From positions 9,114,001 to 9,178,000 of the forward strand of contig OZ249452.1 of the NCBI GenBank assembly GCA_965235115.1: a stretch of DNA of 64,000 nucleotides, given 5' to 3'. Each line of letters opens with the position of its first letter. The stretch's first letter is position 1. Position numbers and translations under genes: made by a program. The notes below the pieces were generated by a model. The model was not told where the DNA came from. It worked only from the letters and a program-made list of their open reading frames with translations, and did not search any database. Source of the stretch: Laetmonice hystrix (Eukaryota). Shown here piece after piece: positions 1 through 64,000 of this stretch.

Positions 1-1187
1 CATTTCTACTTACCAAGCCCAATGTCAGGCCTCAGGGATGATTATATAAATCTATAAGGATATATTTAAAGTCTTTCCCTGTCTATTATTTTCAACACTA
101 TTATTTTGTTGATTGCTATGTCCATTCAATGAAACTACTACGAACGCTTCATCTCCCTAGACAACGTAGGAACTAAATCATGAAAACAGGCTGAAAATCT
201 ACCTAGTTTCTGCCCAGTTCAATAATTCACAGTTCTGTTATATTTGATCGTACTTGTTACAGCATTTATTCGTGCCAATGTATCTGTAAATCCTGGCTGT
301 CAATTTGTGTATCTGTTTATGTTTGTTGGACTGTAGTTTTGCGGCGTGGGATGGGTTAGTTATGAGGCCACCCAACAGGGGGCGCTCTCAGTGAAAAGGG
401 CAGACGATCACGGCAGTGCGTTGTGAGCAGGAACTCCGCACACATCAGGGCTGGAACCCGTAAAGAGAAGAAGAAGAGAGAAAAAAACTACACTGGAGTG
501 GAGATAGCAGAGGAATATATTTTTATTCTGACTGGACTCGGGACTACTGGACTTTGTTAATTAGGTTAACAGGTCATAACGAAAACTAAAAACTTCAGTG
601 GAAAGAACGCCGGATGTCGGGGTAGTTCGATCATCAGAAAATTTTATCTCAATGTACGTCATGTTTACGTTCGGAGATGAGCGTTTGCTATGTGTTGCTG
701 CATGTTTTCACAAAATGCAGGCCAAGGTGTTATTGTGTATTTGTGGCCTGTGAAATGTCCCGGCCATGGTATGCGTTGGTGTCGTTCGGTAATGGTTATA
801 ATAGCAGATTGCCATGTTGTTTCGAGTCAGGTGTCAAAAACAAGGGAACAAATTCCTCATCTTATCTAGTGTGTATGATCTGCGGTTGGTGTCTGGACGT
901 AGTCAAATAACTACGTTACCAACAGCGTCCGTGTATGGCCTAAAACGAGGCAGATGTCGTCCTGGCCATTCACACCAAAACTGGTGCATTGTCCAAGAAA
1001 ATTTCTCTCTCTCTCTTATTTGTTTAATGGCTTATGGTACTGACTGCACACTGATTATAGAGATTTTTTGTGTGAGTATAAGTATATTTAAAGTCTTTTA
1101 TTTTTACATTGACATCGGTTTTCGTTAGTCGTTGAAAGATTATGATCATAACTTACCTGAGAGTATATATATTATGTCTATGTTCAG

Positions 1188-4100
1188 GTGAGGCGGATTA
1201 CCATGTGCCCGGGAAAGGATCAGCTTGGAGTAATTCAACGTATACGTACACCATGGCCAAGATCATGCACCCAACGGATCAGTACACTAACACAGCTATC
1301 ACATCAATGTGAGTATACCTAGACCGAATCGATCTCCACACTCTGTCACATCAATGTTAGTATACCTAGACCGAGTCCATCTCCACACTATCACATCAAT
1401 GTTAGTATACCTAGACCAACTCTATCCCTCCTCACTGCACTCAGTGCACTCACTGGTTAAGGTTTTATGTGTTGTTTTCTTCTACTTGTACACTTTCTGT
1501 TGGTTTTAGATAAAGTTGTCTATTTCTGCACTTAAAGGGAAATGTGAGTGTTCAAAGCGCCGCGTAGTGAGTCGCGTTGGTACTACTGGGGAAATGTGAG
1601 TGTTCAAAGCCCCGCGTAGTGAGCTTTAACAGAAAAATGTTTGGCTTATTTAGGCAGTCAACTAGCAAACGTGTTTTACCAAGGCACTGACTGTTTGGCA
1701 GGCTGTAACTTTTTTTTTTATTTCGGTGACCCCAATTTTTTTGTTTTAAACTATTAGTCCTGATCCACTTTATCTTGTCACGGAGTTATGGGAAAAATCA
1801 GATTTTTTTGTTTCTTTGTACTCCTAAGAACAAAGGCTATCCCCCATAAAAATATTTTGAAAATTCTAGTGGTCAATCAAATTCCGTCGAACACTCACAT
1901 TTCCCTTTAACCCACTAACAACTTACCACATACTGGGTTATTTTTATAAAATCATCTCGAGTTTTGCTCTTTAAATCGTTTCAAACAAAAAGGAACTGTT
2001 GCACTAAAACTTCCTCTTTTTTCAAACTATTTACTGCCCGATAAATTATGGGAGTATTCATTGTACCCATACTTACTCGAATCTGGGGGATTGTCTGTGG
2101 GAGCATTCATTGTACCCATACTTACTCGAATCTGGGGGATTGTCTGTGGGAGCATTCATTGTACCCATACTAACTCGAATCTGGGGGATTGTCTGTGGGA
2201 GCATTCATTGTACCCATACTTACTCGAATCTGGGGGGTTGTCTGTGGGAGCATTCATTGTACCCATACTACCTCGAATCTGGGGGGTTGTCTGTGGGAGC
2301 ATTCATTGTACCCATACTTACTCGAATCTGGGGGATTGTCTGTGGGAGCATTCATTGTACCCATACTTACTCGAATCTGGGGGATTGTCTGTGGGAGCAT
2401 TCATTGTACCCATACTTACTCGAATCTGGGGGATTGATCATGACTCTGAAACACTTTAGACAGGGCGAAAAATCAGACAGAATATTAACAAAGAAACTCC
2501 ATAATTGTTGTTTTATTTTTTTTAGAAGAACCCTTTTGCACAGTTTGTATTTAGATTTTACAGCTCTTATTTCTGTTGAATCGTAGATGTTCTCTATCGT
2601 GACTCTGTATTTGATATCTTATGTTATTAATGGTGTGTGGCTATTTCAGAAAATATGCACCAAAATATAATTTATTACATTTCATCATTTATTCTGTTGT
2701 TTATAAATATTGCCACGTTTTGGGTGGTTGGTTTTGTTTAATTTTAATTACCACACATCAATATCAATATCATCCTTTTTGCTACTGGTGATGGTCACGT
2801 ATTTTCTGAAAGGGCCGTTTTTGTTTCATAACCTTTGTTCCTGTTGGCTGTTAACTGTAGTGATATGGAGAAAGCGAACCTCTTGTACGGTTGGCTGGTC
2901 TTTCCTGACCCTTGACCTTCAAGATCACGTGACCAGGTCACGTGACTCGATCCTGTGACGTTACATGATCATGCCGTACGTGTTGTAGTAATTTAAGATG
3001 TAGCGTGCAGGGTTCCAAGTAGTAGACTGGGATATTTCTAGGCAAAAGTCTCTCTGGAGCCCCTAAGGGGCATTTTTTAGTACAATATGGTAACGTCTAC
3101 TCATTCATTTCTATTCATTTCTTTGTAAGTTTTATCAAATTACATTTACGGTAATTCCATATTGCAGGGAGTAAAAAGGATGATATTAATTATTATGAAT
3201 GTTAGATGGATGTTAGCATTGTTATGATGTGATGGCGATGATGATAATGATGATAATGATGATGACCTGTTGTTGTATAGATACGGTGGAGGACCCAGAC
3301 CGTCAGTGGCCGGAGCAGAAGGCCAACCTCCCTGTAGCCGCGACGCCTCACACTGTACCAGCACATTCAGCATGAATGTCGGTCTCGCCACACTCCTCCA
3401 GGAGCGAGGGCTTCACGCCGGGGCGACTGTTCGGAGTCCATCCCCGGGCAAGGCGGGGGTAGGGCCGGGAGGGGGGTCACGCCGCCGGGCTGGAGCGGGG
3501 CCAGCGGCCGCTCGGGTGAGGCACACTCCGCGCCGGTTCAATAGCATTGTCACAGAAACGTTGAGCGGGTCCACACGTTCCCACACTGAGGTTATATACA
3601 CCTCGACTGCTACCACACCAGTGGTCACCGCAACCAACATCCCACCATTTGAAGGGATTAGCGACACGGCCATGCCGCTCCTGCGACCTGACTGCTACGA
3701 TATTGTTGATCGTGTCAAGGACACAGGGCTGGTGGATCTAGTCTCAACCACAGCAGCTGCTGTGAACATTCTCGGGACGGGGTTGAACACCATCCTACCC
3801 GTGAACGAGAAATCGGGGCTGGTGACTCGCAGAGATGCCGAGGTGGCGACAAGACAGAAAACAACGGGTACGTCTAGGCCCACGTATCTGGGTGAACTGC
3901 CACCTCTAGGGTCGTCATCGGGAGGGGTGGTCACCAGGGTGGGCAGGAGGAAAGGGCATTTGGGTAGGTCCCAAGTTGCCATGGCAACGGGGATGATCTC
4001 CATGGGGCTTAATACCATCACGCCGGCTTACAGCAGGAATTCTTCACCGTTGACGCCCGTTGCCATGACAACAGTATGCACCATGGCGCCAAACACCGCA

Positions 4101-4634
4101 TTTAACACCGTAACTCATGGTCGGCATTCTTCCTCCATGGCGCCGGTTGCTATAGCAACAGTGTGCTCCATGGCGTCAAGCAACACGTTGAACACATTAA
4201 ATACTCTGACTTCCTCATCTAGTATGTATTCCTCCCCAATATCCTACGGCGGACCTCCCAGGCCATCGGTTGCCATGGAAACCACAGGACCTCCCAGGCA
4301 AGCTGTCGCCATGGCAACCTATGGTGATAGACAAGATAGCGGTGTTACTGAAGGCTCCACCAATGTAGCGGTAACTGACTGTGGAGTGCCGAACGAATCA
4401 AGTGGAGTAAGTGGGATTCTCATGTCCCAGTCAGATGGTGTAAGCGGGACTCTCATGTCCCAGTCAGATGGAGTCAGCAGCGGACAAATGTCCCAGTCCC
4501 TCCTCAAACATCTTGCCAACATTCGGATGAGGAGAAGAAAAGCTGGTCTGATGGGAGCCCTGACCGCTCCTAGCGACATGTCGTCCACCTTGACAAGTCC
4601 AGACTCCTCTAGGAAATCCGGGGATATCGACTGA
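1188..4634 (+). CDS. Last two visible coding exons (1188-1308, 3281-4634) of an unrecognised gene; Ser/Thr/Gly-rich C-terminus; 5' exons not identified
   Basis: 454-codon ORF 3270-4634 has an acceptor ttgtatAG at 3279-3280. Exon 1188-1308 (ttcAG...AAT|GTGAGT) is open and phase-compatible (AT+A = Ile, giving ...NTAITSIYGGGPRP...). No recognisable domain. Internal 33-bp repeat at 4404-4497 (GVSGxLMSQSD x3). Confidence 0.6.
1299..1417 (+). repeat. Tandem repeat, 45-47 bp, ~2.6 copies, starting inside exon 1188-1308 and spanning its donor
   Basis: TCACATCAATGT(G/T)AGTATACCTAGACC starts at 1299, 1346 and 1391. Confidence 0.9.
1536..1906. mobile_element. Kolobok-like non-autonomous DNA transposon (MITE), copy 1, internally deleted
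   Basis: TTAA at 1532-1535 and 1907-1910; perfect 18-bp TIR AGGGAAATGTGAGTGTTC; 5'-RR termini plus TTAA TSD fit Kolobok; homologous to 17008-17589 in the opposite orientation. Confidence 0.85.
2050..2437. repeat. Minisatellite, 49 bp x ~8
   Basis: Unit GGGAGCATTCATTGTACCCATACTTACTCGAATCTGGGGGATTGTCTGT repeated head-to-tail; explains ORFs 2061, 2110 and 2189. Confidence 0.97.
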
Positions 4635-4719
4635 ACATAGGGACATGTGATTGTCTTATAGGATATCTGGGACAGCGTGATTGGGACACAGCCGTGCTTG
4701 GGATCGATTTATTCAACTT

Positions 4720-4950
4720 CTAGTGTTTGAAATATACCGTGGCCGATAGAACGAAGGCGCCCATTGGCCAGTGAGATTAGAAGCTAGTCTTTTTGAATAC
4801 TCATCGCCTATTGGACCACGGATATGGGCAGGTGTTCCGTTGTAAAGTGTTACCTCAACAATACAAGGATGGGTTTTAAAGTTGAGCGTTTGCTATGCAA
4901 AACTCGTTATGATTGGCTACCGTCTTAACCAATGGCGCGGGGCGAGCCAT
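4720..4950. promoter_or_regulatory. Promoter-like CCAAT-box cluster with CHR-like (TTTGAA) and E2F-like motifs
   Basis: ATTGG/CCAAT near 4766, 4811, 4912 and 4929; TTTGAA near 4726 and 4792; GGCGCGGG near 4934. Motif evidence only. Confidence 0.35.
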
Positions 4951-6649
4951 GAGGTGTGTGACGTCGTTGACCAGTGGACGTGTTAACAGTGCAAGGGCTA
5001 ACGTTGTGATGTGCCTTTGGACACATACGTATATGATAACAAGGACTGAGAAGCGAACAGAGGACACCAAGGACTTTTTCTCAACATATGAGGGTTCTAT
5101 GGGTTGAGCCAACTCTTTCAACTTGTCTCAGAGTGACCTGAATTTAACAGGTAACCATAGAAACCGTGGTCCCTCTATAGTGGCCTGGTTTAGTAATGAT
5201 GATATTTTGTTTGTAACGGACTCGGGAGTCCTATGCTTCGAGAAGGTTCGCGTTCCCGATATGAAAAAGTTATAATTTCACATCATTTCATTGTTTTGAA
5301 GTGTGAAGTATTTATTGAAAGTCTGACCAGAGAATGCAGTGAGTGTATGGTAGAAATTGAAATGGACTCGAAAGTGTGAAAGCTTAAGCCATTTACTGGG
5401 TAGTACGACATAGTCTTCACCAAAGAGTATTGTAATGACGCCTTTAGTTAGTTCCTCTTGGCAACAGTATTTACCATGTTCAGAAAGTAATATTTTGGAA
5501 GAAAAAGAAGCGAAAGTCAAAGCAAAGGTTCCCCATTGGAGAGGTTGCCATGACAACTACACCATTGGTGCTAGAGCTGTCAGAAAGGTCACAGAGACTG
5601 TCATGGTAACCAAAAGGGAACGTCACTCATAGACTAGCAACTTTATTCAAGACCAGCTTGCGACTACCATGAACCTACAGTAATCACTGAGTCTTGAGTA
5701 AATTATGAAGCCTAGTTCTCGTAGAGAGCATGAACTGTTTCTAAGAAATGTTTAGGTTAGGTCGAGCATTGACAGGGTCGTGATATTTAAGTTAACAAGT
5801 CAAGGTCGTGAAAGTCCTCCGGAATATTATGTCATTGCATGTGTAGCTATGAACGTACAATCATTTGTATATTCCCGCATGGAATAAGTGTTATTACGAG
5901 GGATGTCGAAGTGAGAATCAAACTGAACGATTGCAACTGGAAAGTAACGGTAACTTCTTTCAGGAAATATTGTGGACCCTGTACATAACTAAAATGTGAT
6001 GACCAGTTTTTGTAAATAGAGGTCAAAAGAATAAGTTAAAATGGAACAAATAGGACGATATGAGAATCCCAGCATATTTAATTTTATTACCGGTATTTAA
6101 GATCTGTTTATCTTGGAGATCTCATTAGAGGGAAGGTTTTCTAGTGATTCAAAATGTTTCTACGTTACGAATTACTGAGAACATGATATTGTGTAAAGTT
6201 CTAGTGGCCACAAAATGATCATGTCATTGAGAGCGAATGTTACAGCCATCTTGTATATAATGGTTGCCGTGGAAACAGCCTGCTGCTACCCATCTGCTGT
6301 GTGATATGTATAGCAACTTTATCTTATGTCGCACTACCCCGCCCTTTGATCCTATATATCCAGGGTGAGCCCCAGGTAAGTAGGTCAATCACTAGACTGA
6401 TCTAGGGGTGGGGCCATTCACACCTGAGAAATACCCAACTACACAAGTCTTTTTTTAGAAGTGATCTTTATTGTGATATACACGTTATATGTTGAAAGGT
6501 ACAGCCCTCTCTTTCTATGGCGGTAGAAAGTATTGATTATGTGTAAGAGACGCTACAACAGGGGAGTGTTATTCCATCTTACCTGGTCTTTGCTACTTGT
6601 ACGCTACGGTCGATACATTCTGTAAAACACCCTTTAATTGCTACTCTCT

Positions 6650-7083
6650 GATCCTATTCCACTGGTAAGTGGACCGCTAAGATCCTATTCCACTGGTTAG
6701 TGGAGCACTAAGATCCTATTCCACTGGTTAGTGGAGCACTGAGATCCTATTCCACTGGTTAGTGGGACACTATGATCCTATTCCACTGGTTAGTGGAGCG
6801 TTAAGATCCTATTCCACTGGTTAGTGGAGCACTAAGATCCTATTCCACTGGTTAGTGGAGCACTGAGATCCTATTCCACTGGTTAGTGGAGCACTGAGAT
6901 CCTATTCCACTGGTTAGTGGGACACTATGATCCTATTCCACTGGTTAGTGGAGCGTTAAGATCCTGTTCCACTGGTTAGTGGAGCACTGAGATCCTACTC
7001 TACTGGTTAGTGGAGCACTAAGATCCTGTTCCACTGGTTAGTGGGACACTAAGATCATATTCCACTGGTTAGTAGACCACTAA
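6650..7083. repeat. Minisatellite, 31 bp x 14
   Basis: Unit GATCCTATTCCACTGGTTAGTGGAGCACTAA, starts every 31 bp from 6650 to 7053. Confidence 0.97.
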
Positions 7084-7411
7084 GTGAGATGATAAAACAG
7101 CTGATGCTACTTGTGATGCAAGCACGGTACTAAGTGTGTACAGCCGTTATTGGGCTGTGTTTACGTTGATACAAAGGCCTTGTTTTTTCGTTACTCACAC
7201 GCGTTACTACAGTCGTACTGCTATATCAAAGCTAGTGTTTAGTATGAGAGTTTTGTGATCAGTTGTTAATGGTTATGGCGCGTCAATATTGTCATAATCT
7301 TGTTTTGAAAGCCACTGTTGATAAATGTGTTATGTAGCTGTGTTTTCGAACCTTTTGGTTTGCCATAGAGTGGTTACTTTATCACTTTTCGCGTGATTTT
7401 AGTCAAGGGCA

Positions 7412-7550
7412 CAGTGGCGGCGCCTGACTTAAGAATTTAGGGGGGGGGGGAGAAAATGCGGGGGCGCCAAAACATAGGCATTGTGTCATTTGCCCGACAC
7501 TGTCTATAGCATTTTTCAATTGGGATCCCCTCCCCTCAGCGCCGCCACTG
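7412..7550. mobile_element. Short hAT-like MITE with G-run
   Basis: 12-bp TIR CAGTGGCGGCGC...GCGCCGCCACTG; no clean TSD. Confidence 0.55.
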
Positions 7551-7918
7551 CGAGTTCAGAAAGTATTCATTTTCCGATCTCTGCCTGATATTCTCAGCCA
7601 AAGCCGAGTGAGCAACTCTCATTTTGATATGTCACAGACTAGTCGCAAACATCAAAGATCTCTTCACCACTTCATGTTACAGTAGCAAGCGCTTCCTGTT
7701 CAAGATTTTAACGACTCTTCATAATCAAACCCACTGACGCATTATGTGGCGTCATACTCAGACGCCGAGCAAACTAAAAACTACGATGGATGTAAAGTAC
7801 TCAATAATAGGCGTCAAGTTACACTTTTCGTAACGGTATACGGTTGTGCTTGCCCTACTTTCGGTGACGTGATCGTCGTTTCTAAGATAGCTGGCCAGTG
7901 CTCTGTACTGTAATAAGT

Positions 7919-8121
7919 CCCGTAGCCGGAAGGGGGGGGCGGAGGGCGGTGCCCCATTGAAAATCTAGTAATTTTCCCTAAATTTGTCACTTATGGATCT
8001 TATTGGACCTTTGGTCCTGAACATGATCTTGCACAAAATGATTGGTTCTGATTTTCATGGAATTATAAAAAAAAAAGTCCGGAAATTAAAATGTGCTTCA
8101 CCAACATGATGTAGCTACGGG
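7919..8121. mobile_element. Short MITE-like element with G-run
   Basis: CCCGTAGC...GCTACGGG inverted termini; no clear TSD. Confidence 0.4.
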
Positions 8122-8477
8122 CGTGGTACTAGGCCTTATGTAGTATTGGTCTACATTGACAGTTATAATTGTTATATCGTAGGCTTACGTAAGGCCTGGG
8201 CCAAAAACGGAACTTCAGCGTTCTTGGCAACTGGCTAGTTATCTACCGTTCGATTTCAAGGCATTTCTTTTCGTAAAGGGCAAACATAACACGTATTGGC
8301 ACTCGGAATCTGTAGCCTGCCATCCATCAAGTTTGTCGTTACAGTCATTCGTTAAATCTTTGCTTTGTTATCTGTCACGTCTACTTCAAAATGGGAGGAG
8401 GTAGACGGTGCTGTAGTCGATTTAGTGGGTCATACTTTTATTGGAGGTCAGCCCCCGTAGTAATTCTGGGGGAAAAG

Positions 8478-8741
8478 GGCGTATCCAGAAATTGGTTAGG
8501 GGGGGGGGGGTCTCTAAGTTAAGGTACTTCAAAGAAGACCTCAGGTCATACTTCTCTTGGAAATAAAACAAAAAGATATCAAAATGTAATCTTGGGACAT
8601 CTTGTTTGGAAATAAGATTCCTTGGGTTAAAATAATTCACTTTTTACACTCCTGTTTTACATAAATGTCCATAATATAGTAAAAACCTTGGGGGGGGGGG
8701 GGGGTCCGGAATACTTCGAAAACCCCCTGGATACGCCACTG
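8478..8741. mobile_element. hAT-like MITE (GGCGTATCCAG family)
   Basis: GGCGTATCCAG...CTGGATACGCCACTG inverted ends with G-runs; related ends near 21890, 28066 and 39692-39880. Confidence 0.55.
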
Positions 8742-9104
8742 TAATCTTTCTCCATTATGAGTACCCCGAGGATCCTCAGATTGCCTCTCAACTTTCGGCT
8801 ATGTATGCCCTTGTATTTAGGGGTAATATATTGGAAAACTAGATTCTTGCTTTTCTCTGGAATGTTGTCTTTGGAAATCAGCGAATTAGGGGAGCTTCAT
8901 GAATCTGCTTGTAGGTTGGCGGTAGGAACGAGATGTAAAATTTGTAAATATGGTTTGATAATTGTACAGAATTGCCACTAACCACCGCTCTCAGAAACCT
9001 AACCATAGCCATCGGTTATACATGATAATAAGGAAGGAAATAAAGCGAAGACTTCTTGCAGGTAATACTGGTTGTGCATATTTAGAAGTTCGTGTGAATA
9101 GCTT

Positions 9105-9788
9105 ATGTCTGATGCACGAATGGCCTAGACTGTTACAGATTCCAATGGTCCATAAATGTCTGCTACGCCACCTAGTGGCAGCTGTTTGAACCATACCCCT
9201 AGGCCTCCCTGTAAGCCTCGAGTAGTGCATTATTCCTGTATAACATGACCAGGGCTGATCAAGGTGCTTGTTGTAGAGCGCGTGTATTATAACCTGATAA
9301 CCATTCGTGCCCGTGGTGCGGACCGACGTGGTTAGAGAACGACCGTGCAATTAGTTTGTCTTTATGCCACCAGGTGACGCCACTGTAGGGAGGTTGCTGG
9401 TCGGTGGCAGCATAGGACTGCTACCATTGTAAAACGTCGGAAAATAAAACTGTGACAAACTAAACTGCCGTTATGACTTAAACTGAGCCTAGATTTTTAT
9501 AAAGAGGTCCTACTTCATTGTATAATGACAAACTAAGCCTGGCGTTATGACTTAAACTGAGCCTAGATTGTTGTAAGGAGGTCCTACTTCATTGTATAAT
9601 GACAAACTAAGCATGTCGTTATGACTTAAACTAAGCCAAGATTGTTATAAGGAGGTCCTACTTCATTGTATAATGACAAACTAAGCCTGGCGTTATGACT
9701 TAAACTGAGCCTAGATTGTTATAAGGAGGTCCTTCTTCATCATTAGGGCCTAGGCTATGTCATTATGTGGAATCCCCTTGGCCGACAC
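9105..9788 (+). repeat. Dispersed direct repeat, copy 1 (contains a 73-74 bp x ~3.8 minisatellite at 9454-9741)
   Basis: Aligns by eye with 12309-12782 at high identity over the first ~350 bp; followed by an (AAT)-rich tail. Confidence 0.9.
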
Positions 9789-10245
9789 ATTGTCATAATA
9801 AATAATAAATAATAAATTATTTGTCGACTTATAACCTAGGAAATCAGCTTTGAAGTAGGAAGCTATCACTGCTTGCCTTCGATTTGAAGAGGCCGTCATG
9901 ATTAATTTATTTTAACCAATCAGAAAAATTCCCGTCTGCAAGCCAGATAGTCTCGATCACCAGATTGCCAGATTGCCTGCATTATTAGCAAAGAACGTCT
10001 ACTGATCAGTCTACGTTCTTTGAGAGCTGTAGCCGCCGCCGCCGCCGCCAGGGGGCTGGACCACCCCGGCCCCCTAGCGGTAGTACAGTGAAGTAGTCCA
10101 CCGCATGATGAAACCGGTTCTTACCACAACCACTTCCGGTAATTAATGGCCACACAAGACCAAACTTTGGTTAGACCAGAATCAAAGTGTGCAGTGACTG
10201 AGTGAAGGTAAAAACGATAGACATTTCCATAGATTGGGACACAAA

Positions 10246-12208
10246 ATGCCGTGGTGTGTAGCATTCGGCTGTGAAAACAAATGTAAAGACTCAAGCAAGG
10301 CAAGGCTGTCGTTTCACCGTTTTCCTGTTCGTAATGAAGATCTGCTGAAGAAATGGTTAGGAAATATCGGCAAGAAAGATTTTGTTCCTACAATGAATTC
10401 ACGACTGTGCTCAGATCATTTTCTGGAGAGCTGCTTTGAAGAGGACCTCTATGCAAAATATGCAAAGTACATGGACCCTTCGGAATTCGAACAAGCGTCC
10501 ACAAGGCAGCGACCGCGTAAGCTGAAGGATGGTGCCGTGCCCACAGAGTTTCAGTTTGCCCATCGAAAAGCCCCAGAAAAGCCAGATCCACAAAAAACTA
10601 GGGTAGAGAGGTTGCAACGACGACGGGAGAAAAGAGCTCTACTGAAAAAGGTATTAATTTAAGTCAGTTCTCACCAGCCTTTTTCAGCGTAGTAGGGTAT
10701 ATATTGAGGAAATCGGCAAAATATTTTTTAAAACGCTTGATACATCATGGTATTGGTAGTGTAGTTTTCCCCAGCAAGAGTGTCGATTAACAAAAAAATT
10801 ATACAAAAATTTAACTCAAGAAAGGTTAACCACAGAGGGGGAAAATGATGGAAATATCTTTTCTTCTTCCCTTGCTGGAGTATCATGGATGACAGGGGAG
10901 TACGTGGAAGTTAATGTAAGATCTAGTCGTTTTTTGTTTATTTTAATTAACAGATTTTAACATTGTTATTTATAGAAAAGATCAGAAACAGAAACTTTTG
11001 TACAAGATGAACCAGAGTTCACCTTGGAGCGTACTGCAGATGTTCCACTAGGAGAGGTATGTATTCTGGAAAATTGGCGTCATACATACAGTAAAAGCTC
11101 TGGTAGGGACCAAACTCTACTTAAACTAAAGAATACCTCTAAATAGGGAACACTTTTTTTTGCAGTCTCAATTTTCCCCTATCTTTTAATATTGGAGCAA
11201 ATGAGCCATAGTCTAGTTGGAAAACGCCTTTAGGCTCTATTCGGTCGGTCTGTGTGTAAGGCTGTAACGGAACACCTCCAAATAGGGAATACCCAACAGC
11301 ATTCCCTAATGAGAAGTTTTACTGTAATTGGTCCGAAATATAATAAGCATACTTTATTAAATTGCTGTGATTTATAAAACTGTGTACATGTGTACACCAT
11401 ATTTCTAATGAAAACCATTGCTCTTTAGGTAGATATTACAGGTGCAAACGGCAGACTCCCCTTCGAAGATGGAACATCTAGAAGAACGAAAAAGAACCAG
11501 CGCAATGCAGACAGGATTTCCCAGTCATGTGCAGTTCAGACAGATCCTCAGTTATCTGTTAAAATTGAGCCGGTATTTGAAACAGTTTCCATTCAACCAG
11601 AGAAGATTGAGGACACATACGATGTGCATAAAATTGAGCCGGGATTTGAAACAGTTTCCATTCAACCAACTGTGGAGAAGATTGAGGACACATACGATGT
11701 GCATAAAATTGAACCGGGATTTGAAACAGTTTCCATTCAACCAGTGGGGAAGATTGAGGAAACATACGATGTGCATAAAATTGAGCCGGGATTTGAAACA
11801 GTTTCCATTCAACCAGTGGAGAAAATTGAGGACACATGCGATGAGCCATCCAGCGAGTTGTCGGATACCAACATTTATGAACCAAAATATCGACTTTCTA
11901 CCGGCATAGAGATTAAAAGTGAGGAGGGACACAACGGCCAAGAATCCCCGTGGATATGTACTATGAACAAATACATAGTGTTTGAACAAAACTTGGAAAA
12001 ACTACATAGATTCTGCAACGAGTGTGGAAGTCCTGTAGTTCAAAAATCAAAATTCCCGACAGGTTCTATGATCACGTACAGGATAATCTGCCACCAGGGC
12101 CACTCGTATACTTGGCACTCGCAACCAATTCAAAACGGACAGCCAGTTGGCAACCTTCTGGTACCTGCACCCATATTGGAAACGGGAAACCTTATAAAAA
12201 ATGAGTGA
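10246..12208 (+). CDS. THAP-domain protein (421 aa) derived from a Kolobok-type transposase, truncated before the DDE core; exons 10246-10650, 10976-11056, 11429-12208
   Basis: THAP C2CH signature (CVAFGC...FHRFP...W...RLCSDHF...AVPT); all junctions GT-AG in phase 0. C-terminal KYIVF..CxxC..GS..CxxGH..W.SQP..GNLL..IL.TGN motif resembles the N-terminal part of Kolobok transposases (recalled family knowledge, no search run). Confidence 0.75.
11555..11835 (+). repeat. In-frame coding tandem repeat, 63-69 bp x ~3.5
   Basis: (V/H)KIEPGFETVSIQP(TV)EKIEDTYD repeated in THAP exon 3. Confidence 0.9.
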
Positions 12209-12308
12209 TTCGGCATCAGAAATATACATTCAACCAAATATAATATACCGGGTATGGAATATATTAGATATTAAATCTACGCATAGAAAACCCGCCAAAG
12301 GATATGTG

Positions 12309-12782
12309 ATATCTGATGCGCGAATGGCCTAGACTTATTTCTCTATCCAATGGTCCATGAATTTCTGCTATGCCACCTAGTGGCAGCTGTTTGAACCATA
12401 TCCCTAGGCCTCCCTGTAAGCCTCGAGTAGTGCATTATTCCTGTATAACATGAACAGGGCTGATCAAGGTGCTTGTTGTAGAGCGCGTGTATTATAACCT
12501 GATAACCATGCCTGCGGTGCGGACCGACGGGGTTAGAGAACGACCGTGCAATTAGTTTGTCTTTATGCCACCAGGTGACGCCACTGTGGGGAGGTTGCCG
12601 GTAGGGGGCAGCATATGACTGCTACCATTGTAAAACAATATAAACATCGGAAAATAAAACTGTGATAAACTAAGCCTGCAGTTAGGACTTACCCTAAACT
12701 GAACCTAGATCGTATCAGGAGTTCCTACGTTCATTTTATAGTCAATGAGTCGATTATGTGGAATCCTCTTGGCCTAGGACAC
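12309..12782 (+). repeat. Dispersed direct repeat, copy 2
   Basis: Homologous to 9105-9788 in the same orientation, 3.2 kb downstream; has a single degenerate unit of the 74-bp repeat; followed by (ATTA)n. Confidence 0.9.
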
Positions 12783-13476
12783 GTATAGGCCCCATTAATT
12801 AATTAATAGTCGAGAGATTTCAATTTGGGTAGGTCTAAATTCGACAGTGTGACCTGACAGAAAGAAAGACAGACAAACATGGAAAGAACTAAAGAAAGCT
12901 GAGAAATAGCATCATTTATTTTTTAATTTTTTTTTATTCATTTTTTGGTTTTAAATTAGAAAGGGGGTGCACACACTCAGTTTTTTTTATGCAGAATGGA
13001 CTGTTCGATGAGCAGGGTGGAAACTACAAAAATTTCCTGACAGAATATTGAAGGTTGGCGCCAGGTTGACAAAGCGGGTGATAATGTTGGTACAATAACA
13101 AAAGTACATGTGTTGTATGCTATCTGACTGATTTACATCAATAATGAAATGTTCAACTAAAAACTAACTTTGCGATTAACAGGAATGGTATGACGAATGG
13201 TATGACGAATGTTGACTATTTCTCTGCATCTGGTAGCCTGGACTAAGGGGCTCTAGACCATCCACTAGCCCAATGTATTCAGATAGGCCTAAACTAAGGC
13301 AAATTATCCAGTAGCCTGACTGTAGAATTCAGTAGCCCCGGGCGTCGGGCGACAGAAAGTCAACACTACTGGATATCGATGTAGTGATGAATTGTTCAAA
13401 GTTTCTGATGGATACGAGTAATGATGGGAAGTTTTATGACTTTACGATCCTGTCTTGGTTGGATTTTATTTCGAGA

Positions 13477-14380
13477 TCATCCCTTTTTAGTGGGTAGAGG
13501 TCGTCGGTAGAGTAGAATGTGTGGCTCGGGTCCGTGGATCATGTAGTGTATCCAACCTGGCGATTGTTGAACGCCAATGTTACGCCACTCTATCTCTGTC
13601 ATCAGATGTGTCCGCGGCACCAACTTGGCAATATCAGGGGGGAGAATAACGTGTCTGAAACCAAATCAGGATGTTATAGGCAGGGTGATGTCAGGAACCA
13701 AATCATGTCAAATTCAGGCTGTAATGTTGGCATTTTGATGTTTTAGCTGCCATCACTACAAGCAGGAAATGACCAGAGCTTATTAAATATTGCATGATTA
13801 ACAATAAGAGACCTATTATAGAGTATCAGTATGGTCAAATAAATTAATTTAATTATTATAATTATAAATAATTATAGCGAGCGCAAGCGAGCCGCGCAGC
13901 GGCTCGCAAAGCGAGCTCTATGACAACACGTGTGAAACGGTAGCCAAGGTGACACATACCGTCTCACCAAAAAATTTCGTCACGTAAAACCGGAACCGGA
14001 AAAACCATGCCCATGGAGCAAATCCATGGAGAAATCCATGGAGGGTCATGTGACCCTTGCAGAGCGTATCTGATTTGTGACGTCACAGTGAACAAACGGT
14101 CGCGTGAGTGTTTGTTCACTGTGACGCCACAATATCCCGACGTCAGTGCTGCTAAGTGACCAGTCCTGACATTGTATATTGTTATAGCAACGTTATAGGC
14201 CTAATATTGTAGGCCTCCCGTCGCTGCGCTCACCCTCTAGGTAGCACCTACATCATATTAAAATTACTCCGCCAGTCACTACTTGGACATCTTATAATTC
14301 GGCTTATACCCTTCTACTTACCTGTACTCGTACTTGTCATCGTAATATTTCTCAGAATAGAAGATTTGATTCACAGGCAT
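13477..14380 (-). CDS. CKS1: Cyclin-dependent kinases regulatory subunit (CKS1/CKS2 family), 78 aa; coding exons 14380-14322 and 13654-13477
   Basis: [20 protein letters not shown]|[58 protein letters not shown]; GTAAGT donor and TTTCAG acceptor; clear CKS family match. Confidence 0.97.
13862..14300. mobile_element. Unclassified structured element in the CKS intron
   Basis: Begins after an AT-rich run with GCGAGCGCAAGCGAGC; CCATG(G) repeats; 22-bp hairpin at 14076-14131; ends uncertain. Confidence 0.3.
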
Positions 14381-14695
14381 TCTATAAAGTGCAAGAGGAA
14401 AATATTTTGTTAGATATACAATAATTCTAAAAAGTCTAAAAGAAAAATGGAAGGGGGGGGGGCAGGTTCCTGTATCCGGCTTCCTGCACTGTAGAAGTAG
14501 GCTGGTTATCCTCACAGTATTTTTCAATAATGTCTTTTATAAATCTCAGCCCCTCCCCTTGGGCTTGGCTTGTCATTGTGTTTATTTTTGGGGGGTGTGG
14601 CCGTGCGCGGGGAGGGAAGGAGGGAGGACACAACAAGCTTTTTACAAACTAACAAAGCCACAACAACCACCACTCAGACTGTCACTGTATCTTAC

Positions 14696-14849
14696 CTCCG
14701 CTGGGTTAGCCCTTTCCGTCCCTCGATACCTGTCTTCTATTGCTATCTCCGTTACTTCAGTCTTAGACAGACATTGATCCAGTGATCGTCGTCGACATGA
14801 TCGAGCTTGTTTATCATGTTCACCGCACAGTCGGCAGCCCGACAATAAT
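14696..14849 (-). other. Putative upstream exon of the CKS transcript carrying the end of an upstream ORF
   Basis: Acceptor CCTGCACCTGCAG, donor GAG|GTAAGA; the CKS ATG is preceded by an acceptor TTTATAG|A at 14382-14383. Confidence 0.6.
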
Positions 14850-15281
14850 CTGCAGGTGCAGGAAAACGTTAACAGCCCGAATCATTAACCATTGTCACGT
14901 TGTAGAACTCGACTGCAAATGTCTATCAGAACCTATAATTTATATCCCATTATAGCTGTTTCAAGTAGACCTAAATCATGTAATTTTTACTATGCAGCCT
15001 AGCTGTAGCTGCGCCTACATTAGGCTACAATTAATTTTTCAGGAATTGATCTGGAAAACTATAGACAGTCTGCGCAGAGGTGCACAGCAGCCTGGGCGTT
15101 CAAATAAGTATAGATCTAACGTTAGGCCTACACTGGGCCCTTAATATAAATATATTTATTAATAGATTAGATAAATATGCAGATTTATAATCACATCAAA
15201 ATTTACAATGACCAAAGGACTTACATCCGAAATCCGGTTTTCCCTATATGAAAGGCCCAGTACGTTTGAAGTTTAAAGTAT

Positions 15282-16851
15282 TAGTCAGGGCTGTTAGGGC
15301 ATTATATAGGTGTTTTGGTTCACATTTTTCCAAAAGCACCAAAGTTGGCTCAGAAGTCGACCATACCATACTCTTTCGATTTTTGCCGGGCGCCAAGCCG
15401 GGCGCCCCCTGGAGCCGCCATGTTGCCTAGTTTGATATGTCATTTAAGTTACATAGCAACAGTTGTTTTCAGACCTGACCAATTGCAATCAATGCAGTAA
15501 GTATATTGCAATCAATGCAGTAAATATATAGTTGTCCCATAAAGATTATAAATTTTTCAGTGGGAGATCATTCTCAAAATATTTGGCATGATATCATATT
15601 AGTAGCGGGATATAACAATTGGAACCCCACTGTAATATTTTTGTTGCCTAGCAACAGCCCTGCGTTTCACTGTCCATAGCAACAGAACGGCCAATGCACC
15701 AAGAATAAACATGTGTCTGTCCCTAATCATCCCAAAGGGTCTCGCTTGTCAGTCAAACGGTTTTGTTTTTTACAGAACTTTCATTATAGATCTGTTGCTA
15801 GGCAACAAATAGGGTGCCTTTACCGTTGGATAGTGCCTAGAAGTGCCCCTGAAAGAAAGTGATTAGCAGTTCCCGATATTTTACTATGGCAATGGTCATA
15901 GACTATCACTGTGAATAGTTCTGTAGCTCAGCAGCAAGCTTGGGTAATTCATTTCCAGACGAATTTCAGGATAATCTGGTTTCCTGTTTATATTACCCCA
16001 TATTTAATTACCCCAGCTTGCTGCTGAGCAATAGAACTATTCACAGTGATAGTCTATGACCATTTTCATAGCAAAATCTTGGGAGTTGCTAATCAGTCTC
16101 TTTCAGGAATACCCCTGGCCACTATCCCACGGTAAGGGTGGCCTCGTTTTTGTTGCCTAGCAACAGATCTATAAGAATATTTCTTTAATAAAAAAATATA
16201 CAAAAACCGTTTGAGTGACAAGCAAGACCCTTTGGGATGATTAGGGACAGACACATGTTTATTCTTGGTGCATTGGTTGTTCTGTTGCTATGGACAGTGA
16301 TAATGATCTCCCACTGAAAAATTTATAATCTTTATGGGACAACTATTTACTGCATTGATTGCAATTGGTCAGGTCTGAAAACAACTGTAGGGATTCCGTT
16401 GCTAGGCACATTGGGCATTATTGTACTGTTGCTAGGCAGCAGTAATGCGGTAAATGACTTAAGGTAAAGTTCACAAAACTACTGACACTTTGCATTTATT
16501 GGGTTCATATGACACATTGCTAAGGAAATATGGGATCTTAGTGCTGTTCTTAGGCAACAGATCAGTTGCTATGTAACTTAAATGACATATCAAATTATTT
16601 CCAGAACCACTGAAACCTATTCGCTCAAATTGAGGTGGTTCTGTCTTTAAGAAAATATTCTTAACGTGCAAATGTCCTGTTGCTAGGGAAGCCAGGCTAT
16701 CTGGCTTTGTTGCTAGGCAACATGGCGGCTCCAGGGGGCGCCCGGCTTGGCGCCCGGCAAAAATCGAAAGAGTATGGTATGGTCGACTTCTGAGCCAAAT
16801 TTGGTGCTTTTGGAAAAATGTGAACCAAAACATCCCTAACAGCCCTGACTA
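15282..16851. mobile_element. Foldback non-autonomous DNA transposon, Academ-like (TAG...CTA termini, 3-bp TSD TAT), arms ~670 and ~845 bp
   Basis: TAT at 15279-15281 and 16852-16854; TAGTCAGGGCTGTTAGGG...CCCTAACAGCCCTGACTA; arms invert around a ~55-bp spacer near 15950-16005; no ORF. Superfamily inferred from termini and TSD only. Confidence 0.8.
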
Positions 16852-17007
16852 TATGTCAAAACCATAGAACTATGGTCAAAACCAAAGAAAGTTAAAATCT
16901 AAGTTAAAGATGTAGGCCTACAAGCTTCCTTTGTGAGGTATGTGGGTCTATTATATAACGAGAAAGCACCTGACTGGATAATGAATATTGTAGTTTGCCT
17001 GTTTTAA

Positions 17008-17589
17008 AGGGAAATGTGAGTGTTCGACGGAATTTGATTGACCACTAGAATTTTCAAAATATTTTTATGGGGGATAGCCTTTGTCCTTAGGAGTACAAAG
17101 AAACAAAAAAAATCATATGTCACCGAATTAGATTTTTTTTATACAGGCCTCCGTAAAAAATGGGTCTTTACTATAGGTTTCAATGGGAAAAACAGGATTT
17201 TTCAGACATTTTGACTAATAGTTAAAAAATGACCACCAAATTTTTCATGAAACTTGGTGACAAGATAAAGTGGATCAGGACTAATAGTTTAAAACAAAAA
17301 AAAATGGGGGTCACCGAATTAAAAAAAAAGTTACAGCCTGCCAAACAGTCAGTGCCTTGGTAAAACACGGGTCTTAACTATAGCATTCAATGGAGTAGAC
17401 AGGTTCTGGCACAGAGTTTGGTTCATGGTTTAAAAAATACTACTGATTTCCACATCAAACTAGTTGACTGCATAAATAAGCCAAACATTTTTCTGTTAAA
17501 GCTCACTACGTGGCGCTTTGAATACTCACATTTCCCCAGTGGTACCAACGCGACTCACTAGGTGGCGCTTTGAACACTCACATTTCCCT
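17008..17589. mobile_element. Kolobok-like MITE, copy 2 (582 bp)
   Basis: TTAA at 17004-17007 and 17590-17593; same 18-bp TIR as copy 1; subterminal duplicate of the TIR at 17520-17536; ends 123 bp upstream of the SDHC ATG. Confidence 0.88.
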
Positions 17590-17712
17590 TTAAGGACTGA
17601 AAATTTGAGCCCGTCAGTGCTGACACCAAGCGGAGTGAAGTTGATACGATACAGAGCTTCGCTCATCTGACGTTCTGCAGACAAGTACTGAAGGTCGCCG
17701 TACGAGGTCAAC

Positions 17713-20700
17713 ATGGCGTTGAGTACGCTCAGGTTTGTGGATTGTGTTTATGAAACAGGGGTATAAGGACTTATGCAAGTAAAAATGTGCGAGTTTTCAA
17801 ATACTTCGGGGGTAGAGGATGTCTTGTTTTATACGTAGGAGTGGTGTAATGCTTGACAAATGTCATTAGACTGGTTCTGTGGGTTCTGCCAATGTAATGT
17901 TGACTTCGTTCGCTGACACTCACTGGCCACTGGGCGGCACTCGGCCGAGGCCGAGGGCCTCCATCCCGTAAAGCCACTACTGGCACTAGCCAAGCCCAAG
18001 CCTAGGCAAACAAACTCTGTTTCCACGTAGTGTTTGCACAATTGTAGACCAGCCGCTATCTAGGAAATACTTGTTAAATATTTTACAGAAATAGGCTACT
18101 ATCAAAAGTTATTGTTAAATTTGTAAATCAGTTCAGTTATTTATTACGGTATGTCATGATTGATGATGTTTTGATTATGATTATGTCAAAGAAATGCATG
18201 AATTAAAATATGCAAATGAACTGTTAAATAGGTCTAACTGCGTTAGGCAGTGTAATATTGCCTGTATTTGGCATTAAATTATGCCAAATTATGGCTAAAA
18301 TTAAATAGCTCACATTAATAAACAAACATTTGTTTGGATTCGGTAATTAGATTGAGTCAAACTAAGATAAACTTATTTAGCCGTTGCAGTTAATATACAC
18401 TCACACCGCCTAGTTTTAATATCTTTTTATTTGCACCATGTCACCAAGGTGAAGTAGAGTAAGACTTTGGTTTTGATTAAATCAAAACCAGTCAGGCAAT
18501 ACAAAATGTTAAAAGAAATTCATGAACCTTATTTTTTCTTGTTGCATGGAGCCAAAATTGGTAATGTTAGATCTAGATCTAATCAGTAATGTTACATGTT
18601 TTGGTGAAATTTTCATTTTTAAAATGTGGGAAATTACAGTCTTACATGTAAATACATGTTGTTATTAGAAATGTACAGCATGCAAGCAGACACTACCTGA
18701 TACTCAGTGATAGTAAAAATATCTTCATGTACTGTATTTCTGCTGATTTATATTTCAGCCGGGCCATTCGGCCATCATGTCTTATTGCTCGATCTTCTCT
18801 GATGTACCGCTGGTAAATGTTTACTTCATACAATTTTATGTTATTCTGAGATATTTAAAAAAATACATCTCACTTATTTGCCTGATTCTTAATAAAATGA
18901 TAGGACTTCATAATAAACTGACAGAATTGTCAGTTCTAGAAAGTTATGGTAAATTTGGAATGATAAAACCCATTGGACAGAAGGGACTTCTGAAGTTTAG
19001 ATTAGTACCAAACCATAAGTAGGCATAACTCAAAGTGTATGTTGCCTGTGTTTCATGTTATGTGTTGTATTTGTATGTACTGTCTACTGTATACGTGTGT
19101 GTATATTATAAGGAATTCTTTTTTTTTTAAATAAGAAAATTTAAAATACAAATTTTTATATCGCTCAGGAAATAAAATCTTGTATCTTTATGTAGTATAG
19201 CCTACTTTCACTTGACTGATATTTGATTGGGAATGGAGACCAGATTCTGAATTATCACATTCTTTCAAGTGTTCCTATTGGAACATCAGCAGAAGAAGAA
19301 ATGAACAAATATTGGGAGAAGAACCAGCGCCTTGGCCGACCTAATTCACCTTGGCTCATTTACCGGTGAGTACCGAGATGTTTTCATGGAAATTCTGTCA
19401 AACTTGCTAAATTTTAAATGTTATAGTTTCAGCGATCCTAGGATTAACTGATTCTATTCAAGGCAGTACTAGTTTTGTTTGTTTTTTGTTTGCAGGTGGC
19501 CCCTGTCTATGGCATCATCCTTTGCCCACCGTGTGACGGGAGTTGGTCTGGGAGTCAGTGAGTACATCTAGTCTGGGAGTACACAAGAAAATGATGCTTA
19601 TTGATTGAAATCAGCCACAATCTGTAATATATATTTTTTTATAAATTTTATTGTTACTGGACCCCCACGAACAAACTGGAGGATGCTGCATCTTACACAT
19701 CCTCCATGGCTGGGGGACGAGTGGGTAGATTTGATCTAAAGATCATCACCCATATCGTTCTTTAACAATAAACAGAGACATCATCCCATACCTTGTACTT
19801 CCATAATTACAATGCCTGATGAGTACGTTAGGAACAAAACCTTGCTTCATCACCCGGCAACCCAAATTGGGATTGCCCCTGACCCAGACAATTATTTGGG
19901 GAATCCCCCCCCCCATTGTGTAACCAACCAGGTTGAACATGGAGGGCGAGAAATAAACAAGGTTGGATCTCTAGGGCAACAGAACATCTAAGTTTCTTAG
20001 GTTTGTGATCATTTCAGAACAAAATCATTTAAAACAGTGTGGCTAACATCGATATACAATTATAAAAAAAGGTCTGCAGTTTTCCCCCCGGCCTAACCCG
20101 AGATTCCATTGTTCTCCAGCGCTGTACGGAGCAGCCATAACCATGGCTGTCGCACCAGATGACTTCACTCACTATGTCTCCATCATGAAGGCGTGGGAAC
20201 TCGGTCCAGCTGTCTGGGTCCCTATCAAGTTATTTTGTTCATTCCCCGTCATCTACCACTGTCTGAGTGGTTGTCGTCATTTGGTATGTACTGTTTACAG
20301 TGTCAACAGTGCTCATCTTGCAGTCAATTTTAGATTCTGCAAAATAAATGTTTGGTCCCTGCTTAAATTTTATATTTACAAAAGAAACGTCTCGGTGTCA
20401 CATTATTGTTGGTGAAATTGACTAGGTTTCTTGCAATCTCGTTTTGAAGGCTAGTAACATAGTACGAGCAGTCCTTTATATTTCTCAATTGAAGCTATTC
20501 ATATGACATCTTAATGTAGATTTTTTTCACTCTAGAAGAGGCTGTAATTAGCCTCAACAAATTTCACAATTATTTCCAGTCTCATTGTGATTAATTAAGA
20601 TCATAATCAATGAACAATTTCTTAGAACAAAGCACCTAATGAAACGTCTAGGGTTTGGTCTGGAAACAAGCACTCTATGTTACTTTAGTTCTAAGTGTGG

Positions 20701-21071
20701 ACACTAGGGCTGGCTTGTATTAGTGCAGAGTTTTAACGTAGAGTGGCGCTACGATCGCCTACCTACAGTTTGTGGACCGGTCGTTTTGCAAATGTGTCTC
20801 GGCCGGTGACCAGATACGGGGGGAGGGATGTAACATGTTCCAAATCAGACACCCCACAGGGGGCGTCCGTGGCATCTGTTTCTACAATCACAGAATTAAA
20901 ATTTTCTTGCAATGAGTGTTTGCATAAGAAATAATTTGTTTATATTTTTGATTGCAGTATTGGGATTACATAGGAGGGTACGAGGTGCGACAGCAGAACA
21001 AGAGCGCAGCGCTAATCTGGGGAACAGCTTTAGTAGGATCATTACTCGTCTCTTTTGCAGCGTATCTTTAA
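17713..21071 (+). CDS. SDHC: Succinate dehydrogenase cytochrome b560 subunit, 169 aa; exons 17713-17732, 18759-18812, 19270-19365, 19496-19557, 20120-20283, 20958-21071
   Basis: All junctions GT-AG and in phase (510 nt). Motifs EEEMNKYWEKNQRLGRPNSPW, SSFAHRVTGVGL, YHCLSGCRHLYWD match SDHC (RPxSPH, HRxTG, NGIRHLxWD). Confidence 0.96.
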
Positions 21072-21949
21072 AACGATAACTTCTGATGATTGTTTAATTT
21101 ACGCTGATTGTACGGTAACTTGTGTGGCAATGGAACATTAAAAAAGTTGACGGGTATGAGCAATTAAAGTCAGTTGTGGAGCTGGTCCGCGTCGCTACCT
21201 ACGTCATGTGACCAAGGTTTTGACATGCCGTGACTTACCTTTGATTTCTAGGAAGGTTCTTCAAGATTAAAATAAAATGGTGTTGGCCGAGCTGGGTAAT
21301 AGTTGGTGTAATGAGATAGAAAGAAGGCAGAGGCCTAATAAGTATTACATTTTGTACATGTAGGCCGTGGTAAGGTTTGGCATTGTTTCACGGGCCTGAT
21401 AAAATTATGGTTCTCGGACTTCGTGGATGAAATGGAGCAGTTGTTAAAAGCGAATAAAAAAATGTAAAGACGATATCTGCTCTGTCTTTTTTTACGCGAC
21501 TAAAAAAGATCAGTGCAAATTGATTCTTGGGATGTTTAACCAAACATTTTTTATTCGAAAAGAATAAAAGATTTCCTTGCGATGGCAGGTTTTTGCTTCA
21601 TTACCCCCTGGGATCGGGGGTACAATAGATCCCTTTACTGAACACATTTTTGAAGTTCTATTCTATTCAATATACATATAGAACGGTAATGAAAACGCAT
21701 AGGCTGAAAATCCAGCCTAAATATTTGAAAGGAACAATCACATTTGATATTTGACAAGAAGCCGGGTCAGTATCGGGTGCTCAATGAAATTTAACAGATA
21801 CTCAGAAAACAACATTTCTCTTCTCAGCTAAAACACTTTGCACATCCTACTAGTGATGAGAAAATGTATACATTTGGATCTATCCTGGATCCGCCCCTGG
21901 TTCCGTATACATGTACTATGCATGGCCTGAGCAAACGTCGTCGGTGACA

Positions 21950-22300
21950 CAACATCAGTCCGTAACAACGCCGTCTTCATAGACCTGATAAAGGCATTCG
22001 ATATGTCCGAGGCCAGACCCTAGCCATGTTTACCAAATTACCCGACCAAGCACCAACATTACGTTCTGGCAAACTCTATCAAATCACTTTTAACCATGCA
22101 CTGGCGTACTCCAGGGGTCAATACTAGGCCAACTCCTATTTAACGCTGATATTATTAGCGACTTGCCAATTCCGCTTGAAGCACCCTAACGCAACGACTC
22201 AAAAACCTTACTGCTTTGTATCATGCCGGAAAAACAATAGAGAAAAGTCGCTCAACTTGAGTAGACCTATCTATAGACAATATGTCAGATTGGATCATGC
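21950..22300 (+). pseudogene. Degenerate non-LTR retrotransposon reverse-transcriptase fragment (CR1/L2-like)
   Basis: AVFIDLIKAFD at 21970-22003 and GVLQGSILGQLLFNADIISDLP at 22103-22168, separated by stops and frameshifts. Confidence 0.8.
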
Positions 22301-22929
22301 CTAAGAAGCATACGGGCACAGGACAACCATCAATAGAAAGCATCTAGCCCTAAACAGCTCCCTCCTCCCCCCTTTCTTAGGATTAAAAAATTCCTCACCA
22401 TCAACCTCACCGGCACACACACACACGATTCGGGGGTGCAATTGGTCACATGACTGAAGCTGTTTGAAGGTTTTATTCGCTCCCTGATTATGGCTGAAAT
22501 ACTGCTGAAATACTCCCTCTTCAACGCACGCTCTCCTTGATATATATCATATGCTCATACCAATGAAAAAAGTTCAGTTCCAAGTCTAGTCGTCAATTCT
22601 AAATTATTTGTTTATTCTAAGAAAATCATAGATTTATCATTTAAGGTCAGCCGCAGCAGTAATTTTTGTAACTTGGGCGTCAGTACGAATTTCTGGTTGG
22701 AAGCTTGGCGACCATGAACTCAACTGTAGCTACTTCACATTATGGGAAGACATTGGCAGATGGCCTGAACATTTGACGGATGTCCGGATTGCTGAGCCAT
22801 CAAAAACATCTAGGATTGTCTGCCTCAGATAATCAAATTCCGTAAAAGATCTCTTTGCATCAACAGATTTCTTTCATACACCTTCCCGTGGCGACCCAGG
22901 AGACAATAGGACTCCTACCCACACTTTCC

Positions 22930-23273
22930 GATGTTGCCTGAATGATAATTCTCGATTTAGAAAGATTTTAACTTATTTGTTGTAGCGGTTATACCACTGA
23001 AACATTACAATCGCCAGTGGCACCGTATTCATGCAGCCTATTCATACAAATTCTGTTATTGTGCAATTTTGATGACCTATCTTGAGCGCGGTACCTTAAT
23101 CGCTTACTCGCGGTACCCTAATCACCCTCGTGGTTGATGCGCGTGGTACCTTAATCACGCCGACTTTTTCAACTTGGATTTCCGGTGCCACTGGCGATTG
23201 TAAAGATTAAGTGGTATAACCTCCATAACTATAAGTTAAAATCTCTCTTTATCGATAATTATAAGGAAGCATC
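22930..23273. mobile_element. MITE-like element with ~95-bp imperfect inverted arms
   Basis: 22930-23025 inverts to 23183-23273 (e.g. ACAATCGCCAGTGGCACCG / CGGTGCCACTGGCGATTGT); internal GGTACCTTAATC repeats; no TSD found. Confidence 0.6.
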
Positions 23274-26216
23274 TCGGCTGCTAATAACAGAAATAGCTGA
23301 TAGAAACTTTGAATCGTATCCTACCCGCCGCCATCTTTGATTAAGGTATCGCGCGGTACCTTAATCACAACATGTAGAATCTCCTGCACTGCGGAGAGGA
23401 CATGTTGATCACGTAACTGCGGTCAAGTAGTGAGATTGCCAATTATAACCAGAATGACTTTACCAAGTTATGCAACAGCATTATACATGTCCGTCCCTAA
23501 GCTGCAGGAACTATCCATTATTATACATGACATAAGAATGCATTGTTCTCAATGTACAGCTTATTACACTGGGTTATGTAATGCCTGTTAAGCCTACAAA
23601 TTGCATAATGCGTCTCTATACCATGAAAGGTTACTCCTGAAGTCATGGTTTTACTTATTTCTCCCCTGAATCTGCATCTACTCATTATGTGGGTGGAGGA
23701 AAAGATGCCACATGTCAAAGAAAATCGCCCTGCTATATAGTGTTAGAGGCATTTATCAACCAATCCAAAAGTACAACAAATATTTCATTTATAGCCCCAA
23801 TGTTCATACGGCCAACCTATAACCAAATCTAAGAAAGTTGAGAATGTAAACAATATTGAGCGCATAAACTTGCTCTAGGTGCATATATATATAAGTCCCC
23901 ACTCCAGCGACTGTCATAATATGGCGTGGAGCCAAGTAGAGTGTTTGGTATGAGATCACAATGTATTTGGTATCACTACATGGTTCTAATTCAGTTTGAG
24001 GGCCACCAACCCGTCTCTCCCTGGCACTTGGAGTATAGAATGGCTATAGAAACGGGGGTCGTCTTTCCCCAAGAAAGTTGAGTAAAAATGTTACATAATG
24101 CTAGCAGTATACTTTCTGCCATTTCAAATAGGCACTTTTTGGTTTAGGGAAGAAGGAAGAACCTATAGGCTATACGTTGTTTAACCAGATCATGTATGCA
24201 GCTATAGGCAATGTGCCTATTGATTTCAAACAACATTTTCATTTAGACATGAAACTCAGTTTTTATCTTTGGGGGGTTGGGGGGGGGGGGGTCCCTCGGT
24301 CCCTACCAATAAACACCCCTGTCGAGAAGCCGAGAACCGACGAGGGTATGTGAGCGTGAGACGCTGCATGCAGCAGACGTCCTCAAACGGATTTTGAAAC
24401 CGAGCAGACGACAATCGTGTCCAAACGGAAGAGCGGGAAGAGCGGCGTTCGGCGGGCATTGGACGGGGACGGTTTGTAGTACGTACGGACGGCGCCCCAA
24501 CCGGACGGACGGACTGGAGCGGCCTTCAGACCCACCCACCCAACCCTCCACCACTACTGGAGGGTCCTAGCTCTGCCCTTCCCTTCATATCCTGTGCTTT
24601 CTCCAGTGAAGACAACCAGGTATATACATGTACTCGGATAGCCGGGCCATGGAGACGGGCCCCGCTAGGCGGCCAGGAGGACGGTTGACGGTCTAGGACG
24701 TGCTGTGCACAGGAGCCCCTGTGACGAGGCAGCCATACGAACGTATAGTACATTCGTACGTGCAGGGTGCGATCTGGATCCTCCCGTACCCGTACGTGGT
24801 AGCCGTGGCTGCTGCTGCCTCTAGTCATCAGCCATGTTTGTAGGATAAGCCTAGATCTGTAGTTAAAGTGGTCAAGGCGTTGGTCATATCGGCTGGCGTG
24901 AGTGACTTGGACATGACGGCAATGGGTTGGCTTCAGTGTCACTGCTAGAACACCATCCCCAGTCACGTTCTACTGTGGACTGCACTACTACCAGCTCCAC
25001 TGGAAGCAATATCTGACGCTGCAGGAGGATCAGCAGCAGCATCAGCAGCACACCCAGCAGGAGCAGCAGCTGCAGCAGCATCATCAGCATCACCAGTGTA
25101 GTATGGAAGACGCTTGGGCCTCATCGCGTAGCGCCGATTGGCCTGCTGCTGCTGCTGCTGCTGCTGTTGTACGCGGCGTGGCGGCAGCGGTGGCGCAGCG
25201 ATCGACATCGTGAAGAGAAAGCGACCGGCGCCTACCTATCTACCTACCCACCTACCTACCTACCAACCGAAGTCAGCCACGGCACACGGCGCTAGCAGAG
25301 CCATGGTCAAATATATCGGCAGACCGGGCCGGCCTCGCCGTCACGATACCACGTCCCTGACCGGCCCCAATCGCCGACACCCACCTTCCCCAAGGACGAC
25401 TATTACTACAGTTCACCCTGGAATGACCATACGGGAAATATGGCCGAACAACGACGGCGTTTGGGAAGGGCGACAATATAGGGGGTAAATCCAGGGGGCC
25501 GCGGGTGGCGCCTGTGTGCATGGAAGAAGCAATGGCGGCGCCAAGCACATCCCAACCCTTCTCTGTGGTGCATGAATTGGAAAGGAGACCCACTGGCGGC
25601 GACGGCGCGGGGCCTAGCTTCTGTCATTGTGCTGTGTTCTAGAGTGGTGGTTTTCTATCCGCATTGGGTGCCGCTTAATACCGATGGAGACGTGATGAAG
25701 AGCGATCCCAGGAGACACCAGTTTCGTCATGTTATGTCGCTGTGTGTGTGACCAAAAGGAATACTCATACCCATCCATGCAACGCTACCACTGCGAGTGA
25801 TCGTCGAATCGCCTGGATTCCATGGGTCCATTTTCATCGTCTGATGTCATGTTCACGAGCAACTGGGTCTAAAGTGGTTAGAGGCTTGCGTCTAGGTTAG
25901 CCCATTAGACCTGCGATTGAATGTGCTGTGCTGCTTTTTTTTTATACAGGAGATAGTGGTGTATCTGTCTACGTGTTAGAGCATATAACAGGCCGAAGCC
26001 CTCTCTACTGGAAGGAGGGTAGATCGGCGAAGAAGGCTCAAGGGTTATATATAATATATTGTTGATTGATCACCACCTCGGTGTCGCCTTGCCGTTGTGG
26101 CTCCGTGGTTGTGAAGCCAAGGCAGACGACCTAAACGTCTGTCGAAGGTCTCTTCCTCTCAGTCCCCTTCTCAGCACACCGGCCCGGCGCCTTGGCCGCC
26201 ATCTTTCATCTCAAAC

Positions 26217-29200
26217 ATGGAGGCTGTGTTGTGGTCAGTACGAGTGCTCCTGTACGCGCTGTACTCTGCCTACCTGACCACCTGTAGCCTGACCTGGAAG
26301 AACGCTTTCCTCAGTGGGGACTCCACGGCAGCAGCGGGAGGTGATTTCACCAGCGACAGGCTGGCCGCGTCCAGGAATTTTTATAGACAAAACCGGGCCT
26401 CGGGGGGAAGGTGGGTTTCTGGGAAGCGAGAAGTGGGGGAAGGATGGGGAAGAGGTGCAGATAGCAACGCCTCCTCCTTCCCCTTCTCTTCTTCCTCCTC
26501 ATCCTCTACATCAGCCGTGGCCAACAATAATGCCAACGGTATCTACTCTAGACGTTTACCCAGTGGAGAAACATCCACAGATTTTAAGTTAGCTGGATTG
26601 CTTTCTAAACGTGACGCGACGGCCTCTAGTCTGCACGAGTTGGCCAGTCGTGATCCAATATCAGTTGTGCTAAAAGTAATCGAACAGACACGACGGCAAG
26701 GAAACTGCACACGTCCTATTCCATTGAAACACTATAATAAAATTTCCAAAAGTTCTTTTGACCAATTTCACGCTCAAACCCTGAGCGCTCTTAAGACAGC
26801 GAACATATTGAATAACCTGTTCCGACCATGGGAGTCCAAGTCCTCATCCAGTAGTCTATACAATGACGCCTTTTATTATTCCTTGGTGCGTGCATTGATA
26901 GAACACGACGACACCATCATCGGCGGCGCCATAGCCTTTGACCCTCAGCAGTATAACGGAGGAGACTTCTGTCCCTCGATATACAGGGACAAGAGAAACC
27001 GCCATCTCCACGCCGAAAACCTCGCGACCAGCAGCAAGTCAAAATACTATGCTAATGGTACCGAAGGGTACGAATGGTTTGTCAAGCAAAGGAACGACAA
27101 TTTCTCGAGAATATTGTGGGGTCATTTGAACTTATGCGACCCCCTTAAAATCAAGAGGCTCCTTGAAAAAACGGTCACGGAGCGCGTGGTCGAGACAACG
27201 GAAGCGGAAGGCAAGTGGACCGCACCGTACTACGACTGCACAGGGAGCCACACGTGGAAGGTCACGTACTCCGTGCCCTTCTTTGGGTGCAGGTCAAAAA
27301 ACCAACTTCAGTTCAAGTAAGTATCTTCAAAACCAAAACAGTTCGATTTTTGATGGCATGTAGGTTTCTGATTTCAGTGTAGAATTATAAGTATAATGTT
27401 AGGGATAACAGTAAGTAGTCCTATGTATGAATCATAGCACTTTATAATAGAGCTTTAGTCAACCCCTTACTTTCTGAAATCGGGACAAGAAGCCATTGAA
27501 CGACCAGCTTCTTGTAGTCTCTCCCATGGTGGGAAAGAGGTGTCCTGGAAGACCAGGATTTTTTTGAGTACTAAAAAGCATCAAGGAGAAATTCACATTC
27601 AAGTCACTTTCAAGGCTCGCTAAACTCAGTTAATATTGTTGCATCGACTATACCATTGGCATCCATAGATCTAGTCTTTTGTTGCTCAGTTTCCTGGATT
27701 CTAACAAAGCTTCTGACATCTACATAATTCCATATTAAAGAAAGGATTCTTACATTGGATTGAATGGCATTTACTTGCATACTTTTAACTGCCCTAATAG
27801 AAGTTCACGCCCCCCTTGGGCACCCAATGGCCATTCCCTAACAGTCGTGCTGTACAATTCAGTGGCGAATTCAGATGGCCCACCCGCTCCACCCCCTATT
27901 TTCCAGAAAAAAAGACAGAAGAGAGGGAGAAGAGAGAGGAAAGGGGAAGAGAATAAATGAATGGTCTGAGGCATAGGAGAAATTTTCTGGAGCCCCCCCC
28001 CCCCCGGAAAATGGGCCACCTATTATACCGCAAAAGATGGGCCCCCCACCTTTCCTGAAATCCTGGATCCGCCAAATTTATATTTAGGATATACGAAAGC
28101 CTTCTCTTATAATATAGCATCTGTAGCCAGTCCTCTATTGTCGAAGTTCTATAGTCCAATATGCCATTTCGTCTGCAAGGAAACAGCAAACAAAGAATCG
28201 CCATTGTGGCTTTCAAGTTATGAATACGCTGACACAATTACTTTTGGTCTGTAAACTGTTAAGAATTTAGAAAAAAAGTAGAGTGGTAACAATTGCGCCG
28301 TTCTTACTTTTGAAGGACTAAACAAAAGGTTTTATTGAGACATGTGGGCCCAGTATTAACATTTAGGCTTTCTTTTAAGTTAGTGCAATGTATTTTGACG
28401 TGTGTAATATATCGCCCGCATATCGAAAATGTAAGTGAAAAAGGCAATACGAACACGCAGGCTCTCACACGTGTGTACAGAGGGTGCAGGTCAGGCTATA
28501 GATCTCACATTCCCCGCGCTGTGTATGTTATATTGATGATATCGATCTATAAAACAGAAATAATCAGCATGAACCCGACACCCCTGACCCACGCCAGCCA
28601 GCCGACCAATGTTACGCTGTGAATTGGGTGTGAGGTCAACTCGCTACAGGTTCAAGGCCGTTTGTGGTCGGATCGATACAACACCTGGTGTGATGGGCCG
28701 TCTACTTTCTAATTACGTGTCGATATAGAGTTTACATAGCCTGGGGTCAGGTCATGGCCCAATGCCAAGTCAAATATTAGGACTGATGTCTGTTTCAACC
28801 AAGAATTCCCGATTAATNNNNNNNNNNNNNNNNNNNNNNNNNNNNNNNNNNNNNNNNNNNNNNNNNNNNNNNNNNNNNNNNNNNNNNNNNNNNNNNNNNN
28901 NNNNNNNNNNNNNNNNNNNNNNNNNNNNNNNNNNNNNNNNNNNNNNNNNNNNNNNNNNNNNNNNNNNNNNNNNNNNNNNNNNNNNNNNAGGGAATGTCAA
29001 TTAGGCCTATATTTAATATGGTGTAACTATGTAAAACAGTAAAACTTTGAATAGGCCTGATACTTAATGCACACTGTAAAAAACAGCTGGGTATTTTTAC
29101 AGTTAATTTAACTGGCGTCCCAGCTGCCAGTTATAATAACTGTAATTAAACAGGCAAAATGCGTAAATTGGACGGAAACATTTGTAATTTTATGGCATTT

Positions 29201-32200
29201 TTATTTGTAAAGTAAAAAGATTACTGCGTTATTTTACAGATAACTACTGTAAAATAAAATTTTGTCTGTTATTTTACGAATATTTTTTACAGTGCACAAC
29301 TAATCATTATTTGATAGGTATATTGATTATTATAGGCCCATAGTGTTCTTTGGTGACCTTTGAATATTGCATAACTTTTCCCCATTATGATGGCTTCCAC
29401 CTATTGGGTATTGCACAAGTTATCCACTAGATCTAGTGCATAAAGCACGCATTTACCGTGATATTCCTAGGCCATATCCAATTAGGCCTACATCAAACAG
29501 GCTTATTAGGAGATTCTCAGACGCAAGGAAACTTTCAAGTATTGGAAAATTCTGGAAATAAAGTCCGACTCCTTGAAACTCCTTGCAAAATTTAAAAAAA
29601 ATATTTGGTTTATAAGTCTATGTACAGCTAATGGTTAGATTCCTGTACGCTTGAAATATGTCATGAAAAATGCGTTGAGTGTTTTGTTTTTGGAGATTAT
29701 AGCCTACTTACAGCAACAGCAGTGCCAGTAATTATGGAGAACAAAATCATATCCACATGTTAAAGTTTTGCTCTTCCTGAGAAACCTATGAACCCTCATG
29801 ACTTTAAGAACTTTGATAGAATTACTGGGGACTATGTAAACTTGGTTTAAAATCATAAAGTCGGAAGTGTTTGAATGTCAGTAGTAGGCCTACTACAACA
29901 GCATGGGTTCTGCTCGTACAGTGTGGTGTGAAGCTCAGGTTTTTATTGTAGTCCAGTTAAACATCGTTAACCCCTATCTGCTTAACTCACAGCTGATTAA
30001 TTACCAGAAATCGTTATTAACTAGGGTTGGTTAAAACCCATCTTACTAAGCGTCTAAGGTCTAGTTAGTAGCGTGACGTATAGGGAACGGTCTGGGGAGG
30101 GGGTGCCGCTAACGTTGTAACCTTGTCTGGTTGTCGCCTTGGCGACGGCCTACTTTACCAGCTATATCCGGGCGTTAATAACCATGTTTAGTAAGACGGG
30201 GCCCTGGGCTTGCTTAAATATTTGTTACTAAAGAAGGTGGCCAAACGAACCTCTTCACAAACTGCCATTGTCCACCCATTGCGAGTTCATCTGTTCAAGG
30301 TCTACACCATGCTATATAGGGCCTATGTTTTGGTTGTATGACGTCATAGAAGCCATCGACCCCGGCTAAATTTGCACTATTAGGCCTAGATCTATACTTG
30401 GTAATCGAAAAATCCCTGTGGTATTAAAATCCTCCTAAAAGTTTCCAAGTGACAGACTTGTATTGCCTAACTACATAATTTTATTTGGCCCAAACGATTA
30501 TAAGGATGAGTTTTATTTATTGAAATGATTTCCACCTTTAAAGGGCCGTAACTGATTCCAGGTATATAGTTCAAGTGATAAATAAATACTGAACAGGTTA
30601 AATTATAAATTATAGACTCGAAAAGTAATACAGCATCACTTAGCTGTGGAATTCAGTCTTAAACTTTCAGCCCCTGATGCTTTCCCAGGAACATTTAGCA
30701 TTTGAGATGAAAATAGCACTAGCTACCTGGCAAGATACCTCGATTGGAGGGGGTAGGGGGTCTAGTATAGGTTTATTAAAAACAACAGAGCCAGTATTCT
30801 CGTCGTATAGGCCTACCTCCTCATGTACTTTGTATGTCAGCATGTAAAAGGTCAACTATTATAGTAGTAGGCTAGTAGTAGTTTATTGACCAGAGAAGAA
30901 TTACTATATACATCATCCGGCGCGAAATCTAGTCCAAAATAACAGAATGTGAGACTGGTGAAGACCGAAGAAGTGTGCTACATGAAAACAACATAATGGA
31001 TGAACCAGCAGGGCCGTGCCCAGGGGGGGGGGGGGGTGTCCCCCCCCGTATGCCAAAGATTTCTTTTTTTAGGCTTTTTAGGTCCTAACTTATACTTGGA
31101 TCCATCCATTGTAACCCGCCCTGCACCAATCTTTGGGCACGGCCCTGACCAGGAACCTACGAGTTTATGCAAGTAAATCTCCTCTAGAAATGAGCACAAG
31201 GCGATATTTCATATATTTAGTAACTTTAGCAATGCCTGGAGGTTTAGGGTTCAGCATGGTCAATTGAGAAAGTTTTATGGGGGGGATCAAAACTGGTTGC
31301 CAAGGGGGTGGGGTTTACCCCCTAACCCCCCCCCCCCCCCCGCGTCCGCCACTGTGAGCCATGCAATGTTCCCTTTTTCTCATGACGCTTTCTGAATTAT
31401 GCTGTACTCCTTTTTGTCAGATTCCCACAATCCCGGATTCGCCCTCACATAGGCCCTACCAAATGTTCCTCAATCCGAACGTATTTTATTTAGTTTCTCT
31501 ACAGTTCAATGATTCAGTAAGGGTTCGAACATTATTCGTTGGCACCAAGATGTCAAGATTAACGAGGTTGGTTTTAATTATCGCGAATCCTACATTTTAA
31601 TAAATTCAGAAATATAAGTAAAGTCACAGATTCCTTTGGTGAAGTAAGTATATACAATCCAAGGTTATTTGGGTAAGTATATAATATATATAATCCCAGG
31701 CGTTGTATATTAACAAAAGTCAAGTAACAAAAAACATTGCGTTATAATTAATAGGAACTTGACATGATATTTACAGACGTTATGCGATCGCTGAACATCG
31801 CTAAATAGTACAGAGATAACGATGTCTATAAATAGCCTCCACGAAGATGAAACCTTTTGTCATGCTGATTAGTCATCCAACGTAGATATTGGCCATTTGA
31901 ACGCAAAACACTACTAAAGAGATAGTCAGGTCAAATTAAGGAATTATAAATTCTATCTTGACCTTAAACGCCTTTGATTTCAAGTGCATCTTGTGAAGAA
32001 ACACTAATTGCCCTTCGATGTCTGCTGATTGCGGACTCTTTGCCTAAAGACTGAAAAGCCTTTTGACTATAACCAATAATGGCGGAGGATGCAACACCAG
32101 GTAAATTCTGTCTCACAGCATGTAGACCAACTGTCAGGAGGGAAATATATTAGAATTCGTTTTTACAAAACTACTTTACCATCTGTTTTGAACGAGTTTA

Positions 32201-35200
32201 GAATTTTTATTGAGCAAGTGTTTGAGCAGTGTTTGAGCAATTTCAAAATTTCAAGAAAGGGGAGGCTCGTAGGAAATTCCCCTACATTCGACTAATGCAC
32301 GCAGTACTTTCATATTTAGGGCAATCCCTACGAACCTCACCTCCCAGATAACGTTCGGTCCGAACGGTAATGGGTCGGCCAGTTGTAACTTCATTTTTCT
32401 ATACTTCACTCATCGTTCAAACGAAATTTTAAGATGGCGATGGCAAGGGTAAAGGGTAACTTTCTGAGGACATTTATCTGCAGCTTTAAAGTCGTGTGAT
32501 GTGCATCATAAAACTACCTGAAATTGTTCTCTCGTTTTACACACCTAATTGTTCAGCTCTTATTTGCAACAAAAAATATAAATATAGGGATTGCATGTAG
32601 GGAATGCATTATAGATCTATACGTGAGGTTTACATTTTGGCCTGAGAATACATTTTAGATAAGTAAACCTCACATTGTGGCCGGAGAATACATTATAGAT
32701 ACATACGCTTTACCTTTTGGTCTGGGAATACATTATAGATACATTTTGGCCTAGGAATACATTATAGATACATACGCTTTACATTTTGGCCTAGGAATAC
32801 ATTATAGATACATACGCTTTACATTTTGGCCTGGGAATATATTACAGATATATACGCTTTACATTTTGGTCAGGGAATACATTATAGATACTGTACATAA
32901 GCCTTACATTTTGGCCTGGGAATACATTATAGATACTGTACATAAGCTTTACATGTTGGCCTAGGAATACATTATAGATACATACGCTTTACATTTTGGT
33001 CTGGGAATACATTATAGATACATAAGCCTTACATTTTGGCCTGGGAATAAATTATAGATACTGTACATAAGCTTTACATTTTGGCCTAGGAATACATTAT
33101 AGATACATACGCTTTACATTTTGGCCTGGGAATACATTATAGATACATAAGCGTTACATTTTGGCCTGGGAATACATTATAGATACTGTACATAAGCTTT
33201 ACATTTTGGCCTGGGAATACAATTATAGATGCATAAGCCTTACATTTTGGTCTGGGAATACATTATAGATACATAAGCCTTACATTTTGGCCTGGGAATA
33301 CACATGATGTAATTTTTTGACACAACTTGATTATCATCACACACCACTATCAAATATATTCAGACTCGTTTTTCCGTAACACTATCGTAACTACATCGAG
33401 AAAAATTGATTTAATCGTATTGAAATCGTACTGTACAGTATGTCCCCAAAAATGATAGTCTGTGTTCCATTGTTAAAAAGAGATACTGGTTGTGATCAGT
33501 AATGCGTGACCCTGTCAACACCAAACTTGCTGAGAGTTATCTAGGGGGATCAAACTTTATGTTCAACTTCAAAATTCAAAATTCAAAATTCGACAATCCT
33601 CTAAAATATCTCAGTGTATTGCACACCTAAAGTTAGACTATCTTTTTTGAGGACATACTGTATAAACATAAATAGTATTTGAATATGCTTTATCTCACAA
33701 AACATTCTATCATGGTTGTTACGGTTTAAGGGCAATGTCTCATATACTCCCCCCCCCCCCATAATCATGGAGTATCAATATACATGTATTGGTGTTGGTC
33801 CATGGTATGTGTAATGAAGAATGATGAATATTCAGTCGTGATTGTTATAATAATGAGTTGTATAATATCGTAATACATAATACGAGGATCAATATATAAT
33901 CCAGAACATTCTCCAATAACTTCCAGTTTGATTTATACCCACCATTAATTTGGCTGTATATCATTAATATTTTGTGTAAAGGAAAGTGTAAGAAAATTCC
34001 CGAAAGGCAATTTTTAAAATTTAATCATCTAATCATTTTATAATATGTGGAAAAGTAGGCACACCTAAATTGATATAGACATGTTGGAAAGCATCTGTTT
34101 GTAGTATTGCCAAGTGTTCAGGGTATATTGCATAACCTCCAGGCAGTGACCTATTTAATAGAGAGTAATGCACTATATGCACCCCCTGATTTACCGATGA
34201 TGCGTTGCTATCTTGCATAAGAACCTTTCCCTGCAGAAAGCGCTCGTAATGACCGGTTGGTGTGTTTTGATAGATTATAATTTAGAAATTGGTATATCAG
34301 AACAAATTGGGGAATCGCCCTGTCCGAACCTCGTCCAGGGTCTTGGCTCTGTAGGCCGATATATACAGACGCAGGTGGTTTACTGATGGCAGCTTGGATT
34401 ATAACCCCATCCACCGTACGATCCTCCCACGCATCTCCTCCCCCCTCCCTCACTCCCCCGCCGTATGCACTCGTAGCAAACAGCAGCTGCAGCAGCGACA
34501 GCAGCAGCAGCTGCAGCGCACGACGTCACAGCCTCCCACGCCTTTCCAAGGCTACCTGTATAAGAACTGACCAGTCCAAGGTCAAACAAAACAATATGCA
34601 TCCGGGTCACGTGTGTTTTCTTGACCTACACCGTCCTTACACACAGGTGATTTATTTATAACAAAACGGACAGAAAAAACAAACGATGACAGAGGAGAAA
34701 ATTATAATAAACGGAAGATAATGCAAAAAGACGTTGCGGAAGTGCCTTCTCTCAGTATCTGCCAAAATAACTCTCTCCATTTAGGCCTATATGTCTGTTA
34801 TTTACTAGTTTACAGAATGCCAAACGACATTGCATTCACGTGACCTTAGCAATGCGAGGAGAGAGCCAAGCAGTAAACTGTAACTCGATTGATTTTTCCG
34901 CTTTCAACAAAGCAATATCATCCATGACCAACAAGGTTATGAAAATGCCTCTAATGTCAACATCTTTGTTGTTGGTATTTACACGTCGGGCTGATCTATA
35001 TAAAAATGACCAATGCCCGTCGTCTGCCAAACGGCCACCATCTTAGTTATTTCCCGCCATTGCAGGCAGTGAGAGTCGCTCAGAGAAGAGCAATGGAAGC
35101 AGCAGGCCGCTGCATTCCCGCTCCGGCATACACACACAAACGGTGTCGTCTGGCTTTCTGTGACGTCATAGTCGAAGCGATTATTTGGGTGTTATTGAGG

Positions 35201-38200
35201 TTCAAGTCGCGGGTCAGCGGTGGTAACTAATGGCCAGCCAGCCATCGACTGACGCTGCCTGCGTCCATAGGTATGCGGAGACGTGGCAAGGGCGACCGCC
35301 GCTCCCTGTACAGTATTATTTGAATATCTTATTTGGGGTCTCTTGAATTATTAAACAGGGTCGGCACAGCATTGCGTATGCCTCTGTCGCTGGGTGGCGT
35401 GCGAGACTAGGGATCGGTTCCTGCGGACGTTGTCTGCTGGTTACCAATTGGAAGTTATACACGTTGTTGTGGGTTGAGGTAGCATCACTCCACCAATGAC
35501 AAAGTGACCACATAACCAGCCAGCGTTCATGTTTCTATGAGCCTGCCATATGGTCCATAACAGTCCATGTACATGGCCAGGTTCATTGCTATCACATAAA
35601 TGAATATATCTTTGTGTTTTATTGGCCTTCCATTGGTGGAATGACAATATCTAAAGACAAGATGTAAATGACTTTTAGTAGGGATGCCATTGCCTACTAT
35701 CGAAACCCTACTTTAATGTGAATGCATAGCTTTATTTTAAACGTGTCCTCTTGTATTCCTACAATGCCATGCAGCTGTGAATATGACTTTCACAACGTAG
35801 GCCCTACTTCCGACCAAGGAGTCGACTTGCCCGCGGTCTGAAATGAAAATCACACACGCACACAATAAGGAGAGAGCACCATTCATCACAGTATTCGTGT
35901 AGAAGCCGAACCGATCCAGTCAATATTCCCTCCGATTTTTCCTCAATCTTGTCTGGAGAATTAGGTCGGTACACATCAACATCCTCCAGCGTTACAAACC
36001 GAACCTCCCCGAGCTTTACCGAGAGTCTCCGAGCGGAGAGCAGCTCGCCAGTTGACGGAATCCGTTTGGCTTGAGATCTCTCTCGGAGCGCGGCGCTCAG
36101 CGGGAGCCTCGGTTCCAGACCGAGGCTCTGTGCTGTGTTGTCTGGGGCGGCAGCGGGCAGCAGCAGCAGAAGCAGCACATTATTTATGATAGTGAACCTC
36201 AAATAACGCCACAGCAGACGTGGTTTAAGCATTGTCTCTTTCATTGGAGGCTTCTTGGCAGAGGAGACAGTACGTTCTGGATTCTCATACTTCACTCCCC
36301 CATCTGTTGTCACAATAAACATAGGGAACAGAACGGAGCTTTATGTAATGTACTTCCGAATTGTGCAATTAAAGACGGGAATCAGCCCATGAAGACTTGT
36401 AGGTCTTCAGTTTGGCTAGCCTACATATGAAATCAGCTACAGGAGCTGAGTGAATGCTTCCCCGGCAACCAACTGGGGATTCTTATAAGACTACACTCAC
36501 AAATTGGCACGCAAGGAAGGACTGTCGAGCGTGTGGGTCTGTAAGAAGCTCAGGTGTATTTGGATGAGGCGCTGGCCCAAGGGGTGGTCCAGGAGGTGGC
36601 CCAAATCGGTGGGTCGATATCCTTATAGGCCTACAGTTATAATTTGAACTCATTTCTGAGTGTGAAAATACCTTTTTCTCTCGATCCTCAAAAATAATGT
36701 CTATAAAAGAAGGTCGGGTCTTGGATCCTCTAGTGTTATGTTGATAGATGTCATCATTTTGTGGAAGGGATTACATAATTGAGGATCTAAGGAAGATAGT
36801 GAGGGAGACGAAGCATCATTTGCACCACCATCCCTTATACGTCCAATACATCTTTACCTTTCATGGTGGACTTAGGTTTGGAGGAAGGCTGACAGTCCTT
36901 GGTGTTATACCAGTTGCTGTCCTGAACTTCGAAGGGCAGGTTTACACTGAAGATTTGCCCCGGGTAATACCCGGGTCAGTGGTGGTGAGCTGTATGTGAA
37001 CGCGCTTAGCCCGGGGTAACTTATATTAGCCCAGGCCCCGGTTTTTAGTTTGCAAACCGAGTCTTAAGATTCAAATCTTAAGATGGAACTCTTGTTTCAG
37101 AGCTTCTGATTGGTCCTTCAAATGAAGTCAGCCAATGAGAGACCATAACACAAAACCGGGCCCAGGTGTGTGGTCGAGTTACCTCGGCAAGAAGGATACC
37201 CGGGTCAATTTGACCCGGGGAGACAAACTTTTAGAAGTGCCAAAAGCTAGGAAAAGCTGACTTTTCTTAAATAGAACACTTTGACCATTACGTCTCCTTT
37301 CAAGTTTTTTCAAATAGATTTTAAACATGACCGGAAGTGTGTTTTTTAAAAGGTAGAAATTTACATTGTAATCTCTTTAGCTTTTTGGCCCTTAAGTGGG
37401 CTTCATTCTTGAAACCCCAAATCACTTTTAAATTAAGAACTAAACGGATTCGCCTGGGTCTGGATCATCGGCATCAAAAGTTCAAGTCCTTTGGCTATGA
37501 TGGTATAGGTAGTCGGTGCAGCTTTATTTCCCCCCTGGCTGCCTCTGCTGTCGGAAGGCGATGGCGAGGGTCAAATGGAAATAGCCAGTAAGTCACATTT
37601 GAGACTTTCTGAGAAAATGGAGAAAAACATATTCAATCCTTAGGTACTTGCTTGCTCTTGCCATTCACATTTGCAGCGTCACGGCGGTGAAGATGATGAT
37701 GAAAGTCAGTTTTTCCTGGTCGGGGAAACCGGAGTACTCGGAGGAAACCACAGGCCTTCGGGAACTGACTGACAAAACGTTTACACATTTAAAAACCGTT
37801 TGTGGGATACCAGTGCAAAATATCTATACGATTCCTGTGTAGATAGATGCGGAATAAAATAGTAAGTTTAAGGAAACATCAAACTATTTTTTTTCAAAAA
37901 TGACCAATGAGGCCATGAATGAGGCCGTCAATGAGGCCAGACCAATAAAAACCGACGTTTATGTTTTTTCTCAAGCCGAGTTTTGGCGACGGATCTTTCT
38001 GAAGAAATAAAAAAAATCCAATTCGTCTCATTGATACTACTGGGAATGACCTATAGAATTTAGGAATAGTTTAATAGAATAGTAGAAAATAAACTGTAAA
38101 TGGCCTAGAAACAACCAAAAGGCCAACCGTTATAAACCTGGCTGTAAATGTAAAACTTGTCTGAACAAGCCGTATGTTTAAAGTATGACTGGGATTTACA

Positions 38201-41200
38201 GAGAAAACACATTGTTAGACGGCTCATATCAGCAAAGGTAGATGTTAGAACAACAGCTCGGAGCTTGGAAAAAGTATAGATATTTATATAACCTATATAG
38301 GCCTACCAACAATATATCTTCCTGGATCTATTTGTGCTGGTAGAAATCCATGAAATTATGTGGTACGAACTAACACCATCTCCACTCTAGTCCCAACTTC
38401 ATGGGAGTGTTTCCATGGGGAGTTTACGTGTATCTGACAGTTCCCATGGTCCCACGTCGCGGTGTCTGACGGGGGCCGGAAGCGGCTGCCGACATTAACA
38501 AAACCAAGGTTCTATACCAGACACGACCTTTACGTTACAGCGGCAGGGTGGCCACATTTTACCTGTACATTCTGGAATATCTGAGATGTGCTTGGAAGAA
38601 ATCAGCCGGTATTAGAAAACAACACGTGTTTCTCCAAATAAATACGTATATTTGCTGGGCCTGCATGAAGATTAAAAAAAAAATTCTAATACGTATAATA
38701 GAAAACACCTATATTGAAATTAGTTGCCAAGGCACTTAGCAATGGATCCAATGGATCTGTCTTAAATCAACCTTTTTAAATTTACAGTCGTTGATATAGT
38801 GTATGCTTTAGGAAGTATAAACTGCCTTCACCTAAATTAGCATGATAGAATGGCATGCCAGTTATAAACAAACACAATCACTGCACAGTTCAAGGCCAGC
38901 GTCAAGCGTTAGTAAGTAACATTTCCAAAGGCAGAAAGTGGAAAGGTCAAATCTTCAAGTCATGAGTTCAGACTAGCCAGTGTCTTTTTAGGTATGTTAA
39001 ATATTAAAATATACGCTGATAATAGCTCCTGGCAGCTGTGTAGGTCAAAAGTAAGTAGACTTAATTGTTATTGACGCCAACTGCCGGCATTTTGTACTGT
39101 CAGGAAGACTTCGGCAGCATTCCCACAGCTGCGATACTGGCAAGAAATAAAATTCATAACTGCGAAAACGGTAGAGGAAATAGTCATAAGAAGCCTGATG
39201 CTAGAATTGCCTGGATCATGCTGGTTGGGGGGTAGATAGTGAATTGTACCCCCAACCCCCGTCCTTCTCCGCTCCACACACACACAGCTTCCCCGATGAC
39301 ATTGGTGTGAATTCAAGCGCAGTCGGTTGTGTGCTCGTTCCAGGGCGCTCTGCGGTATATCGCTGGCGTAGAGGGCCTCAAGGTGACAGCGCATGGCGGC
39401 CCGGTCATCGGGATATGTAATTAGAAGCCGGGCACTGCGGCTGCACCAGGCTGGTTGCCTGGACACGTTCTGGCTTCCGGTGAGAGGGTGAGAGTATTAA
39501 CCCTGCCCTGCAGCCCTGACATGAAGAGGGGGTACCGTCGAGGGTGGGGGTGGGGGTGGGGGTGAGGGTGGGGGATCAGTTCTGCCCTACAGCCCTGTCA
39601 TGACCGGGGTGGCTGGTTTTAATGTGTAACGGGAGTACGTGAAATAAAGGGCACATTTTTTTGGCGGTGTTGGAAGGAATTATAACGGGTACAGAGGCGG
39701 ATCCAGAATCTTTCTTCCGGGGGGGGGGGGGGGGGGGGCACAGGTGTATAGGTGGATGAATGGATCCATATAGATACCTGACATGGGCAAGGGTCACTCA
39801 GTATGGGGGGACCAGAAACCCTGCTTTTGAAAAATTTCGGGGGAAGGTCCCCTGTGCCCCCCCCCTGAAATCCGCCACTGGGGGAATATATAACGGGTGC
39901 CGAAAGCGTCGCATTGGAAAGGACCATAATTATTGCAGGGGTCTTGTAATTTTTTTCGGAGGGGGGGGGGTCTACATCAAGGTTCGTTTCATTGAACGAG
40001 TTTAGAAAATGTACCTACTTTTATCATTTTGTTAGGGGGAGGGGTTTGTCGTCAGGACGAGTACGCCATGCCAGTTAAAGAAGAATACCGGACTTTACGG
40101 CATAATTTCAATTCCCATCAAGTATCATAAGCACTGGTCGCGAGACTTGCGACTGAAGATGAGCTCAACCTACGACGAAAACTTGCGACAGTCATCGCAA
40201 ACATTTGTCTGAAAGAGAGCCCGGGTCTTGAGTGGCCATTGTCATGGATACCCAGTCCAAAAAAAATCGATAGGTCTGATTCAAGAGGATCTCCAACGCG
40301 GGGCTGCCTTCGTGAGCCGCGACCCCCCTTTCCCATCCATTCCCCTCCACCGCCCCCCGTCCCCTCCACCCCCCTACCCGCCACCCGTGTATGTACAAGA
40401 TGCGCTGACATACACACGCGCAGGAAAGGGAGGCGGGCTTGCTCCGCGCGCGTGTTCGATTGGACACTCCTCGTGCGTACCATGCACATCCAGGCACGAT
40501 GGGCGCGTGGACACACGTACGGCAGCCCAGGCTGAGGTCGGAACTGCAAGCATTTTGTCCTGTCTATCGTCCAGTTTGTTGTCCTTGCTAACAAATTAGG
40601 TCGACCGTCCATGGACAGTTAATGATGAATCATGTGCCCGTGGTAAACCAAAAAAAAGAAGAAAAAAATGGTATGGTATCAGCCTTTGTCTCTGTGCAGC
40701 ATGTAGGCAGAAATGGCAGCGTTCATCTCCTGGAAATTTAAATGAAACTGTACATTACATTTTAAACAAATGCGTCCTCGAACAATTAAGAAATCACCCC
40801 GCTTGAGATTATTCTAACAGAAGACTTTTTCTCTTGGGGGAGGGGGTCAAAATTCCTTGATCTACTGTATAGCAAGTATAAACACCACAGAGATCAATGT
40901 CACCGGAAATGAAATGATTTCCGCTTTTGTTCTTCTACTTCCGGTTGACTGGATGATGTATCCAGCACGTATCCGTCCCTGAAATAACCGGCGTTTACTG
41001 AAAGGAAATTTGTTACCCCAGGTCGTCAGATGTATTTCCATGAACTAAATTCATATTGGTGCGGAAGAAATTCTTTCCTGACGAATTCTTGTCTGCAGCG
41101 TTGTCTTATGACGATTGCGTAACAGAAACCAAGATGGCGTCTTTGAAACGTTATGTTGACGTTATAACTTGGGAAAGCCCATTTTTAACCAAAGCATGCT

Positions 41201-44200
41201 GTGATGGATTGAGGGATATGTAGGCGATAATTGAGTATCAATGGCGGACGTTCCCATGCAGATGGCTGACTTTGATGCTCTGAGCCCTGTCATCGGATAT
41301 TCAAATAGCAATCGACTTTAGTATTTTTATTGCTTGCCCATTGGCACCAGATATAAGTAAATAAATCGAACGCACGGTTTGGATGTTCGCCGAACCAGCT
41401 GCCATCAGGATCAGAGACAGAGGCTGCCGACAAGTCGTGTCACCAGTTCACAAACTCTACATTTAGATAACCAAAGACAAGTCATTAAAATGGCGTAGCA
41501 GTTCGAAACACAACGGCAGTAGTGTAAATTCACGGAGGCATTTGGTGAGCCTTATTCGTAAACAAACCAACGCGAGTGGCGGTCGGTACGGTCATACCAC
41601 AATCAATCCCATTATGTAATACGAGGAAATTCCGTGACGTCATTATGAACTAGGTCTATGAGGTGCGCAGGTGTAAAAAACGTCTAAAGCGTGAGACTAA
41701 AATAACTTGGCAATAGACACTTCCGCCCTTCGAATTGTCTTTGGTCATCTGTCTATTTGAATCTCAGGCTCGGAAATTATAACAACGTGATGACGTTACG
41801 TCATGCGTTGTTTTGACAAGTTCGCCATCATTGAGCGAGACCGAACGGTCGGTAGAAACAAGAAGCAATGCCCTTGGCAGGGTTTCATACAGAGAGAGGG
41901 GGACGGGGGGATAGATCCCCTGCATAACTTGGACAAGGGGGGACCCCCCAACATCAACCCGCAGAGCAACCTTTTCTTAAATAGCAATTTTTAGCTCTAA
42001 ACTGGCTTACGCATGCGCAGTTGGCATGTAAACACAAAGCTGTCGAGAGGCATGAGAGGCAACTAAGCAGGCAAGCGCCTATTATATAAAATCTTATCAA
42101 TCCTCCCTTACGATGTTCAATGTTTTCAAAAGTATACATTGAGTTGGAAGTAGGGTAATGTTCTATGTGAATCTCTTGCTGATTTTCTATGTATCACGCA
42201 TAAAAAAAGATGGAATTTCGTTGATAGATTTGCGAGAGATTTTTGCTCTGAGATGCTCAGAAAACGCGTCTCCAGCATTCCTGGAAAAAATCCCCAGACC
42301 CCCACCCGGGCACGCCTACGGTGGGCATAGAATTACCCCCCCCCTCAATTATTTTCTGGCGTAAACTCTGCTTGGAGTGTGGTAAGCGTAGAGTATTTCA
42401 AAGCTGGTTTTTTAGAAAGACATCTCTTGAAATAGTGATTTCCATTTCCACTGATTTCGAACAGGGCGAAAATTTACTTTTGGCGATATGGGCGTCAATG
42501 AAACATCTCATTGCCATTCAAACTCTGTAAAAATACACAAAACGTTTGAAATTTTTCGACATATAGTCTCCTCGCTCAATCTCTCATTACTCGCGTGCTG
42601 GATCCCCATCAAGTAGCAAGGATTCCTGCACGTATGTCAGCCCGTGTTATCGGACCTTGAGCTCGTCTGGTATTCATACCAAATCACATACTAAATCATA
42701 CAGCGCCAACGACCATCCTGATAGTTTATAGGCTGAGACTGTGATGATATACATGTAATAGTGTACGAGACCAAGCTATCGCCGGCCCTCAAAACGTGAT
42801 CGTAATTAGGTATCACACTCGTTCTATCCGGTTGTGGATTTTTGGTCGTACAGCAGTTTACTTAGTGTTTTCACTATTTGTGGCTCTGCAACTGATTCCA
42901 TACTATTTCCGCTTCCATAATGATATTGACCGCAGGAAAAGACGTTGTCTAGATTTCGAATTTTAATTCGTAGCATTTGCGAGAATGGCATGGGGAAAAG
43001 AATTGCTACTCATGATCCATTAAAGCACCAACACCATCACATTTTCTAAAGTCGAGTTGTTGGGAATGATCTGGGAAATCGATATCTTTCAAATAAATTG
43101 AGCAAATCATATAAAATAGCATTACGGACAAGGCAGTGTAATTTAGACACGGAGAGATACAGGCCTCACAACATTGGAGGGACGATCGTGTGGTACAGGA
43201 CGTTGGTTAACCATCAAATGGAATCAGCTTTGATAAGTACAAACGTTATGTTTCCCCGTCCCCCAAACATAATGTCTCTCTATCCACAACCCGTCTGGAC
43301 ATGCAGGTCAGGGTAGCCGCCCTGCAGGTCGGGCCTGCTCTGACGACCTGCATTTCCGGCTTGCACTTCCGACCTGCAGTTCTGACCCATCGGTAACCCT
43401 ACTGACCTGACTCCCACCCCCTACCTCCTGGACCCCCAACCGAGGTCCCCGTTACGCGCATCGCCACGGAAATTTAGATCCTTCCTCACTACTCCTATTG
43501 CCGTTGCCTAGCAACGCCTTGGAAGTAGTGCAGCAACATTCATGTTAATGTCAGAGATAGAGGACCAAGTGAAGAGGCAGCAGGGTGGAGATCAGGGACA
43601 AGCGCTGATTGGAAACCTATACCATACGAGTTGGATACACCCTGCTTTGGATATAGATCTGAGCAAACACATTGTGGCACAGTCCCCCGGAGCGAAGCCA
43701 CTCGCTGAAGCCACTCGCTGAAGCCACTCGCTGTCATGTTTCTATGCCAGGTTCACGAGTCAAATAGCAGTGGGTAGTTCTTTCTGTTGTTACCAGATCC
43801 CTGAAATACAGAGCTTCTTCTGTCATGTTCTTGTCCAGGGCACACGCGTCGTAGAAAGGACATTAAATTGGTATAATGTTTCAAGGAGAAATAACGAGGC
43901 CCATAACGAATAAAGACTGGTACGATATAAGATCAGAATAGAAAACGTTTGGAAGAATGACCTTTTTTGAGCTCGTGCTAAGGTATGAAAAATCTACATC
44001 TGTTGTCCATTAAAATGTTCGTAGGCATATTCTTTTCTTTTCTATCCTTTTTAAGTAGAATTTTGCAATGTTATCTATACATAACGGGTAATGTTGGATC
44101 TGGAGTTTTCCAAATACATGTACATAATTCAGATCCTAGAGGGGGCTCTTTCTCGCCCCCTGAAATGAAGGGGCCCAATAAAATATGTATTAGGAAACTA

Positions 44201-47200
44201 TTGAGGATCGTCATCCTATATAAAAGTTACATTTTAAATTAAAAAAAAACAGAAGTTACATTTTAGTCTGTATAGCCGGTTAGTCGTGTTAAAAGTCCAT
44301 GTTATTGGAAAAACCAGAGATCTGCAACGTCTTTGAGATAAGTCACGCGGCTTCCGTACCTACAAACATCTTGCTAACAGAAGATAAGAGAGTGAGAGGG
44401 GGAAGAGGGAGAGAAAGTTTTTTTTATTGGATTGGGACCTCGTCTGATAGCAAGGACCTAGAAGCAGGCCATTTGGTCGAGTGACATGGCGAAGTGTAGT
44501 CTGATGTTGGCCTACAGTCTGACCTAAAACTCTCACGCTGAGGAACAAGAAAGGATGGGACAGTTATGTGGGTGGGAGGCCTAGATTTGATTTTATTATG
44601 AAGTACTCTAAAGGGCTGTTTCCACTAACCTAAGTCAGGCAGTTTTCCTTGCGATGGCCATGCGATTTTTTTATTTCATGGTGGGATTACACTCTGTATT
44701 TTTTTTCTGGCTGGCCTTCTCTGTTTCTGTAAAAGGGTTCCATTCTTTAATCTCAAAATCACAGTAAAATAAAAAAGGCGATGTCCAAATCGCATGGAGG
44801 TCGCAAGGAAAATCGCCTTATAGTGGAAACAGTCCTTACAGGAATACGATGATATTCTGAGTTGTTTTCTTTAACGAGTACATCTTCATTCCACTCAATT
44901 TTAGTGTTTATTTCCTTGACTGCATTTGCTTAAAAGGGATGGGTCGCGGCCGCCATATCTCCGCCATCTTTTTTAGCCTACATCCGGGGCAGCGAGCGTG
45001 CATGGAGTCAGCAGCTGTCGACCGCTGTTACATCCACCAGGAGGCCCTGGCCCCCCGGAGAATTTTGAAAACTAAAGCGCAAACCATGCATTCTCCTGCA
45101 ATCTAGGATGAAAATCAAGTTCTTAAAATTCAGTCAAACGGTCAACCTTTTAACAATTATTTAACAGCTTCAAGACTTCTAGCGCTAAAAGCTTCTTTGC
45201 TTGAAGTATAGAACAAAATGACAAAAGCGGTAGATTTTTAGTAATCAGAACCCTTGAGGCAGTAGGCGGCATCAGAGCTTGAAAAACGGTAATATACCGT
45301 CCCATCCATGCTTCGCTATGCCGGGACGGTATTGAGCGAATGGCATTGGCACTCTTTGAACACTCCATCCTAGTAGATCTTTAATTCTGACTATCACAGC
45401 TAATATACCACTCTGATTACTTATAATAACGACCTGCCGTGTAAAAGTATGCTTATTTGAAATCTCGAATCGGGAACGACAAGCGATGTTGACCCTATTT
45501 TATGTCCCCTCACCGGAAGTCCTGATTCGTGGAAAAATGGTGGAAGCTGGGAAATATTCGTACATCTCTGCATAAAAAAAACCCGAATCTGAACAAATAT
45601 ACAAGTGGCAAGGGGAATCTTGTATGTTGCCTCGTTGTTATTTAATCAAACATGAATTTTGACTAGGAGATTTTGTTTTTTGCCCTCCCTCGGTATCTTA
45701 TTCAGCTCTGACCAAAGGGGTCAAGCATAACCCCTGCTCGAAGACAGGGATTATTACATAGGCTATAGTCCCAGGAAAGATGCCATCTGCTGCTGCAGAG
45801 CCTTAATGAATGTCAAAGGCGAATTAATCCCTGAACGCAGCGTTCGACCACAAAGGTCAAGGTCACTGCAATCAAAGCGACACGACTACTTCCGGGTCGA
45901 CGGGGCGCAAATTGACTCGAGGCTGTGGTGTTAGATAACGACGCATGTGGTATAGTCCGATTAGTTCTAGGTTCTGCCGCTAGGCGGTGGAAACGTTATG
46001 AATAACAAAAAGATAATGAAATCCCTACCAGGGTCGTTTCTAATAGTGCCAGGGGACAGAGCGAGCTGCCTCGTTACATTGGAATGTCTCTCCCTGCGGT
46101 GAATAATAAAAATGCTGATCGTTGAGTTAGGCAGGACTTGGCGATGGTTTTGCCGGCTATTTGGAGCGTACGTAGTACTTGTAGCTAAGAAAGACAAATT
46201 GACAAAGATTTCATCATTGCTGTATATCTTTGAGATAAGTGTGGGTGCACCATGCCGGATCAAAGTAATCACCAGAACCCCCCCCCCCCCCCAAAAAAAA
46301 GGAGAAAAACCAGCAACACGCAGTTTCAAAAATACCAACGGACCCCCCCCCCGGTACATATACGGGTGGGGGTGAAGGGTGAGTGTGGGTGGGGGTGGGG
46401 GTGTGGGTGGAGTCTGGAGGAGTCGTGCGGTGCAAGCGGCGATGAACATATACAAGTCTGTAAACATCAAAACCTCAACATTCCATGTACAGCCGCAGTG
46501 CTATCGCCACCAACTGCCAGTCCCAGAGGAGCCCGCCGGTCGTACTGGGAAAGATAAAAACTGGAATGCGTCTTATCTACAACCGGAACGGATATAGAGA
46601 CGAAGGCAGCTGCAAAAAGAGCTTTGATAGACTCTTTGGTTCCACAAGTTTCTTTTTTATTACTATTGGCTTGATCAAACCTTTGGTTCCATAAGTCTCT
46701 TTTTCTAGAAGGTTTTCTCGGGTGGCGATTGGACACATGCGTGTATAAAGTAGAGCTGAGGCCCTTTGACACCAACGCAATCCTTTTAGCCTAACAAGAG
46801 CAAGCCAGATTAAATAATGAAGCAATTAAATAATGAGGAGTGTACTGCAGAGACAGACAGGGGGGAAGGTTGCAGAGTTTTCATACTATCTGTGTTTATG
46901 ACACACAGTTTCTACATGGAAAGGCCACAGCTGGCAGATCAGACTGTGGGTGCTCCCCTGTCTTTTCATGGTTGTATACTCGGTTAAAGTTAACACAGGG
47001 GTGCGTTCCACTGACGTCTTTGTAAAGACGTCTTTGCGGGGCCAATGTTAAAGAATAGGTGGTTACTGAAACACCCGTCCCCACAAAGACCTCTTTGGCT
47101 CAGCGACCATTTCAAAGAAGACCATGAAAATAAATGTAGAAAGTTAAAGTGTCTGTGTCCTCGTGGGCCACCGTAGCCCTGCTTAGCTTCAAGCTTGCTG

Positions 47201-50200
47201 TTTAGAGCCTTTCTGAAACCGGGACTGAAGCTCAAGCTTAAGCAAGATGTAATTTTTTGTTAAACCGGCCCATCTGATCATAGCGTCTGCTTGGTGACAG
47301 CTCGGTGTAGATGTCTGTGTACGAGTCAACAGATCTGTTATGCCGACAGCAAGTTAGCAAGTGTTATTACTTGAAGCTTTGCTACATTCTAGTTACAGTC
47401 TGTACGCCCGTTATTGTATCAACATACATAGAACAACTGAGGTCAGTGTACTGAGGGTATAGTCCATTAGAGAGAGACAGAGTCGATACACACACTCAAT
47501 GAGGCTTAAAGTGTTGTAAATATACCAGCAACGCAGACGAATATTTACCAGTGGCGCCAACAGATGGCGCTGTATTCTTGGCCAATGAATACATTCATAA
47601 ACCTACGAACAGACGGACAAATATATCCCATATATATATATATATAAATATATATATCGTGGTAAATTATCTGTAAATTATTGCATTGCATTTAGGATAA
47701 ATTAGGCATTCTTTACACATTTCTATTAAAAACTATAGATTTTAACCCATATTTCCTGCCATGTTGGATAACTTTGTGATGTTTAGACGGAAAATAACTA
47801 CGAGCAAAACTTTCTTGGTACCACATTTTTCTATGTGCAAAGCTGACAATTTGATAGTCAGCTACCTTTAATTTTGAGTACTGACGAAGCCGATAGGCCT
47901 ACATTCGCGCAACGTGGGTGCTCCCTTTAAAAGAAAAGACCACCGCCAGTCTGCACAGGCCAGGCACACAGGCCGTGATATTCTAAGCAAGTTAAAAAAT
48001 AACGTTGACAGCTTATTTATATAAGCAAAATTTGTTAGAACATAGACGAAAACTACCGATCATAGTAAAGAGGATTGGCTAGGAATTAAGCCTACCGATG
48101 TCAGGGGATATATCAGGGTGGACACGGATCTCGGCAAGCTCCAGCCGTGGGTTTCGGCCGCCGGCATTCAATTCGTCCCGCACGGAGGTGATGTTGGCGG
48201 GGCTTGCAGGGCGACTGGGCCGGGCCCTGACCGTGGCTTCGACCGCGGGCGGGTGCTGGCAGTGTCAGACTCTTGTGGTCACTTCAACACAGACCTGTTT
48301 TAGTTGTGACTGTGACTGTGGGACTGACCCCCGTTGATTTTGCCGACCCGCCCCGGCTGCCTTTACTTTAGTCTAGTCTAGCCTAGCCCCGAAACGTCAC
48401 TTCCGGCCAGCCCAAAAGCAACAAATGGCTGCGCCGCTGAAGCCAGTGATTTTGACACGGTTGTCATGTTCAACATATGACTTCTTGGAATGGGGGGATA
48501 TTTATTTCTAACCACTACTCTGAAAGGTGAGTGCATATAGAGGCCTTGTAGCTGTCCAAATGTGATTTTTGACTGGTCTTCTCCTTTAAGATAAGTTTAA
48601 ATAACAGACCTTAAAGTTACACATCAACAAAAGGGCGTCGATATGTCAGCCTACAGAGCATTTGCCAAGTAGTATAGGGGAAGTATTGTACGTTGACAGT
48701 TGGAAGTTGACAGACGACATAGTAGTATATGAAAAGTTGGATACTATGGAGTGTTCTTTCACGCTAATAGTGGAATGAGTGTAATTGTTTTCCTTGCTCT
48801 AGGAATTATGGCGTGAATTACTTTCTGATATCTAAGAACAAAAAGTTAAGTATTTTATAAAGACTTTGGTTCCATGTCTTTACAACAGATTACGCCTGTA
48901 GAAATGTTATACCTCCTTGCACAGTCAGGTGTAAGTCTTATACTGTCAAAACGATTGAATAAAAAAACAACATACTTATAATATTTAAGAACCGTGACAC
49001 AGAATGCCTCTTCTCTCTCCAACTCAAAAAATAAATACAAAAAAAGTATACGGTATTGTGTAAAATGGGTACGAATCAATTTATGACCTCTATAAAGCAT
49101 AATATAGGTATGTTCTATATCATGTTCTCACATCGTTTGGCAGAGGGGCGAATACATATTATATGTTGTAGTGTTATGGCTTTAGACGTCAGGCTAGGAA
49201 AGGTTAACTGAACCTACAAGTTCATCGATAAATCAATGCTATCTCGTGAATTTTACAGACGACACCTACCACCTACATATTTGACATCTTTTCCAGTGCC
49301 TACATTTCCTGAATACATTTTGTTCGCAATATACCACAGGGATCCGAGGTCGGGGCTTTACTCAACCACACACCATTCGGAATCAATGCTCGCTTGATCT
49401 AACCTACACTCTGACCGATTGCATTTGGCCAAAGTTTCATTACTTTCGTCTTTGAGGCCGATGAAACGGTAATTACCCAGCGCTGACTACCATCAGAGCT
49501 TGTCGATTCCACGACCCGAGCGGTTTCGGTGCGCAGCTATTTATAGCATTGCACAGGAAGTCCGTCACCGGAATTATGACGTCATCGACGTCAGCGGGCG
49601 TCTTTTACCAGATCACCCACCCCGCATGCGCACACCATGAATGGCGCACCTGGATAGCTCATGCTTTAAACCTTACGATTCTGGTCCTTTCTTCTTAACA
49701 CTAGGCCTACCCTCTCCGTTGAAATGTATACTCATTAGTCCGTTAACAATATTGGATGTTCCTCGTCTTGAGTTTCATTTCTGAACTGGCAAATTATGAG
49801 GAGAGGAGACCAACTTAGGGGCCTATTCAAATCGGCTGTGTCCCCATCGATTAAGTTATTCCCATTTTCACGTCGGTATCAGAAGGCCTAGTCTTAACAA
49901 GGACAGAATCCCAATAAGATTAGTGGTTTATTTCAAGGACTAAAATGGTAAACAATATGATGTGTGAAATGTCCCATCGGAACGTTAGGAATAAGGTAAA
50001 CTGGACTGTTGTAGCAAATTAAAAATGAGGTCTGTAAATACAGGTGAATATAATATATATGTTTGTGTGTGTGTGTGGTGATGATTGGGGGGGGGGGATG
50101 TTCTGAGGCTCCTGTTCCCTCCCCCGATATACCTAGCCTTATATCTATATTGTTATCACTAAAGGTAATCTCGGAACATGGTGAAGCAAACTCTAAACAT

Positions 50201-53200
50201 ACGCCTGTGTTTTGTTGTGTGTTTCTAGGGGCGTTGTGGCTATTCACGTCGATCTGGAGAAACTGGACATTAACCAGTGCCCGAACAGCCAGACGATGTT
50301 CGCCAATACCCATAGGTGTCGCTCTACGACTGAGGTAGGTCACGTGACATGACCGCCATGCCCTTGGAACCAAACGCTCAAGTAGTAACACATATTATCG
50401 CCCACACGTTTGGTCTGACTGTAGTTTCAGCCCAAACTTCATGCAGTGTCTAGCCTATAGGCCTAGGTTTGGTTGTAGTTTCAGCCCAAACTTCATGCAG
50501 TGTCCATAGGCTTAGGTTTGATTGTAGTTTCAGCCCAAACTTCATGCAGTGTCTATAGGCCTAGGTTTGATTGTAGTTTCAGCCCAAAGTTCGCAGTATA
50601 TTATTCAGATCTGATCGTATTTTCAACCCAAAGTTCCTGAAGTATTTCTAGATCTGACTTTTAGTTTTGCTGTTTCCTCTGCAGTGTATAGCGGTTCCGC
50701 ACATGGGCTTCCAGCGTGGTAGCTATCGATGTGTCTGTGAGCAGGGCTACTATTATCCAGACCAGACCAGCCCCAACAGTCGCGTCTTCAACGGCTCCGA
50801 CGTCGAGGAAAGTTACCTGAGAAAGCTGCTTAACACGTCAAACGATTACGATGACAAATTTCAGTGTCTTCCATGCAGAGAGGGTTGTAAAGTTTGCAAC
50901 AGTGGCGAACCTTGTTACGTCGATTACAACATCCTCATCCGAGGCGTGCCTCTGGGCATTCAGAGTTTTTGCATGACTATAACTCTGGTTCTTGGCTTCG
51001 TCATTTTGAAGATACGTAAGTCAAAGGTAAGCATGACGTCAGGGGTGGGGGAACTCCGGCTAATTACGAAGATGTAGGCTATTCTGCCGTGAAATGACAA
51101 AAGGAAGCAAGTCCAAAAGTTCAAGTTTCGAGAAATGGACATAAACAAGTTGTCTCTACAGTGCAGTTGGATGTATGCTTCCTTCTGTCATGTGACTGAT
51201 AGCTTTATAGAAGGATGTTTAGCAGAAATACACCGATTGATAGATAGGACTTATTTCCCTGAATCCAAATTTACACTTAAGTCGATTTTGATGAAAGTTT
51301 GACTTCCTTTTGTCATTGCACGGCCGTATTTATCCATAAACCTATATTAAAATGTATTATATTTGCAAATACTGCATACTATGCTACGTATACTAGTACG
51401 GTACAGGTTTTCGTTATGCATACACAAAACAAATCTATGTTTACTTAGTATACATTGTTACCTTATTTGATGATATTGGTATTTAGTACGTTGTACATAT
51501 TTGTAAATGTATGACATGTATTTTATTAAGCATCACATGGGGAGGGAGGTAAGTTCTACCATCTCCTGCTCGTAGACTTTAACACATATTTGACATTGCC
51601 TTTTATAGGGTAGACGCTAGGACACCTAAAGGAAAATTGTAATTTTCTTAAATTTTTTACTACCTTCCTATGGATTTGTTTGTAGAGGCGAAACAGTACA
51701 TTTCGACTTTTACCAGCTCACTGTGGAAAAAGAATTTGTTTGTTTAGGAAATTTGATAATTTCCCTTAATATTATGGTATTATTTCATAGTCCACATCGC
51801 AACTAAAATTAACATTTTTCGCTTGAGAAAAATATGCGAAAACGCTTAAATCTGAAGTGACGGCACTGGAAACTATATTCTGCAGAACCATTATGAGGCT
51901 GCATTCCGAGTAGTAATGCTATTTCTAGCTCGACCAGCTGGAAGCCTTAGAGTTTGTAATAACACCCTTCCCCGCCATGGCAGCGTCGATAACGGGACCA
52001 TAGCCTATAATTAGGCACATGCCGGTATTATCCCATAATAGTTCAGTAATGAACAAAATTCGGCCGTGATACTCAGGTCATGAACCTTCTATACCCATGC
52101 AGGTCAGCCAATGAGAAGCGTTCAATTTAATCTTAATCAAGAACTTAATTTTGAAAAAAAACGGGCTCCTTGACACAACCTTTTATTCTGAAGCTGATGT
52201 CTTTCCATATCATTCGGGAAAAACCTTTTGATAGCCTTAAAATCAGAAATGTGAAAATTGTATATACAACATAATATTTAAACGAAATGCCTCAATTGAT
52301 GGTCGTCAAGACATTTCGTACAACTTCCAAATAATTGAAAGTTTACGAATACCTGATGGTATAAAGAGTAACTATTTTCTTGAAGTAGTTTACATTTTAG
52401 ACTAGTTAGTTGTTTCCTTATTCGATTTTAACTCAAGTGCTGTGGGTTTCTTTCAATGCTAGATATAGTATGATCGTTCACTAATAAGAGTGTTAAAACT
52501 ACTCAAGTATAGATATAAATTGAAAAGACAAATATCAGTTCGCGGTAATAGATCATGTCAGTCAATAACTTAAAGAGGCACATGACGTATATCCACCCAC
52601 CAACCGAAAAAACATTATTGTAGCCAGTATATTCATGAATACGATGACATAATTGTAGCCATTATATTCACGAATACGACGACATATTTATCGTATCCAT
52701 TATAATTCAGGAAACGATGACATAAAGTTCTATCGTTGCCTTTATATTGATGAATACGATGACATATTTATGTTTGTTAATTGTGAGAAGGATGTTTGAT
52801 GTATTTTGAGATGGATGTTTGATGTGTTTTTGAGAGGGATGTTTGATGTGTTTTTGAGATGGATTTGAGAGGATGTTTGATGTGTTTTTGAGAAGGATGT
52901 TTGATGTGTTTTTAAGATGGATGTTTGATGTGTTTTTGAGATGGATGTTTGATTTTTTTAGAAGGATGTTTGATGTGTTTTGAGATGGATGTTTGATGTG
53001 TTTTTGAGATGGATTTGAAAGGATGTTTGATGTGTTTTTGAGAAGGATGTTTGATGTATTTTTGAGACGGATGTTTGATGTGTTTTTGAGATAAATGTTT
53101 GATGTAATTTTTGAGATGGATGTTTGATGTGTTTTATTGCTACGATCAGGTGATGAAGGCGAGTATGTGGGTCATGGTGGAGATCATTCTTCTGGGCGCA

Positions 53201-56200
53201 CTCCTCATCTACTCCACGGTACGTGACCCTCTCCTCCACACCCACACCCACACAATACCCGCACCCACACAATACCCGCACCCACACAATACCCGCACCC
53301 ACACAATACCCACACCCACACAACACCCACACCCACACAACACCCACACAACACCGGCACCCACACAACACCCGCACCCACACAATACCCACACCCACAC
53401 AACACCGGCACCCACACAACACCGGCACCCACACAACACCCGCACCCCCACAACACCCACACCCACACAATACCCGCACCCACACAACACCCACACCCAC
53501 ACAACACCCACACAATACCCACACCCACACAATACCTGCACCCACACAATACCAACACCCACACAATACCCACACCCACACAACACCCACACAACACCCA
53601 CACCCACACAATACCCACTCCCACACCCACACCCACACAATACCCGCACCCACACAATACCCACACCCACAAGGATGGAAAGAGTTCCTTGAGATTGCAA
53701 TGACGACAGCACAACTTAGATCTATTTTTCTTGACTAAAAATATCACAAAAAAAAGACCCACCTACTCAACATAACTTCTACACCACATTCTTCATACAG
53801 ATCTTAAATTATAATAAATATCTGTTTAAAAATTAGCCAAATGTAGATATTCACGTTTCCACCTTTACTTCCAGGTGGTCATACTCTACTTCGAGCCAAC
53901 TACCATAACTTGTTTGCTGATGCCCTGGTTCAGGGAAATCGGCTTCGCTATAGTGTATGGTGCTCTCATACTTAAAGTATATAGGTGAGTTTAATTACGT
54001 ATTTATGTCATTATGTTCCAATATAAATGAGTTAAGTTACAGCACCACATTTGATCAAATTAAGTAGCACAAAATGAGAAAGGCTTTTGCAGGCCTAGGC
54101 CTAGGCCACTATTGCTAACCGTTATTATAATAATACATTTACCTGCAGGGTGTTAGCCGAGTTCCAGTCGCGGAAGGCGCACCGGGTCCACGTACGTGAC
54201 CGGGACCTGTTAAAATACCTGCTGGGTATTGTGCTGGTCGTGACCGGCTATATGTCAGCATGGACAGCGGTCAACATGGACCATGTACATGACGGTGACA
54301 CCATGATAGACACAGGCGAGGTTCACATCGACGGCCGTTTCTACAAGTATACCATCTGTAAGGCCTTCTGGTGGGACTACGTCATAGAAGTCGGTAAGTC
54401 AGCAAGTTAGGCAGTCAGAGGGGCCATGGTTTCAGCACCAATCTCCCGAACTCCCAGCTTACCAAACCTCTCAAACCTTCTAAACTCCCAACATCCAAAT
54501 ATTCAAACCTCCAAAACTACCAACTCTCTAGTCTTCCAAACTGCTAGCGTTCAAACTCTCTCACAGATTTCGTATCAGAAACGCCTCACCAGGATCTATA
54601 TAAAGGCTTGAGTAAATTAACTCATCAACCTTCCCCTGAAAAAAAATCCAATGCCTCATTTCTGCCCTTTAGGTTTATAAATAAATACATTTGTAATTTG
54701 TCTTCTTCTTTTTTTGTTTCAGGTGAATTTTTGTTTTTATGCTTCGGCATCTACCTGTGTTACTGTATTCGGGCGGCACCGTCCGATTACTCGGAGACTC
54801 GATACGTGTCCTGGGCCATCTACAATGAAACGGTCATATCAGCGTTACTTCATATCATTAGGTCAGTCCTGTCAATCAAACTGTTAGCGTTACTTCATTA
54901 TCATTAGGTCAGTCCTGTCAATCAAACGGTCATATCAGCGTTACTTCATATCATTAGGTCAGTCCTAGCAATCAAACGGTTAGCGTTACTTCATATCATT
55001 AGGTCAGTCCTAGCAATCAAACGGTCATATCAGCGTTACTTCATATCATTAGGTCAGTCCTAGCAATCAAACGGTTATAGCGTTACTTCATATCATTAGG
55101 TCAGTCCTAGCAATCAAACAGTTATAGCGTTACTTCATATCATTAGGTCAGTCCTAGCAATCAAACAGTTATAGCGTTACTTCATATCATTAGGTCAGTC
55201 CTAGCAATCAAACAGTTATAGCGTTACTTCATATCATTAGGTCAGTCCTAGCAATCAAACGGTTATAGCGTTACTTCATATCATTAGGTCAGTCCTAGCA
55301 ATCAAACAGTTATAGCGTTACTTCATATCATTAGGTCAGTCCTAGCAATCAAACAGTTATAGCGTTACTTCATATCATTAGGTCAGTCCTAGCAATCAAA
55401 CGGTTATAGCGTTACTTCATATCATTAGGTCAGTCCTAGCAATCAAACGGTTATAGCGTTACTTCATATCATTAGGTCAGTCCTAGCAATCAAACGGTTA
55501 TATCAGCGTTACTTCATATCATTAGGTCAGTCCTAGCAATCAAAATATATCAGGGTTACTTCATATCATTAGGTCAGTCCTAGCAATCAAAATATATCAG
55601 GGTTACTTCATATCATTAGGTCAGTCCTAGCAATCAAACGGTTATAGCGTTACTTCATATCATTAGGTCAGACCTAGCAATCAAACGGTCATATCAGCGT
55701 TACTTCATATCATTAGGTCAGTGTTTTGTGTTTGAGAGTATGTATTCTTAAAGTTTATAATACACCAAAATATCGAACTGATATATAGACCTACAATTTC
55801 CTGGATATTTTGAAAGGAGGATTCCTAAATCTCTGCCATAAGGTGGCGTGGTGAGTGTGTTGTCCAAACCCCGAACCCAGACTCTAAGTGCCTTGGACAT
55901 ATTGAGATGAATGACACAAACCTTGATTAAATATTTGACTATGTGATGTTTGTTATTGCAGGCACGTTATCTGGTTGTCCACACATCCAGATTATATCTT
56001 TCTGATGTATTTCCTGCGTTGTCAACTGACGGTCACCATTGCACTTCTTCTCGTCTTAGGACCCAAGGTAATTAATTAACTACCGTCATACCACAAGTCA
56101 TCTCGATTATAGGACAGTTTCTTTAGGAGGAGGGGGTTAACTGACCGAAAGAAAGGAAGTTGATTTTTCTGTTAGTCAGAGAATAAATTGACATTGAGAG

Positions 56201-58306
56201 GTCGTGTAAAGCTGTAGCCTACGACGGCCTAGAGCTGTTTATCTGTAGGCCTACATAAATACAATAAACAGATGTAGAACAGATGTAGAACAGATGTGCA
56301 TTTTTTTGTATTGTAATACCATATGTAAATAATGTAGGCCTACATTGCAAATATGCAGTAAAATTGAGATGAAAAGTCACAGTTCGATTTTTGGGGAAGG
56401 CTGGGCGACAATATGTGTAATGACTTGATTTTGAACCTCGCTCTGGTTCTGCATGGCTTCCAGTTATGGTACGCCCACCGGCCGCCAGGTGACGACACGT
56501 TCCGTAATCGGGCATACTCGACGTCGGACGTCCACGACACGATCCTTCCCGAGTCGATGAAACTACACGTCGGCGTCTCGTCCAATGGCGACGTGGACGT
56601 CGGCGAGATTAACCTGTCAGAGATGGATCCGGAAGATATCAGGGTGAGGGTCAGAGAGGGTCTGTATCAGGGTGAGGGTTTGTATCAGGGTGAGGGTTTG
56701 TATCAGGGTGAGGGTGTGTATCAGGGTGAGGGTCTGTATGAGGGTGAGGGCAGAGAGGGTCTGTATGAGGGTGAGGGTCTGTATGAGGGTGAGGGTCTGT
56801 ATGAGGGTGATGGTCTGTATGAGGGTGAGGGTCTGTATGAGGGTGAGGGTCTGTATGAGGGTGAGGGCAGAGAGGGTCTGTATGAGGGTGAGGGTCTGTA
56901 TGAGGGTGAGGGTCTGTATGAGGGTGATGGTCTGTATGAGGGTGAGGGTCTGTATGAGGGTGAGGGTCTGTATGAGGGTGAGGGTCTGTATGAGGGTGAG
57001 GGTCAGAGAGGGTCTGTATCAGGGTGAGGGTCAGAGAGGGTTTGTATCAGGGTGAGGGTCTGTATCAGGGTGAGGGTCAGAGAGGGTTTGTATCAGGGTG
57101 AGGGTCTGTATCAGGGTGAGGGTCAGAGAGGGTATGTATCAGGGTGAGGGTCTGTATCAGGGTGAGGGCCTGTATCAGGGTGAGGGTCAGAGAGGGTCTG
57201 TATCAGGGTGAGGGTCTGTATCAGGGTGAGGGTCTGTATCAGGGTGAGGGTCAGAGAGGGTTTGTATTAGGGTGAGGGTCTGTATCAGGGTGAGGGTCAG
57301 AGAGGGTCTGTATCAGGGTGAGGGTCAGAGAGGGTTTGTATCAGGGTGAGGGTCAGAGAGGGTTTGTATCAGGGTGAGGGTCTGTATGAGGGTGAGGGTC
57401 TGTATGAGGGTGAGGGTCTGTATGAGGGTGAGGGTCTGTATCAGGTGAGGGTCTGTATCAGGGTGAGGGCAGAGAGGGTCTGTATCAGGGTGAGGGCAGA
57501 GAGGGTCTGTATCAGGGCGAGGGTCTGTATCAGGGTGAGGGTCTGTATCAGGGTGAGGGTCTGTGTCAGGGTGAGGGTCTGTATCAGGGTGAGGGCAGAG
57601 AGGGCCTGTATCAGGGTGAGGGCAGAGAGGGTCTGTATCAGGGTGAGGGTCTGTATCAGGGTGAGGGCAGAGAGGGCCTGTTTTTTTCATAATTTGTAAA
57701 ATGGACCCAACTTAATTCAGACTCAAATCATGTCCATTCAGCTAGCGAATACATCTAGCCAATCAGAAGGCTGGAGACATACAGTATTCTGAGTCGTAGG
57801 ACTGAGCTTATTTCATGAGGTTCCTCTTACTGAGGCCATCGTAAATAATATCGATAACGGAGTAGTATCGCATTAATTTCTGCCCACATTAGCTGTTTTC
57901 TGTTATAGCAACAAGTAACCATTGGTAACCAGGAGGTTATCCGCATTCTGTTTCCTTTTTCCCCCACCAGGCGGAGCTGAAGCGTCTGTACACACAGCTA
58001 CAGATCTGCAAGACGAAAACCATGCGCAAGGACAACCCGCACATTACCAAGCGGCGCGGCGGCCGCAAACCGACACGTCGTCGGTTCTCCCTGCAAGCAT
58101 TCCACTACAAACACCGTCATCACCACGACCACGATCACGACCACGAGCTGTCCAAGACGCCGGAGGAATCCACCAATTCAGCCGAGGGCGTCGCCATCCA
58201 AATGGAAGCGTCCTCTTGCGGCGGTGGCGGCGGCGGCGGCAGCGGCGGAGGCGAAGATAGAACACCGACTGTAACGTTCAAACCGGGACACAAGTCGTTT
58301 AGCTGA
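26217..58306 (+). CDS. GPR158: GPR158/GPR179-family class C GPCR, 910 aa; exons 26217-27316, 50229-50334, 50685-51026, 53150-53218, 53875-53984, 54149-54393, 54723-54861, 55962-56067, 56464-56643, 57971-58306
   Basis: All ten junctions GT-AG and phase-consistent (2733 nt). Signal peptide; Cache-like domain (WTAPYYDC..W.VTYSVPFFG); EGF-like/Cys-rich stalk (DINQC..THRC..GSYRCVCEQGYY..CLPCREGC); 7TM with PWFREIGFAIVYGALILKVYR; C-terminal DPEDIRAELKRLYTQL..DNPHITKRR. Orthology to GPR158 versus GPR179 not resolvable. Confidence 0.93.
28818..28988. other. Assembly gap (171 N)
   Basis: Run of N. Confidence 1.
29072..29294. mobile_element. CACTA/EnSpm-like MITE
   Basis: CACTGTAAAAAA...TTTTTTACAGTG TIR with 2-bp CA duplication (29070-29071, 29295-29296). 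Confidence 0.8.
31009..31147. mobile_element. Short hAT-like MITE
   Basis: Perfect 14-bp TIR CAGGGCCGTGCCCA / TGGGCACGGCCCTG; flanking ACCAG direct repeat. Confidence 0.6.
32610..33300. repeat. Minisatellite, ~40-45 bp x ~16
   Basis: TTACATTTTGGCCTGGGAATACATTATAGATACATA(CGCT/AGCC) variants in tandem. Confidence 0.95.
33436..33660. mobile_element. Tc1/mariner-type MITE
   Basis: TA TSD on both sides; 26-bp TIR CAGTATGTCC(C/T)CAAAAA(T/A)GATAGTCT with 2 mismatches. Confidence 0.85.
35804..36244 (-). CDS. Candidate nested antisense ORF, 146 aa, resembling a secreted precursor
   Basis: From the Met at 36244: basic N-terminus, hydrophobic FTIINNVLLLLLLPAAA, KR/RR sites, 4 Cys near the C-terminus, terminal LLGRK*. 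No homology recognised. Confidence 0.3.
   Translation of the reverse strand: MKETMLKPRLLWRYLRFTIINNVLLLLLLPAAAPDNTAQSLGLEPRLPLSAALRERSQAKRIPSTGELLSARRLSVKLGEVRFVTLEDVDVYRPNSPDKIEEKSEGILTGSVRLLHEYCDEWCSLLIVCVCDFHFRPRASRLLGRK
39692..39880. mobile_element. hAT-like MITE (GGCGGATCCAG family)
   Basis: CAGAGGCGGATCCAG...TCCGCCACTG termini with G/C-runs. Confidence 0.55.
44612..44836. mobile_element. PIF/Harbinger-like MITE
   Basis: AGGGCTGTTTCCACTA...TAGTGGAAACAGTCCT TIR plus subterminal CTTGCGA/TCGCAAG inversion; TSD imperfect. Confidence 0.55.
48100..48526 (+). promoter_or_regulatory. GC-rich promoter-like island and candidate first exon inside GPCR intron 1
   Basis: CACTTCCGG (ETS) near 48398, AAATGGCTGC (YY1-like) at 48423, strong donor AAG|GTGAGT at 48526/48527. 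Confidence 0.4.
49560..49640. promoter_or_regulatory. CRE plus NRF1 motif cluster
   Basis: TGACGTCA at 49577-49584, CGACGTCA at 49586-49593, CGCATGCGCA at 49623-49632. Confidence 0.4.
50421..50590. repeat. Tandem repeat, 49-54 bp x ~3.4, in GPCR intron 2
   Basis: GTAGTTTCAGCCCAAA at 50421, 50475, 50524 and 50573. Confidence 0.9.
52787..53133. repeat. ~23-bp minisatellite abutting the exon-4 acceptor
   Basis: GGATGTTTGATGTGTTTTTGAGA tandem variants. Confidence 0.95.
53233..53670. repeat. ~17-bp C/A-rich minisatellite just after the exon-4 donor
   Basis: CACACAATACCCGCACC variants; source of ORFs 52958-53762. Confidence 0.95.
54832..55722 (+). repeat. ~47-bp minisatellite x ~19 containing the exon-7 3' end and donor in every unit
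   Basis: GCGTTACTTCATATCATTAG|GTCAGTCCTAGCAATCAAAC(G/A)GTTATA; the first unit is the real exon end. Confidence 0.97.
56636..57676 (+). repeat. 18-bp-based minisatellite (~1 kb) containing the exon-9 donor motif
   Basis: TATCAGG|GTGAGGGTCTG and variants (18, 27 and 28 bp); the first unit overlaps the exon end GATATCAGG|GTGAGG. Confidence 0.97.
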
Positions 58307-59399
58307 CTGTCGACGGCGACGCGGCCGACAACCGCCTCCGCCAAAGACAATCAGCAGGGGGTCAGTGTCAGTGTGTGAGAGGGAGGCAGCGTCCTTCAAA
58401 AACAGCAGCAGAAGCCCGCGGTTGTGGTAATCACATGGAAACTGAGGAGCTCCCGTCTGTTTCGGCTCCTCGCCGAAACGAAAGGATGCGGCACCAGAAA
58501 CTTTTGTTGTTGTTAGCGATTGGTGGAAAACAGTCAAAATTGGTTGGCTTTGGAAGCCATTGGATTGGTTGTTACCGGCACGCTTGCTGGGAGGAACTTA
58601 GAACGGTCCTATGGATTGGTTAGTCGATTGAATTGCTGACTTGCAAACGAAAGATTGACTAGTCAATGAACAGGGTTTATCATAGGGTCGTTTTGAGGAA
58701 GAATCCGCAGTTCTGAAATCACATACGACCGCACAAAAATAATGCAAGACTAATTTTTGAAATAATACTCTGGTCTCGAGTCGGTGCCTACGAGACTGGC
58801 TAGAACAAGCGGAAGATGAAACTGCACCGGATGTAGATTATGTTTTAGTGGTGGACGCGTCCCGAGAGAGGGCGCTATGGTCAGTGATGGCGCAGGTCCT
58901 GAACTGACGTTTCCTGCTTGATTTATTGTTTATTGTTTACGGGACCAGACTGACTCGTGGCTGTTTCCAGGGGCTGGGTGAAGGATCTCTGGAGATATCT
59001 GTAAGGATATTTACGCAAGTAGAACACAACAGGAGATTATAAAAAAAGAAGGGAGGAACCGGAAGCCCCCCCCCCCCTATCGGCGAGGAGGAATGCTGGC
59101 AGGACACAGTGATGTGTCACGTGATGCAAACCAAGGGATACGTGCCCTCGCCAGCGACATCTGGTGGAGAACATAATAATGAAATTGCACGTGTATAATG
59201 GGCCAACGAGTGATTGTATTGTTATACTGCCAAACCTTGAGAGATTGAGAAGGAACAAATGTATGGATTCGAGCCCCCCTCCCTATAATTGTGCCTCAGT
59301 AGGCACTACTTTGCAGCAGTTTCTATGATTAACAGAGTCAACCGAGCGACGAACGTACTCCGTGACATTTGAAGGGGACACTGAGTCCCATTGTGGCGC

Positions 59400-59850
59400 C
59401 ATCTACCGGGCAGTCATTCCGGAAACTCGGCCTATTATTCATGCGAGAACGCATGCGCATTTACAAAACCGTACCGCCTCTACTTAGAACACTGGAAGCG
59501 ACTTTCCAACATCCGCATGTTGTTGAGAGAATGGCTGGGTGAAACAGACGATATCTGATTGATTGTTTTTTAAGCGTTCATTGGTGGCAAGTTTAAAGAA
59601 CACTTTTATGGACAAACTATGTAAGTATGTCAAAGAGACATACACAATACACGGGTCTTATATTGGCTGATCTCGCTACCATAACAAGGACCTGAGTGCA
59701 GTCGTGAAACTACGCGACTGCACGCTCTGAGAATTGTGTACACGTACTCCGCTCTTTGTACAAACTCAACTGCGCGTGCGCAAGGCCAGCCTCGTTTATA
59801 ATTTTTCTGGCTTGCCCATGCGCATGTTTTTACAGCTTTGTCACAGACGA
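59400..59850. promoter_or_regulatory. Promoter-like island downstream of the GPCR
   Basis: CTCF-like motif near 59395, ETS near 59417, NRF1-like GCATGCGC near 59452 and further TGCGC motifs; + strand donor TAT|GTAAGT at 59621. Confidence 0.3.
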
Positions 59851-60116
59851 AAAATTGTCATGTAAAACTGGTTGATATAAATACTAAGTGCGAGCGTGGG
59901 GGCATATTTTCAAGTTGTCTATTTCAGCCCCCCGCATGCTAAACATAAGTACTAAGCACCCGACGTTAACCAGTAAAATTTCTGTTCGTGGCCTACCGAA
60001 GTCACAATCTTAGCGTGGTCAAATAGAATATTGAGAGAAATGATGTGTGATGATGACATCATTTTTTATGTAACCAAACACCATATGAAACGGGAGCATT
60101 AGACTGTCCTGGGTGT

Positions 60117-61257
60117 GAGGTGTCCTGTGTCCCACTTTCTGAACACCCAGTATGTAAAGGTGTCCCATATCCCACTCCATGGACACAGATGAGGTGTCCT
60201 GTGTCCCACATCCTGGACGCCCAGTATGTAAGGTGTCCCATATCCCACCTGACACACAGTGGATGAGGTGTCCTGTGTCCCACATCCTGAACACCCAGTA
60301 TGTAAGGTGGCCCATATCCCATCCCATGGACACACAGTGGATGAGGTGTCCTGTGTCCCACATCCTGAACACCCAGTATGTAAGGTGTCCCATATCCCAT
60401 CCCATGGACACATATCAGGTGTCCTGTGTCCCACATCCTGAACACCCAGTATGTAAGGTGTCCCATATCCCACCTGACACACAGTGGATGAGGTGTCCTG
60501 TGTCCCACATCCTGAACACCCAGTATGTAAGGTGTCCCATATCCCACCCGACACACAGTCGATGAGGTGTCCTGTGTCCCACATCCTGGACGCCCAGTAT
60601 GTAAGGTGTCCCATATCCCACCTGACACACAGTGGATGAGGTGTCCTGTGTCCCACATCCTGAACACCCAGTATGTAAGGTGGCCCATATCCCATCCCAT
60701 GGACACACAGTGGATGAGGTGTCCTGTGTCCCACATCCTGAACACCCAGTATGTAAGGTGTCCCATATCCCATCCCATGGACACATATCAGGTGTCCTGT
60801 GTCCCACATCCTGAACACCCAGTATGTAAGGTGTCCCATATCCCACCTGACACACAGTGGATGAGGTGTCCTGTGTCCCACATCCTGAACACCCAGTATG
60901 TAAGGTGTCCCATATCCCACCTGACACACAGTGGATGAGGTGTCCTGTGTCCCACATCCTGAACACCCAGTATGTAAGGTGTCCCATATCCCATCCCATG
61001 GACACACAGTGGATGAGGTGTCCCGTGTCCCACATCCTGAACACCCAGTATGTAAGGTGTCCCATATCCCATCCCATGGACACACAGTGGATGAGGTGTC
61101 CTGTGTCCCACATCCTGAACACCCAGTATGTAAGGTGTCCCATATCCCACCTGACACACAGTGGATGAGGTGTCCTGTGTCCCACATCCTGAACACCCAG
61201 TATGTAAGGTGTCCCATCTCCCATCCCATGGACACACAGTGGATGAGGTGTCCTGTA
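60117..61257. repeat. Minisatellite, ~72-79-bp monomers x ~15, with a 373-bp higher-order period
   Basis: GTGTCCTGTGTCCCACATCCTGAACACCCAGTATGTAAGGTGTCCCATATCCCA core; identical translated blocks at 60259 and 60632. Confidence 0.97.
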
Positions 61258-61301
61258 TTCCATCCCCCGGTGACATGTGAACCACCTTTACCCCCCCCCC
61301 C

Positions 61302-61302
<1 letters not shown>

Positions 61303-61346
<44 letters not shown>
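61303..61346. repeat. (CT)n microsatellite
   Basis: Direct inspection. Confidence 0.95.
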
Positions 61347-61349
<3 letters not shown>

Positions 61350-61559
61350 CTCTCAAAACACTGTCTGTTCTGTTCGATTAAGGCTTTCTTGTATTTGATG
61401 CTGTGGACACGAACACTTTCTGCAAAGCGTAGGCCGGATCAGCCTAGTTGTTGCAAACATTCCTTTCGTCCCGTTTCATCCCCCACCCATCTCTACCCCT
61501 CGACCTGACCCCACACCCAGGGCTACAAGTCAAACTCTCCCCGCTGCGCCCTAGTGCTT

Positions 61560-61870
61560 CCAAATCAAGCTACAGTGAAGCTATAGATTTGACCGCCTCA
61601 TGACCATTGGGCCTTGTAACCAGCCCTTTCCCTTAAGTTCCCCACTCGGATTTGTGCCATGCAGGCTGTGTGTCCGAACACCCTTACGGGCCTCCGCTTG
61701 CGTTGGGCACGGTTTCCGAATGGAGAGAGACTTGACTTTAGCATGTTGTGACTACAGGCTCAACACTTTGTATAGTATTGTTATTGCATTCAATCATTGT
61801 GACAATCTCATTGTAATACCTCCCGTAAAATAAAATTAAAAAAAAAAAATAATAAAAAAAATAAAATAAA
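61560..61870 (+). mobile_element. Possible 3' end of a LINE/SINE with poly(A) tail
   Basis: AATAAA followed by a long A-rich tail at 61827-61870; no RT motif seen. Confidence 0.3.
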
Positions 61871-63679
61871 ATGTACATGTATTTAATACAGAGAGAGTTA
61901 TGTGTATTTTTCCCCTAACAAAATGAAATTGTGGGGCTGCAGAAGTCCAGGGCAGAAGGGGGTCATAAGGTAATCATCTTTAGTAGCAATCGAATCTTAA
62001 AGTGCAACTGACATCACAGAGGTAACTTTACTGATCTAGATAGATCACTTTGAGTTGTAGCCGTATCCCTGATAGGTTCTCTGAGAAGTCCTCTCAATTT
62101 AGAAAAATATTGAAAATCTCGCGCCTTATCACAGTCTCACTCCTGCCTATTCTTTACCATTGCCCTTGATGACGTCAGCAGGGGAATTGGTCTTTAAAAC
62201 CGCTTACATACAGTTCATATTCTTGTGCAATAACCGCCCCTTTAAGTTAAACAACAACAAATTACATGTATCATCAGGATCTGGCACTAAGTTTCATGTA
62301 AATTTTGATGTCTGTTTGACTTTAAATGTTGTGGTTGCATAGGGAGGCGCAAGAGGCCGGTCATAGCCTCGAAGTTCACCTCACAGCAGGGCTGAGTTGG
62401 GGGGGGGGGGGGTACATTGACTGTCTTCTCCTTTGCGCCGCAAGAAGCAAAAACCCTCCAGTATATGCATATTCATGACATTAAGGGTCACCGTTGTGAC
62501 TGCCAATGGGTGAGCTGGGTACTGGAGACTACCCACGTGTAGGGGGCAGCACATGGTTTGACCACAGGCAGCCAGCTGCCGGCCACTGTCACTGAACCTG
62601 TACACACTGGTTTGAATGACGGGCCGTTTCCCTCACCCATTGGCCGGTATAGGGTTACGTCAGCACTGGGCCAACCCCCACGTACCGGACCCCCGCCCTG
62701 GGCTCAAGTTAACGCGGACAGACTGGAGTCCAGCATCACATCATGTGCATATAATAATGTTACTTTTAAGTAGACCTACTGTCTAAATGACATAAACACC
62801 CAAGAGGTTAATAGTCATACTACAGTATTCTGAGCATGTGAGGATAATTTGCAAACTTGACAAACAGTCTGGGAAGCCTGGAGGCCAAAGTGAACTACGA
62901 ACACCTCCCGGGTGAGAAAGATGCATGCTGGGACACCAACAGGAAGTGGAAGCCATGGCAGACTAGCCTGGTCCCCTGCCTACTAAACGTATCCGCTATG
63001 TTAGGCCAGGTGCTGGCTGGCAGAAAACCGCGAAACGGCCGGAATTGATCAAACTCCAAGCACTTCCGCTTCCGTTCCGATGGGCAGCGTTAACGGAGGG
63101 ACCGACCTCTGTTTGGAGATTGGTCAACATGCCCATGCGTATGCAGACCGTGGCAGGTGTGGAGACCGATGACGCTATGTTTACATCCAGAAAAGCGAGG
63201 ACATTAAAACTTGTATTTTAAAGAGATTGACGAAAGTATCTGTATCTTGTTGGAGAAATACGGAGGGTATACGGAACTACATCGTTTGCGGTCATGTTTT
63301 CGATGGACCAATCACAATGCTCTCTTCGATTAGCCTTCACCACGCTCAATATACGTAGTCAATATAGACCTGAGGACCAGGCTAATGGCAGACGACCTAT
63401 TAAGTTGATTCCCGGCTCCCTCGCTTGGTGGCTCTGTGGTCGTTCCGAGTGGAGCCGGGACTGCGTACTGAGAGGTTGGCTGTCATTGGTCACACTCCCG
63501 TCTTTGATAGCGCACATCTTATTGGCTTATCTAAAAATAGTTTGAGGATGAGTCTCGATCTGTGATGGCTCACATGATTACTTCTACCAAACTTAGAACT
63601 TCTTCCACATGCCACGCAGTGGTCGAATTTCAAAGGAGTACGTCGCCGGCCCCGTTTTCAGCAGAACTTTTGTACAAGG

Positions 63680-63748
63680 ATGGCGGCCGTTACCGACTCC
63701 TACTCGACCACAGAGCCACCAAGCGAGAGAGCCGGGAACCAGCTAAAG
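63680..63748 (+). CDS. Possible first coding exon of a downstream gene (MAAVTDSYSTTEPPSERAGNQLK)
   Basis: AAGGATGGCGGCC start context typical of housekeeping genes; phase-0 donor AAG|GTACAA; remainder would lie outside the window. Confidence 0.25.
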
Positions 63749-64000
63749 GTACAATATTTTACAAATTTGAATGTTTTACCAATACAAGTACTTGTGTGAC
63801 CACTCAGGGAAGACCCCGCCATTGACAAATGGACGCCGGTACAAGAATTGGAGGTGCCTATATGACACCAGTTTTTAAGATTGAGTGGTCTTAACCCTCA
63901 CTGGCTGCACTGTGGTACGTGTTTAAAAATAGTCTAACTGATGACTGCATGCATTTCGCGAGTACAGCTCGATTCCTGCAAGCCAGGGACAGTGTTGTGC

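What the first reader, a model, noticed from the sequence alone, without database searches (positions are those of the whole stretch)
14381..15245. Spliced CKS leader with a coding-like upstream ORF: possible bicistronic transcript
Seen: an acceptor sits 1 nt before the CKS ATG; an upstream exon 14849-14696 has strong sites; a 19-nt segment 15243-15225 is flanked by TAG and GTAAGT. Joined, they read GKPDFG-YYCRAADCAVNMINKLDHVDDDHWINVCLRLK*, with G/C-rich third positions, and stop at 14752, 57 nt of mRNA before the CKS start. I do not recognise the peptide. Inference: an undescribed microprotein co-encoded with a CDK subunit, or translational control of CKS. Alternative: the acceptor serves spliced-leader trans-splicing.
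Basis: partly seen in the sequence, partly recalled or inferred. Interest (0 to 1): 0.7.

Follow-up and report, generated by a model that had tools for sequence, protein, structure and literature searches.

The report
Ordinary spliced leader of CKS gene
The cell-cycle gene CKS here most likely has an ordinary non-coding leader spliced on 1 base before its start codon, as in its mussel and tubeworm counterparts, and the "hidden small protein" in that leader is no more than chance would give.

Summary
The interpretation mostly fails.

- **The peptide:** The 38-residue reading has no start codon. A TAG closes the frame just upstream, and the first AUG leaves a 21-codon uORF. ORF length, uORF length and third-position G+C are all within shuffle expectation (p 0.16-0.55). 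The peptide has no relative in 1.84 billion proteins, in Pfam, in its own genome, or in the CKS leaders of four other species.
- **The acceptor:** This is the solid part. The tubeworm Ridgeia has an acceptor 1 nt before the ATG, and the mussel Mytilus has one at 0 nt. In Mytilus, RNA contigs show it is joined in cis to a single 117-nt exon 6 kb upstream, so spliced-leader trans-splicing is unlikely.
- **The promoter:** That Mytilus exon lies about 300 nt from the start of a divergent SDHC gene. The same head-to-head CKS-SDHC pair occurs in the window. Without two young transposon insertions, the GTAAGT donor at 15224 lies about 320 nt from the SDHC ATG. The "19-nt exon" is therefore probably the end of CKS exon 1.
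- **Segment 14849-14696:** It may be a cassette 5'UTR exon (sites this strong are expected 0.09 times by chance).

Low interest.

The parts
13477..13654 (-). CKS coding exon 2, including the TGA stop at 13479-13477
   Evidence: The translation of 13480-13653 matches CKS proteins carrying PF01111 at E down to 4e-27. The acceptor AG is at 13656-13655.
14322..14381 (-). CKS coding exon 1 (ATG 14380-14378, [19 protein letters not shown], split codon R) plus one leader base (14381)
   Evidence: The donor CAG|GTAAGT scores 8.5 bits.
14382..14405 (-). Acceptor of the 5'UTR intron: pyrimidine tract and TAG, ending 1 nt before the ATG
   Evidence: Score 16 of 19. The same position is found in Ridgeia (gcag|cATG) and 0 nt in Mytilus, where RNA contigs show it is used. 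In Littorina and Haliotis an acceptor lies 19 and 15 nt before the ATG.
14426..14435 (-). Two alternative acceptors (exon starts at 14435 and 14426). Either would add 45-54 nt to the leader without adding an ATG.
   Evidence: Scores 18 and 13. There is no ATG in 14435-14381.
14696..14849 (-). Candidate internal (possibly cassette) 5'UTR exon, single copy in the genome. Inclusion in the mRNA is unverified.
   Evidence: Acceptor score 14 and donor GAG|GTAAGA 6.1 bits. A pair this strong, 50-300 nt apart, is expected 0.09 times per 843 nt. It is unique in the genome. It has no counterpart in Mytilus RNA or Ridgeia DNA.
14752..14817 (-). uORF 1: ATG 14817 to TAA 14754-14752, 21 codons (MINKLDHVDDDHWINVCLRLK), A at -3.
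   Evidence: Its length is within shuffle expectation (p 0.30-0.40). No homologs were found.
14763..14798 (-). uORF 2: 11 codons (MSTTITGSMSV) in another frame
14953..15097 (-). Old dispersed repeat inside the intron between the two candidate leader exons
   Evidence: Many copies at 70-75% identity in the own genome.
15225..15270 (-). Probable 3' part of CKS exon 1 (non-coding, no ATG). The donor GTAAGT lies at 15224-15219. The 5' limit is not known.
   Evidence: It is one of only two donors of at least 2.5 bits on this strand in the transposon-free spacer between SDHC and CKS. It lies about 320 nt from the SDHC ATG once the two transposons are removed, against about 420 nt for the proven exon-1 donor in Mytilus.
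15265..15277 (-). Two adjacent CHR-like hexamers (TTTAAA at 15277-15272, TTCAAA at 15270-15265) at the presumed CKS transcription start
   Evidence: In Mytilus, TTCAAA and TTTGAA flank the 5' end of the RNA contig, and Littorina has a cluster of three next to SDHC. Human CKS1B and CKS2 are listed among genes with conserved CHR sites at the TSS (PMC4176359). The match is a motif match only.
15282..16851 (.). Young foldback transposon inserted 2-5 nt upstream of the CHR-like motifs, with 18-bp terminal inverted repeats and a TAT duplication
   Evidence: Its end has copies at 96-100% identity elsewhere in the genome. The termini were read.
17004..17594 (.). Young high-copy MITE inserted about 120 nt upstream of the SDHC ATG
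   Evidence: 929 first-look candidates. The 40 scored copies are 97-100% identical.
17595..17732 (+). SDHC exon 1 region (ATG 17713, 20 coding nt, donor at 17733), divergent from CKS
   Evidence: sequence. The downstream exons at 18759-18812, 19270-19365, 19482-19565, 20122-20283 and 20958-21032 match an SDHC protein. The same head-to-head pair is seen in five other species.

Best explanation
The window carries the Cks85A-type CKS gene of a lophotrochozoan (probably annelid-like) animal.

- **mRNA structure:** The mRNA has a non-coding leader that is spliced in cis.
- **Transcription start:** Transcription starts at an old bidirectional promoter shared with the divergent SDHC gene. The start is marked by CHR-like cell-cycle motifs at 15277-15265.
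- **Exon 1 and intron:** Exon 1 ends at the GTAAGT donor (exon end 15225). The 5'UTR intron ends 1 nt before the ATG (exon start 14381).
- **Segment 14849-14696:** It is either a cassette 5'UTR exon or a pseudo-exon, about even odds. I put inclusion in a notable share of transcripts at roughly 0.4-0.45.
- **The ORF:** It is not a gene. It lacks a start, and the 21-codon AUG-initiated remainder is an ordinary chance uORF. If the exon is included, this uORF would dampen CKS translation without its peptide mattering.

Shown: the sequence features, the synteny, the conserved acceptor, and cis-splicing in Mytilus. Inferred: the position of the start site, use of the 15224 donor, and the status of 14849-14696.
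For: - The acceptor beside the ATG is conserved: Ridgeia 1 nt, Mytilus 0 nt, Littorina 19 nt, Haliotis 15 nt.
- Mytilus RNA contigs L018 and L019 join a single 117-nt exon (L028:3835-3951) to the ATG exon across 6049 nt. That exon starts about 300 nt from the SDHC ATG.
- Head-to-head CKS-SDHC occurs in Littorina, Haliotis, Lingula, Mytilus, Ridgeia and the L010 organism, and in the window.
- After removing two young transposons, the 15224 donor is about 320 nt from the SDHC ATG.
- It is one of only two donors of at least 2.5 bits in the spacer.
- CHR-like motifs sit at the presumed start, as in Mytilus and Littorina (PMC4176359).
- The peptide has no ATG before residue 18. Shuffle p values are 0.16-0.55.
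- It has 0 hits in 1.84e9 proteins, 0 in Pfam, and is unique in the genome.
- It is absent from the leaders of other species.
Against: - No RNA of this species was seen. No splice junction or start site in the window is therefore shown.
- The e0 donor is only a 3.8-bit site, a class that occurs 1.2 times per kb.
- A young transposon now sits 2-5 nt upstream of the presumed start, so the present promoter may differ from the ancestral one.
- A TATAAAAG with GC boxes at about 14548 could drive a proximal, unspliced leader.
- The splice scores use donor frequencies recalled from human data and a simple pyrimidine count, not a model trained on this genome.
- All comparison species are distant (CKS protein 78-84% identical), so a lineage-specific peptide cannot be excluded by them.
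Confidence: 0.7

Rival explanations
1. Proximal promoter: CKS is transcribed from the TATAAAAG/GC-box region near 14548 with an unspliced leader of about 135 nt. The upstream 'exons' and the acceptor at the ATG are then unused look-alikes.
For: TATAAAAG, a CACCC-type box and a GGGGAGGGG box lie at 14640-14541. The 140 nt from 14520 to 14381 hold no ATG, as a leader kept free of uAUGs would.
Against: An acceptor at the same place is conserved in Ridgeia and Mytilus, and is used in Mytilus RNA. That would be unexplained for an unused site. Having no ATG in 140 nt is only mildly unusual. The conserved SDHC-side promoter would also be left without a CKS exon.
Confidence: 0.15
2. Regulatory cassette exon (a sub-case of the best explanation, not exclusive of it): 14849-14696 is included in all or part of CKS mRNAs. 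Its uORFs (21 and 11 codons) set CKS protein output, independently of the peptide sequence.
For: Sites this strong are expected only 0.09 times by chance. The exon length of 154 nt is typical. The uAUG at 14817 has A at -3. Leaders of Mytilus and two other species also carry a 17-20-codon uORF.
Against: There is no RNA evidence. No such exon is seen in Mytilus RNA. uORFs of this size are expected in 14-55% of shuffled leaders. ATGs are not depleted or enriched in the segment.
Confidence: 0.35
3. Functional microprotein: the leader ORF (21 residues from the AUG, or longer from a non-AUG start) is translated into a working peptide co-encoded with CKS.
For: The ORF exists with a good-context AUG and stops 57 nt before the CKS ATG, which would allow reinitiation.
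Against: The 38-residue reading has no start. No statistic exceeds chance. There is no homolog and no similar peptide in other CKS leaders. In Mytilus the analogous uORF changes by non-synonymous substitutions only.
Confidence: 0.03
4. Spliced-leader trans-splicing: the acceptor at 14382 receives a short leader from a separate SL RNA.
For: The acceptor abuts the ATG, as is common at trans-spliced genes. RNA contigs of one species (L025, L026) begin exactly at the ATG.
Against: In Mytilus the same acceptor is joined in cis to a 117-nt exon on the same contig. Cis donors are present in the window. The groups listed as having SL trans-splicing in PMC7986045 do not include annelids or molluscs. 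No SL RNA gene was sought, for want of a general model.
Confidence: 0.03

Closest known systems
5'UTR introns of animal genes, here the proven one of the Mytilus CKS ortholog (L028, L018, L019)
   Same: Both have a non-coding first exon beside a divergent SDHC gene. Both have an intron ending at or 1 nt before the ATG. Both have CHR-like motifs at the RNA 5' end.
   Different: Mytilus has one 117-nt leader exon and a 6-kb intron. The window has an 843-nt interval with a possible extra 154-nt exon, and two young transposons in the promoter. Splicing in the window is inferred, not seen.
Ordinary upstream ORFs (uORFs) that lower translation of the main ORF
   Same: A short AUG-initiated ORF of 21 codons lies in a candidate leader. 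It has a good AUG context and stops 57 nt before the main ATG.
   Different: Its presence in the mRNA is unproven, and no regulation has been shown.
Conserved-peptide uORFs and uORF-encoded micropeptides
   Same: The only shared feature is position upstream of a regulator's coding sequence.
   Different: There is no peptide conservation, no codon signature and no start for the full reading.
CHR/DREAM-controlled late cell-cycle promoters (human CKS1B and CKS2 are listed, PMC4176359)
   Same: TTTAAA and an inverted TTTGAA lie at the presumed start, in a head-to-head gene pair.
   Different: This is a motif match only. No binding or expression data exist, and the start site is not mapped.
Drosophila Cks85A-type CKS proteins
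   Same: The N-terminal MPxxQIxYSEKY pattern is shared, and the best matches carry PF01111. A second, Cks30A/CKS1-2-type gene (MAHKQIYYSDKY) lies on another contig.
   Different: The naming of the two types rests on my memory of the fly proteins. No tree was built.

Membership tests
CKS protein gene (PF01111) | Protein similar to CKS family members over its full length | tested here: met
   Exon 2 gives E 4e-27 to proteins that all carry PF01111. The full 78-aa protein is 78-84% identical to mollusc and brachiopod CKS.
Cis-spliced 5'UTR intron | Acceptor upstream of the ATG conserved in orthologs and used in RNA | tested here: met
   Ridgeia 1 nt, Mytilus 0 nt, Littorina 19 nt and Haliotis 15 nt before the ATG. 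Mytilus RNA contigs are spliced there.
Cis-spliced 5'UTR intron | Splice junction seen in RNA of this species | not testable with these tools
No run is on record as RNA. The species' own CKS protein is not in the protein collection.
Cis-spliced 5'UTR intron | Upstream donor on the same strand between the promoter and the acceptor | tested here: met
   Donors lie at 15224 (3.8 bits) and 14695 (6.1 bits). They are the only ones of at least 2.5 bits in the transposon-free spacer.
uORF-encoded conserved micropeptide | Initiation codon at the head of the ORF | tested here: not met
   There is no ATG before residue 18, and the frame is closed by the TAG at 15246-15244.
uORF-encoded conserved micropeptide | Peptide conserved in orthologous leaders or elsewhere | tested here: not met
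   No hit in 1.84e9 proteins, in Pfam or in the own genome. Nothing similar is found in the leaders of Mytilus and the P0022, P0020 and P0002 organisms, or in the Ridgeia spacer. All comparison species are distant.
uORF-encoded conserved micropeptide | Coding signature beyond chance (length, codon-position bias) | tested here: not met
   GC3 p = 0.16, open-length p = 0.55, uORF-length p = 0.30-0.40. With only 38 codons the power is low.
Spliced-leader trans-splicing acceptor | Leader comes from a separate SL RNA, not from an upstream exon of the same gene | tested here: not met
   In Mytilus the leader maps 6 kb upstream on the same contig. This was not tested in the window's species.
Spliced-leader trans-splicing acceptor | SL RNA genes in the genome | not tested
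   No general model is available, and Rfam holds nematode SL families only (from memory).
CHR/DREAM late cell-cycle promoter | CHR hexamer on or near the transcription start | tested here: inconclusive
   TTTAAA and TTCAAA lie at 15277-15265, and the same kind of motifs lie at the Mytilus RNA 5' end. The start site in the window is unmapped, and such hexamers are common in A+T-rich DNA.

The most novel reading that the evidence does not exclude
The 154-nt segment is a lineage-specific cassette exon. Its 21-residue product (MINKLD...RLK) would be translated and act as a micropeptide, or its uORFs would gate CKS synthesis at particular cell-cycle or developmental stages. A separate reading that is not excluded: the young foldback transposon, whose CKS-side end carries a TATATAAT about 30 nt before its tip, now supplies the CKS core promoter.
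Probability: 0.04. Interest if true: 0.5.

Novelty: new member of a known kind. Interest (0 to 1): 0.15.

Why it matters
It matters little. The finding turns out to be an ordinary spliced 5'UTR with a chance uORF, so no new coding gene needs to be added.

Three by-products are mildly useful:
- The CKS-SDHC head-to-head pair, and a 5'UTR intron ending at the CKS start codon, are shared by molluscs, a brachiopod and annelid-like animals. This gives annotators a rule for finding the non-coding first exon of this gene.
- It is a natural case of two very young transposons landing inside a conserved bidirectional promoter of two essential genes.
- A "peptide" read across splice sites needs a start codon and a shuffle test before it counts as coding-like.

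Tried and rejected
- **Reads:** No reads were seen.
- **Handling of 12908-12947 afterwards:** The whole window file served only as a local subject or background in scripts.
- **Sequencing runs:** Four runs of one study were found, none on record as RNA.
- **Own CKS protein:** It is absent from the protein collection, so an exact-sequence look-up of transcripts was not attempted.
- **L010, the closest full-length CKS:** It has no leader similarity. Its transcription start is unknown, so its upstream ATGs were disregarded.
- **L009:** It holds exon 2 only.
- **The search for related loci with the peptide:** The query was too short.
- **Rfam on 14300-15300:** Only a sub-threshold scaRNA match (15.8 bits against 65 needed).
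- **Pfam on the fully open 51-codon frame of the segment:** A sub-threshold IS91 zinc-finger match (16.9 bits against 26.3). I rejected it as chance among cysteines.
- **A recurrent 16-21-codon uORF as a conserved feature:** Rejected. Shuffles give 0.14-0.55 per species. In one species the AUG lies 3 nt from the cap-side adapter.
- **N-terminal extension of CKS:** Rejected. The frame in phase with the CKS ATG has three stops in the segment.
- **Segment as last exon of an upstream gene:** Considered, because AATAAA lies at about 14589. No upstream coding exons or homologs were found.
- **Species identification through COX1:** Abandoned. There are 12 in-frame TGA codons, and the length limits of the protein search did not fit.

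Full report
**1. What is in the sequence**

On the minus strand there is an intact CKS gene.
- The ATG is at 14380. Coding exon 1 runs 14380-14322 and ends CAG|GTAAGT.
- Coding exon 2 runs 13654-13477. The protein has 78 residues.
- Exon 2 alone matches CKS proteins carrying PF01111 at E down to 4e-27. The whole protein is 78-84% identical to CKS of Littorina, Mytilus, Haliotis and Lingula.
- It has the MPxxQIxYSEKY head. From memory, I know this pattern from fly Cks85A.
- A second CKS gene of the other type (MAHKQIYYSDKY, three coding exons, no acceptor before its ATG) lies on another contig.

- An acceptor ends at 14382, 1 nt before the ATG.
- Segment 14849-14696 is bounded by CAG| and |GTAAGA.
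- Segment 15243-15225 is bounded by TAG| and |GTAAGT.
- The joined reading is as written, and stops at 14754-14752, 57 nt of mRNA before the ATG.

**2. Is the ORF coding-like?**

No.
- The reading has no initiation codon. The TAG that serves as "acceptor" of the 19-nt piece closes the frame, and the first ATG is at 14817. That leaves 21 codons (MINKLD...RLK). An 11-codon uORF starts at 14798 in another frame.
- Third-position G+C is 0.55 against 0.46 overall (shuffle p = 0.16). The real CKS CDS has 0.52.
- An open stretch of at least 38 codons in some frame appears in 55% of shuffles. A complete ATG-uORF of at least 21 codons appears in 30-40%.
- The peptide has no match among 1.84 billion representative proteins and none in Pfam. 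It is unique in its own genome. For 31 residues these searches have little power beyond near-identity.
- A targeted test matters more. I compared the leaders or upstream regions of CKS orthologs from Mytilus, three unnamed species known from RNA contigs, and Ridgeia. None encodes anything similar.
- Three of those leaders carry their own 17-20-codon uORF. Shuffles give such a uORF in 14-55% of cases. In Mytilus, the three differences between the genome and RNA versions of the leader all fall in its uORF and all change the residue.

**3. Is the leader spliced?**

The comparative evidence says yes.
- Ridgeia piscesae has gcag|cATG, an acceptor 1 nt before the ATG exactly as in the window.
- Mytilus californianus has tttttcag|ATG. 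Littorina and Haliotis have acceptors 19 and 15 nt upstream.
- In Mytilus, two RNA contigs (L018, L019) carry a 117-nt leader that does not match the DNA just upstream of the ATG.
- That leader maps as one block to L028:3835-3951, which is 6049 nt upstream on the same contig.
- This is cis-splicing of a single non-coding first exon. It argues against the spliced-leader trans-splicing alternative.
- The groups listed as trans-splicing in PMC7986045 do not include molluscs or annelids.

**4. Where does the leader start?**

The Mytilus first exon begins about 300 nt from the start codon of a divergent SDHC gene (PF01127). The same head-to-head pair is seen in Littorina, Haliotis, Lingula, Ridgeia and the L010 organism.

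The window has it too.
- SDHC exons on the plus strand match at 19265-21032.
- Its first exon reads ATG at 17713 plus 20 coding nt before a GT donor. From memory, this is the same exon-1 size as in human SDHC.

Between the two genes lie two young transposons.
- A foldback element occupies 15282-16851. It has 18-bp terminal inverted repeats and a TAT duplication, and copies at 96-100% identity elsewhere.
- A MITE occupies 17004-17594. It has 929 first-look candidates, and the scored copies are 97-100% identical.

Without them, the GTAAGT donor at 15224 is about 320 nt from the SDHC ATG. The proven Mytilus donor is about 420 nt from its SDHC ATG.

On the CKS strand of the transposon-free spacer, only two donors reach 2.5 bits: 15224 and 14695.

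Just upstream of the 19-nt piece lie TTTAAA and TTCAAA (15277-15265).
- In Mytilus, TTCAAA and TTTGAA flank the RNA 5' end. Littorina has three such hexamers next to SDHC.
- According to PMC4176359, these hexamers are the common CHR forms. They sit on or near the start site, work in either orientation, and are conserved in human CKS1B and CKS2.

I therefore read the "19-nt exon" as the 3' end of CKS exon 1, not as an internal micro-exon. Its "acceptor" is weak (12 of 19). This step is inference.

**5. The 154-nt segment**

- It is single copy. An old repeat lies in the interval at 14953-15097, but not in the segment.
- A site pair as strong as the segment's, 50-300 nt apart, occurs 14 times in 128 kb of strand. 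That is 0.09 expected in the 843-nt interval.
- This favours a real exon, but pseudo-exons are common. Mytilus RNA shows no middle exon and Ridgeia DNA has nothing like it.
- I put inclusion in a notable share of transcripts at about 0.4-0.45.
- The scores rest on donor frequencies recalled from human data and a simple pyrimidine count. Real SDHC donors here score as low as 1.4 bits, so the scale is rough.
- If the segment is included, the leader has three uAUGs, the first in good context. It would be expected to lower CKS translation.
- If the segment is skipped, the leader is short and free of ATGs.
- Alternative acceptors at 14435 and 14426 would add 45-54 nt without an ATG.

**6. What could not be done**

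- No RNA of this species was seen.
- The four runs found belong to one study, and none is on record as RNA.
- A rival with a proximal TATAAAAG promoter near 14548 remains at about 0.15.

**7. Verdict**

This is a spliced, non-coding CKS leader of a conserved design, with a chance uORF in a possible cassette exon. The microprotein and trans-splicing readings are each at about 0.03. Interest is low.

The organism is lophotrochozoan-like.
- The best CKS matches are molluscs and a brachiopod.
- The VPRTHLMTE stretch and the acceptor position are shared with the annelid Ridgeia.
- Mitochondrial COX1 has 12 in-frame TGA codons.
- I did not name the species.

Noticed in passing
window 13477-21032; L016, L020, L021, L028, L030, L010: CKS (Cks85A type) and SDHC lie head to head in the window and in Littorina, Haliotis, Lingula, Mytilus, Ridgeia and one unnamed species. 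The start codons are 105 nt to 6.5 kb apart. This is an old, conserved bidirectional gene pair.
   Followed up: partly
window 15282-16851: A young foldback transposon (18-bp terminal inverted repeats TAGTCAGGGCTGTTAGGG, TAT duplication) is inserted 2-5 nt upstream of the CHR-like motifs of the CKS promoter. Its end has copies at 96-100% identity elsewhere. Its CKS-side end carries a TATATAAT that the other end lacks.
   Followed up: partly
window 17004-17594: A very young, high-copy MITE (929 first-look candidates, scored copies 97-100% identical) sits about 120 nt upstream of the SDHC start codon.
   Followed up: partly
G000:C1:51666227-51668774 (L014, L015): A second CKS gene of the CKS1/2 (Cks30A) type, beginning MAHKQIYYSDKY. 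It has three coding exons and no acceptor before its ATG.
   Followed up: partly
L025:1-276, L026:3-278: RNA contigs of one species' CKS begin exactly at the ATG. This would be expected if assembly breaks at a splice junction with more than one leader.
   Followed up: no
L018:61-114 against L028:3872-3925: The Mytilus CKS leader has a 17-codon uORF. The three genome-versus-RNA differences in the 117-nt leader all lie in it and are all non-synonymous.
   Followed up: yes
window 10234-10662 (+) and 11624-12208 (+): An ORF beginning MGHKMPWCVAFGCENKC looks like a THAP-type zinc finger (by eye). It is followed by a repeat-rich ORF. Possibly a domesticated or dead transposase gene downstream of CKS.
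   Followed up: no
window about 28800-28970: A run of 171 N (gap or masked).
   Followed up: no
G000:C35:4760-6100 (L029): The mitochondrial contig carries COX1 with 12 in-frame TGA codons (invertebrate mitochondrial code). By eye the protein looks annelid-like.
   Followed up: no
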